Source of the DNA: Klebsiella phage SEA1f
Sequence record: OR287805.1
Length of the DNA stretch: 38,946 nt
Direction: 5' to 3' (one strand)
Shown: positions 1-38,946 of the stretch, one piece after another
Position numbering within the stretch: the first letter of the stretch is position 1
Layout of the letters: each line of letters opens with the position of its first letter
Translations under genes and position numbers: made by a program
The notes under the pieces: model-generated
Database searches by the model: none
Told to the model about the DNA's origin: nothing
What the model saw: only the letters and a program-made list of their open reading frames with translations

Positions 1-158
1 CCATAGGCCCTCTTTCAGTCCAGACCAAAGGCCCTACCCCAGTCTATCATAAGGTTGGACAGATGGTCAATACTTCAGGTCAACGATAGGTCTAGGCTAT
101 GGCTGGAGGTCAGGACGATAGGTAGGGACTATGGGTCTTCTCTGAGTCCCTATCTGTA
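1..158 (+). repeat. Distal part of the putative terminal repeat. Continues from 38922..38946 across the window junction and is homologous to the T7 left terminal-repeat region.
   Basis: Window end (tctcacagttcaagaacctcaagtctcccc) plus window start (ccataggccc...) reconstitutes the T7-like left end TCTCACAG...CCCCCATAGGG. Positions 129..158 (tctctgagtccctatctgtata) match the T7 end-of-TR motif TCTCTGTGTCCCTATCTGTTACAG. Confidence 0.6.
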
Positions 159-232
159 TAACCATAAGTCACAACCTACATCTCACAACCATAAGTCACA
201 ACCATAAGTCACAACCATAAGACACCAACACC
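158..232 (+). repeat. Array of short direct repeats (unit about CATAAGTCACAAC, 3 good copies plus degenerate copies), analogous to the repeat array inside the T7 left end.
   Basis: accataagtcacaacc at 161..176; ataagtcacaacc at 191..203 and 204..216; degenerate ataagacaccaacacc at 217..232. Confidence 0.7.
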
Positions 233-504
233 TACAGTCAGAGACCTACGGTTAATAGACACAAGGCTATAGACTTAAAGTCAAAGACATGTTAGTCAAA
301 GACTATATCCTCTTACACCATGGGGCCGATGATAGCTTAATCAATATTATTTCAAATTACCTATTGACTATAGGTCCAGACTATGGCCTAATAGCTTCCG
401 TCAACACGACACGGCAACAACCGGATAGTGAAGACGCCGGGTCATCCCGGTTAAGTAGACAGCCTGATAAGTCATACGAACAACAGGCAGATGGCAGAAA
501 GTAG

Positions 505-540
505 TTGACAAGAAGTAAGACTTAAAGTAGTATGAGTCAC
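505..540 (+). promoter_or_regulatory. Host sigma70 early promoter (T7 A1-like).
   Basis: TTGACA at 505..510, 17-nt spacer, TAGTAT at 528..533. Lies in the non-coding left region upstream of ocr, as in T7. Confidence 0.6.
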
Positions 541-659
541 CAAGCAGTACAGCGAGCCGGAGCTGATAAACTACATCGACTATGCGGAGTGACCAGCGCG
601 AATATCTGGTCTAATGAGTAAGACGGTAGGTTACTACAGCAAGCGAGTTAAGAAAGTGA

Positions 660-695
660 TTGACAAGCTGGTTTGACTGTAGTAACTTATACGAC
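660..695 (+). promoter_or_regulatory. Second host sigma70 early promoter (A2/A3-like), weaker -10.
   Basis: TTGACA at 660..665, 17-nt spacer, TAACTT at 683..688. Confidence 0.4.
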
Positions 696-922
696 AAGCA
701 AGATTAGTGAGTCCCAACACTGAAACGGGATAGCACGGCGACGACAGCCAATGCGAATGCTCTTTAACAATCTGGATAAACTCTTAATGATTGCGCCGAT
801 AGTAGTAGCAGTGATTAACTCAAGAGACTTGCAGGCTACTGCGGGTCAGGCTCTAAGTGAGCGCCTCAGGTCTCTTTCTGATAGTCACTAACATACACAA
901 ACAACTTTGAGAGGATATAACT

Positions 923-1258
923 ATGGAACGTAACGCTAACGCATACTATGAGCTGCTGGCTGCAACTGTTGAAGTATTTAACGAGCGCATTCAGTACGAC
1001 GAAATAACTGAAGGTGATGACTACAGCGATGCGCTGCATGAAGTCGTAGACAATATGGTTCCGCACTATTACCACGAGATTTTCACGGTGATGGCTGCTG
1101 ATGGTATTGACCACGAGTTTGAGGACTCTGGGCTGATGCCTGAGACCAAGGACGTAACGCGTATACTACAGGCTCGCATCTATGAAGCACTGTATAACGA
1201 TGTGTCTAATAGCTCTGATGTGGTCTGGTTCGAGCCTACCGAGGAGGACTGCGAGTGA
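923..1258 (+). CDS. ocr: Ocr, the gene 0.3 DNA-mimic anti-restriction protein (inhibits type I R-M; Ocr is also reported to act on BREX).
   Basis: 111 aa, acidic. Strong identity to T7 gp0.3 motifs (DNMVPHYY...[21 protein letters not shown]) and same position as T7 0.3. Confidence 0.93.
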
Positions 1259-1413
1259 TGGTAACTTATGGTCTCTGCCGACATCACGTCACCAACGCCC
1301 GGATTATGGTCAAGACCGGGCAGTTAAACCACGATGCGACTATGCGTCACCTGAAAGCGGTCTATGAGGGCCGCAAGCGTATACACGATAGCTTACACGC
1401 TGAGGATAAGTAA
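1258..1413 (+). CDS. Small early protein, 51 aa. Possible gp0.4-like (FtsZ inhibitor) by size and position.
   Basis: ATG overlaps the ocr TGA (TGATG). GAGGAGG lies 10 nt upstream. Not in the ORF track (<60 aa). Similarity to T7 gp0.4 is only length and a YGL motif. Confidence 0.4.
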   Translation: MVTYGLCRHHVTNARIMVKTGQLNHDATMRHLKAVYEGRKRIHDSLHAEDK

Positions 1414-1414
1414 C

Positions 1415-1540
1415 ATGTACCAGATAACTTATAGCAGTGAACAGGCGTTCTACGATGGGTGCTACGAGATGATGAAGCGCGGGGCTTGCTACGTGGCAAA
1501 TCACCATAGCCTGACAATAACGCTGACAGGTGGGTACTAA
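1415..1540 (+). CDS. Small hypothetical early ORF, 41 aa.
   Basis: ATG 3 nt after the preceding stop. AGGA lies about 8 nt upstream. No recognisable homology. Confidence 0.3.
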   Translation: MYQITYSSEQAFYDGCYEMMKRGACYVANHHSLTITLTGGY

Positions 1541-1591
1541 GTGATAGACGAGAGGTCATCTAACTGATAGGTGGCCTCAAGGATTACCACT

Positions 1592-1703
1592 TGCATTAAT
1601 AGGAGTTAACTATGAGTGTGGGATATTGGGTATGCCTAGCGCCAGTTATCTGGATGATAGGGTATGGGATATACGACTGCATTAATAGGAGTTAACTATG
1701 AGT
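1592..1703 (+). repeat. Two copies of a 26-bp direct repeat, tgcattaataggagttaactatgagt (1592..1617 and 1678..1703). Each contains an RBS (AGGAG) and an ATG AGT start.
   Basis: Exact 26/26 duplication, 86 bp apart. Copy 1 starts a 27-aa hydrophobic ORF (1612..1695); copy 2 starts the 65-aa ORF at 1698. Confidence 0.85.
1612..1695 (+). CDS. 27-aa hydrophobic peptide (MSVGYWVCLAPVIWMIGYGIYDCINRS).
   Basis: Starts from the first copy of the duplicated RBS/start. Stop lies inside the second repeat copy. Confidence 0.3.
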   Translation: MSVGYWVCLAPVIWMIGYGIYDCINRS

Positions 1704-1895
1704 CTTGCACTATTGATAGCCATAGGCTATGGACTTATCGCCTACGTGCTGGTGAGAGACATCAACAAAGCGCGTAAAGTCTACAAATTCAACTATGTAC
1801 GTCTGGGTCGCTGGACTGTACGTCAACCTAACGGACGATTCATGCGCAATTTAGCGAACGTCTGGGATATAGCAACACTTGGGAGCAAACTGTAA
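1698..1895 (+). CDS. Small early membrane protein, 65 aa, N-terminal TM helix. Occupies the 0.5/0.6 position.
   Basis: RBS aggag 8 nt upstream. Hydrophobic N-terminus LALLIAIGYGLIAYVLV. Confidence 0.55.
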   Translation: MSLALLIAIGYGLIAYVLVRDINKARKVYKFNYVRLGRWTVRQPNGRFMRNLANVWDIATLGSKL

Positions 1896-2293
1896 TGAAT
1901 ATGTCAAATCTGGTACACGCAATGGACTCAATCATATCGCTTCGCACATTCACTGATACGAACGGCGTAGAGTGGAAGTCCGTCGGCACGGACTCTCGCG
2001 GTCGCAACTACTGGGAGAAGACCGGGAACAAGACCGCTTATGTGCATCGACACTCGTCACACACCGCACGTCAACAGCAGGAGCGTGACCGTGTACTACA
2101 GGCACGACTCCGGGCAGAGGGCCATAAGTCTGAGCTGATGTGTCTGGCGTATGGCGGACGACCAATCACCGACGATGGTAAACTTCTGGTCTCAGGCTGG
2201 AAGGCGATAGACCAACGGTCAACCATTAAGCACACGACCCATGGTGACTTCAGCCATCTTCACGCTAACCCACTGATATGCAAGTGTTTCTGA
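1895..2293 (+). CDS. Hypothetical early protein, 132 aa. Sits where T7 has the gene 0.7 kinase, but has no kinase motifs.
   Basis: TAATG coupling to the upstream ORF. GGAG lies 8 nt upstream. No similarity to T7 gp0.7 recognised. Confidence 0.6.
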   Translation: MNMSNLVHAMDSIISLRTFTDTNGVEWKSVGTDSRGRNYWEKTGNKTAYVHRHSSHTARQQQERDRVLQARLRAEGHKSELMCLAYGGRPITDDGKLLVSGWKAIDQRSTIKHTTHGDFSHLHANPLICKCF

Positions 2294-2315
2294 CTTAACT
2301 ATCACTATAGGACTC
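2293..2315 (+). promoter_or_regulatory. Phage RNAP promoter (-17 to +6), +1 G at 2310.
   Basis: cttaactatcactataggactca, upstream of gene 1. Confidence 0.8.
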
Positions 2316-2384
2316 AAGGTCTAAGACTCCAAGTGAAAGACCAGAGAGACTTTAAGTGAAAGACTAATAACAAGGACTTTAAGT

Positions 2385-5066
2385 ATGAGCGTCATCTCTA
2401 TTGACAAACACGACTTCTCTGATGTGTCGAACGCCATTGAGCCGTTTAACCTGCTGGCTGACCACTACGGGCAAGACCTTGCAGTCAAACAGCTTCAGCT
2501 TGAGCATGAGGCATACACTGAAGGCGAGCGACGTTTCATCAAGAACCTTGAGCGACAGACTGAGCGCGGGGAACTGGCAGACAATCAGGTCGCCAAGCCT
2601 TTGATGCAGACTCTGGTTCCTAAGATTGCGCAAGCAGTCAGGGAGTGGCATGAAGGTCCAGACGGGAAGCTGTCAACCTCTCGTCCGAGCGTAGCGTTCA
2701 CCATGTTGAGCACTGAAGAGAAGGCCGTTAAAGACCGCTCTATGCGCATCTCCTGCGCATCTGCTGCGGTTATCATACTGAAGGTCGTCCTCTCCAAGCT
2801 GGTCAAGCCTGAAGGGATACCGATTACACCGTTGGCCTCCGCGATAGGTCGCACACTTGAGGATGAAATCCGCTTCGGTCGCATTCGTGACAAGGAGAAG
2901 GAGCACTTCAAGAAGGCGATAGCTGAGAACCTGAACAAGCGAGCCGGGGCATCGTACAAGAAAGCCTACATGCAAGCGGTCGAGACATCCATGCTGGAGC
3001 AAGGCCAACTGGAAGATGCGTGGGGAACTTGGAGTCCGACCGAGGCTGTCCACGTTGGCATCAAGATGCTTGAGATTGTCATACAGTCAACACAACTGGT
3101 CGAGCTTAAGCGTTATGGTGCTGGCAATGCAGCGGCTGACGTTGAGATGGTCCACCTGTCAGACTTCTGGGTCAAGAAGATGGCACAACGCGGCTTCAGC
3201 CTTGCTGGTATCGCTCCAGTCTACCAGCCTTGCGTCGTTCCCCCTAAGCCGTGGACTGGTGTCGTAGGCGGTGGGTACTGGGCCAAAGGTCGCAGACCAT
3301 TACCCTTGATTCGCTTAGGGTCTAAGTCTGCGGTGGCGCGTTACGAAGACGTGTACATGCCTGAAGTCTATGACGCTGTGAATATCATCCAGAATACACC
3401 TTGGAAAGTTAACAAGAAGGTGCTGGAAGTGGTGAACATGGTCGAGAAGCTGAACAACACGCCTATTGATGACATCCCTCAGATGGAACCACTGAAGCCT
3501 GAGGACTATGCGGGTGAGACCGAGGAGGAACTCAAGGCATGGAAGAAAGCGGCTGCGGGTATCTACCGCCGAGAGAAGGCCCGGCAGTCTCGTAGATTGT
3601 CACTGAGCTTTATCGTTAACCAAGCGAACAAGTTCTCTCAGTTCAAGGCCATCTGGTTCCCGTACAACATGGACTGGCGCGGTCGCGTCTACGCTGTGCC
3701 GATGTTCAACCCTCAGGGTAACGACATGCAAAAGGGTCTCCTGACTCTGGCAGTCGGTAAGCCTATTGGTGCTGATGGTTTCAAATGGCTGAAGGTCCAC
3801 GGTGCAAACTGTGCGGGTGTCGATAAAGTCACCTTCGAGGAGCGCATCAAGTGGGTGGAAGACAACCACGACAACATCATGGCTGCTACTAAGGCACCGA
3901 TGGACAGCATTGAGTGGTGGGGCAAGTTAGACTCTCCGTTCTGCTTCCTAGCGTTCTGCTTCGAGTATGCTGGCGTAATGCACCACGGTTTGTCTTACTC
4001 CTGCTCACTGCCAATAGCGTTCGATGGGTCCTGCTCTGGAATTCAGCACTTCAGCGCGATGCTTCGTGACCACATCGGTGGACATGCAGTAAACCTGACG
4101 CCTTCCGGTAAGGTCCAAGACATCTACCGCATCGTGTCTGACCGCATTGAGGAGGAGCTTAAAGTCCTGCTGGTTAACGGCACGGACAACGAGATGGTGA
4201 CTCACGAGGACAAGAAAACTGGTGAGATTACCGAACGTCTCAAGCTGGGGACACGAGAGCTGGCCCGGCAGTGGCTGACTTACGGTATGTCACGCAAGGT
4301 TACTAAGCGTTCAGTCATGACTCTGGCCTATGGGTCGAAAGAGTATGGCTTCGCGGACCAAGTATACGAGGACATCGTGATGCCAGCGATTGACTCAGGG
4401 TCAGGCGCTATGTTCACCGAACCAAGCCAAGCGTCCCGCTTCATGGCTAAGATGATTTGGGAAGCTGTGAGTGTGACCGTAGTTGCTGCGGTAGACGCTA
4501 TGAAGTGGCTTCAAGGCGCTGCCAAGCTGCTGGCTGCTGAAGTGAAAGACAAGAAGACTGGCGAAATCCTGAAGCCTTGCCTTCCGGTACACTGGGTCAC
4601 ACCTGATGGGTTCCCGGTCTGGCAGGAATACCGCAAGAAGGATACCACTCGTCTGAACCTGATGTTCTTAGGGTCATTCAACCTTCAACCTACGGTCAAC
4701 AAGGGCACGAAGAAAGAGCTGGACAAGCACAAGCAGGAGTCAGGCATTAGCCCGAACTTCGTCCACTCACAAGATGGTAGCCACCTACGCAAGACTGTAG
4801 TCCACACTCATCGCAAGTATGGCGTGATGTCATTCGCAGTGATTCACGATAGCTTCGGAACCATCCCGGCTGACGCTGAGTATCTGTTCCGGGGTGTCCG
4901 TGAGACGATGGTCGAGACCTACCGCGACAACGATGTGCTGCTTGACTTCTACGAGCAGTTTGAATACCAACTTCATGAGAGCCAGCGCGACAAGTTGCCT
5001 GAGCTTCCGAAGAAAGGTAAACTGAATATCGAGGACATCTTGTCTTCAGACTTTGCATTCGCTTAA
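2385..5066 (+). CDS. Single-subunit DNA-dependent RNA polymerase (gene 1).
   Basis: 893 aa. Collinear with T7 RNAP (883 aa): DFSD, PFN.LADHYG, AIWFPYNMDWRGRVYAV, HGANCAGVDK, FDGSCSGIQHFSAML, TLAYGSKE, PNFVHSQDGSHLR, IHDSFGT, C-terminal FAFA. Specificity loop reads NLQPTVNKGTKKELDKHKQESG, against T7 RLQPTINTNKDSEIDAHKQESG. Confidence 0.97.
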   Translation: MSVISIDKHDFSDVSNAIEPFNLLADHYGQDLAVKQLQLEHEAYTEGERRFIKNLERQTERGELADNQVAKPLMQTLVPKIAQAVREWHEGPDGKLSTSRPSVAFTMLSTEEKAVKDRSMRISCASAAVIILKVVLSKLVKPEGIPITPLASAIGRTLEDEIRFGRIRDKEKEHFKKAIAENLNKRAGASYKKAYMQAVETSMLEQGQLEDAWGTWSPTEAVHVGIKMLEIVIQSTQLVELKRYGAGNAAADVEMVHLSDFWVKKMAQRGFSLAGIAPVYQPCVVPPKPWTGVVGGGYWAKGRRPLPLIRLGSKSAVARYEDVYMPEVYDAVNIIQNTPWKVNKKVLEVVNMVEKLNNTPIDDIPQMEPLKPEDYAGETEEELKAWKKAAAGIYRREKARQSRRLSLSFIVNQANKFSQFKAIWFPYNMDWRGRVYAVPMFNPQGNDMQKGLLTLAVGKPIGADGFKWLKVHGANCAGVDKVTFEERIKWVEDNHDNIMAATKAPMDSIEWWGKLDSPFCFLAFCFEYAGVMHHGLSYSCSLPIAFDGSCSGIQHFSAMLRDHIGGHAVNLTPSGKVQDIYRIVSDRIEEELKVLLVNGTDNEMVTHEDKKTGEITERLKLGTRELARQWLTYGMSRKVTKRSVMTLAYGSKEYGFADQVYEDIVMPAIDSGSGAMFTEPSQASRFMAKMIWEAVSVTVVAAVDAMKWLQGAAKLLAAEVKDKKTGEILKPCLPVHWVTPDGFPVWQEYRKKDTTRLNLMFLGSFNLQPTVNKGTKKELDKHKQESGISPNFVHSQDGSHLRKTVVHTHRKYGVMSFAVIHDSFGTIPADAEYLFRGVRETMVETYRDNDVLLDFYEQFEYQLHESQRDKLPELPKKGKLNIEDILSSDFAFA

Positions 5067-5078
5067 TAGGAGAGAGTT

Positions 5079-5294
5079 ATGAAATTCGCGCACAAGCAGA
5101 CGGGCGTTAATGGTGGGACTCAAATCGTGACCGTAACGGAACACAACGGCAAGGGTCTGGTGAAGACCACTGTCATCCCAACTAAGATGCCCAAGCAGCT
5201 CAACATTCCGTTCAAGACTCTTGTATATCTGGTCGAGTCCAGCCACGAGAAGTACCTGAAGGACGCAGTGTCCAAGCTGGAGCAGACCAAATGA
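5079..5294 (+). CDS. Hypothetical early protein, 71 aa.
   Basis: Strong RBS taggagagagtt-ATG directly after gene 1. No T7 counterpart at this position. Confidence 0.55.
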   Translation: MKFAHKQTGVNGGTQIVTVTEHNGKGLVKTTVIPTKMPKQLNIPFKTLVYLVESSHEKYLKDAVSKLEQTK

Positions 5295-5372
5295 CAGACC
5301 TACAGTTACTGGCCTTGTGGCTAGGAGCACTCGCAGTATTCACTTTAATCCAACGAAGAAGAGGTTAACCCT

Positions 5373-5843
5373 ATGTTCGGTAAGTCCAAACTTAAATCAC
5401 GAATCAAAGAGTTGAACATGAAGGTGGCATACTTGGAGCGAGTCGTAACGGTCAGGGATAAAGACAACGAGAGACTGAAGGTTAAACTTGCTGAATCAGA
5501 GCGTAAGCGCCTAACGCCACCACCGGCTGTAACTGTCAAGCGTATGGTAGGCATCAGGTTCAAGGCACTGTTCAACGGTCTGTACCAACCGACTGAGTTC
5601 AAGACAGGGCCGGGTAGCTGTGGGAAGACAGTGACGCACTTCACCGTATCGAAGACTGAACGCACCATTACCATCCACCAGCACCACGTAGACGGGTCTC
5701 AGAAAGACTTTGAGTACCGACTGAGCGACATCGACGGTCGCATCCAGTATGACTACGAGCTGGTTAAGGTCTACGGAAAAGAGGCCGAACGTGAGCGAGC
5801 GCTTCAGGCATTCATGCAGGTAAGGCCGCGCATCGTCTTCTAA
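5373..5843 (+). CDS. Hypothetical early protein, 156 aa. Predicted N-terminal coiled coil; basic.
   Basis: RBS gaagaggt lies 8 nt upstream. Its stop overlaps the next promoter. No homolog recognised. Confidence 0.6.
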   Translation: MFGKSKLKSRIKELNMKVAYLERVVTVRDKDNERLKVKLAESERKRLTPPPAVTVKRMVGIRFKALFNGLYQPTEFKTGPGSCGKTVTHFTVSKTERTITIHQHHVDGSQKDFEYRLSDIDGRIQYDYELVKVYGKEAERERALQAFMQVRPRIVF

Positions 5844-5861
5844 ACTATCACTATAGGATTA
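5839..5861 (+). promoter_or_regulatory. Phage RNAP promoter (phi1.1-like), +1 G at 5856.
   Basis: tctaaactatcactataggatta. Confidence 0.8.
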
Positions 5862-5905
5862 GACTCAAGGTCATGACTCAAAGTCGTGGCCTTCATGATT
5901 AACCC
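5859..5905 (+). promoter_or_regulatory. Conserved hairpin element, copy 1 of 3. Candidate RNase III processing site (R1.1 analogue).
   Basis: ttagactcaaggtcat-N-gtggccttcatgattaaccc. An 8-bp stem forms between aaggtcat and gtggcctt (two G-U pairs). Same motif at 12992..13036 and 35917..35965. Confidence 0.5.
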
Positions 5906-5934
5906 TAAATAAACACTACTGGAGATTTAACCGT

Positions 5935-6114
5935 ATGTATCAGAACACTATCAACTTCGAGCGCATCCGTGAACGTCAGCAGACTGAAGGTTACATTCCG
6001 AAGGGCCGCAAGCTGAACAAGACTAAACGTGGTGGGGGTATCAAAGGCGCTTTCCGAAACGCTGAAGGAAAAGACTCTCTGGTCAACCAAGAGAAATACT
6101 TCGTAGGAGTGTAA
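5935..6114 (+). CDS. gp1.1-like small basic protein, 59 aa.
   Basis: Not in the ORF track (<60 aa). Contains KGRKLNKTKR, identical to the T7 gp1.1 motif. RBS GGAG lies 10 nt upstream. Confidence 0.75.
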   Translation: MYQNTINFERIRERQQTEGYIPKGRKLNKTKRGGGIKGAFRNAEGKDSLVNQEKYFVGV

Positions 6115-6118
6115 TCAA

Positions 6119-6382
6119 ATGGGCCGACTCTATAGTGGCAACCTCAACGCTTTCAGAGCAGCATGTAACAGGCTTTATCAGTTAGACTTCGCTGTTATAT
6201 CTCAGGAGTTTCAAGACCATGTGTCACGCCAAGAGTGCATGAAACTCAGGGTGGAGGACCGAGCCGGTAACATCTTCGCGCTTGAGACCTTCGCACACTA
6301 TGATGAAGACGTTCTGTATAATACTGCAACCGACTACCTCAACGGTCTCGCTGACCAACTCGACACATGGAGCAAAGCATAA
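6119..6382 (+). CDS. gp1.2, inhibitor of host dGTP triphosphohydrolase (Dgt).
   Basis: 87 aa. MGRLYSGNL..F.AA.N.L.QLD.AVI N-terminus nearly identical to T7 gp1.2. Confidence 0.88.
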   Translation: MGRLYSGNLNAFRAACNRLYQLDFAVISQEFQDHVSRQECMKLRVEDRAGNIFALETFAHYDEDVLYNTATDYLNGLADQLDTWSKA

Positions 6383-7476
6383 TGACAACTATTAAAACCA
6401 ACCCGCACCGCGCTGTAGATTACTCTGAGTCAGGCATTAAGAAGGCACTGGAAGCAGCCGGGTCTCTGGAAGCTGAGGTGAAGTACGATGGTGTGCGCCT
6501 GAATCTCCCTGTCTTCCCTACTGGTGAGACTCAATGGTTGAGCCGTGAGTCTAAACCTCTCCCAGCACTTGAGTGGCTGTCAGTCCTTACCCACATTGAC
6601 AACATCGTCGAGGACCAGCAAAAAGCTAGCGACTGGCGGTGGTTCCTTAAGCAGGCTGGCTACGAAGGCATGGGATTAATGATTGATGGTGAGGTCATGG
6701 TACCTGCAACCGACTTCAACACTTCCTCAGGTCTAATCCGTACCATGTGGTCAGACACTAAGAACTACGCTTGGAATGGCAACCCCGATGCTGACATCGA
6801 TACCAAGAAGAAGCATAAGGTCCCTTTCCATCTGGCAACCGACCACATCCGCGTGGTTGTCTACGGTATCGTGGACCTCAACGTCATCACCGACCCGAAA
6901 GCCGAAGGTCCTATCCATAGCGTAACCCGCCTGAAGGCCGAAGCTATAGTCCCTCTCCTCCAGAAACACTTCCCTGAAATCGACTGGGTTTTGGCTGAGT
7001 CACACACGGTCTATGACCTTGAGTCGCTCAACTCCCTGTACGAAGAGAAGCGTCTGGAAGGACATGAGGGTCTGGTAGTCAAGGACCCACTGGGTAAATA
7101 CAAGCGTGGCAAGAAGTCAGGCATGTGGAAGATGAAGCCGGAGGAGACCATAGACGGAACTGTATGCGGTCTAGTGTGGGGGACTCAAGGTAAGGCTAAC
7201 GAAGGTAAGGTCATTGGCTTCGAGGTTCTGCTTGAGGATGGCATGGTGGTTAATGCCTGTGGCCTGACTGAAGAACAGAAGGATGAGTTCACCAAACGTG
7301 TGAAAGACTACACGACCGAGTGTAATGCTAACGAAGCTGGGTGCTGGTACATGAACCCATACGAAGGATGGCAGTGCGAAGTTCTCTTCATGGAGCGGTT
7401 CCCTGATGGCTCCCTTCGTCATCCCAGCTTCAAGTGCTGGCGTGGAACGGAAGACAATCCAACCGTTAAGAGCTAA
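6382..7476 (+). CDS. ATP-dependent DNA ligase (gene 1.3).
   Basis: Homologous to T7 ligase throughout (IKTNP, KYDGVR adenylation motif K, EGHEGLVVKDP, KRGKKSGMWKMKPE, GSLRHPSF). Start is chosen at the second ATG (6382, TAATG with 1.2); the ORF track begins at 6367. Confidence 0.93.
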   Translation: MTTIKTNPHRAVDYSESGIKKALEAAGSLEAEVKYDGVRLNLPVFPTGETQWLSRESKPLPALEWLSVLTHIDNIVEDQQKASDWRWFLKQAGYEGMGLMIDGEVMVPATDFNTSSGLIRTMWSDTKNYAWNGNPDADIDTKKKHKVPFHLATDHIRVVVYGIVDLNVITDPKAEGPIHSVTRLKAEAIVPLLQKHFPEIDWVLAESHTVYDLESLNSLYEEKRLEGHEGLVVKDPLGKYKRGKKSGMWKMKPEETIDGTVCGLVWGTQGKANEGKVIGFEVLLEDGMVVNACGLTEEQKDEFTKRVKDYTTECNANEAGCWYMNPYEGWQCEVLFMERFPDGSLRHPSFKCWRGTEDNPTVKS

Positions 7477-7485
7477 CTAAACGTC

Positions 7486-7524
7486 AACCCAGTGGTCTTC
7501 GGACTGCTGGGTTTCTTTGCGTTT
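7486..7524 (+). terminator. Early (TE-like) rho-independent terminator after the ligase gene.
   Basis: Hairpin cccagtggtc-TTCG-gactgctggg (UUCG tetraloop) followed by tttctttgcgttt. Confidence 0.7.
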
Positions 7525-7540
7525 GGGGAGCCAGCCTGAC

Positions 7541-7563
7541 CCTAAGCTATCACTATAGGACAA
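7541..7563 (+). promoter_or_regulatory. Phage RNAP promoter, +1 G at 7558.
   Basis: cctaagctatcactataggacaa. Confidence 0.75.
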
Positions 7564-7591
7564 CCATAACTTCGACCTAAGGAGGCCGACC

Positions 7592-7852
7592 ATGTTTAAG
7601 AACTTAATGTTCAACCGTTATTCCAATACCTTCCACCTGTCCCACAACCCGTTCGCTTGCATTAAGCGTAACGAGAAGCTGGGATACTTCGGGAAGGCCG
7701 TTAAGCTGTCACCTACAGTCTACGCTCTGATTACTCCTGGCAAAGCTGAAGAGGCTCGCCAGAAGCGTGAGACCAACGTACCTGTGGTCTACACTAAGTG
7801 GCCTCGCGTTCGTCTGTTCGTTGAGCTCGTGAAGGAGGTGGTCAATGATTAA
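7592..7852 (+). CDS. gp1.6-like protein.
   Basis: 86 aa. Pattern similarity to T7 gp1.6 (MF..........N. and ..P.VRLF.EL.KEV C-terminus). RBS aaggagg. Confidence 0.65.
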   Translation: MFKNLMFNRYSNTFHLSHNPFACIKRNEKLGYFGKAVKLSPTVYALITPGKAEEARQKRETNVPVVYTKWPRVRLFVELVKEVVND

Positions 7853-8294
7853 CCATAAACCAACTGCTGCCCAAGAACTTCTGGAACTTAACTTTAACGT
7901 AAGAGACGAAGCTAGCTGCGGTAAGGGGATAATCTGCAAGGGACTATCATGTGATCAATGTCCAATGGTAGGTCAGGTGTCAGGTGATGGAGAGTACAAG
8001 ACCCTTCGTGACTTACGGGCCTCTGTGGGAACAGTGGGAACGTGCAGTGAAGACGATGGTGTACGCAAGCCTCCCCACTATCAGGTCTTTGACGGTGTGG
8101 AATCCATTGAGGTTATCGCTCGGTCTATGACTGTCAGCGAGTTCCGTGGTTTCTGCATGGGTAACGTCCTGAAGTATCGACTACGAGCTGGTAAGAAGTC
8201 AGAGCTGGCAACTATGGAGAAGGACCTGAACAAAGCGGCCTTCTATCAGGAGCTGTTCGACCTACATAAAGGTAAGTGCTATGCTGCCGAGTGA
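7845..8294 (+). CDS. gp1.7 nucleotide kinase (N-terminally shorter than T7).
   Basis: C-terminal half matches T7 gp1.7 (IEVIARSMTV..F.G.C.GN.LKYRLRAGKKSELA..EKDL.KA.FY.ELF..HK.KCYA). Confidence 0.85.
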   Translation: MINHKPTAAQELLELNFNVRDEASCGKGIICKGLSCDQCPMVGQVSGDGEYKTLRDLRASVGTVGTCSEDDGVRKPPHYQVFDGVESIEVIARSMTVSEFRGFCMGNVLKYRLRAGKKSELATMEKDLNKAAFYQELFDLHKGKCYAAE

Positions 8295-8372
8295 GTGGTG
8301 CCGGGAGATGTACGAGAAGACTCTCAACCCGGACTACATTACGCTATACAACCAATGGAAGGAGCGCGGTTT

Positions 8373-8531
8373 ATGACTGAGGTTGAGAAGAAATACATCG
8401 TGGAGCTTGAGGGTCGCGTTCAGTCCTTCGAGGTTCCGGTGTACGCAAAGTCTCTTGAAGAGGCTACCCTGAAGTCCCAAGAGTATGAGGACGCTGGGTT
8501 TGTGGTCGGACGGATTCGTCCTGAGACCTAA
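8373..8531 (+). CDS. gp1.8-like small protein, 52 aa.
   Basis: ATG with AAGGAG 9 nt upstream. The ORF-track version (8295) would need a GTG start without an RBS. Confidence 0.5.
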
Positions 8532-8549
8532 ACTATCACTGTAGGACAG
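8527..8549 (+). promoter_or_regulatory. Phage RNAP promoter variant (TGTA instead of TATA), +1 G at 8544.
   Basis: cctaaactatcactgtaggacag. Sits directly upstream of the SSB gene where T7 has phi2.5. Confidence 0.65.
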
Positions 8550-8588
8550 ACGTCCAGTTCGTAACTTTAAAATAGGAGATTTACACCA

Positions 8589-9287
8589 ATGGCTAAAGAG
8601 CAACTGAAGACTTTCACCACTCCGGTAGCTGGTATCGTTGAGCCTTACGCATGGCTAAACAAAGCAGACACCAAGTTCAACGAGCGTGGTGAACACAAAG
8701 TCAACCTGACATTCGACCTGAACAACCCGAAGGTCCGTAAGATGATTGATGTCTTACAGAAGATTCATGACGATGCCTATGCGAAAGCACTCGCAGACCA
8801 CGAGAAGAACCCACCTCAGGTTCAGCGTGGCAAGAAGCCTATTGAACCACGAGAAGGCGACATGCCGTGGATTGAGAATGGTGACGGTACTGTTACCCTG
8901 AAGTTTAAATGCTTCGCGTCTTACCTGAAGGATGGTAAGTCAGAGCCTATCGTATTACGGTTCTACGACACCGATGCTAAGTTAATCCGTGACGTCCCGA
9001 ATATTGGCGCTGGCTCCAAACTGAAGGTCAAGTTTAAAGTCCTGCCGTTCAAGTGGAACGCTGCGACTGGTGCAAGTGTTAAGCTCCAGCTTGAGTCCTG
9101 CCTTCTGGTAGAACTGAAGGAGTGGAAAGGTGATGGTGCTGGTGGCGATGGTGGCTGGGGTGATGATGAAGACCTCGGTACTGGCTACAAAGCGTCAACC
9201 GATGGTGACTTCGGGTCTGATGACTTCGGTGACGATGGTTCCGAAGGTGGTGACGACTCCAACTCTGGTGGCGATTACGACTTCTAA
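8589..9287 (+). CDS. Single-stranded DNA-binding protein gp2.5.
   Basis: 232 aa. MAK....F.......EPYA N-terminus, GDMPW..NGDGT..KFKC.AS, VKLQLES..LVEL. Acidic Gly/Asp-rich tail ending in F, as in T7 gp2.5. Confidence 0.93.
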   Translation: MAKEQLKTFTTPVAGIVEPYAWLNKADTKFNERGEHKVNLTFDLNNPKVRKMIDVLQKIHDDAYAKALADHEKNPPQVQRGKKPIEPREGDMPWIENGDGTVTLKFKCFASYLKDGKSEPIVLRFYDTDAKLIRDVPNIGAGSKLKVKFKVLPFKWNAATGASVKLQLESCLLVELKEWKGDGAGGDGGWGDDEDLGTGYKASTDGDFGSDDFGDDGSEGGDDSNSGGDYDF

Positions 9288-9739
9288 TGGCCCAATGGTC
9301 TGCACAACGGGGGCACTCTGTGGGTGCCTACCGCTCTGGACTTGAAGCCAAGAACCAGCAGTGGCTGGAACAGAACGGCGTCAAAGCGGAGTACGAAAGC
9401 CATTATATCAACTATGTGATTCCGGCTTCCGACCACAAGTACACACCAGACTTTATCCTTCCTAACGGTATCATCGTGGAGACCAAAGGTATCTTCGATA
9501 GTGATGACCGTAAGAAGCACCTTCTGGTACGAGAACAGCACCCAGAGTTAGACATCCGGTTCGTGTTCTCAAGTTCCCGCTCCAAGTTATACAAAGGGTC
9601 TCCGACCACGTATGGCGCATGGTGCGAAAAGAACGGCTATAAGTATGCCGATAAGTTCATCCCGGTTGAGTGGCTGCGAGAGGCGACTGTACGTCTGCCT
9701 TCAGGTATACTCATTCCCAAGAAGAAAGGAGTTAAGTGA
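9287..9739 (+). CDS. Endonuclease I (gene 3, Holliday-junction resolvase).
   Basis: 150 aa. YVIPAS.H.YTPDF.LPNGI.VETKG...SDDRKKHLL.REQHPELDIR.VFSSSR.KLYKGSPT.YG..CEK is near-identical to T7 gp3. Confidence 0.95.
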   Translation: MAQWSAQRGHSVGAYRSGLEAKNQQWLEQNGVKAEYESHYINYVIPASDHKYTPDFILPNGIIVETKGIFDSDDRKKHLLVREQHPELDIRFVFSSSRSKLYKGSPTTYGAWCEKNGYKYADKFIPVEWLREATVRLPSGILIPKKKGVK

Positions 9740-10194
9740 TGCTTACCTGTAAAGACCTTGAAGTTGGAACACGTTACAGATTCTCAAAGAACACCCTGCT
9801 GAATAACCCCAAATTCACTGATGCTGTTTTCGAAAAGCGAGAAGACCATAGCGTAATTGTGGAGAAGGGGTGGCATCCTGAGGATTACATCGGTGAGATT
9901 ACCAGCTGGAATGGTCACGAGACCTACAGTGTAGAAGTTGTTGAACAGCCTCAGGTCCTGCCAGCTTCGAGCGTACCACCTGTGACTGTGAAGCGTGAAG
10001 TCCTGACCATCGACAAGATTGGTGTAGGCCAGACGTTCATCGTCCACGGTAAACCTGAGGAAGTGTACGTTAAGATTAGTAATTCACACGTATTCAACCA
10101 TAAGCGACTCCAGATGCACACCACGGATGCACAGCGCTTCACCCAGCACCTGAATCTAGTGGTAGTAGAATTGGTGGTGTACAATGGTAAGTAA
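9739..10194 (+). CDS. Hypothetical 151-aa protein inserted between endonuclease I and the amidase. No T7 counterpart.
   Basis: ATG overlaps the gene 3 TGA (TGATG). AAGGAG lies 9 nt upstream. Its 3' end overlaps the 3.5 start. Confidence 0.65.
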   Translation: MLTCKDLEVGTRYRFSKNTLLNNPKFTDAVFEKREDHSVIVEKGWHPEDYIGEITSWNGHETYSVEVVEQPQVLPASSVPPVTVKREVLTIDKIGVGQTFIVHGKPEEVYVKISNSHVFNHKRLQMHTTDAQRFTQHLNLVVVELVVYNGK

Positions 10195-10642
10195 GGTACA
10201 GTTCAACCCACGGTCCCGGACTGACGCTATCTTCGTTCACTGTTCGGCTACCAAGCCAGAGATGGACATCGGGGTAGAGACCATCCGTATGTGGCACAAG
10301 CAGCAAGGCTGGCTGGACGTAGGCTACCACTTTATCATCAAGCGCGATGGTACTGTGGAAGAGGGTCGCCCGGTCAATGTAGTAGGGTCACACGTTAAGG
10401 ACTGGAACTCACGGTCTGTAGGCGTCTGCCTTGTAGGTGGAATTGACGCTAAGGGTCAGTTTGAAGCTAACTTCACTCCAGCCCAGATGAACTCCCTGCG
10501 CAACAAGCTGGATGACCTGAAGGTCCTGTATCCTCAGGCAGAAATCAAAGCACATCATGACGTAGCACCAAAGGCGTGTCCAAGTTTCGACTTACAGCGC
10601 TGGCTGTCTACCAATGAACTGGTAACTTCCGACCATGGATAA
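10184..10642 (+). CDS. N-acetylmuramoyl-L-alanine amidase (T7 lysozyme, gene 3.5), also an RNAP inhibitor.
   Basis: 152 aa. VQF..R..TDAIFVHCSATKP, WH...GWLDVGYHFIIKRDGTVE.GR, GSH.K..N..S.GVCLVGGID, FTPAQM.SL, HH.VAPKACPSFDL..W....ELVTSD matches T7 gp3.5. Confidence 0.95.
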   Translation: MVSKVQFNPRSRTDAIFVHCSATKPEMDIGVETIRMWHKQQGWLDVGYHFIIKRDGTVEEGRPVNVVGSHVKDWNSRSVGVCLVGGIDAKGQFEANFTPAQMNSLRNKLDDLKVLYPQAEIKAHHDVAPKACPSFDLQRWLSTNELVTSDHG

Positions 10643-10740
10643 GATAGACTTTCTGCTTATCCTTCTGTTATCAGGAGCAATCACCTTCGTAGGATGGTGG
10701 TTCTTCCCTGAACACTTTGAACTCTAAAGGAGAACACTCA

Positions 10741-10956
10741 ATGATTAAACTTATCGAATTTCTTGGTCGTCTGGTGGTGCGTGGTTATCGTCGTGCTGCG
10801 GTTATGGAACGAAAGGTAGCAGAGAAGACTGCTGACGGTGCGGCGGATGCTGCTGCTCTGGCTGACAAGTTGACCATCGCGTCACTGGAAGCTGGTATGA
10901 AGGCTCGTCAGGCTGACACCAAGGCTGACCAGTTGTCCCAGTTCTTTAAAGCCTAA
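10741..10956 (+). CDS. Small conserved T7-group protein, 71 aa (MIKLIEFLGRLVVRGY...QLSQFFKA).
   Basis: AAGGAG lies 9 nt upstream of the ATG. Ala-rich coiled-coil-like. Resembles a small T7 protein (MFKLIKKLGQLLVRMY...QLSKFFE) whose gene number I cannot pin with confidence. Confidence 0.55.
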   Translation: MIKLIEFLGRLVVRGYRRAAVMERKVAEKTADGAADAAALADKLTIASLEAGMKARQADTKADQLSQFFKA

Positions 10957-10974
10957 ACTATCACCATAGGGATG
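10952..10974 (+). promoter_or_regulatory. Phage RNAP promoter variant (CACCATAGGG), +1 G at 10969. Drives the gene 4 region.
   Basis: cctaaactatcaccatagggatg. Confidence 0.65.
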
Positions 10975-11019
10975 GGACCATGAGTCCTGTCCCTTTGTTC
11001 GCATTTGAGATTAAGAAAT

Positions 11020-11098
11020 GTCTCCATAGCTCAAACGGTAGAGCGGCGGGTCGTGATGGCCTATTGCGATTAGGGTTCGAATCCCCGTGGAGACGCCA
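11020..11098 (+). tRNA. tRNA-like element with encoded 3' CCA. Canonical acceptor, D and T arms; the anticodon arm is non-canonical or unresolved.
   Basis: Acceptor stem gtctcca / tggagac (7/7 bp), discriminator g, then cca. D arm gctc-aaacggta-gagc (A14, G18 G19, A21). T arm taggg-TTCGAAT-ccccg. The 26 nt between them cannot be folded by eye into a standard 5-bp anticodon stem with a 7-nt loop. Lies in the gene 4 leader, 15 nt before the gene 4 RBS. Confidence 0.5.
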
Positions 11099-11109
11099 CT
11101 AAGGAGTGA

Positions 11110-12813
<1,704 letters not shown>

Positions 12814-12824
12814 GGAGGAGTACA

Positions 12825-12989
12825 TTGCTAAGAAAACTTAAAGCTCGCTACCATCGGTTTATGTACAAATGGTGGAGCGATGAAGCAGCCTGCCTGTCTA
12901 ACATTCTTGGAGACCAAAGGTTCGACTCTAAGGCATGGAAGAAAGCTAACCGGAAGTTTATGTATCACTTCTTGCGTACAGACTTCTAG
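12825..12989 (+). CDS. Small Arg/Lys-rich protein, 54 aa, overlapping nothing after the gene 4 stop region.
   Basis: AAGGAGG at 12812..12818 is followed 6 nt later by a TTG start. The ORF-track version (GTG at 12792, 65 aa) overlaps the gene 4 3' end. Confidence 0.4.
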   Translation: MLRKLKARYHRFMYKWWSDEAACLSNILGDQRFDSKAWKKANRKFMYHFLRTDF

Positions 12990-12991
12990 GT

Positions 12992-13036
12992 CTAGACTCA
13001 AGGTCATTCACAGCGAGTGGCCTTTATGATTAGACT
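12992..13036 (+). promoter_or_regulatory. Conserved hairpin element, copy 2 of 3. Candidate RNase III site (R4.7 analogue) before gene 5.
   Basis: tctagactcaaggtcattcacagcgagtggcctttatgattagac. Confidence 0.5.
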
Positions 13037-13052
13037 AAACGGAGGATTAACC

Positions 13053-15224
13053 ATGTTTGACCTTAAGAGTATCTGGGGTTCTGACATCGAGACAAACGGT
13101 CTCCTTGATACAGTCTCCCAGTTTCACTGTGGGGTCCTGATTAACGCCGAGTCGAATGAGACCCTTAAGTATGGGGTAGCTCCGATGGTCGGTATCGTCG
13201 GTGGATTCAAAGAGTATGTTCATAAAGTGGAAGAGATTGCCGCATCACCTGATGGTATGCTGGTATTCCACAACGGTATCAACTATGACGTCCCTGCTAT
13301 TGACAAGCTGAAACGTCTGTACCTTGGGAAACGCTTTAACTTCCCGAAACACAAGATGATTGATACATTGGTGTTGGGACGCTTGATGTATCCCAACATT
13401 AAGTTCTCAGACATGGGCGCGGTGAAAGCTGGTCGTCTGCCACCTAAGATGATGGGACGTCAGTCTCTTGAGGCTTGGGGCTATCGTCTTGGTGAGATGA
13501 AAGGTGAGTACAAACACGATTACGTTGCCAAGTGCAAGGCTGAAGGTATCGAATATAAGGCTGGGGACGAATGGTTGTTCCCATCTCAGGAGATGCTGGA
13601 CTATAACGTTCAAGACGTTGTGGTCACACTGGCGTTGTTCAAGAAGTTCCTGACTGACAAGTATTACTTCCAGTCTGAACAGTTCGCTTTCGACCAGATT
13701 TATGCGTTGCGTCTGGAACATGATGCTGCGTGGACCTGTGCGAAGATGGAACGTAATGGCTATCCAATGAACACCGAGATGGTCGAAGGCTTATATCGTG
13801 AACTCACCGTCAAACGTGCAGAGCTGCTGGACAAGCTGCGCTCGACTTTCGGTAGCTGGTACGCACCAAAGGGAGGCAAGGAGTTCTTCAAGCACCCCCG
13901 GACAGGCAAGGACCTTCCGAAGTATCCGCGAGTCGTGTATCCTAAAATAGGTGGCATCTTTAAGAAGCCGAAGAACAAAGCTCAACGCTTAGGTCTTGAA
14001 CCTTGTGAGCGCGATATGCGAGACACGATGGAGGGAGCACCGTTCACGCCTATCACTTACGTTGAGTTTAATCCGGGAAGCGGAGACCACTTAGCGAAAG
14101 TCCTGATGGAGCGTGGATGGGAGCCTGTAGACTTCACTGACACCGGGAAACCTGTAGTCGATGACGAGACGTTAGAACACGTTAAGTTACCAGATGAAGA
14201 GGCTCAGGCTTGCGTAGAGCTGGTCCGCGAGTATCTGGTAGTACAGAAGCGCATCGGTCAGGCGGCTGAAGGTAAGAACGCATGGTTGAAACTTGTAGGT
14301 CCAGACGGACGTATGCACGGTTCAATCAACCCATGTGGTGCAGTAACCGGACGTGCGACCCATAGTACACCAAATATGGCTCAGGTTCCGGCTAACGGTG
14401 CCCCATACGGTGAGACTTGCCGTGGTGCTTTCGGTGCAGCGTGGAACAAGACTGACGGTGAGCCAGACCCTTGGATTCAGGTTGGTGTGGATGCTTCAGG
14501 TCTTGAGCTTCGCTGTCTGGGGAACAGAGCGGCTCCGTTTGACGGTGGTGAATACGCCAAGACTGTGGTCGAAGGTGACATCCACTGGGCCAATGCAGTA
14601 AACGCTGGGTTAGCACCTAACGTCCAACGCGATAAGTCTAACCACGACCATGATGCTTTCCGTAATAACGCTAAGACGTTCATCTATGCGTTCCTGTATG
14701 GTGCAGGGGCCGCGAAGATTGGACTGATAGTTGGCGGTGGTAAGAAGGAAGGTGCTGCCCTGATGAAGAAATTCATTGAGGGTACACCAGCTATCAATGA
14801 TCTGCGAGAGGCTGTGCAGAACACGCTCATCTCAGAGTCCAAATGGGTAGACGGTGAGAACATAGTGAAGTGGAAACGTCGATGGCTGAAAGGTCTGGAC
14901 GGTCGCCGCATTCACATCCGGTCGCCACACTCAGCACTTAACGCTCTACTTCAGGGTGATGGTGCGGTTGTCTGTAAGCACTGGATTGTCGAGACCGAGC
15001 GTATGCTCGAAGAGGCCGGGTATGTCCACGGCTGGGAAGGAGACTTCGCGTACATGGCTTGGGTTCACGATGAGCTACAGATTGCGTGTCGTACTCAGGA
15101 GATTGCCGAAGAAGTCGTCAAGATTGCTCAACTTGCTATGCGTAAGGTGGGTGAGTTCTATAACTTTAAATGTGTCCTTGATACCGAAGGTAAGATTGGA
15201 CCAACGTGGAAGGAGTGTCACTAA
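13053..15224 (+). CDS. DNA polymerase gp5 (family A, with 3'-5' exonuclease).
   Basis: Collinear with T7 gp5: SDIETN exo I, HNG..YDVPA, EAWGYRLGEMKGEYK, DYNVQDVVVT, HPRTGK.LPKYPR, VTGRATH, NAKTFIY.FLYGAG, YMAWVHDE. Start at 13053 (GGAGG then 7 nt, MFDLK..); the ORF-track start at 13017 lacks an RBS. Confidence 0.96.
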   Translation: MFDLKSIWGSDIETNGLLDTVSQFHCGVLINAESNETLKYGVAPMVGIVGGFKEYVHKVEEIAASPDGMLVFHNGINYDVPAIDKLKRLYLGKRFNFPKHKMIDTLVLGRLMYPNIKFSDMGAVKAGRLPPKMMGRQSLEAWGYRLGEMKGEYKHDYVAKCKAEGIEYKAGDEWLFPSQEMLDYNVQDVVVTLALFKKFLTDKYYFQSEQFAFDQIYALRLEHDAAWTCAKMERNGYPMNTEMVEGLYRELTVKRAELLDKLRSTFGSWYAPKGGKEFFKHPRTGKDLPKYPRVVYPKIGGIFKKPKNKAQRLGLEPCERDMRDTMEGAPFTPITYVEFNPGSGDHLAKVLMERGWEPVDFTDTGKPVVDDETLEHVKLPDEEAQACVELVREYLVVQKRIGQAAEGKNAWLKLVGPDGRMHGSINPCGAVTGRATHSTPNMAQVPANGAPYGETCRGAFGAAWNKTDGEPDPWIQVGVDASGLELRCLGNRAAPFDGGEYAKTVVEGDIHWANAVNAGLAPNVQRDKSNHDHDAFRNNAKTFIYAFLYGAGAAKIGLIVGGGKKEGAALMKKFIEGTPAINDLREAVQNTLISESKWVDGENIVKWKRRWLKGLDGRRIHIRSPHSALNALLQGDGAVVCKHWIVETERMLEEAGYVHGWEGDFAYMAWVHDELQIACRTQEIAEEVVKIAQLAMRKVGEFYNFKCVLDTEGKIGPTWKECH

Positions 15225-15412
15225 TGGGCCATTATGACAGCGCATACGAAGAGTTCGCTGAAGAAACACGCAGGCGTGAAGAGCTACGTCAGTCGCGGTG
15301 CGAACATCCAGATTGGGTACTTGTCTACTGCACGCAGGATGGCAAGCCCAAAGTAACTCAGTGCAGACTGTGTGGAAAGACCAATCACATTGAATCCCAA
15401 GGAGAAAGCTAA
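15224..15412 (+). CDS. Small zinc-ribbon-like protein, 62 aa, with four Cys (C-x9-C-x10-C-x2-C).
   Basis: TAATG coupling to gene 5. GGAAGGAG lies 8 nt upstream. Confidence 0.55.
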   Translation: MGHYDSAYEEFAEETRRREELRQSRCEHPDWVLVYCTQDGKPKVTQCRLCGKTNHIESQGES

Positions 15413-15696
15413 TGGCTATTACTAAACGTATTCGTGTAAGTTTCGACCTGAAGATGGTTGTAAGCTCAAAGGAAGAAGAGACCATGTGTCGCCAACTGGC
15501 TGAGATGACTAAAGCCTACGCTGAGGGTGAGAAGCTGGATGGACTTCAGGTGGCTCTGGTCAAAGCAGCAATCGAGTCAGGCCCTGAGTCTGCCCTTGAG
15601 ATCGCCGTCAAGAAGGTCATCAAGGAGGAGCTGGTAGACGCCTTTGGCGATGGCCAGTTCGGAGTATCAAACCTGCGATTCGAGGTCAAGCAATGA
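15412..15696 (+). CDS. gp5.5-like protein (in T7 binds H-NS).
   Basis: N-terminus MAITKRIRVSFDL against T7 MAMTKRFKVSFDV. 94 aa. Confidence 0.75.
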   Translation: MAITKRIRVSFDLKMVVSSKEEETMCRQLAEMTKAYAEGEKLDGLQVALVKAAIESGPESALEIAVKKVIKEELVDAFGDGQFGVSNLRFEVKQ

Positions 15697-15902
15697 GTGA
15701 ATACTTACGGGTCCTAGCGGCCATTAAGTCCTGCCCGAAGACCTTCCAGTCCAACTATGTGCGCAACAACGCTGCACTTGTGGCTGAGGCTGCGAGTCGT
15801 GGACATCTAAGCTGCCTGTCTATGGACGGGCGCAACAACGGTGCGTGGGAGATTACCGCTGCTGGCACCAAGTTCCTGAACCAACACGGAGGCTGTCTAT
15901 GA
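15693..15902 (+). CDS. gp5.7 (inhibitor of sigma-S RNAP in T7).
   Basis: 69 aa. MS.YL.VL.AIKSCPKTFQSNYVRNNA.LVAEAASRGH.SCL...GRN.GAWEITA.GT.FL...GGC is almost identical to T7 gp5.7. Confidence 0.9.
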   Translation: MSEYLRVLAAIKSCPKTFQSNYVRNNAALVAEAASRGHLSCLSMDGRNNGAWEITAAGTKFLNQHGGCL

Positions 15903-16117
15903 GTCAAGACGTATCAGGGCGCGAACTTAAGGTAGGACAGAAGGTTGCTTTCTGTCTGGCTGGAAACTCATACGCAATGTGTATAGGCGAAGTCGTCCGG
16001 GTAATGCCTAAGACGGTAGCAATAAAGCATAAGACATTTATTCGCTGGAAAGGAGCTGCCGAGGAAGTCGAGACGGTACGTGCATTCTCTTCAGTGTGCA
16101 TAGTTGAGGAGGCGTAA
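15899..16117 (+). CDS. Hypothetical 72-aa protein in the position of T7 gene 5.9 (RecBCD inhibitor). Not similar to gp5.9.
   Basis: ATGA overlap with the 5.7 stop. Coupled to gene 6. Confidence 0.55.
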   Translation: MSQDVSGRELKVGQKVAFCLAGNSYAMCIGEVVRVMPKTVAIKHKTFIRWKGAAEEVETVRAFSSVCIVEEA

Positions 16118-16983
16118 TGTCTGACAAGAAGATAGCTCTGGTTCTGGATGGTGACTATCTGGTATTCTCTTCTATGGCTGCGGCTGAGGATGAGACCGAT
16201 TGGGGCGATGATATTTATACTCTGATTTGTGACCACGCCAAGGCTCGTCGTATCCTTGAGAACACCATCGCCGAAATAGTTAATAAGCGAAAGGCGTGGA
16301 AAGACGCTAAGATTGTTATGTGCTTCACCGATGACGTGAGCTGGCGCAAGTCAATACTACCGACCTATAAGGCCAACCGTAAAGGTTCTCGCAAGCCTGT
16401 AGGTTACAAGAAGTTCGTAGCCGAAGTGATGGCTGACCCACGGTTCAACAGCTTCCTACGTCCTACGCTTGAGGGTGATGACTGTATGGGTATCATCGGG
16501 ACACGACCTCAGATTGTAGGTTGTGACCATGCGGTTCTGGTATCCTGCGATAAGGACTTCAAGACCATCCCGAACTGTGAGTTCTTCTGGTTAACAACTG
16601 GTGAAATCCTGAGTCATACGACTGCTGAGGCGGACTACTGGCACATGGAGCAGACCATCAAGGGTGACACTACAGATGGCTACGGTGGGATTCCGGGGAT
16701 GGGTGAGGATACCACTCGTGCATTCCTTGACGAGCCGTACTACTTCGTGCAGGAGAGCCGTGAGCTTAAGACTGGTAAGAACAAAGGACAGATTAAGACT
16801 GAGTGGAAGAAGTATCCAAAGCGTGAAGACATGACGCTGTGGGACTGCATGGTGACTCTGGCTGCTAAAGCTGGGATGACCGAGGAGGAACTTCTGGTCC
16901 AAGCTCAGGTCGCTCGTATTTGCCGAGCCTCCGACTACGACCCTAAGTCCAAGGAGGTCATCCTGTGGACACCATCCATGTAA
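16117..16983 (+). CDS. 5'-3' exonuclease gp6.
   Basis: 288 aa. LDGD.LVF..M, ICDHAKAR.ILE, YKANRK, KPVGY, LEGDD.MG.I, VSCDKDFKTIPNC.F.W.TTG.IL, TIKGD.TDGY.GI.G, TLWDC....AKAGMTEE matches T7 gp6. Confidence 0.95.
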   Translation: MSDKKIALVLDGDYLVFSSMAAAEDETDWGDDIYTLICDHAKARRILENTIAEIVNKRKAWKDAKIVMCFTDDVSWRKSILPTYKANRKGSRKPVGYKKFVAEVMADPRFNSFLRPTLEGDDCMGIIGTRPQIVGCDHAVLVSCDKDFKTIPNCEFFWLTTGEILSHTTAEADYWHMEQTIKGDTTDGYGGIPGMGEDTTRAFLDEPYYFVQESRELKTGKNKGQIKTEWKKYPKREDMTLWDCMVTLAAKAGMTEEELLVQAQVARICRASDYDPKSKEVILWTPSM

Positions 16984-17109
16984 TTTACTGGGCCGGACTT
17001 CTGGCCCTTTACTGCATGTACAAGTGGTTTGGGTCAAACAACCGTCCTAAACACTGAGTCTAACCGATAGTCATATCCTATCAATCCAACAGTCATCCAT
17101 AGGTGAAAC

Positions 17110-17132
17110 ACTAAACTATCACTATAGGGACT
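17110..17132 (+). promoter_or_regulatory. Phage RNAP promoter (phi6.5-like), +1 G at 17127.
   Basis: actaaactatcactatagggact. Confidence 0.8.
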
Positions 17133-17193
17133 TTAGGACCTAAGATATGACTATAAGATAGACTTTAGTCTTAACTTAAAGAGGAGATTCAAG

Positions 17194-17466
17194 ATGGCTC
17201 TTAATGCTATTGAAAACGTTGTTAAGCAGTTACAGGAAGAAAGGCTTGATGTCCCGAACATCTCCCAGTCTGCCATCCAGTTCCTGCACGTATTGTTCAA
17301 CGCAAGCTACGCTGAGAAGATGGGAGCTATTAGTCTCCTCAAGCAGCAGGGCTACAGCGATGCGTTCATTGCCGGATTCATCAAGGGTCTCCAGTATTGC
17401 TCTGACACTCTCGACTCTGCGATTGCTATGCGTCGTGAGCTGAAAGATACCGTTCAGTTTGATTAA
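17194..17466 (+). CDS. gp6.5-like protein, 90 aa.
   Basis: Strong RBS aaagaggag. Position after the promoter corresponds to T7 6.5. Homology not verified. Confidence 0.55.
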   Translation: MALNAIENVVKQLQEERLDVPNISQSAIQFLHVLFNASYAEKMGAISLLKQQGYSDAFIAGFIKGLQYCSDTLDSAIAMRRELKDTVQFD

Positions 17467-17480
17467 CTGTAGGAGGGACT

Positions 17481-17705
17481 ATGTGTTTCAGTCCAAAGAT
17501 TAGCACTCCGAAGCCTTCGGTCCAAGCGCCTGAACCAGCACCTCTGAGTGAGGAAGTTGCGTCAGTTGACATCGGGGCTGAATCGGATGTGGACACAAAC
17601 GAGACCAAAGGTATCAAAGACCTTAAGGTTAAGAAGGAGTCTGCACCTAAAGATAAATCGTCAGTGAGTCGCGCTATGCGATCCTCTGGCGTAAACATGG
17701 GGTAA
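17481..17705 (+). CDS. gp6.7 virion protein.
   Basis: MCFSPKI.TPK N-terminus and the VEPAPL..EV.SV motif match T7 gp6.7. Confidence 0.85.
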   Translation: MCFSPKISTPKPSVQAPEPAPLSEEVASVDIGAESDVDTNETKGIKDLKVKKESAPKDKSSVSRAMRSSGVNMG

Positions 17706-17709
17706 GGCA

Positions 17710-18114
17710 ATGCTACCATATCTCAACTCACGCGAGGGTCGCCACATGTGCGCTTGTCGCCTCTGGGAAGACGGGCAGTCTAACTTCAAGTCATTCGAGG
17801 ACTTCAAGGCTCATACTTACCGTATGGCTGACGAGTTCGACGGTGAAGAGTACACAATCTACGATGTCTCAGGTCAACCAGTAGCGTATCTCTACATGCT
17901 GGCTACCGCATCTTGGCACCGACCGACTCCCGGTCTTGACCTTTCAATCGTCGCTATTCGTCGTGACTCGCAGTCCTCCCGCAAGGTTCTTGAGACTGTC
18001 AGACACATCATAGACGAAGAGTGCAAGCGTTGGGGTCTTGGCTGGTATTCTCGTGTCAAGCATGTTTCTGGGTCGGCAGACATCGTAACAACTAAGGAGA
18101 TTAACCGTGGGTAA
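17710..18114 (+). CDS. gp7-like protein (host-range / virion protein position).
   Basis: 134 aa against T7 gp7 at 133 aa, same position. Homology not confirmed. Confidence 0.5.
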   Translation: MLPYLNSREGRHMCACRLWEDGQSNFKSFEDFKAHTYRMADEFDGEEYTIYDVSGQPVAYLYMLATASWHRPTPGLDLSIVAIRRDSQSSRKVLETVRHIIDEECKRWGLGWYSRVKHVSGSADIVTTKEINRG

Positions 18115-18358
18115 ATCAATCAGTAAGGCTTTCAAGAAAGTGGTTAAAAGTACGTTAGGGACCGTTGGTCTTGGCTATGACGATGCGCCTAAGGTTGTTG
18201 AGGCTCCAACCCCAGCAGCAGCACCAGTGGTAGTACCGAACGACAAAGTGGAAGATGTGGATACCGAAGTTACTGCATCTGACGAGAAGAAAGTGAAGCG
18301 TTCCGGTAAGCGTAGCCTTCAGGTATCTCGTACCTCTGGTGGAGGTATTTCTATTTGA
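18107..18358 (+). CDS. gp7.3 tail/adsorption protein.
   Basis: MGK...KA.KKV.KS N-terminus and the KRSL.VSRTSGGGI.I C-terminus match T7 gp7.3 (KKSLSVARSSGGGINI). Confidence 0.85.
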   Translation: MGKSISKAFKKVVKSTLGTVGLGYDDAPKVVEAPTPAAAPVVVPNDKVEDVDTEVTASDEKKVKRSGKRSLQVSRTSGGGISI

Positions 18359-18747
18359 CACCGTGTCATGAATGGGGTGGATACTGCACCAAGGATGGCT
18401 ACGGTGAAACTAGGGTAGAGGGGCGCAAGGTTCGCGTTCACCGCCTAGAGTGGACGAAACACTACGGACCCATTCCGCATGACAAAGTGGTTCGTCATAA
18501 GTGTGACAACCCTAAGTGTTTTAATATTGAACACCTAGAGTTAGGAACAACACAGGATAACACGGCTGACAGAGTGTCTCGGGGTCGAAGCGCCAAAGGA
18601 GAGGATAACGGTAACGCAGTCCTCACTATTGATATTGTTAATGAGATTCGCGAAAGTGGTATGTCTCAGCGCACAATAGCGAAGACCTATGGAGTGGCAC
18701 AGTCTACCGTATCTAAAATCAAACGCAATGTAACGTGGAGGTCATAA
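18355..18747 (+). CDS. HNH homing-endonuclease-like protein with a C-terminal HTH. Gene 7.7 position.
   Basis: HNH motif H-x-CDNPKC-x-N-x-EHL-x-GT-x-DN. C-terminal SQRTIAKTYGV.QSTVSKI helix-turn-helix. TTG start with GGAGG 9 nt upstream. Confidence 0.75.
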   Translation: MTPCHEWGGYCTKDGYGETRVEGRKVRVHRLEWTKHYGPIPHDKVVRHKCDNPKCFNIEHLELGTTQDNTADRVSRGRSAKGEDNGNAVLTIDIVNEIRESGMSQRTIAKTYGVAQSTVSKIKRNVTWRS

Positions 18748-18748
18748 C

Positions 18749-20317
18749 ATGGCAGAACGTGAAGGATTTGCGGCTGAAGGGGCGAAGGCAGTTTATGATA
18801 GGCTAAAGAACGGACGACAGCCTTACGAGACCCGAGCACAGAACTGCGCTGCCGTGACCATCCCCTCGCTATTTCCTAAGGAGTCCGACAACTCGTCTAC
18901 GGAATACGTGACGCCGTGGCAAGCTGTAGGTGCTCGCTGTTTGAATAACTTGGCTGCAAAGCTGATGCTGGCATTATTCCCTCAGTCACCGTGGATGCGA
19001 CTAACAGTCTCAGAATATGAGGCCAAGACCTTGAGTCAGGACTCAGAGGCTGCTGCTCGTGTTGACGAGGGGCTTGCTATGGTCGAGCGTGTGTTGATGG
19101 CCTACATGGAGACAAACAGTTTCCGTGTACCATTGTTCGAAGCTCTGAAGCAGCTTATAGTCTCCGGTAACTGTCTGCTCTACATTCCAGAGCCTGAACA
19201 GGGAACCTACAGTCCTATGCGAATGTACCGCTTAGTGTCCTACGTTGTTCAACGTGATGCTTTCGGTAACATCTTACAGATTGTGACTCTCGACAAGGTA
19301 GCGTTTAGTGCTCTACCGGAAGACGTGAAGTCTCAACTAAACGCAGATGACTATGAGCCTGACACAGAGCTGGAAGTGTATACGCACATTTACCGTCAGG
19401 ACGACGAGTATCTGCGCTACGAGGAAGTGGAAGGCATTGAGGTAGCAGGGACCGATGGTTCTTACCCACTGACTGCCTGTCCATACATCCCGGTACGAAT
19501 GGTTCGACTGGACGGTGAAGACTATGGTCGCTCTTATTGCGAGGAGTATCTGGGAGACCTGAACTCGCTGGAGACGATTACAGAAGCTATCACCAAAATG
19601 GCTAAGGTAGCCTCCAAGGTGGTGGGCCTCGTTAACCCGAACGGTATCACTCAACCTCGTCGTCTGAATAAGGCGGCTACAGGTGAGTTCGTGGCTGGTC
19701 GCGTCGAGGACATCAACTTCCTGCAACTGACGAAAGGTCAGGACTTTACGATTGCCAAGTCGGTGGCTGACGCTATCGAGCAACGTTTAGGATGGGCCTT
19801 CCTTCTTAATAGTGCCGTTCAGCGTAATGCCGAGCGCGTCACTGCTGAAGAGATTCGTTATGTTGCCGGCGAACTGGAGGCGACCTTAGGTGGTGTGTAC
19901 TCAGTACAATCCCAAGAGCTTCAGTTACCTATCGTCCGTGTGCTGATGAACCAACTTCAGTCTGCTGGCATGATTCCTGACCTTCCGAAAGAAGCGGTAG
20001 AGCCTACTGTCTCCACTGGTCTGGAAGCGTTAGGTCGTGGTCAGGACTTGGAGAAGCTAACTCAGGCAGTCAACATGATGACCGGTCTTCAGCAGCTCTC
20101 TCAGGACCCAGACATTAACTTGCCGACCCTGAAGCTTCGACTGCTGAATGCCTTAGGTATTGACACAGCTGGTTTGCTACTGACTCAGGATGAGAAGATT
20201 CAGCGCATGGCTGAGCAGTCGTCTCAACAGGCAGTTGTCCAAGGTGCTAGTGCTGCTGGTGCTAACATGGGTGCTGCTGTAGGTCAGGGAGCTGGTGAGG
20301 ACATGGCTCAAGCCTAA
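18749..20317 (+). CDS. Head-to-tail connector (portal) protein gp8.
   Basis: 522 aa. RLKN.R.PYETRAQNCA..TIPSLFPK.SDN.ST.Y.TPWQAVGARGLNNLA.KLMLALFP and many other blocks are near-identical to T7 gp8. Confidence 0.97.
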   Translation: MAEREGFAAEGAKAVYDRLKNGRQPYETRAQNCAAVTIPSLFPKESDNSSTEYVTPWQAVGARCLNNLAAKLMLALFPQSPWMRLTVSEYEAKTLSQDSEAAARVDEGLAMVERVLMAYMETNSFRVPLFEALKQLIVSGNCLLYIPEPEQGTYSPMRMYRLVSYVVQRDAFGNILQIVTLDKVAFSALPEDVKSQLNADDYEPDTELEVYTHIYRQDDEYLRYEEVEGIEVAGTDGSYPLTACPYIPVRMVRLDGEDYGRSYCEEYLGDLNSLETITEAITKMAKVASKVVGLVNPNGITQPRRLNKAATGEFVAGRVEDINFLQLTKGQDFTIAKSVADAIEQRLGWAFLLNSAVQRNAERVTAEEIRYVAGELEATLGGVYSVQSQELQLPIVRVLMNQLQSAGMIPDLPKEAVEPTVSTGLEALGRGQDLEKLTQAVNMMTGLQQLSQDPDINLPTLKLRLLNALGIDTAGLLLTQDEKIQRMAEQSSQQAVVQGASAAGANMGAAVGQGAGEDMAQA

Positions 20318-20335
20318 ACTATCACTATAGGAACA
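20313..20335 (+). promoter_or_regulatory. Phage RNAP promoter (phi9-like), +1 G at 20330.
   Basis: cctaaactatcactataggaaca. Confidence 0.8.
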
Positions 20336-20425
20336 ACACAACTTGAGTGAGTGAACGCATGGCCAGCCGTAATGGGAGGGCAGGTTGTTGTGTTTCCCTA
20401 TTAACTACCAAAGGAGAATGACTCA

Positions 20426-21310
20426 ATGTCTCAATCAGTTTATGCCGAGTTCGGCGTTAGCTCTAATGCAATCACTGGTTCCGTTGAGGACCTGAACGAA
20501 CACCAGAAGTCTATGCTTGAACAGGACGTAGCTGTTCGTGATGGCGACGACGCTATTACCTTCAAGCAACTGGAAGCCGAAAACGAAGAGGCGACCGAAG
20601 AAGACGAGAACGTCGAAGAGACTGAAGGTGAAGAAGACCACGAGTCAGATGACGAAGAGTCTGAGACCGATGGTGAGCATCCTGAGTTCATCGAACTAGG
20701 TGATGCACCAAAAGAGCTGACCGAAAGTGTCACCGCTCTGGATGAAAACGAAGCTGCATTCGACGACATGGTGTCTTCTGCTGTAGAAGCTGGCAAGGTC
20801 ACTGCTGATGAAATTACCGCTATCAAGGCTGAATACGCCAAGGACGGTAAGCTGTCTGACGCATCCTACGCTAAGTTGCAGGAAGCAGGCTACACCAAGC
20901 GTTTCGTAGATTCGTTTGTCCGTGGTCAGGAAGCTCTTGCTGAACAGTATGCTGCTGGTGTGGTTCGCTACGCTGGTGGTGCTGAACAGTTTAACCGCAT
21001 CCTGTCACACCTTGAGTCCAACGACCAGTCAACTCGTGAAGCACTGGAATCTGCTATCGTTCGTAAGGACATTGCTACTACCAAAGCTCTGCTGAATCTG
21101 GCTGGCAAGACTCTGGGTAAAGCTGTTGGTGTTAAACCTCAGCGTACCATCACCACTCAGGCTAAACCTGTGGTCGCACCTAAGGCTCCTCAGACCGAAG
21201 CATTCAGCTCTAAGGCTGACATGATTAAGGCTATGAGTGACCCGCGATACCTGCGTGACACTAAATACACGATGGAAGTTCGCGCTAAGGTAGCTGCCTC
21301 AAGCCTGTAG
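20426..21310 (+). CDS. Scaffolding protein gp9.
   Basis: 294 aa, very acidic N-half. YASFGV.S....GSVE..E...ML, GYTK.F.DS..RGQEAL.EQY, IKAMSDPRY match T7 gp9. Confidence 0.93.
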   Translation: MSQSVYAEFGVSSNAITGSVEDLNEHQKSMLEQDVAVRDGDDAITFKQLEAENEEATEEDENVEETEGEEDHESDDEESETDGEHPEFIELGDAPKELTESVTALDENEAAFDDMVSSAVEAGKVTADEITAIKAEYAKDGKLSDASYAKLQEAGYTKRFVDSFVRGQEALAEQYAAGVVRYAGGAEQFNRILSHLESNDQSTREALESAIVRKDIATTKALLNLAGKTLGKAVGVKPQRTITTQAKPVVAPKAPQTEAFSSKADMIKAMSDPRYLRDTKYTMEVRAKVAASSL

Positions 21311-21311
21311 G

Positions 21312-21334
21312 ACTAAACTATCACTATAGGGAGA
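21312..21334 (+). promoter_or_regulatory. Strong class III promoter for the capsid gene (phi10), +1 G at 21329.
   Basis: ctaaactatcactatagggagac. The transcript starts GGGAGACC...GGTTTCCC (21329..21359) and can form the 8-bp 5' stem-loop conserved in the T7 phi10 leader. Confidence 0.85.
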
Positions 21335-21436
21335 CCAAGAGACAGACTCAAGGTTTCCCTATTACTTCAGTCCATACGGATTGGGCGTACAGTAAGTAAT
21401 AAACTTTATCTTTCAATTGAATAGGAGAATTATCAT

Positions 21437-22430
21437 ATGGCAAACTTTCCGGGTCAGAAAATTGGTACAGACCAAGGTAAAGGCAAATCTGGTTCAGACG
21501 CGCTGGCGTTGTTCCTGAAGGTATTTGCTGGTGAAGTCCTGACCGCATTCACTCGCCGCTCTGTAACTGCTGACAAGCATATTGTCCGTACCATTCAGAA
21601 CGGTAAGTCTGCTCAGTTCCCGGTCATGGGTCGCACCTCTGGTGTGTATCTTGCTCCGGGTGAGCGACTGTCCGATAAGCGTAAAGGTATCAAACATACC
21701 GAGAAAGTGATTACCATTGATGGTCTGCTGACTGCCGATGTGATGATTTTCGACATTGAAGACGCGATGAACCACTATGACGTTGCTGGTGAGTATTCCA
21801 ACAATGGCTATCCTGTGTAACCTCCCATCCGCATCCAACGAGAACATCGCTGGTCTTGGTACCGCGTCCGTACTTGAAGTTGGTAAGAAAGCTGACCTCG
21901 ACACCCCAGCTAAACTGGGTGAGGCAATCATCGGTCAACTGACCATTGCTCGTGCGAAGCTGACCGCCAACTACGTTCCTGCTGGCGACCGTTACTTCTA
22001 CACCACGCCGGACAACTACTCTGCAATCCTCGCGGCTCTGATGCCGAACGCTGCTAACTATGCTGCGCTGATTGACCCAGAGACTGGTAACATCCGTAAC
22101 GTTATGGGCTTCGTTGTTGTTGAAGTTCCGCATCTGGTTCAGGGTGGTGCTGGTGAGACTCGTGGTGAAGATGGTATCTCTATCGCTTCCGGTCAGAAAC
22201 ACGCATTCCCGGCGACTGCTTCTGGCGACGTTAAAGTTGCTATGGATAACGTTGTGGGTCTGTTCTCTCACCGTTCTGCTGTGGGTACTGTGAAGCTGCG
22301 TGATTTAGCGCTGGAACGTGACCGTGACGTCGATGCTCAGGGTGACCTGATTGTTGGTAAGTACGCTATGGGTCACGGTGGTCTTCGTCCTGAAGCGGCT
22401 GGCGCACTGGTTTTCAGCTCAGCGATGTAA
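21437..22430 (+). CDS. Major capsid protein gp10A (T3-like). The reading frame is interrupted by a +1 frame change near 21800..21806.
   Basis: Frame 1 (21437..21820) matches the gp10 N-terminus through DAMNHYDV.EY(S/T), then stops after ...NNGYPV. Frame 2 (from about 21804) continues MAILCNLPSASNENIAGLGTASVLEVGKKADL... to the C-terminus GHGGLRPEAAGA, matching the T3 capsid. The two frames are offset by +1. Confidence 0.85.
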
Positions 22431-22561
22431 GCACCTTTAGCCAACCTAACGTCGCTACAGTAGCGGCCGCACCTGAAGAGGAGACTCTAACTCCTCAACA
22501 GAAAGCTGCGCGTACTCGTGCTGCGAATAGGGCCGCTAAACTGGCTAAGTCCAACAACTAA
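22409..22561 (+). other. Programmed -1 frameshift site GGTTTTC (22409..22415) and the 10B C-terminal extension. Minor capsid protein 10B would end at 22561.
   Basis: Slippery heptamer G GTT TTC lies in the 10A frame 5 codons before the stop, as in T7. The -1 frame is open for 49 codons: ...FQLSDVSTFSQPNVATVAAAPEEETLTPQQKAARTRAANRAAKLAKSNN*. Confidence 0.75.
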
Positions 22562-22564
22562 TTG

Positions 22565-22606
22565 AAACCCCTTGGGTGCCTTCGGGTGCTTGAGGGGTTT
22601 TTTGCT
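22565..22606 (+). terminator. Tphi-like late terminator.
   Basis: aaccccttgggtgccttcgggtgcttgaggggtttttt: GC-rich hairpin plus U-tract immediately after 10B, similar to T7 Tphi. Confidence 0.85.
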
Positions 22607-22624
22607 TAAAGTGAGAGGAGACTT

Positions 22625-23191
22625 ATGGCTCAATACATTCCACTGAATGCTAACGATGACTTAGATGCCATCAACGATATGTTAGCCGCTATCGGTGAAC
22701 CAGCAGTCCTACAGCTTGACGAGGGGAACGCTGACGTCTCGAACGCTCAACGTATCCTGCATCGCGTCAATCGTCAGGTCCAAGCTAAAGGCTGGAACTT
22801 TAACATCAACGAAGCAGCTGTCCTGACACCTGACATCCAAGACAATAGGATTCGATTCTTGCCGTCATACCTTCGTGTAATGACCGCTGGGGCCACCAGC
22901 TACTACAGCAACATGGGTGGGTACCTGTACGACCTGTCCACCCAGTCAACCACTTTCACCGACCCTATCACGGTAGAGCTTGTGGAGATGAAGCCATTCT
23001 CCGAGATGCCTGTGGTCTTCAGGGACTACATCGTAACTAAAGCTAGCCGTGAGTTCAACGCTAAGTTCTTCGGTAGCCCAGAGTCAGAGCTATACCTTCG
23101 TGAGCAGGAAGCAGAACTCTATCAGCAGGTTATGGAGTACGAGATGGACACTGGTCGCTACAACATGATGTCTGACATCGGGAGGGACTAA
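22625..23191 (+). CDS. Tail tubular protein A gp11.
   Basis: 188 aa. Matches T7 gp11 (L....D...I...A.IGEP.V, RIL..NRQ.Q..GW.FNI.E, F..YIVTKASR.FN..FFG.PE, EYEMD.G.YNM). Confidence 0.93.
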   Translation: MAQYIPLNANDDLDAINDMLAAIGEPAVLQLDEGNADVSNAQRILHRVNRQVQAKGWNFNINEAAVLTPDIQDNRIRFLPSYLRVMTAGATSYYSNMGGYLYDLSTQSTTFTDPITVELVEMKPFSEMPVVFRDYIVTKASREFNAKFFGSPESELYLREQEAELYQQVMEYEMDTGRYNMMSDIGRD

Positions 23192-23418
23192 TGGCTAGTC
23201 ACAACCTGAAGATTCACCGCCAGCACTTTGGCCCGGTACAGCTAGGTCTAAAGACAGCAGAGCTGAGACTTAACGACCGGGACTTTAAGGTTGGCGATTG
23301 GCTTATCCTGAATGAATGGGACAACGGGTATACTGGACAACAGGTAGCACGTAAGGTTGTTCACATTGCTGAAGTTGGTGACATCGCTGAGGGATACGTT
23401 CTAATGAGTATGATTTAA
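23191..23418 (+). CDS. Small 75-aa protein inserted between genes 11 and 12. Possibly an ASCH/PUA-like fold.
   Basis: RBS gggaggg. TAATG coupling to gene 11. Motifs LKIH..HF..V..G.K..E.R.NDRDF.VGD.L.L.EW. No T7 counterpart. Confidence 0.55.
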   Translation: MASHNLKIHRQHFGPVQLGLKTAELRLNDRDFKVGDWLILNEWDNGYTGQQVARKVVHIAEVGDIAEGYVLMSMI

Positions 23419-23427
23419 GGAGGGCCT

Positions 23428-25785
23428 ATGCCGCTAATTACTCAATCAATCAAGAACCTTAAAGGCGGCATTAGCCAGCAGCCTGACATACTGAGGTTCT
23501 CAGACCAAGGCGAGGCACAGATTAACTGCTGGTCATCCGAGAGTGATGGCCTCCAGAAGCGCCCACCCACAGTCTTCAAGCGCCGACTTAACATCGACGT
23601 GGGGAGCAACCCTAAGTTCCACCTTATTAACCGTGACGAGCAGGAGCAGTATTATATCGTGTTCAATGGGTCCAACATTCAGGTAGTTGACTTGAGTGGC
23701 ACTCAATACCCAGTGTCAGGTGCAGTAGACTACGTTAAGTCATCCAACCCACGAGATGACATCCGTGTCGTTACCGTGGCAGACTATACGTTCGTAGTTA
23801 ACCGTAAGGTTGTCGTCAAAGGTGGAAGCGAGAAGTCACACTCTGGCTATAACCGCAAAGCACGGGCTTTAATTAACCTTCGTGGTGGACAGTACGGTAG
23901 AACCCTTAAGGTTGGAATCAACGGAGGAGTCAAGGTCTCGCATAAGCTACCAGCAGGTAATGATGCCGAGAATGACCCACCTAAGGTTGACGCTCAGGCC
24001 ATAGGTTCAGCTCTGAGGGATCTTCTTGTTGCTGCCTATCCAGACTTCACGTTCGACCTTGGGTCTGGCTTCCTGTTAATCACGGCCCCTTCAGGGACTG
24101 ACATTAACTCAGTAGAGACGGAGGATGGCTACGCTAACCAGCTAATCAGCCCAGTCCTAGACACAGTGCAGACAATCTCTAAGTTGCCTCTTGCGGCCCC
24201 TAATGGATATATCATTAAGATTCAGGGTGAGACCAACAGTAGCGCTGATGAATATTACGTGATGTATGACTCCAACACTAAGACTTGGAAGGAGACAGTG
24301 GAGCCGGGAGTGGTCACCGGGTTCGATAATGCAACAATGCCACATGCTCTGGTGCGACAAGCTGATGGCTCCTTTGAGTTCAAGACGCTGGAATGGTCTA
24401 AGCGTGGTGCTGGTAATGATGACACAAACCCTATGCCTAGCTTCGTGGATGCTACGATTAACGATGTGTTCTTCTACAGGAACAGACTTGGGTTCTTGTC
24501 AGGAGAGAACGTAATCATGAGCCGTTCAGCCAGCTACTTTGCGTTCTTCCCTAAGAGTGTGGCGACATTGAGTGATGATGATCCTATTGACGTAGCTGTA
24601 AGTCACCCTAGAATCTCAATCCTTAAGTATGCCGTTCCGTTTAGCGAGCAGCTACTACTTTGGTCAGATGAGGTGCAGTTCGTGATGACAAGCTCAGGGG
24701 TCCTTACCTCGAAGTCTATCCAGCTTGATGTAGGCTCAGAGTTTGCCTTAGGTGATAATGCCAGACCGTTCGCTGTAGGACGCTCAGTCTTCTTCTCAGC
24801 GCCTCGTGGGTCATTCACCAGCATTAAGCGATACTTCGCTGTAGCAGATGTGTCAGACGTGAAGGATTCTGATGATACCACGGGCCACGTGCTGTCCTAT
24901 ATCCCTAACGGGGTGTTTGACATTCACGGAACAGGGACTGAGAACTACATCTGCGTCAACTCTACAGGTGCATACAACCGAATCTACATCTACAAGTTCT
25001 TGTTTAAGGACGGCGTACAGCTTCAAGCCTCTTGGTCGCACTGGGAGTTCCCTAAAGCTGATAAGATTCTGGCGTCTGCGTCGATTGGCTCTACCATGTT
25101 CATTGTTCGTCAGCACCAAGGCGGTGTAGACCTTGAGCACCTTAAGTTCATCAAGGAGGCAACTGACTTTCCATTAGAGCCATATAGACTCCACGTTGAC
25201 TCCAAGGTGTCTATGGTAATCCCAATTGGCTCATATAACGCTGACACCTATAAGACTACGGTCGACATTGGTTCTGCTTATGGTGGAAACGCTCCGTCTC
25301 CCGGTCGTTACTATCTGATTGACAGTCAGGGTGCCTATGTGGACCTTGGTGAACTGACCGGCATCTCAACTGTGGCTATGCTCAATGGCGATTGGTCTGG
25401 ACGTACAGTGTTCATCGGACGGTCTTATCTGATGTCCTACAAGTTCTCACGGTTCCTGATTAAGATTGAAGACGAGAGCGGCACTCAGTCTGAGGACACT
25501 GGACGTCTACAGCTTCGTAGGGCTTGGGTCAACTACAAGGACACTGGCGCTCTTAGACTCATTGTCAGAAATGGTGAGCGGGAGTTCGTGAACACCTTTA
25601 ATGGGTACACCCTTGGTCAGCAAACCATCGGTACTACAAACATTGGTGACGGGCAGTATCGCTTCGCTATGAATGGTAACGCATTAACCACGAGTCTAAC
25701 CTTAGAGTCAGACTATCCTACCCCAGTGTCCATCGTTGGGTGTGGCTGGGAGGCGTCATACGCTAAGAAAGCTCGTTCCGTCTAA
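23428..25785 (+). CDS. Tail tubular protein B gp12.
   Basis: 785 aa. MPLITQSIKNLKGGISQQPDILRF against T7 MALISQSIKNLKGGISQQPDILRY, with extensive identity through RLQLRRAWVNY and IVGCGWE. Confidence 0.97.
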   Translation: MPLITQSIKNLKGGISQQPDILRFSDQGEAQINCWSSESDGLQKRPPTVFKRRLNIDVGSNPKFHLINRDEQEQYYIVFNGSNIQVVDLSGTQYPVSGAVDYVKSSNPRDDIRVVTVADYTFVVNRKVVVKGGSEKSHSGYNRKARALINLRGGQYGRTLKVGINGGVKVSHKLPAGNDAENDPPKVDAQAIGSALRDLLVAAYPDFTFDLGSGFLLITAPSGTDINSVETEDGYANQLISPVLDTVQTISKLPLAAPNGYIIKIQGETNSSADEYYVMYDSNTKTWKETVEPGVVTGFDNATMPHALVRQADGSFEFKTLEWSKRGAGNDDTNPMPSFVDATINDVFFYRNRLGFLSGENVIMSRSASYFAFFPKSVATLSDDDPIDVAVSHPRISILKYAVPFSEQLLLWSDEVQFVMTSSGVLTSKSIQLDVGSEFALGDNARPFAVGRSVFFSAPRGSFTSIKRYFAVADVSDVKDSDDTTGHVLSYIPNGVFDIHGTGTENYICVNSTGAYNRIYIYKFLFKDGVQLQASWSHWEFPKADKILASASIGSTMFIVRQHQGGVDLEHLKFIKEATDFPLEPYRLHVDSKVSMVIPIGSYNADTYKTTVDIGSAYGGNAPSPGRYYLIDSQGAYVDLGELTGISTVAMLNGDWSGRTVFIGRSYLMSYKFSRFLIKIEDESGTQSEDTGRLQLRRAWVNYKDTGALRLIVRNGEREFVNTFNGYTLGQQTIGTTNIGDGQYRFAMNGNALTTSLTLESDYPTPVSIVGCGWEASYAKKARSV

Positions 25786-25792
25786 CTTATTG

Positions 25793-25842
25793 AAGGGCCT
25801 ATAGATTTACCTTAACTATCACTATAGGGACTATAGGCCCTT
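25793..25842 (+). promoter_or_regulatory. Perfect 12-bp inverted repeat (aagggcctatag / ctataggccctt) bracketing the promoter upstream of gene 13.
   Basis: Arms at 25793..25804 and 25831..25842. The 26-nt loop contains most of the promoter. Read-through RNA from gene 12 would form a 12-bp hairpin here. Confidence 0.6.
25810..25832 (+). promoter_or_regulatory. Phage RNAP promoter (phi13-like), +1 G at 25827.
   Basis: ccttaactatcactatagggact. Confidence 0.8.
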
Positions 25843-25861
25843 AAGGTTATAAGGAGACTTT

Positions 25862-26332
25862 ATGTATATTCGCAAGGCTACGGAACCAGATGTCCACTAC
25901 TTTCTGTGGAATCTTTCAGCAGATGATGTTAATGAGTGCAGAGCAAACTATGGGTCAACAGTGGGTCTCTTTGAAAGACTGCTTAAGCACCTATCTCCGT
26001 CATCTGTGGTTTTAACGAACGGTGTAGGCGAAGTGTTTGCCTATGGGGGAAACCAAGGGGACAACGTATGGTTCTTGACTTCCGGTCTGGTCCACAAGCT
26101 GAGGCCTAAAGAGAAGCGAGAGTTCATAAAGCGTATCTCTGAGTACAGGGACTTAATGTTAGACCAATACGGGACCATCTGGAACTACGTGTGGTCAGGC
26201 AATAAGTCTCACATTAAATTCTTGAAGTTGCTTGGGGCTAAGTTCCATGATGATTGGACTATCAGCCCGGTAACTGGTGAGCGTTTTCAATTATTCACTA
26301 TCTCTAAGGAGGACGTATGTGTGAACCCGTAA
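25862..26332 (+). CDS. gp13-like internal virion protein A (position-based).
   Basis: 156 aa. RBS taaggag. Between genes 12 and 14, as for T7 gene 13. Confidence 0.6.
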   Translation: MYIRKATEPDVHYFLWNLSADDVNECRANYGSTVGLFERLLKHLSPSSVVLTNGVGEVFAYGGNQGDNVWFLTSGLVHKLRPKEKREFIKRISEYRDLMLDQYGTIWNYVWSGNKSHIKFLKLLGAKFHDDWTISPVTGERFQLFTISKEDVCVNP

Positions 26333-26904
26333 GTATCGGCATGGGTATCATGGCTGTAGCCGGGGCCACTATGTCCGCATCCCAGCAAGCCAAGGCCGAA
26401 GGTGCGGCAATTGACGCTCAGAACAGACAGGCTCAGGAAATGGTTAAGCAGCTGAACTACTCTGACGCCAACCTGAAGATGCAGGAGAGAGACCTGAAAG
26501 AGCAGCAGATGGCTGAACTGACAGAGACAACTCTCAACGGCATCCGCAATCAGGGTATGGTCCGAGCTGCGGTGGCTGAGTCCGGTCTGGAAGGGAACTC
26601 TATGGACAGGATTGAACGTCAGGTCGAAGGAGATACAGTCAAGGAGCGAGCAGGGATTACCGAAAGTTACAACCGTGACTATGCGGCTATCTTCGGGAAC
26701 CGTATCGCCAACATTGAGAACACCAAGTCTGCTATCCATGGTCAAGGTAAAATCATCAAGACCAGCCCATTAGCTCATGCACTTAATGTTGCTAACGCCG
26801 GGATGCAAGGGTATGCTGCTGGTAAGTCAATCTCTGGGGCATCAAGCTCTGGTGGTGCTGCACCGATTAGTGCCGCTAAAGGAACACCTACAGGTCATAG
26901 CTAA
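26317..26904 (+). CDS. Internal virion protein B gp14.
   Basis: 195 aa. MC.......I..G.......Q.A.A, LEG.SMDRI.R..EG, RDY.AIF match T7 gp14 (196 aa). Confidence 0.9.
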   Translation: MCEPVSIGMGIMAVAGATMSASQQAKAEGAAIDAQNRQAQEMVKQLNYSDANLKMQERDLKEQQMAELTETTLNGIRNQGMVRAAVAESGLEGNSMDRIERQVEGDTVKERAGITESYNRDYAAIFGNRIANIENTKSAIHGQGKIIKTSPLAHALNVANAGMQGYAAGKSISGASSSGGAAPISAAKGTPTGHS

Positions 26905-26915
26905 GAGGAGGACTA

Positions 26916-29198
26916 ATGGCTAGTAATATTGAATCAGCTCTTGCTAATCGGACTATGGGTCGTGGCAGAGCGCCTGGTAAGACTATCGCTGTCAACTATC
27001 AAGCAGCCAACGTTCAGGCTCCGACTGGTGACTCAGGTCTGGCGCGTGCGTTTACTAACTTCGTTGAGGCTGGGACCGGATTGTACAAGCAGTTCAAGGA
27101 CGAGGAGAAGACCAGAGCAGACGAGCGGTCCAACGAGATTATCCGTAAGCTGACACCCCAGCAAAGACGTGAGGCTATCCAGAACGGTACATTGCTGTAT
27201 CAGGATGACCCTTACGCTATGGAAGCACTTCGAGTCAAGACTGGTCGCAATGCTGCTTTTGCTGTAGACGACGAGATTAACGTTAAGATTCAGAATGGTG
27301 AGTTCCGCACACGTCAGGAAATGGAAGAATATCGCCACCAGCGACTTCAAGACGCAGCTAAGTCCTATGCTGAAGAGGCTGGTATCAATCCTACAGACGA
27401 GTTCTTCCAGCGTGGATTTAACGATAATATCACGGACCGAAACATCGCTATCTACGGGTCATTCAATAAATATTTCAGCAAGCAGTCTGAAGAGACGGCA
27501 ATGTTGAATACTCGAATTGAGATGAACTCGTTCCTGAACGATGGGGACCTAATGCGTTCACCTGAAGCTGGTAAGACCTTCATGGCCTACCTTCGGGATG
27601 GACTGACTACTGCTGCTATCCCTTCGGACCAGCGAGCACGAGAGGTCATCACCCAGACTGTCCGTGACGCAATCCAGAAGTCAGGAGGCTCAAACTTCCT
27701 ACAGCAAGTCCGTGGTGAGCGTATCAACCTTAACGGTGTCGATGCTACCGTAGAAGAGATTGTAGGACCTGACGTCTTCAATGCTGCTATGGTAGAGGCT
27801 CAAGGCACTGAGTACAAACTGGTGGCTAAGTATCAGGAAGACTTAGCGCTTGGAGTTCAGTCTGCTATTCTTCAGGATGACCCAACCATCGGTCTGTCCC
27901 AGATTCAGAAGCTCAAGGAGCAGAACAACCTGCTTCAACCGGGTGAAGAACTCACACCTCAGCGTCAGATGCTTATTAATGCCGAAGCCAGCCTACTGGA
28001 AGCGGTCAAGCGTAAGTCTGCTGAACAGGCAAAGGAGAACACTAAGCTAATCCAGACCCAGAACAAGCAACTGGTCATCGACCAAGTGTATCAGCGACGT
28101 CTGGCTGGGGACAACGTGTCCACCAACTATGAGGACCTTCCTGTCTCTGAGGCTACAGGAGAGTTCAAACGTTCAGACATGAACAACTATGCGTCTGCCA
28201 AGCTACAGCAGATTGACCAGATGGACATCCCTGAGGCCGCTAAGGACGCTCAGAAGGTGGCATTGTTAAGAGCTGACACTAACAACGGTCCGTTCCGTAA
28301 TGCCTTCCAGACGCTGACTCAGGACGCTGCTGGTGAGTGGCAAGCTGCTGTCATCCGTGGACAGTACGACCCAGACAAGATGAAACGCTTCGAGTCTCTT
28401 CGTCGCGCCTACACTCAGGACCCTTCAAGTTTCGCTGCTCTGTATCCTGACCAAGCTCAGTTGTTCTCTACGTTCGACCAGATGGACAAGATGGGTCTGG
28501 ACCCTCAGACGATGATTGAAGCTGATAAGCAAGCTGCAAGTCAAAGCCGTGAGATGCGCATGGAGTCAGACAAGGCGTGGCAGGAGTTGAAGAACGACTC
28601 CAAGAACACCCAGTTGTCTCGTCTCCCAACGTCTCTTGACTCAAGTGCTCGTAAGGTCTGGGACTCATGGTACTATCGTACAGGTAACGCTGACGCTGCA
28701 ACTCAGCAGACTCAACGCTGGCTGAATGAAAATACCGTAACGTTCCAGTCTGAAGGTTCTGACGGTAAGTCCATCGGCATGGTGTCAAAGCACCAGCTTA
28801 TGGTTGGGGATAACCCAGAGTCGTGGCAGGTTGGTCGAGACATTATCGACACAGCTCGTCAGCAGCTCATTAAGGCCAACCCTTGGGTAGTGAACTCTCA
28901 GTTGTCAGTTGTTGAGCAGAACGGCTCTATCTTCCTCCAAGACGCTACAGGGACTATTCGTATTCGCTACGATAAAGAACTTGTAGGTAAACTCTACCGT
29001 GAACAACAGCAGAAGGCACAAGATGCCGCATACGCTCAGGCAGAACGTGACGCTAACAAGCGAGCGCGTATCGTCGGGACTAAAGCTGCTGGTGACAAAC
29101 GTCGAGCTGACCGAGAGGCCAACATCGAGAAGCGCGGAGGGATGTACAATGACGTCTCATTGGAGGGTATCGCAAACGTACTAATCGGTAAGGAGTAA
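26916..29198 (+). CDS. Internal virion protein C gp15.
   Basis: 760 aa. Position and length match T7 gp15 (747 aa). RBS aggagga. Confidence 0.85.
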   Translation: MASNIESALANRTMGRGRAPGKTIAVNYQAANVQAPTGDSGLARAFTNFVEAGTGLYKQFKDEEKTRADERSNEIIRKLTPQQRREAIQNGTLLYQDDPYAMEALRVKTGRNAAFAVDDEINVKIQNGEFRTRQEMEEYRHQRLQDAAKSYAEEAGINPTDEFFQRGFNDNITDRNIAIYGSFNKYFSKQSEETAMLNTRIEMNSFLNDGDLMRSPEAGKTFMAYLRDGLTTAAIPSDQRAREVITQTVRDAIQKSGGSNFLQQVRGERINLNGVDATVEEIVGPDVFNAAMVEAQGTEYKLVAKYQEDLALGVQSAILQDDPTIGLSQIQKLKEQNNLLQPGEELTPQRQMLINAEASLLEAVKRKSAEQAKENTKLIQTQNKQLVIDQVYQRRLAGDNVSTNYEDLPVSEATGEFKRSDMNNYASAKLQQIDQMDIPEAAKDAQKVALLRADTNNGPFRNAFQTLTQDAAGEWQAAVIRGQYDPDKMKRFESLRRAYTQDPSSFAALYPDQAQLFSTFDQMDKMGLDPQTMIEADKQAASQSREMRMESDKAWQELKNDSKNTQLSRLPTSLDSSARKVWDSWYYRTGNADAATQQTQRWLNENTVTFQSEGSDGKSIGMVSKHQLMVGDNPESWQVGRDIIDTARQQLIKANPWVVNSQLSVVEQNGSIFLQDATGTIRIRYDKELVGKLYREQQQKAQDAAYAQAERDANKRARIVGTKAAGDKRRADREANIEKRGGMYNDVSLEGIANVLIGKE

Positions 29199-29202
29199 CA
29201 TA

Positions 29203-32200
29203 ATGGCGACTCGTGGTATTCGCAATAACAATCCGGGTAACATCCGGGTAAGTAAGGACCAATGGGAAGGAATGACTGGGGATGATGGTGCATTCGTCAT
29301 CTTTGATAGTCCAGAGTCTGGCGTCCGAGCTTTAGGTAAAAACCTGCTGTCCTACGGTCGCCAAGGTTATGACTCCATCGAGAAGATTATCAACAGATGG
29401 GCTCCTCCTAACGAGAACGACACTCAGGCTTATATTGACTCTGTGGTGGCTGCGACTGGTATTCCAGCTACCCAGAGTCTCGACCTCTCGAACCCGGACA
29501 CCCTGTCTTCTCTGGCTCAAGCTATCAGCTTCCATGAGACAGGCTCCCGGTACAATCCTGAAGTATATCAGAAGGGAGTCGCACGAGCACTAAACGGTAT
29601 CAGCCCAAAGACTCCACCAGTAAGCGCTAACGTATTTGACGCACTCACGGAAGGACTCAAGGCTAAACCTAAAGTAGCTCTGGGAGAGAACCTTCCGACC
29701 GCTGCTGGTCTGAACATTGAGGGTCAAGCACCTGAAGCTCCAAACGAATCGTTCGGTGAGATGCTCTATAAGGCTACTGGCGAGACAATGCAGGAACGAG
29801 AGGACCGCTCTACGTGGTTCGGCTTCGGGGCGGCTACAGAAGCTGAAGTGAAGAACTCTATGGTCGGCGTGGCTATCCGCGCTGGTCAGACCGAGGACTC
29901 ACTTGATGTAATTGGCGATGTGTTCAACCCGACCCGCTGGAACAACCATAAGTGGACTCGTGAGGAGCTGGACCAGATTCGTAACGCTGGGGTTCTGCCT
30001 CAGTATTACGGAGTCATTACTGGTGGCTCTCCTCAGAACCTGACCGAGCTGATTAACTTGGCGCTTGAGAACCAGAAGTTGGATCAAGAGAAGGCCAAGG
30101 CCGGGATTGGTGCTCAGTTAGCTGCTGGCGTGATTGGTGCTGGTGTAGACCCGCTGACCTACGTTCCTATCGCTGGACAGGTTGGTAAAGGTGGTAAGCT
30201 GGTCAACAAGATGTTCACCGTGGCTGCTCAATCTGGAGCGCTGGCTGGTGTGTCTGAGATGGCTCGTACCTCAGTGGCTGGTGGGGATGCTCATGTGGCT
30301 GAAGCTATCCTCGGAGGTGCTCTCTTCGGTGGTGGAATGACCGCTATCGCTGACGGCTTAGGCAGAGCCTTAGGTCGCAACGCTAACGAGTTCGCTGGTC
30401 CGGCTACACGTCTGGAAGCTCGTGAGACTGCCCGTAACGTTGATGGTCAGGACCTGTCTCGTCTCCCTATTCAGGAAGGTGAGCAGACCTTTAGTCATCA
30501 AGGCGTTAAGTTCGCTGACGTTCAGAATGAGCCGGGTAGTGTACGACTGGAGGATGGTTCAATCCTGATTGGTGAGAACCCTCTGAACCCTAAGACACGT
30601 CAGGTCTTTGACGAAGTGATTGAGCCTGAACGTGCAGCCGCTGGTGTGAACCTTGGTGGGCTGACTGAGATTGGCCTGAAGCTGCTTCGGTCCGAGAACC
30701 CTGAGATTCGTGGAGTCGCTGCTGACTTAGTGCGTTCACCGACTGGTATGCAGTCAGGAGCCTCAGGTAAAATTGGGACCACTGCGTCAGACGTGTTCGA
30801 GAGACTTCGTGCTGTGGACCATCGGTTCTACAACGACATCGACGATGCTGTTACTGAGGCACTCAAGGACCCCTACTTCCAGACAGCATTCTGGCGAGAC
30901 TCTGGCGCATTCCGTCAGGACATCTACCAGCGTGTGTCTATGGCTATTGAAGATGGAAGTGGGAACCTGAAGGCTGAACTGACTCCGGGAGAACTGAAAG
31001 TCTATGACCTGCTGAAGAATCAGTTTGACGCAAAGCGTGAGATGATGGAGAACCCAGCTATGTTTGGTCGTCCAGACGCTAAGTCTATCTTCCCCGGCAG
31101 TCGCTTCAAGGGAACCTACGTCCCTCATGTGTATAGCAATCAGATGAAGGAGCTGTACATCAAGGAGCTTGGAAGCCCAGAGGCACTACAGGAGGCCATC
31201 AAGAAGTCATGGTTGACCAGCTATGCGTCTCGACCTGAAGTCAAGAAACGTGTGGACGAGGCACTCTTAGAGGCTGACCCTACGTTGACTCCAGATGGAC
31301 TTGCGGCTGCGGTCGATAAGTACGCTAACGATAAGGCTTACGGTATCTCTCACACCGAGCAGTTCGAACGTTCATCCGTAATGGAAGAGAACATCAATGG
31401 TCTGGTGGGTCTGGAGAACAACAGCTTCCTTGAGGCTCGTAACCTGTTTGATAGCGATATGTCAATCGTTCTGCAGAACGGTCAGACCTTCAGTGTCAAC
31501 AATCTGCGTGAGTGGGACATGGATAAGATTGTCCCTGCTTATAACCGTCGAGTTAATGGTGACATTGCTATCATGGCTGGTACAGGAAAGACTACGAAGG
31601 AAATGAAGGATTTAGTTGAGACCATGATGAATAAGGCTGGTGATGATGGAAAGTTGAAAGGTGAGGTATCTACCTTACGTGACACCCTGAAGATTCTAAC
31701 TGGTCGTGATCGACGTGATGGCGCTGATGATGCGGCCTTCGCTACCGTGATGCGCACGATGACAGACCTATCGTTCTTCGCTAAAAATGCCTACATGGGT
31801 GTGCAGAACTTAACGGAGATTGGTGGTATGCTGGCTCGTGGTAACGTTCGTGCATTGCTACATGGAGTTCCTATGTTCCGTGACCTAGCCTTCCGTAACA
31901 AGAAGGTAGGGGCCTCAGAGATTAAGGACCTGCACAATGTTATCTTCGGTAAGGAACTGGATGACTCAATCCGTCCGTCTAAACAGGATGTCATTGACCG
32001 TCTGCGGTCTTACAGTGACCTCGGTCGTGGTGTAGCAACAGCTCTGGGGACTGCAAAGTATTACACTGGTGAACTTGCAGTACGCTCGCCGTTCACTAAA
32101 GTCCTCAACGGTACGACAAACTACCTGTTAGATGCTGGACGTCAAGGCTTCCTGTCTGACATCGTGGAGCATAGTCTGACTGGCAGTAAGCGTCGGTTCG

Positions 32201-33090
32201 ATGACCGCTGGCTGAAGACCGCTGGTATCTCTGACGAGCAGTGGAAGGGAATTAAGTCCCTAATCCGTGAGTCAGTGACTCGTGGTCCAGACTGGAAGTA
32301 CACCATCAAGGATAAGAAGGCGTTCAGTCAGGACCCAAGGGCTATGGACTTATGGCGTATGGGTGACACCATCGCTGATGAAACGTTACTACGTCCTCAT
32401 AAGCTGTCCAACATGGATGCAAAGGCTTATGGTCCTCTCGCTAAGACTGTCCTTCAGTTTAAGAACTTCGTCATCAAGTCCATCAATGGGCGAACCATGC
32501 GTACCTTCTATAACGCCACGAAGAACAACCGAGCGATTGACGCTGCACTATCGACCGTGATGTCTATGGGTCTGGCTGGTATCTACTACATGGCTCAGGC
32601 GCACGTCAAGGCTTATGCTATGCAGGATGGTCGAGACCGTGACTACCTTAAGCAAGCTCTGGACCCGACGATGATTGGTTATGCGGCTCTGTCCCGTAGT
32701 TCACATCTTGGTGGCCCACTTGGGGTAGCTAACATTCTAGGTGGCATCGCTGGGTATGAGGACACTAAGATGCTCCGTTCGTCTATCCTACCCCGTTCTC
32801 CTACAGAGAAGACTGAACGTGCCATCGCGTATGGTGCAGCTACAAGTGGCCCTGTGATGAATGTTGTTGGTAACTTCTTGGAGCAGGTTCCAGCTTTCGG
32901 ATATGCTGCTAACGTTGGTGCTTCGGCTTACAACTTGGCTGGCTACCTCAAGGCTGATACTCGGGTAAACGAGAGAGACTACATGACCGGGATGTATAAC
33001 ACCTTCCGTGAACTGGTTCCGAACGACCCGATTACTCAGAAGTTACTACTGGGAACGTTTGAGGAGCAGGGTATCCACATCAAGGACTAA
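29203..33090 (+). CDS. Internal virion protein D gp16 (ejectosome), with a non-canonical N-terminal module of about 130 aa.
   Basis: From about residue 150 onward collinear with T7 gp16 (TWFGFG.A.EAE, PTRWN.H.WT.EEL, VITGGSP.NL, AGVIGAGVDPL.YVP, RLEARETARN, DLVRSPTGMQSGASGK, ENPA.FG, GTYVPHVY, AYGISH..QFE.SS..EENI.GLVG.ENNSFLEARNLFDSD, NGTTNYLLDA, RAMDLWR, NNRAIDAALS, ALDPTMI..AALSRSS). The N-terminus MATRGIRNNNPGNIR... lacks the T7 SLT signature. Confidence 0.93.
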   Translation: MATRGIRNNNPGNIRVSKDQWEGMTGDDGAFVIFDSPESGVRALGKNLLSYGRQGYDSIEKIINRWAPPNENDTQAYIDSVVAATGIPATQSLDLSNPDTLSSLAQAISFHETGSRYNPEVYQKGVARALNGISPKTPPVSANVFDALTEGLKAKPKVALGENLPTAAGLNIEGQAPEAPNESFGEMLYKATGETMQEREDRSTWFGFGAATEAEVKNSMVGVAIRAGQTEDSLDVIGDVFNPTRWNNHKWTREELDQIRNAGVLPQYYGVITGGSPQNLTELINLALENQKLDQEKAKAGIGAQLAAGVIGAGVDPLTYVPIAGQVGKGGKLVNKMFTVAAQSGALAGVSEMARTSVAGGDAHVAEAILGGALFGGGMTAIADGLGRALGRNANEFAGPATRLEARETARNVDGQDLSRLPIQEGEQTFSHQGVKFADVQNEPGSVRLEDGSILIGENPLNPKTRQVFDEVIEPERAAAGVNLGGLTEIGLKLLRSENPEIRGVAADLVRSPTGMQSGASGKIGTTASDVFERLRAVDHRFYNDIDDAVTEALKDPYFQTAFWRDSGAFRQDIYQRVSMAIEDGSGNLKAELTPGELKVYDLLKNQFDAKREMMENPAMFGRPDAKSIFPGSRFKGTYVPHVYSNQMKELYIKELGSPEALQEAIKKSWLTSYASRPEVKKRVDEALLEADPTLTPDGLAAAVDKYANDKAYGISHTEQFERSSVMEENINGLVGLENNSFLEARNLFDSDMSIVLQNGQTFSVNNLREWDMDKIVPAYNRRVNGDIAIMAGTGKTTKEMKDLVETMMNKAGDDGKLKGEVSTLRDTLKILTGRDRRDGADDAAFATVMRTMTDLSFFAKNAYMGVQNLTEIGGMLARGNVRALLHGVPMFRDLAFRNKKVGASEIKDLHNVIFGKELDDSIRPSKQDVIDRLRSYSDLGRGVATALGTAKYYTGELAVRSPFTKVLNGTTNYLLDAGRQGFLSDIVEHSLTGSKRRFDDRWLKTAGISDEQWKGIKSLIRESVTRGPDWKYTIKDKKAFSQDPRAMDLWRMGDTIADETLLRPHKLSNMDAKAYGPLAKTVLQFKNFVIKSINGRTMRTFYNATKNNRAIDAALSTVMSMGLAGIYYMAQAHVKAYAMQDGRDRDYLKQALDPTMIGYAALSRSSHLGGPLGVANILGGIAGYEDTKMLRSSILPRSPTEKTERAIAYGAATSGPVMNVVGNFLEQVPAFGYAANVGASAYNLAGYLKADTRVNERDYMTGMYNTFRELVPNDPITQKLLLGTFEEQGIHIKD

Positions 33091-33108
33091 ACTATCACTA
33101 TAGGAAAC
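33086..33108 (+). promoter_or_regulatory. Phage RNAP promoter (phi17-like), +1 G at 33103.
   Basis: actaaactatcactataggaaac. Confidence 0.8.
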
Positions 33109-33153
33109 GGAGACGCTGCCATAGGTCTCCATTTAAATCACAAAGGAGGCATA

Positions 33154-35340
33154 ATGTCCACGATTACACAATTCCTTGCAGGAAACACTCAGTATAGGAT
33201 TGAGTTCGACTACCTATCAAGAACGTTTGTTGTTGTTACGCTGGTGAATAGCTCTAACCCCACCCTGAACCGTGTACTGGAAGTTGGTCGAGATTACCGA
33301 TTCCTTAATCCAACGATGATTGAGATGTTGGTTGACCAATCAGGTTTCGACATCGTTCGTATTCACCGTCAGACTGGAACTGACTTAGTGGTAGACTTCA
33401 GAAATGGCTCAGTGTTGACAGCCAGTGACCTGACCAATGCAGAGCTTCAGGCTATCCATATTGCAGAAGAGGGTAGAGACCAAACGGTTGACTTAGCAAA
33501 GGAATATGCTGATGCTGCTGGCACCTCTGCCGGCAACGCTAAGGATAGCGAGGACGAAGCACGACGAATCGCTGAGGATATCAAGGCATCTGGTCGAATT
33601 GGCTATATTACCCGTCGCTCCTTCGAGAAAGGCTTCAACGTTATAACATGGAACGAGGTACTGCTATGGGAAGAGGATGGTGAGTATTACCGTTGGGATG
33701 GTACGCTTCCAAAGAACGTTCCTGCTGGTTCAACTCCTGAAACTTCCGGTGGGATTGGAGTAGGTGCGTGGGTTCTCGTAGGTGATGCTTCACTTCGTAG
33801 CGCACTAGCTTCTGAAGCAGGGGCATCAATGGTGTCCCGGAACGGCTCACCCCTAGGCAGAATCATTCGTGCGTCACTCTTCGAATACCTTACCGAATCA
33901 GATCAGCAAGCATTACTTACTACTTCTGGAGCAGTAGTTGCAGCGGATTATGCGTTAAAAGCCGCTATAGCTGCTGGAGTTATGGTCCTTGATATACCAC
34001 GGAACATGGGGATTATTGAACTTGGTAGAGATCCAGCGACGCTTCCATTGGGGTTCTCGCTTATAGGATGGGGCTGCCGTCGACCTTATACTGTATCAGA
34101 TGACAGTAGCTTCCTTAATTGTGGGGTAGTTATCCGCGTAGCAGCTGGTGCAAGTTTTCCTTTTTATTCAACTGGTCGTCATGTGTTCCGGGATATTGTT
34201 TTTGACGGGCGAGATAAAACAACGTATCTTTTTTATTCAACAGATAGGTATACTGAGTTCAACGGTACTCGACTAGAGGGGTGCGGAATTTATCGGTTTG
34301 CTATTGGTATTGGTTGGAATATTGGAGGAGTATCAAGATACATTGCAACAGTAAAAGCTCATTTCTGTTCAATATCTGGAAACGTGGACGGAGTTAAGAA
34401 TTTAATAGACTCTATGATGATTGGTTGCACAATCAATGCCAATGACCGAGGCGTAGCTCTTGTCGGCGGGGCAAATAGTAACTTTTTCGGAGGATGCCGG
34501 AACGAATGGAACGCTGGTGATAACTGGTATGCGTATGAATCAATAGAAAACCAGATTTCAGGTGAACTGTGCGACAGAGCTGGGCGAGGCGGGGTAGTTG
34601 CTGGCAAGGATTCGTCATGGATTGTAACCGGAGTTGTCGTCGCTCGCAGTGGTGCTAATCAACCAATGAATGATAACTACTCAGCAAACTTTGTTATTAT
34701 TGATAACGGTAAAATCGTAATCTCTGGGGTGAGAACCAGAAACGGAGCTAACGAGTGGGGTCAGGGTGGGACAAATTCTCCATCGTTTAACGTATCGGTT
34801 CTTGGTTCTGGTAATGGGACACTCCTGGTATCTGGAAGTGATATGACCGGTTTTGTTACTTCGGCAATTAACCAGAAGGCTCCTACATTAAATAAAGCTA
34901 TAACCGGAAATCTCGGTATGGATGATGATGTAAATGTTGGAATGTCTCAGGTTATTAAAGGAAGACGGATTATTGGTTCACAGTCATCAGGTAGATTGCA
35001 AGACGCTGTGGGAGCAACGTTATCATTCACTAAGCCCAATATTGCGCAAGATTTATATGGTACATACGTCACCAGAGCCATATTGATTGAGTGTAGAATT
35101 GGCAATACTGCACAAGGTGATTATATAAAAATACCTATAGGGGTAAGGCACGAAAACATTTTCTATCTTGATATCATCACCAGCGGAATTGTTGCAAGCT
35201 CTGGAAGGATTGGCCTTTCAGGAACGGGGGTTACTGTTAGCTTATCTATTGATAGCGCAACGGGTACCATATCAGTCGTGTTAACTAGCGTTGATGGGCT
35301 GGTGAGAGATGTTAATGTCTCTTTACTGCCATCAATGTAA
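33154..35340 (+). CDS. Tail fibre / tailspike gp17: T7-like N-terminal tail-attachment domain fused to a C-terminal Gly/Asn-rich beta-helix-like domain (putative receptor-binding depolymerase).
   Basis: N-terminal 150 aa are homologous to T7 gp17 ([44 protein letters not shown]). The C-terminal 450 aa are rich in G/N/S/V repeats typical of parallel beta-helix tailspikes. DNA at about 33900..35340 is visibly more AT-rich than the rest of the genome. Confidence 0.85.
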
Positions 35341-35458
35341 GAGTGAGAACGGAAGTCGAAACAGAACTGGTGGTTGTGGAGGTAGAGGCTAACTACACGC
35401 TGACCAACGTATGTAATAACTTTGGGTCACGGACGACCCGCTTTAAACTGGAGGTTTT

Positions 35459-35653
35459 ATGATTGAGTTAGACTTCAAGAATGAGGTCCTTAAAGCCTCT
35501 CCTATCGTCGGGACCGCTGCGGCTGATGGTGCCAGTCGGTTCTTCTTCGGGCTCACACTTAACGAATGGTTCTACGTTGCAGCTATCGCGTACACCGTTG
35601 TCCAGATTGGTGTGCTAGTCTATAAAACGATTAAAGGAGGTGGTAAAACATGA
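35459..35653 (+). CDS. Class II holin gp17.5.
   Basis: 64 aa. LDF.NE..KA.PIVGT..AD...R.FFGL.LNEWFYVAAIAYTVVQIG is near-identical to T7 gp17.5. Confidence 0.93.
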   Translation: MIELDFKNEVLKASPIVGTAAADGASRFFFGLTLNEWFYVAAIAYTVVQIGVLVYKTIKGGGKT

Positions 35654-35913
35654 CGCAGATGGACTTAGAGAAGTTCCTCTTAATGCTGGATACTGAACGT
35701 GCTCGACTCATGCTGCAAGACCTTCGGGATGACTCTAAGCGTTCACCTCAGCTCTACAACGCCATTGAGAAGCTGCTTGCTCGTCACAACTTTGTGTTAA
35801 GCAAGGTGTCTGTTGACGAGAAGACTCTGGCTGATATGGAGGCCCTGAACGCAGAGTACGATAAGGTGCTTTCAGCGACTGAGGATAATGACACCGGGTA
35901 TGGCGTTCAATAA
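35650..35913 (+). CDS. Small terminase subunit gp18.
   Basis: 87 aa. RSPQLYNAIEKLL.RH.F is identical to the T7 gp18 motif. Confidence 0.9.
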   Translation: MTQMDLEKFLLMLDTERARLMLQDLRDDSKRSPQLYNAIEKLLARHNFVLSKVSVDEKTLADMEALNAEYDKVLSATEDNDTGYGVQ

Positions 35914-35916
35914 GTG

Positions 35917-35965
35917 TTAGACTCAAGGTCATTACTAGATGTAGTGGCCTTTATGGTTAACACTA
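35917..35965 (+). promoter_or_regulatory. Conserved hairpin element, copy 3 of 3. Candidate RNase III site (R18.5 analogue).
   Basis: ttagactcaaggtcattactagatgtagtggcctttatggttaacac. Confidence 0.5.
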
Positions 35966-36014
35966 ACTAGTGGAGGCGACTCTAAGTGAAATCTGATAAA
36001 CCGGGAGGGCAACT

Positions 36015-36464
36015 ATGCTCGAATTTTTAAAGAGAGTGGCTCCGTGGTTACTTGCAGCAGTGATGTTTGCTGGTGGCTACCACACCGCTAACAATAAGTG
36101 GGAGGCTAAGGTCAATGCAGAATACACCTCGAATCTTAAGGCATCGGAAGATACAAGGCTTGCTGTCCAAGCTGAAGTCAACAAAGTGTCAAAACGGTTT
36201 CAGGACGAAATGTCCTCGTTGGAAGGCAGCACTGATAGGATTATTGCTGACCTTCAGTCTGACAATAAGCGGTTGCGCGTCCGAGTCAAACCAACGAGTG
36301 GAACCACGCAAAGTGACGGTCGATGCGTCATTGATGGTTACGCCGAACTTGACGAACGAGATGCTAAACGTCTTATCGCCATCGGACTGAAAGGGGACAA
36401 GTGGATTAAGGCCCTTCAGGACACTGTGAGAGCCTTGCAGCAAGATAAGGAGGTGAAGCATTGA
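36015..36464 (+). CDS. i-spanin (Rz-like) gp18.5.
   Basis: 149 aa. MLEFL....PW.LA N-terminal [42 protein letters not shown] match T7 gp18.5. Confidence 0.93.
36115..36390 (+). CDS. o-spanin (Rz1-like) gp18.7, embedded in the +1 frame of 18.5.
   Basis: PRWK.ALIGL.L....TISGCASES lipobox plus a C-terminal VDASLMV.PNLT.EMLNV matching T7 gp18.7. GGAGG lies 9 nt upstream of the ATG at 36115. Confidence 0.85.
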   Translation: MQNTPRILRHRKIQGLLSKLKSTKCQNGFRTKCPRWKAALIGLLLTFSLTISGCASESNQRVEPRKVTVDASLMVTPNLTNEMLNVLSPSD

Positions 36465-38224
36465 GTAAAGACTTAGTGGCGCGTCAGGCGCTAATGACTG
36501 CACGTATGAAGGCAGACTTCGTGTTCTTCCTGTTCGTCCTATGGAAAGCTCTGTCCCTCCCAGTCCCGACTCGCTGTCAGATTGACATGGCGAAGAAGCT
36601 ATCGGCTGGGGACAACAGGCGCTTCATCCTACAGGCGTTCCGTGGTATCGGGAAGTCCTTCATTACGTGCGCCTTCGTTGTCTGGAAGCTATGGAACAAC
36701 CCAGACTTGAAGTTCATGATTGTGTCGGCCTCAAAGGAACGAGCCGATGCTAACTCCATCTTCATCAAGCGGATCATCGACCTCATGCCTCAGCTTAAGG
36801 AACTCAAACCTAAGCAGGGACAGCGAGATGCAGTTATCAGCTTCGACGTTGGACCAGCCAAGCCAGACCACTCACCTTCGGTTAAGTCAGTTGGTATCAC
36901 TGGTCAGTTGACTGGTAGTCGTGCTGACATCCTGATTGCCGATGACGTTGAGGTTCCGAACAACTCAGCGACTCAGGCTGCACGAGACCGTCTGTCAGAG
37001 CTTGTGAAAGAGTTCGACGCTATCCTGAAGCCGGGAGGTACAATCATCTATCTTGGTACTCCTCAGAACGAGATGACCTTGTATCGTGAGCTGGAAGGCC
37101 GTGGATACACCACTACTATCTGGCCTGCTCGTTATCCACGCGATAAGAAGGACTGGCAGTCTTACGGCGACCGTCTGGCACCGATGCTTCAGGCAGAGCT
37201 TGAAGAGGACCCTGAGGCCTTCTACTGGCGTCCGACCGATGAAGTTCGATTCGATGATACTGACCTGAAGGAACGTGAGCTGTCCTATGGTAAAGCTGGC
37301 TTCGCTCTACAGTTCATGCTTAACCCGAACCTGAGTGATGCCGAGAAGTACCCTCTGAAGCTACGTGACCTTATCGTAGCAGACTTGGACCCAGAGTCCA
37401 GCCCAATGGTCTACCAATGGTTGCCTAACCCTCAGAACAAGCGTGAGGACGTTCCTAACGTTGGACTCATGGGTGACTCATGCCACACGTATCAGACTGT
37501 AGGTTCTGCCTTCAGTTCGTACACCCAGAAGATTCTGGTCATTGACCCTAGTGGTCGTGGTAAGGATGAAACTGGCTATGCGGTACTGTACCAGCTCAAC
37601 GGATACATCTTCGCTATGGAAGTTGGTGGTATGCGTGGTGGCTATGAAGACTCTACGCTTGAAGCACTGGCTAAGATTGGTCGTAAGTGGAAGGTAAACG
37701 AATACGTCATTGAGGGTAACTTCGGTGATGGTATGTACCTTGAGCTATTCAAGCCTGTAGCGTCCCGTATCCATCCTGCTGCTGTAACTGAAGTGAAGAG
37801 TAAGGGTCAGAAAGAACTCCGCATCTGTGACGTTCTGGAGCCTATCATGGGGTCTCACCGACTTATCGTTAACGCTGCTGCTATCGTCCAAGACTACCAG
37901 TCGGCCTCTGATAAGGATGGCGTTCGTAACCCTATCTACTCTCTCTTCTACCAGATGACACGTATCTCTCGTGAACGTGGAGCCTTGGCACACGATGACC
38001 GACTTGATGCGCTGGCTATCGGTGTACAGTTCTTCGTTGAGTCTATGGCTAAGGATGCCAACAAGGGCGAACGTGAAGTCACTGAGGAGTGGCTGGAGGA
38101 ACAGATGGAGAACCCACGGAAAGGCTTCGAGTCCATCCACACTGAGTTCTGGGACAATGGGGTCAGGGTGACTCACGATACGGACGACGAGCTGGGACTA
38201 GGGTCATACGTTACGTTCCACTAG
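36461..38224 (+). CDS. Large terminase subunit gp19.
   Basis: 587 aa. [133 protein letters not shown] start with AAGGAGGTG 5 nt upstream. Confidence 0.97.
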
Positions 38225-38318
38225 CTGAATGAATAACTATGGGTGAAAGCTGCATGAATACGCGGTTAGTAACCTATAGTTACTACCAGTCTAACCTACT
38301 GTTTTACAAGGAGTTTGG

Positions 38319-38341
38319 ACTTAACTATCACTATAGGGAAG
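38319..38341 (+). promoter_or_regulatory. Phage RNAP promoter near the right end (phiOR-like), +1 G at 38336.
   Basis: acttaactatcactatagggaag. Confidence 0.8.
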
Positions 38342-38520
38342 ACCCCCGGTTACTTATAGTATTACTGTAGTGAATATACATATGCAGACTTTATGCAAGA
38401 CCTTAGGAGGCAGACTCCGAGTTCTTACCTAAGGCTTGCACCGATGGAAGGAGGGTGATATTAATCATAATCCCTCCAATACAGATAGTAAAGACCATAG
38501 ATACAGGAGGTATGTAGCAT

Positions 38521-38679
38521 ATGGCAAAGACCAAAGCTGTACTTAAAGCTCTGGCGACCAATCGAGCTACATACAGGTTTCTTGCTGCTGTTCTACTTGC
38601 TGCTGGCGTTACTGCTGGAAGTCAGTGGGTCGGGTGGGTCGAGACTCTCGTATGCTCTCTGGTGTCTGAGTGTCATTAA
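38521..38679 (+). CDS. gp19.5-like small membrane protein, 52 aa.
   Basis: Not in the ORF track (<60 aa). RBS caggagg 8 nt upstream. TYRFL..VL.A.G....G.........VCS.L resembles T7 gp19.5 (VTYRFLVVLCAALGY...SVVCSIL). Confidence 0.6.
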   Translation: MAKTKAVLKALATNRATYRFLAAVLLAAGVTAGSQWVGWVETLVCSLVSECH

Positions 38680-38921
38680 CGCCGTAATGGTAACAATCAA
38701 CGAAAGTAAGACCTAAGGTCAGTTCATAGCTGACGCTACTCTACTGACCTTAGCTACTGTAGTCAAGGACTTTAGGTAACACCTTAAGAGAAGCTCACTT
38801 AGGGTCATCCTACTTATTGGTCTATCCTAGCGTCGCCTGACCTACGGTCCTTGACCTACAGTGGCCTTGGCCTACAGTAGTGACGATGAGTTTTGGACCA
38901 AAAGTTTGAGACCACATCTCA

Positions 38922-38946
38922 CAGTTCAAGAACCTCAAGTCTCCCC
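38922..38946 (+). repeat. Start of the putative terminal repeat and physical left genome end (TCTCACAG...), 25 nt before the window end.
   Basis: tctcacagttcaagaacctcaagtctcccc joins with the window start ccataggccc to give a T7-like left end. T7 begins TCTCACAGTGTACGGACC...CCCCCATAGGGGG. Confidence 0.55.

Follow-up and report, generated by a model that had tools for sequence, protein, structure and literature searches.

A tRNA-like element in the gene 4 leader of Kayfunavirus phages, with a conserved shape and a possible role in RNA processing

Transfer RNAs and messenger RNAs can be made as one transcript and separated by RNase P, as in the thrU-tyrU-glyT-thrT-tufB operon of E. coli and in mitochondria, where tRNAs serve as 'punctuation'. 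Bacterial RNase P recognises the top half of tRNA, that is, the stack of the acceptor and T stems together with the elbow. The features that favour the E. coli enzyme are G+1 paired to C72, U at position -1, the sequence R73-C74-C75, and the elbow made by the T loop and D loop. Phages also possess RNase P substrates other than tRNA, namely the C4 antisense RNA of P1/P7 and the CI RNA of P4. Further tRNA-like RNAs are mascRNA and the 3′ tRNA-like structures of plant viruses. In T7, RNase III sites, e.g., R3.8 and R4.7, follow the class II promoters.

The DNA considered here is a stretch of 38,946 nucleotides from Klebsiella phage SEA1f (OR287805.1), hereafter the window. It belongs to Kayfunavirus, a genus of T7-like phages, and its best match is Escherichia phage SP7, with 95% identity over 91% of a 24-kb query. 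The leader of its gene 4 contains a tRNA-like element that resembles each of the above systems in part. Like the tRNA-mRNA co-transcripts, it is a tRNA-shaped unit located directly 5′ of a coding region in one transcript, so that cleavage by RNase P would set the RNA ends. However, the tRNAs of those transcripts decode, whereas the element seems to be non-decoding and putatively structural only. In C4, CI, mascRNA and the plant-virus structures, tRNA-like or acceptor-like folds act as handles for tRNA enzymes rather than as decoders, and the element may be similar in this respect. These RNAs have no sequence kinship to it, their processing has been demonstrated and their roles are known; to our knowledge, none of them occurs in the mRNA leader of a T7-like phage. 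As with the RNase III sites of T7, a structured RNA follows a phage promoter and precedes the first gene of its unit, but the T7 sites are long bulged hairpins cut by a different nuclease, while the element is a cloverleaf. With the canonical elongator tRNA (RF00005) it shares the 7-bp acceptor stem, a D arm with G18/G19, the TTCGAAT loop, and the discriminator with CCA. Unlike that tRNA, it has no 5-bp anticodon stem with a 7-nt loop and no U33/R37, and it forms part of an mRNA leader.

The element and its leader

The features of the locus are as follows.

10954–10972, + strand: phage RNA polymerase promoter, +1 at G10969; an exact consensus match, kept in all relatives aligned
10969–10993, + strand: hairpin at the 5′ end of the leader transcript, 10 bp with loop CAUGA; found in the minimum-energy and centroid folds of 10969–11135
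11012–11015, + strand: upstream TAAG direct repeat, which bounds an 88-nt indel
11020–11098, + strand: tRNA-like element (the Kayfunavirus 'pseudo-tRNA'), 79 nt; from ARAGORN, Rfam tRNA and identical database copies
11020–11026, + strand: 5′ strand of the acceptor stem, pairing with 11088–11094; 100% paired in nine variants
11029–11044, + strand: D arm, 4 bp, loop AAACGGUA with G18 and G19
11046–11067, + strand: central arm, with pairs 11046–47/11066–67 and 11048–52/11058–62 and a 3-nt bulge at 11063–65; it replaces the canonical anticodon arm
11053–11057, + strand: variable 5-nt loop GUGAU; UUUAU, GUUAU, AUGAU or GUGAA in relatives
11071–11087, + strand: T arm UAGGG/UUCGAAU/CCCCG, with one A-C mismatch
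11088–11098, + strand: 3′ strand of the acceptor stem with discriminator G11095 and encoded CCA (11096–98); read from the sequence
11100–11106, + strand: downstream TAAG repeat, overlapping the Shine-Dalgarno sequence of gene 4 (AAGGAG, 11101–11106)
11113–12813, + strand: gene 4, primase-helicase of 566 aa; Pfam Helic-prim_T7_N, Toprim and DnaB_C

The element reads GTCTCCA TA GCTC AAACGGTA GAGC G GC GGGTC GTGAT in its 5′ part and GGCCT ATT GC GAT TAGGG TTCGAAT CCCCG TGGAGAC G CCA in its 3′ part. The perfect 7-bp acceptor stem GTCTCCA/TGGAGAC with discriminator G and CCA, the D arm GCTC-AAACGGTA-GAGC and the T loop TTCGAAT had all been pointed out in a preliminary description of this DNA, and a renewed reading of the sequence agrees with it on each of them. 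The core tertiary nucleotides U8, A14, G18, G19, T54, Psi55 and C56 can be read as well. ARAGORN, one of the checks proposed at that stage, reports exactly one tRNA in the window, at 11020–11098, and labels it tRNA-Thr(cgt). Another such check, the Rfam model RF00005, matches 11020–11095 with 36.7 bits versus a gathering threshold of 29 (E = 2.8e-4). It flags one mismatch in the T stem and leaves the anticodon arm as an unaligned insert, which bears out the earlier remark that this arm is non-standard. The detectors thus concur on the acceptor, D and T parts; neither ARAGORN nor Rfam reports a tmRNA in the window. The Rfam tRNA score is 35.9–37.0 bits in four relatives and 27.2 bits, i.e., under the threshold, in phage Kc166A. 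Thermodynamic folding does not strongly favour the cloverleaf (z = -1.2). The element can fold as an L-shaped tRNA mimic, the top half of which is composed of the acceptor, the T arm, the D arm (G18/G19) and the CCA.

The promoter consensus, TAAACTATCAC(T/C)ATAGGGA, is present in eight copies on the + strand of the window, with none expected from shuffled sequences. The exact copy at 10954–10972 puts +1 at 51 nt upstream of the element, as had been proposed, and its position supports the co-transcription of the element with gene 4. The earlier figure of 15 nt between the element and the gene 4 ribosome-binding site needs correction: 15 nt is the distance to the gene 4 ATG (11113), and the Shine-Dalgarno sequence begins 3 nt past the CCA. 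The hairpin of the leader is kept in genomes with and without the element. The genes around the element encode an amidase, a DUF5471 ORF and the primase-helicase. Its position is constant, about 51 nt past +1 and directly 5′ of a ribosome-binding site, and it is unchanged where the next gene is an HNH endonuclease (phage SH5) or a 179-aa ORF (Kc166A). A 40-aa ORF that runs over the element (10980–11102) is not considered a gene, since among relatives the start codon varies between ATG, GTG, ACG and TTG, and phage pO91 has a 1-nt insertion in it.

Pairing and selection

Nine distinct variants of the element were aligned for pairing counts. The central stem with a 7-nt loop, as drawn by ARAGORN and in the preliminary description, is paired in 68.9% of the cells, and its G-G pair is never formed; these counts rule it out as the central arm. 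The slipped helix 11048–52/11058–62 turned out to be paired in 100% of the cells. Single changes in it keep or better the pairing (G-U to A-U; U-G to U-A or C-G), and the two added pairs 11046–47/11066–67 lengthen it to 5(+2) bp. This helix is found in the minimum-energy fold of most variants. Minimum-energy folding of the window sequence gives a long 10-bp hairpin with a GCC loop; it was rejected, as 8 of its 10 pairs are each disrupted in one variant or more.

For near-identical homologs ARAGORN gives the isotypes Thr(cgt), Ser(tga), Met(cat) and Stop(tta). The calls differ because the conserved pairing yields a variable 5-nt loop. As predicted from this pairing, the loop GUGAU cannot show an anticodon in the standard fashion. 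A 5-bp anticodon stem with a 7-nt loop containing U33 and a purine at 37 is absent, and the orthologues do not share a single anticodon identity, as seen in the ARAGORN labels and in the GenBank labels Pseudo(GTG) and OTHER. The suggestion of a functional tRNA-Thr(CGU) has to be given up in view of a 7-nt-loop stem that is 69% paired, a slipped 5-bp stem that is 100% paired, and unstable isotype calls. On this comparative evidence, the element is not a decoding tRNA.

The rate of change was compared in 11 genomes as extra alleles per site. The genomes were chosen for carrying variant elements.

body of the tRNA, central arm excluded: 4 extra alleles in 58 sites
central stem: 3 extra alleles in 16 sites
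5-nt loop: 4 extra alleles in 5 sites
leader: 12 extra alleles in 47 sites
third codon positions of gene 4: 39 extra alleles in 126 sites

The body changes about 4.5 times more slowly than the third codon positions of gene 4 (4/58 vs. 39/126, Fisher p = 2.8e-4). The 5-nt loop differs from the same positions in the other direction, with a p value of 0.04 (4/5 vs. 39/126) that is inflated by the choice of genomes; because these were picked for variant elements, the p value for the body is conservative.

The substitutions themselves point the same way as the slow rate of the body. Acceptor pair 2-71 goes from U-A to C-G in pO91, which is a compensatory change. In Kc166A, one G-C pair of the T stem is replaced by A-U, also compensatory, and the A-C mismatch becomes A-U. 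The same phage has lost both A7 and U66, so that a perfect 6-bp acceptor stem remains. The D stem is invariant in all variants including Kc166A, and two bases of the D loop are changed in pO91 only. Across the variants, pairing amounts to 100% in the acceptor stem, 100% in the D stem and 80% in the T stem. All stem substitutions are compensatory or wobble-compatible, both in the Kayfunavirus element and in the KP32-type element described below. Diversity is low, however: 22 of 34 copies are identical, and the covariation comes from two divergent genomes, which makes the evidence for selection thin though real. Within these limits, the tRNA body appears to be under purifying selection that keeps its shape. 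A chance resemblance to tRNA, which the preliminary description had named as the alternative, is countered by the conservation in 34 phage records and two metagenome contigs, by the compensatory changes and by the slow evolution.

One argument was set aside. The 100% identity of the element despite 89% identity of the flanks might be taken as a sign of horizontal spread. The comparison is uninformative, because the divergence sits in the small gene upstream; the start of gene 4 is 97–98% identical.

Distribution, the indel and an analogue in KP32-like phages

A query of 84 nt (element plus flanks) matches 34 phage records, all from Kayfunavirus; identity is 100% in 22 of them. The hosts of the phages bearing the element are E. 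coli, Salmonella, Enterobacter, Citrobacter and Kosakonia. The surrounding 801 nt are matched by 186 records, and 34 of these contain the element. About 80% of Kayfunavirus records are without it, and so is the closest relative, SP7. Every genome with the element has a single copy, and the site does not vary (34 records). No blastn match to it was found in 5,426 E. coli genomes, and a metagenome scan revealed only two contigs with the element. The earlier statement that tRNA genes are not normally carried by the T7 group is in line with the T7-like contigs of IMG/VR, where 1 of 80 gene-4 loci has a tRNA call; this sole locus is that of phage ST31.

The search for a donor tRNA gave no match in E. 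coli genomes, and the phage matches were weak and confined to the D arm. Pattern matches in IMG/VR were ordinary tRNA-Lys or tRNA-Trp, save ST31 itself. A scan of genome contigs with the 5′ half of the element brought up for the most part ordinary tRNA-Lys genes, the majority of them in Acidobacteriota MAGs. The possibility that the element is the tRNA fragment of an integrative element's attachment site was considered and rejected: there is no identity to a host tRNA in the 5,426 E. coli genomes, and the neighbours are the amidase, the DUF5471 ORF and the primase-helicase.

The element is already on record in several forms. GenBank entries label it tRNA-Thr (MT862763), tRNA-Pseudo(GTG) (MW748991), tRNA-OTHER (PQ3369xx) or simply 'tRNA', and a passage of Petrzik et al. 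2021 (PMC8402661) mentions a 'pseudo-tRNA' for Kayfunavirus. Other Kayfunavirus papers state that tRNA is absent, on phages which do not carry the element. Since it has been annotated and mentioned in print, the element is not a new object, and the copy in the window is one more member of it. The earlier mentions concern the same element at the same locus as the window copy. As they stand in these entries and in that passage, they are one-line annotations without structure, indel, selection pattern or function. A literature search on the structure, function, decoy role or RNase P processing of the element returned nothing relevant. The structural analysis, the selection evidence, the account of the indel and the unannotated KP32-type analogue thus appear to be undescribed before.

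Presence and absence of the element correspond to an 88-nt block between the TAAG copies at 11012–15 and 11100–03. SH3 and SP7, which are without the element, read GATTAAGGAGTGACC across the site, and element-less genomes run as GATTAAGGAGTGACCAATG through it. In phage CHRF_30001 the repeat is 5 nt long, TTAAG.

Searched with a covariance model of the element, contigs of Klebsiella phages showed weak matches (13.8 bits) upstream of gene 4. These matches belong to a second type of element, found in KP32-like phages (Przondovirus), with the sequence GGTCAG G CTAAGGTGCACTTGGCGTAGCGCTGCGTTTCA TTCGGG TTCGATT CCCGGA CTGACC. The KP32-type element is 66 nt long and is composed of an acceptor-like stem and a T arm, each of 6 bp, with no anticodon arm and no CCA. 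Both stems are 100% paired over eight variants, and the changes in them are wobble-compatible only. It lies 3′ of a homologous promoter leader (…TTTCCCTGTTGTCGC…) and 5′ of a ribosome-binding site; in phage 140f this site is TAAGGAGTGA of gene 4, as in the window. Among 37 KP32-like loci with a recognised leader motif, 19 have the element and 18 do not. It occurs in 145 phage records, none of which annotates it as a tRNA, and neither ARAGORN nor Rfam tRNA detects it. In some records the KP32-type copy sits under a 'hypothetical protein' annotation.

The two types have in common the core GGGTTCGAWTCCC, the position in the leader, the perfect pairing of the stems and the presence/absence polymorphism. 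They differ in that the KP32 type is 66 nt long, has another acceptor sequence, and is without anticodon arm or CCA. A reciprocal covariance-model search for homology between them matched the 13-nt T hairpin only (E = 4.5), which is not significant. Common descent of the Kayfunavirus and KP32 elements is likely on positional grounds, and unproven.

Short direct repeats are a known remnant of deletion by slipped pairing in T7. With repeats of this deletion type and an analogue in KP32-like phages, presence is best taken as the ancestral state and absence as derived: most likely, the element is ancestral and has repeatedly been removed through deletion between the TAAG copies. It is dispensable. 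Since it is missing from SP7 and from about 80% of Kayfunavirus records, any benefit from it must be conditional.

Possible function and rival explanations

The window element displays G+1 paired to C72, U at -1, GCCA, and an intact elbow of T loop and D loop. The context of the cleavage site varies in relatives: pO91 and Kc166A have A at position -1, and neither Kc166A, where A-ACC stands instead, nor the KP32 type has the CCA. The stack of acceptor and T stems amounts to 7+5 bp in the window, 6+5 bp in Kc166A and 6+6 bp in the KP32 type, i.e., about 12 bp. We assume, tentatively and with somewhat less than even confidence, that the element is a tRNA-derived, non-decoding RNA-processing module. 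A degenerate tRNA or tRNA-like processing signal fits all the sequence evidence, and this is our best hypothesis and preferred reading.

By its sequence, the element is transcribed by the phage RNA polymerase from the promoter at 10954–10972 within the gene 4 leader, and in place of the anticodon arm it has an interrupted helix of 7 bp whose 5-nt loop varies freely. According to the model, host RNase P would most likely cut between U11019 and G11020, as the retained top half is the part that RNase P recognises. The KP32 type, armless but with an intact acceptor and T arm, is the pattern expected if only this half matters. The cut would take off a primary leader of 51 nt. The gene 4 mRNA could then remain tRNA-capped, its 5′ end base-paired and protected. 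Alternatively, a second cut 3′ of the CCA could release a stable RNA of about 79 nt and an mRNA that begins at the ribosome-binding site. The role of the element would be that of a tRNA-based counterpart of the RNase III sites after T7 promoters. A broader proposal is possible, and more doubtful than the module itself: that a top-half mimic in the leader of the DNA-replication unit is used in at least two T7-like genera, Kayfunavirus and Przondovirus, that it engages host RNase P, instead of or besides the RNase III of T7, to punctuate and stabilise the phage mRNAs, and that the excised RNA, whose 5-nt loop changes fast, may have a second role in trans, e.g., by sponging a tRNA-binding host defence or enzyme.

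Two other explanations were weighed, and we regard both as unlikely. The element could be a decaying relic, i.e., a captured tRNA gene that lost its anticodon arm, has no function and is en route to deletion. The degenerate anticodon arm, the pseudogene label given by annotators and the absence of the element from most relatives, the closest one (SP7) included, would agree with this, as would Kc166A, with its Rfam score of 27.2 bits and its missing CCA, and the further eroded KP32-type copy. A functionless relic, however, does not explain why change in the body is about 4.5 times slower than at third codon positions (p = 2.8e-4), why all stem substitutions in both element types are compensatory or wobble-compatible, or why Kc166A lost both partners of one acceptor pair together; the erosion is selective and confined to the anticodon half. 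An equally unlikely possibility is that the transcript, or an excised RNA of about 79 nt, works in trans as a tRNA mimic that decoys a host tRNA-binding protein, the loop being shaped by an arms race. Examples of such targets are a tRNA-targeting defence nuclease or toxin and a tRNA-modifying enzyme. The strong phage promoter that drives the element, its patchy, accessory-like spread over phages of E. coli, Salmonella, Enterobacter, Citrobacter and Kosakonia, and a 5-nt loop changing at or above the near-neutral rate (4/5 vs. 39/126, p = 0.04) next to a conserved body speak for a decoy. Nevertheless, the loop rate is inflated by the choice of genomes, the KP32-type analogue is without any such arm, and no paper on such a decoy was found in the literature. 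Furthermore, the anticodon nucleases known to us read 7-nt loops, of which a 5-nt loop is no substrate mimic.

The remaining two explanations are much less probable. It is very unlikely that the element is a DNA-level or selfish one, be it a mini mobile insertion with a 4-bp target duplication, the remnant of an attachment site or the cargo of a homing endonuclease. The exact 88-nt indel between TAAG/TAAG or TTAAG/TTAAG and the HNH endonuclease gene that adjoins the element in SH5 could be quoted in its favour, but the direct repeats are equally explained by slipped-pairing deletion, and the HNH gene, seen in one examined genome only, is a separate insertion that took over the gene 4 ribosome-binding site. 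Each genome also has one copy at a constant site, the 5,426 E. coli genomes yielded none, terminal inverted repeats are missing, and the phage group is without integrase. Hardly credible at all is a working tRNA, whether a decoding tRNA-Thr(CGU) or an unusual tRNA or suppressor. It would account for the ARAGORN call, the Rfam score over the threshold, the core tertiary nucleotides with the encoded CCA, and the tRNA-Thr label in some GenBank records. Yet its CGU stem contains the G-G pair that never forms, has no position 26 and is broken in three of the nine variants. Variants turn the supposed anticodon to CAU or shift the ARAGORN frame to UGA/UUA, the conserved pairing leaves a 5-nt loop, and most relatives do without the element.

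The importance of the element is moderate, since it is dispensable, narrowly distributed and already on record. In descriptions of phage genomes it should not be tallied as a decoding tRNA, as the isotype hinges on the tool and on single bases, and the KP32-type copy escapes tRNA finders. If the model of an RNA-processing module is true, it would account for the apparent tRNA in some therapeutic candidates (LM33_P1, ST31 and many KP32-like Klebsiella phages). The element would then be a natural case of a tRNA gene cut down to a structural handle, and T7-like phages would have a second, tRNA-based route to shape their mRNAs.

A counterpart of the element in Przondovirus

An element that consists of an acceptor stem and a T arm was found in the KP32-like Klebsiella phages of the genus Przondovirus, and is given here as it occurs in one IMG/VR contig (L323).

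L323, 1219-1284: acceptor-stem and T-arm element, 66 nt (GGTCAG…TTCGGGTTCGATTCCCGGACTGACC)

The same element also occurs in L311-L360 and in 145 Klebsiella and Raoultella phage records, and is present in about half of the genomes. It lies in the homologous promoter leader, with an RBS immediately 3' of it. None of the 145 phage records annotates it as a tRNA, and neither ARAGORN nor Rfam detected it.

A separate tRNA-like gene was observed in three prophage-like IMG/VR contigs that are not T7-like (L016, 9943-10021; also L023 and L033). It has an oversized, T-rich anticodon loop, is labelled 'tRNA-??? anticodon (tttt)' by ARAGORN, and adjoins a normal tRNA-Met. It may represent a four-base-decoding or frameshift-suppressor tRNA.

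Promoters and the region upstream of the leader

Matches to the phage promoter consensus and a small ORF were located in the window as follows.

5841, 10954, 17112, 20315, 21314, 25812, 33088 and 38321, all + strand: eight copies of the promoter consensus TAAACTATCACTATAGGGA
10635-10727, + strand: hydrophobic ORF of 30 aa (MDKIDFLLILLLSGAITFVGWWFFPEHFEL), starting inside the amidase stop region (ATGGATAA)

The eight copies, identified by consensus match, provisionally map the promoters of this genome. The 30-aa ORF is located in a 75-nt insert (10643-10717) that is present in Escherichia phage SP7 and absent from ST31, SH3 and U8; the SP7 counterpart of the block is overlaid by an annotated 37-aa hypothetical protein, SP7_0018.

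Element variants, inserted genes and the gene 4 RBS

The copy of the tRNA-like element in the metagenome contig CYGL01000127.1 (L127) has a T stem whose 3' strand is one C short in its CCCC stretch. Such a loss would put the pairing of the T and acceptor stems out of register; a sequencing error in the homopolymer would account for it just as well.

In the element-bearing allele, predicted folds indicate that, within 11097-11108 of the window, CACU, formed by the CCA end and the next bases, can pair with AGUG just 3' of the Shine-Dalgarno core, leaving AAGG in a 4-nt loop. In two relatives, another gene separates the tRNA-like element from gene 4.

Citrobacter phage SH5 (L007), 498-863: HNH endonuclease gene
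Kosakonia phage Kc166A (L006), 694-1233: ORF of 179 aa, with no match in a Pfam search

In both SH5 and Kc166A, the inserted gene uses what is the gene 4 RBS in the window.

Follow-up and report, generated by a model that had tools for sequence, protein, structure and literature searches.

The stretch of DNA analysed here (the window; 38,946 nt) is the complete genome of a T7-like phage that belongs to the genus Kayfunavirus (Autographiviridae, Studiervirinae). The nearest phage record is only ~95% identical to it over the first 25 kb. For the region examined most closely, 21300-22700, 261 phage records match, the top match being Escherichia phage vB_EcoP_SP7 (MT682707; hereafter SP7). In and beyond this region, the scaffolding protein gene (20426..21310) is followed by the capsid gene, the gene for tail tubular protein A (22625..23191), a small gene of the ASCH/DUF3850 type and the gene for tail tubular protein B. 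The capsid gene (gene 10) accordingly has scaffolding gene 9 on one side and tail tubular gene 11 on the other, with promoter-like and terminator sequences of its own, and the order is that of SP7, ST31, SH3 and T3. As for the ends of the molecule, the window has no terminal direct repeat (1-30 and 38917-38946), and its last 30 nt (TCTCACAGTTCAAGAACCTCAAGTCTCCCC), continued into its first bases (CCATAGG...), resemble the left end of a T7-type genome. It looks like an assembly in which the terminal repeat was collapsed and which was opened ~30 nt inside that repeat; the missing repeat, together with a T7-type left end that reads across the two ends, fits an automated assembly.

A capsid gene of this group is expected to be one continuous ORF of ~340-350 codons. 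That is not what we found: the gene is split between pieces in different frames, one of 127 aa and the other of 208/217 aa (Table 1). The initial annotation had already described a mid-gene split, and all of its coordinates held when the sequence and the list of ORFs were read again. The first frame begins with the ATG at 21437, reads ...DAMNHYDVAGEYSNNGYPV and ends ...EYSNNGYPV* with the stop at 21818-21820; it consists of 122 native codons (M1..N122), five out-of-frame codons (NGYPV) and TAA. The remainder of the protein (MAILCNLPSASNENIAGLGTASV ... GHGGLRPEAAGALVFSSAM) is encoded in the +1 frame from 21804 to 22430. That frame runs open from 21777 to its end at 22430, giving the ORFs of 208/217 aa, and the 3' piece proper is made up of an orphan A (21803), codons 140-347 (MAILCNL...VFSSAM) and TAA. 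At the junction, the letters are tcc (21797-21799), aaca (21800-21803) and atg (from 21804). When the SP7 capsid protein was mapped onto the window with tblastn, its residues 1-122 fell on 21437-21802 (98.4%) and its residues 140-347 on 21804-22427 (99.0%). Both pieces matched the Pfam family Gp10A-like (PF21703) significantly, with ~16 profile positions absent between them, and their PDB matches are 9vvq, 7y23 and T7 gp10A.

Table 1. Features of the gene 10 region, in order along the window.
Feature	Position	Strand	Basis and remarks
Phage-RNA-polymerase promoter-like sequence (...ATCACTATAGGGAGA)	21312..21334	+	Read from the sequence; intact; located where T3 has its annotated phi10 promoter, directly after gene 9
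Shine-Dalgarno sequence AGGAGA	21423..21428	+	Read from the sequence; 8 nt before the gene 10 ATG; intact
5' fragment of the major capsid gene (gene 10)	21437..21820	+	127-aa ORF; Pfam Gp10A-like profile positions 1-64, E = 2e-27
Deletion junction	21802..21803	+	50 nt present in all relatives (SP7: CAGTTGGGTGAAGCTCTGGCTATCGCTGCCGATGGTGCGGTTCTGGCTGA) absent between these bases; alignment with SP7/ST31/SH3 and blastn
3' remainder of gene 10, +1 frame	21803..22430	+	Pfam Gp10A-like profile positions 81-279, E = 5.5e-66
Heptamer G GTT TTC (GGTTTTC), likely 10B slip site	22409..22415	+	Sequence; correct register near the end of gene 10; identical in SP7
Open -1 frame extension, 10B-type tail (…QLSDVSTFSQPNVATVAAAPEEETLTPQQKAARTRAANRAAKLAKSNN*), ~48 codons	22416..22561	+	Translations; identical in SP7
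GC-rich hairpin followed by a T run, T-phi type terminator	22566..22605	+	Sequence; intact; counterpart is the annotated SP7 terminator (1618-1649 of the SP7 sequence L001)

The relationship between the two pieces became clear from alignments. When 21700-21900 was aligned with the intact genes of SP7, ST31 and SH3, one unbroken 50-nt gap with near-identical flanks was obtained; blastn likewise opened a single gap against SP7 and two other close relatives (L009 and L010). Codons 123-138 are missing in full, and codon 139 (GAA) has lost its first two bases. The placement of the gap is unique, because there is no microhomology at the breakpoints: the bases flanking each of them differ. Since 50 nt amount to 16 codons plus 2 nt, one event yields both the +1 shift and the loss of residues, of which 17 are affected (123-139; QLGEALAIAADGAVLAE in close relatives, QLGESLAMAADGAVLAE in T3). 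We conclude that the window carries one 50-nt deletion, private to this sequence. This result changes the earlier picture in several respects. The frame change and the missing residues had been taken for two adjoining events, which the alignment to SP7, ST31 and SH3 reduces to a single gap. The frame change itself had been attributed to one base inserted in an AACAA run, but the A at 21803 is what is left of codon 139, its third base. The intact relatives confirmed the loss of conserved residues at the site of the frame change. Alignment with the capsids of close relatives and of T3 placed the deletion at the proposed site; its size is 17 residues (50 nt) rather than the ~19 codons, or 19 residues relative to T3, given previously, as the "TA" of the T3 string quoted at that time aligns with the retained "SN".

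Does any relative share this arrangement? All 40 of the phage matches listed (of the 261) have an intact 347-aa capsid gene, and each breaks into two or more pieces when aligned to the window; 38 of these 40 span ~1450 nt, compared with 1401 in the window. Ten independent contigs (ENA, Logan and NCBI) that encode an identical gp11 were examined, and every one has a 347-aa capsid gene; among the best 120 capsid homologues in the protein collection, lengths range from 337 to 354 aa. The junction sequence was not found in viral, metagenome or genome contig collections, and the truncated products (127, 217 and 208 aa) had no exact matches among the called genes of a large assembly collection. The exact product of the window's scaffolding gene is likewise not on record there, and the window-specific SNP haplotype was not found in viral contigs. 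Judged by these sequence comparisons, the deletion is seen in no related genome and is private to the window by every test run. Intact Kayfunavirus capsid genes, such as those of SP7 and of phage E1004 (PDB 9vvq), are the same gene in the same place, flanked by the scaffolding gene and that of tail tubular protein A; their products share ~98-99% amino-acid identity with both retained pieces. They are continuous ORFs of 347 codons, whereas the window lacks 50 nt of this sequence and is frame-broken for that reason.

The residues that are missing belong to a highly conserved part of the protein. Among 50 aligned homologues (down to 72% identity), none is gapped at residues 123-139; of these 17 positions, nine are invariant and another four almost invariant. 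The conserved segment Q-L-G-E-x-L-A-x-x-A-D-G-A-V-L-A-E, which all 50 homologues have, is absent from the window. In the capsid protein of an intact gene, a tryptic peptide would contain ...EYSNQLGEALAIAADGAVLAEMAILCNLPSASNENIAGLGTASVLEVGK. A structure model of an intact close relative was made; its confidence is low (mean pLDDT 56), and it was used for helix assignment and fold family only. In this low-confidence model, residues 116-144 form one long helix that includes the lost segment, and the best structural matches of the model are the solved T7-type capsids of phage E1004, Kp9 and T7. Capsid proteins of the HK97 type have as their hallmarks an A-domain sheet, a long P-domain spine helix and an E-loop (PMC5701804). 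The lost segment is predicted from the model to belong to the long helix that follows the E-loop in this fold. A literature search for the residue ranges of the T7 spine helix gave nothing directly citable; from the order of the elements and the T7 structure, the deleted stretch is presumably about half of the spine helix. With 17 nearly invariant helix residues gone, even a protein whose frame had been restored would be without a core element.

The rest of gene 10 retains its expected elements, including the signals for the one case of genuine recoding known in this gene, the 10A/10B frameshift of T7 and T3. We take the promoter-like sequence upstream to resemble the T7 consensus. Near the end of T3 gene 10, a -1 frameshift that produces 10B is annotated. 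The window has a counterpart, as does SP7: the heptamer GGTTTTC, which we take to be the T7 slippery heptamer for the -1 frameshift from which the minor capsid protein 10B results, is followed by an open -1 frame, and this arrangement, as read from the sequence, is kept in the relative. T3 differs in sequence from the window at the heptamer and the -1 extension (22409-22561). The frameshift and the break are unrelated. The former is located at the 3' end of the gene, is of the -1 type and is conserved, while the latter is located in mid-gene, is of the +1 type, is unique and is accompanied by no signal.

We also asked how the capsid gene compares with the rest of the genome. When the proteins of SP7 were mapped onto the window, the capsid alone fell in two frames; the RNA polymerase, primase/helicase, DNA polymerase, portal, scaffold, tail, internal virion proteins, tailspike and terminase all gave single ungapped matches. 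SP7, L009 and L010, the closest three relatives in this region, differ from the window by 85-105 mismatches over ~6.5 kb, and the 50-nt gap is the sole indel. Across the 17.7-kb structural block, only two indels separate the window from SP7: the 50-nt gap and a 9-nt indel at 35910, which lies at the extreme 3' end of the small-terminase gene or just past it. A generally error-ridden assembly was thus rejected as an explanation, no other gene being frame-broken. Neither the lost 50 nt nor a second copy of the capsid gene was found elsewhere in the window, and the ideas that the segment had been relocated or that another capsid gene was present were rejected on these grounds.

What would the deletion do? 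As 50 is not a multiple of three, the frame would shift after N122, and translation would run through five wrong codons to a stop; the remaining gene would be left unused in the +1 frame. Nothing in the sequence would let a ribosome rejoin the two frames, and the break is a null lesion and not a functional feature. The initial annotation held that an intact frame is to be expected in a viable phage, an expectation that we share. A genome that is unable to make capsids cannot be a plaque-forming phage, and the deletion is for that reason most likely not in the phage. We therefore favor an origin in an assembly, consensus or editing error, to which we assign a probability of roughly 0.6. According to this explanation, the 50 nt would probably be present in the phage itself and would have been lost while the sequence was being produced, for example when a gap was closed wrongly, through an error in the consensus or in polishing, or by a slip of editing.

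The age of the lesion can be gauged from the retained 994 nt of gene 10. Among 13 relatives, this sequence has three private substitutions (V4F and two synonymous changes); its differences from the relatives are mostly synonymous, and it exhibits no decay. Private changes so few, and mostly synonymous, suggest that purifying selection acted until essentially the present, such that the lesion would be either extremely recent or non-biological. The V4F change (capsid codon 4, at 21446, GTT to TTT) is the only private non-synonymous change in the capsid among the 13 relatives and is located in the N-terminal arm.

Several specific routes to a 50-nt gap were considered. The loss of a line or block of text finds no support: the breakpoint does not coincide with 10-, 50-, 60-, 70- or 80-column boundaries, whether counted from position 1 or from the inferred true left end. 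A single-base homopolymer error does not account for the data either, as the window differs from every relative by 50 nt and no run at the junction is longer than AA. Deletion mediated by a repeat or a hairpin was also left unsupported, since neither joins the breakpoints. Direct repeats do occur near the breakpoints in the intact sequence, at spacings of 27, 36, 72, 87 and 114 nt; none was found at the breakpoints themselves or at a 50-nt spacing in that sequence. The local DNA fold of the intact sequence is unremarkable (z = 0.30 vs. shuffles), and no stem spans the deleted segment. Deletions that arise by repeat slippage or recombination resemble this one in being short, clean and internal, but the breakpoints in the window share no repeat.

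The main alternative is that the deletion is real: a very recent loss of function in a defective genome, either carried along by a co-infecting intact phage or dominating the reads of a mixed or metagenomic sample. We regard this as possible, though doubtful. The absence of any other frame-broken gene sits poorly with an artefact born of a generally poor assembly; the assembly is otherwise clean, and all other genes are intact. Assemblers based on De Bruijn graphs do not normally make clean deletions where there is no repeat. A repeat-free junction would be hard for a k-mer assembler to invent, and because assemblers rarely do so, reads that contain the junction may really exist. The collapsed terminal repeat fits an automated short-read or metagenomic assembly and not a finished, plaque-verified genome, and the undecayed remainder of the gene is what a very recent event would leave. 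Against these points, the deletion would be lethal to a phage growing on its own, and the version of a defective genome could become the consensus only if that genome were in the majority. Neither the junction nor the truncated products occur anywhere else in very large collections. The breakpoints, moreover, have no microhomology or hairpin, while spontaneous deletions in T7 typically form between short direct repeats; a literature search on deletion mechanisms in T7 yielded no directly citable T7-specific source.

A more specific scenario is conceivable, in which a capsid-null "cheater" genome of the T7 type rose to majority by using capsid protein from co-infecting relatives, after the manner of a defective-interfering genome. 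We consider it unlikely. Null mutants in T7 gene 10 grow only if the capsid protein is supplied in trans. Were the deletion real, the window genome would be like them: the rest is intact, no capsid protein is made, and growth would depend on a helper or a complementing host. Those mutants are laboratory constructs or selected mutants, however, whereas the window represents an otherwise wild-type environmental lineage with no sign of a complementing source.

The explanation offered originally, a 1-nt insertion error in tccAACAAtgg beside an independent, tolerated in-frame loss of 17-19 codons, fares much worse, and we judge it very improbable. Removing one base does give a continuous ORF of 330 aa, and dropping an A had been put forward as the repair. 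The resulting protein would still lack the 17 nearly invariant residues, which were found in every homologue examined; the in-frame loss of residues 123-139, with its invariant positions, occurs in none of the 50 aligned homologues and in none of the best 120. In addition, the insertion model calls for two adjacent events (a 51-nt deletion and a 1-nt insertion) where one 50-nt deletion suffices, and AACAA is no homopolymer run.

Last among the explanations is a functional break: a programmed +1 (or -2) frameshift in the overlap between the two frames, or a capsid built from two separately translated polypeptides. The two frames do share a 44-nt overlap (21777-21820). The ATG at 21804 also sits 10 nt after a weak Shine-Dalgarno-like GGTGAG, and independent translation of the second piece is conceivable; that spacing was created only by the deletion. 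The split arrangement occurs in no relative (none of the 40 phage matches listed and none of the ten contigs with an identical gp11). The flanks are those of relatives that do not recode, save for a single synonymous difference ~17 nt before the junction (GTT in place of GTG), and as those relatives need no recoding, the match indicates that no signal has evolved. Read in the zero frame, the overlap is GAC GTT GCT GGT GAG TAT TCC AAC AAT GGC TAT CCT GTG TAA, which contains no known shifty motif. We saw in the 44-nt overlap no stimulator (a rare or stop codon, or an SD-like element at the right spacing) accompanying a shifty site, and a search of Rfam returned no family at threshold. A product that was rejoined, or made in two pieces, would be without the 17 nearly invariant residues and hence would not be a full-length functional protein; that two fragments missing half the helix could serve as a capsid subunit is not credible. 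We thus reject a programmed +1 frameshift or a two-piece capsid, which has next to no chance of being correct, given the lack of conservation, the absence of a signal and the loss of invariant residues. The initial annotation had called a programmed +1 event far less likely than its other explanations, and our findings agree: the arrangement is absent from the relatives, no shifty site is evident, and invariant residues have been lost.

The main value of these observations is in quality control, as they concern a lesion or a sequence error and not a new way of making capsid protein; regarding recoding, nothing new is learned from the break in gene 10. If the record were left uncorrected, annotation would yield two capsid fragments or a pseudogene, and any structural or taxonomic work that drew on the capsid protein would be mistaken. 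What the analysis contributes is an exact description of the fault, namely one gap of 50 nt at 21802|21803. Because the defect is a single 50-nt gap, the question to be put to the reads is whether the 50 nt are present, not how many As they contain. Should the deletion prove to be real and dominant in the sample, it would provide a modest example of a defective T7-like phage genome that depends on a helper.

The window departs from SP7 in other ways as well. Identity to SP7 is 89-91% in the early region (1-2400 and 5800-7500), with many small indels, compared with ~98% in the structural block, and three small SP7 genes have no counterpart in the window; divergence of the early region is typical of the mosaicism of T7-like phages. 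A small gene (15845/15899..16117) meets the 288-aa gene that follows it at 16104-16120, and this junction is divergent and ~53 nt shorter than in SP7. As both ORFs are intact there, we regard this difference as ordinary mosaic divergence and not as a second lesion. Finally, an ORF of 130 aa on the + strand (18355-18747), between the gp7.3-like and portal genes, combines an HNH_3 endonuclease domain (E = 3e-17) with a helix-turn-helix at the C-terminus. The corresponding site of SP7 is empty; SP7 has a different HNH gene at 14172-14441 of its own sequence, which is missing in the window. The 130-aa ORF is likely a mobile homing endonuclease.

Follow-up and report, generated by a model that had tools for sequence, protein, structure and literature searches.

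Concatemers carry one repeat copy per genome unit (PMC5000459), and direct terminal repeats are produced when staggered nicks are extended by synthesis (PMC5557969). At the concatemer junction, the complex of polymerase and lysozyme pauses and, together with gp18 and gp19, starts maturation and packaging (PMC3276506). The first base of assemblies of such phages is arbitrary, T7 being the typical case (PhageTerm paper, PMC5557969). For two Kayfunavirus phages the ends come from experiment or read analysis: those of SH3 were obtained by run-off Sanger sequencing of phage DNA, in a paper that also cites 179 bp for the repeat of K1F (PMC4925675), and those of Peacock, with a repeat of 179 bp, by PhageTerm (PMC6763663).

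The DNA analyzed here, referred to as the window, is the whole 38,946-nt stretch of Klebsiella phage SEA1f (OR287805.1), given as one strand. Compared with these systems, it is very probably a rotated assembly of a Kayfunavirus genome in which a single repeat copy was split by the cut, the virion DNA being linear with fixed ends and a direct repeat. The core of an initial annotation of the letters, namely that the assembly is rotated, that it contains a single collapsed repeat copy of about 180 bp, and that the left end lies at TCTCACAG, is supported by homology.

Identity, gene content, and sequence quality

By sequence similarity, the window is the genome of a Kayfunavirus of the Studiervirinae, a T7-like podophage of the K1F/EcoDS1 group. 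The genus was assigned by BLAST of the whole sequence and of both ends. The nearest record is Escherichia phage SP7 at about 93-97% identity (95-97.5% by megablast), and a single end-to-end alignment of SP7 with the window is 92% identical when alignment gaps are counted. DNA identity to the Kayfunavirus relatives with defined ends and to SP7 was 85-97% overall, with SP7 at the top. The record MT350292.1 ("Enterococcus phage EFA-1", labeled as an Enterococcus faecalis phage) was about 96% identical at the terminase, capsid, and junction regions; this probably reflects a mistaken host label or a contaminated sample.

The gene order, taken from the list of open reading frames (ORFs) and PHROG matches, is collinear with that of T7 and runs from ocr through RNA polymerase and terminase to gene 19.5. 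The ocr gene lies at 923-1258. A single-subunit phage RNA polymerase of 893 aa is encoded at 2385..5066 (plus strand; PHROG 414) and is 62% identical to T7 RNA polymerase. The small terminase subunit, a gp18 homologue of 87 aa, was taken from an ORF at 35650..35913 (plus strand); the syntenic 87-aa gene is so annotated in SP7, and related contigs gave a PF11123 match. The large subunit, a gp19 homologue of 587 aa at 36461..38224 (plus strand; PHROG 38, E=3e-131), is 66% identical to T7 gp19 and thus of the T7 type. Its ORF begins at 36461 with TTG (gaggtgaagcaTTGagtaaag), not ATG, and has the same length as the gene annotated in SP7 (587 aa). The final gene ahead of the right end, found in the ORF list, is a gene 19.5 homologue of 52 aa at 38521..38679 (plus strand). 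An identical gene 19.5 protein was found in 142 blocks of the public collection, each time encoded between terminase and the junction. Promoter searches gave 11 matches in the window, among them the equivalent of T7 phiOR at 38319..38341 (plus strand), where ACTTAACTATCACTATAGGGAAG is identical to the phiOR annotated in EcoDS1. This phage RNA polymerase promoter points rightward, through gene 19.5 and over the repeat.

Several segments distinguish the window from SP7. A stretch of about 380 nt (window 18357-18749) is extra relative to SP7 and contains an ORF at 18355-18747 that, by eye only, we take to resemble an HNH homing endonuclease. In the other direction, a 312-nt HNH endonuclease segment of SP7 is missing from the window after 15211, and 163 nt ahead of the terminase gene are missing after 36445. 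A tRNA-like gene at 11020-11098 was called tRNA-Thr with anticodon CGT by ARAGORN and scored 36.7 bits against the Rfam tRNA family. It is housed in an 88-nt segment (11016-11103) between the gene 4 promoter and gene 4, and this segment was not found in SP7, EcoDS1, or PDP351P4. At least 80% of a 241-nt query around the tRNA-like gene was present in 34 other phage records, and 2 records among the matches listed carry a tRNA annotation there. T7-like phages rarely carry tRNA genes.

The major capsid gene (gene 10; 21437-22430) lacks 50 nt after 21802 that are present in all compared relatives (CAGTTGGGTGAAGCTCTGGCTATCGCTGCCGATGGTGCGGTTCTGGCTGA). The flanks of the gap are 93-99% identical to these relatives, and the gap creates a stop codon at 21818-21820, leaving ORFs of 127 and 217 aa instead of one 347-aa gene. 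The sequence across the gap was found in no other phage record or IMG/VR contig, which suggests that bases were lost in assembly, that the genome is defective, or that the sequence was edited. Base-exact features of the window, such as the run of C discussed below, are therefore less certain. Compared with SP7, the window has two further gaps of 50 nt, after 16117 and after 7517. They were considered as defects and set aside, as they are not specific to the window; the capsid gap alone is.

Continuity of the two ends

A 100-nt query spanning the end-to-start join was continuous in 205 of the 211 matching phage records. The same held for SP7, the closest relative, for stretches inside IMG/VR contigs, and for 10 independent contigs from metagenomes or read archives, which were retrieved with the exact gene 19.5 protein. 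None of these related junctions (phage records, SP7, IMG/VR, and the 10 contigs) held extra sequence between the two ends. The junction was read from near relatives instead of from the same phage because an exact 52-mer from 176-227 had no match in IMG/VR and the exact tailspike protein had no match on record.

No second repeat copy was found inside the window, where the suffix/prefix overlap is only 2 nt and no word longer than 10 nt (ACATCTCACA) is common to the first and last 400 nt. With the join continuous in relatives, this upholds the single collapsed copy proposed in the initial annotation. Its statement that the ends are contiguous holds in that there is no intervening sequence, but not as an exact abutment, since the ends probably overlap by two C. 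Likewise, "circular permutation" describes the assembly and not the virion DNA, as ends are fixed in this group. Rotation of this kind is seen in many public Kayfunavirus records; the Peacock record also has one repeat copy, while most records with defined ends show both.

The shared 10-mer lies at 178-187 and 38914-38923; the latter site spans the left-end cut site, with ACA before the cut and TCTCACA after it, and the word's second occurrence is 27 nt past the right boundary of the repeat. It was rejected as a meaningful shared word: chance alone would give about 0.15 such matches, and only part of the word is present in K1F and EcoDS1. In two records, Providencia phage EPr2 (OM256482.1; L007/L008) and PP328844.1, the junction query matched four places, and the EPr2 record has four annotated "DTR" features. 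This suggests a misassembly in which about 500 nt around the repeat were apparently duplicated at each end.

Predicted left end of the terminal repeat

The 3' end of the window reads ...GTTTTGGACCAAAAGTTTGAGACCACA TCTCACAGTTCAAGAACCTCAAGTCTCCCC and its 5' start reads CCATAGGCCCTCTTTCAGTCC..., so that the string of the last 30 and first 12 nt given by the initial annotation, TCTCACAGTTCAAGAACCTCAAGTCTCCCC joined to CCATAGGCCCTC, is exact. Apart from two extra C, the last 30 nt (38917-38946) are the 28 nt with which the terminal repeat begins in EcoDS1, SH3, Peacock, EPr2, Vec13, and K1F. These six relatives, with annotated or measured ends, all begin TCTCACAGTTCAAGAACCTCAAGTCTCCCCATAGG. Base 1 of the window aligns with base 29 of EcoDS1, SH3, Peacock, EPr2, Vec13, and several further records, starting TCTCACAGTTCAAGAACCTCAAGTCTCCCCATAGGCCC. 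Ahead of the repeat, the final unique bases GTTTTGGACCAAAAGTTTGAGACCACA (38890..38916, plus strand) are conserved, being identical in EcoDS1, SH3, Vec13, K1F, Peacock, and SP7 and also in nearly all IMG/VR and metagenome contigs. Hence 38890-38946 agrees with the relatives' right flank and repeat start except for the two extra C. Because both the right flank and the terminus match, the direct terminal repeat would open with the 28-30 nt at 38917..38946 (plus strand) and continue from base 1. The left-end cut site is accordingly predicted directly 3' of base 38916 and the physical left terminus at 38917 (TCTCACAG...).

The initial annotation was partly confirmed here: its observation is real, and its coordinates are off by 5-10 nt. 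It had put the left end at 38922 and the cut 25 nt inside the repeat; TCTCACAG actually occupies 38917-38924, and the cut lies 28-30 nt inside. Its quotation of the T7 left end (TCTCACAGTGTACGGACCTAAAGTTCCCCCATAGGGGG) is right, and 30 of the 40 opening bases of T7 match the join. The 8-mer TCTCACAG, however, occurs twice in the window against 2.8 occurrences expected; at this chance level, the resemblance to T7 is by itself weak evidence. It was dropped as a proof, and the case relies on the Kayfunavirus relatives. The match to many Kayfunavirus left termini, with the 100-nt join continuous in 205 records, is far beyond chance as a sequence match.

A repeat search and alignment with relatives placed three 14-nt direct repeats of the CCTTGACCTACAGT / CCTACAGT type in the right unique flank (38835..38878, plus strand), in a position corresponding to that of the short-repeat arrays that flank the terminal repeat of T7. 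A palindrome, TTTTGG-A-CCAAAA (38891-38903), was tried as a processing hairpin and rejected, because two related contigs (L024 and L031) carry disrupting changes that are not compensated.

Predicted right boundary, repeat length, and virion size

The remainder of the direct terminal repeat is placed at 1..151 (plus strand), ending after GAGTCCCT. Window position 151 is where the repeat ends of EcoDS1, Peacock, EPr2, Vec13, K1F (with the published 179 bp), and T7 fall; that of SH3 maps to 154-155, and annotated boundaries among the relatives vary by up to 4 nt. In the window the boundary falls between GAGTCCCT and ATCTGTATAACC, positions 144-158 reading GAGTCCCT followed by ATCTGTA. The T7 repeat stops at ...GTCCCT with ATCTGTT as the first unique bases, and the repeat in the window should therefore stop at 151; from these alignments the right boundary is estimated at 151 (up to 155). 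The initial annotation had extended the repeat to about 158, which takes in ATCTGTA (152-158), a motif that the mapped end leaves outside. The closing motif that it likened to T7, tctctgagtccctatctgtata, is present and does parallel T7, but at 139-160 and not at 129-158.

Annotated terminal repeats of the relatives measure 178 bp in EcoDS1, 184 bp in SH3, and 179 bp in Peacock, EPr2, and Vec13; that of K1F is 178 bp by self-comparison of the record and 179 bp as published. A published SH3 primer, GCCCTACCCCAGTCTATCAT, equals window 31-50 exactly, within the repeat. The repeat of the window would thus join 38917-38946 to 1-151 and measure 181 bp in the sequence as it stands, or 179 bp with four C. 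The lengths in relatives and the boundary mapping agree with the earlier figure of about 180 bp. The virion DNA is calculated at about 39.12 kb (39,127 bp with the 181-bp repeat, 39,123 bp with the 179-bp one), in line with the earlier estimate near 39.1 kb, and would be 50 bp longer if the capsid gene gap is an assembly loss. Its right end would come after a second repeat copy ending ...GAGTCCCT.

In the left unique flank, a repeat search of 1-500 gave four copies of a repeat with a 13-nt period, of the ACCATAAGTCACA type (156..230, plus strand). The copy number of this type differs between relatives, and 3' of the copies come host-type promoter-like sites and then ocr. One site, 358-377, aligns with T7 phiOL and was considered as a phiOL-type phage promoter; it was rejected because it matches no other site in the window and is off the phage promoter consensus. 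It looks like a host-type TTGACT promoter.

Number of C residues at the join

Plain abutment of the window ends gives six C, from the CCCC at the end and the CC at the start. Junctions of relatives have fewer. The run is four C in 18 and five C in 2 of the IMG/VR junction stretches, four C in 9 and three C in 1 of the metagenome and read-archive contigs, and four C in SP7. In the best 60 of the 211 phage records, the footprint of the 100-nt query is 98 nt long in 52 cases, 97 nt in 6, and 99 nt in 2, and never the full 100 nt. Six C were seen in none of about 90 Kayfunavirus junctions, where the run ranges from three to five and is mostly four. Since a run of six is unmatched in relatives, either the ends do not simply adjoin or the run of this phage is unusual. 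Comparison with these junctions indicates that two bases were probably duplicated at the cut, so that the ends overlap by two C; a 2-nt duplication is the simplest reading of an end in CCCC and a start in CC.

A smaller possibility, and an unlikely one, is that the ends abut exactly; positions 27-32 of the repeat would then be six genuine C, the repeat would measure 181 bp, and no base at the cut would be duplicated. The length of the run does vary in the subfamily (eight in T3, five in T7, three to five in Kayfunavirus), a repeat of 181 bp is inside the genus range of 166-212 nt, and a 2-nt suffix/prefix match arises by chance in about 5% of cases, so that "CC" alone is no proof of an overlap. 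Against this reading stand the roughly 90 Kayfunavirus junctions, none with six C, the 179 bp that four C would give, which is the modal value of the genus, and the other clear defect in this sequence, the gap in the capsid gene.

Packaging model and the nature of the ends

In the reading preferred here, a rotated assembly with one split repeat copy, the virion DNA of the group would be a linear molecule whose fixed ends carry an exact direct repeat, and both replicating DNA and short-read assemblies would have one repeat copy between genome units. Given this single copy between units, an assembler would close the circle and open it at an arbitrary base, which here would have fallen 28-30 nt inside the repeat. 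By analogy with T7 and T3, transcripts from the phiOR-type promoter (38319-38341) would run over the repeat, and the phage RNA polymerase would pause just past it at ATCTGTA (152-158). The terminase (gp18 and gp19) would then be recruited to the junction signal, and staggered nicks at both repeat boundaries followed by fill-in would yield two repeat copies per packaged genome. All components of this scheme (promoter, repeat, junction motif, and terminase genes) are present in the window in T7 order.

Headful (pac) packaging, in which the virion DNA would be truly circularly permuted and without fixed ends, is very improbable: assemblies of such phages close into circles too, but the large terminase is of the T7 gp19 type (66% identical), fixed ends were found in close relatives by run-off sequencing and PhageTerm, and the terminal and junction motifs are conserved with T7 and T3. 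Just as improbable is an incomplete assembly that lost unique sequence between 38946 and 1. Losses do occur in this sequence, as the 50 nt missing from the capsid gene indicate; at the ends, however, the relatives join without extra bases, and the window is two bases longer than they are, not shorter. That the window ends are the real virion ends, with a terminal repeat that is absent or of 2 nt, has nothing in its favor beyond the record's own start and stop and is close to negligible, because the 28-30 nt on the right and 151 nt on the left are halves of a repeat that is continuous in relatives, relatives with measured ends start 28 nt upstream of window base 1, and concatemer formation in T7-type replication needs the repeat (established T7 knowledge; role cited in PMC4925675).

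Rotated, repeat-collapsed assembly of a T7-like genome is already known biology and a routine property of assembly; being a textbook case, it opens no biological question. Its value is practical: a correct deposit would start at 38917 after rotation and carry another repeat copy on the right, and true ends matter for comparative and engineering work, for instance when a phage is rebooted from synthetic DNA.

Junction motif ATCTGTA

The first unique bases past the repeat, ATCTGTA (152..158, plus strand), are by position and context the putative counterpart of the class II pause signal ATCTGTT of T7 and T3; the stretch carrying them reads ...GAGTCCCTATCTGTATAACC.... The motif was invariant in more than 30 Kayfunavirus junctions examined (including loci among L001-L054), at a distance from the left end of 166-212 nt, most often 179-180. 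The EcoDS1 record labels the site "concatemeric junction", and the boundary GAGTC(C/T)CT followed by ATCTGTA is conserved in Kayfunavirus relatives. Its position and context agree with the junction in T7 and T3. The class II signal of T7 RNA polymerase, ATCTGTT, is reported to be strictly conserved and preceded by A, C, or T, and the T7 enzyme is reported to tolerate no base change in it. The window departs from the strict motif, reading T-ATCTGTA with A instead of T as the seventh base.

A polymerase pause at ATCTGTA in Kayfunavirus is thus assumed by analogy. With ATCTGTA found throughout the genus, the T7 enzyme intolerant of changes, and the two polymerases 62% identical, K1F-type RNA polymerases may read a shifted class II signal, or packaging in the genus may start without a pause; we offer this as a tentative and rather doubtful suggestion. 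If true, ATCTGTA would be part of a co-evolved polymerase-signal pair, usable as an orthogonal terminator.

Comparison with known systems

The nearest systems are K1F, EcoDS1, SH3, Vec13, and Peacock, which have the same left terminus (TCTCACAGTTCAAGAACCTCAAGTCTCCCCATAGG), the same right unique flank, and the boundary GAGTC(C/T)CT before ATCTGTA. Their repeats are 178-184 bp, and their gene order and phiOR promoter are as in the window. The window differs from them in having one split repeat copy and six C at the join, versus four.

T7 resembles the window in its left end TCTCACAG, in a run of C followed by ATAGG about 25 nt in, in a phiOR-type promoter upstream, and in its homologous terminase and RNA polymerase. 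Its repeat ends ...CTCTCTGTGTCCCT (...GTGTCCCT) and is followed by ATCTGTT, the same layout as in the window. The differences lie in the repeat, which is 160 bp in T7 and 179-181 bp in the window with a largely unrelated interior, in the motif (ATCTGTT versus ATCTGTA), and in the short flanking repeats, CCTAAAG in T7 and of the ACCATAAG and CCTACAG types in the window. T7 also has phiOL, and no phiOL-like phage promoter was found in the window left of gene 0.3. T3 starts TCTCATAGTTCAAGAACC..., nearer to the window than T7 across the first 18 nt, and likewise has a run of C followed by ATAG and the boundary GTGTCCCT before ATCTGTT; it differs in a longer repeat (231 bp), eight C, and T as the seventh base of the motif.

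Common to the window, T7, and T3 is the layout TCTCA(C/T)AG...C-run-ATAG...GTC(C/T)CT followed by ATCTGT. Compared with the rotated, repeat-collapsed assemblies of phages with direct terminal repeats (DTR), the problem that PhageTerm addresses, the window has the same single copy and arbitrary first base with no substantive difference, and its only peculiarity is that the cut fell inside the repeat, near the true end.
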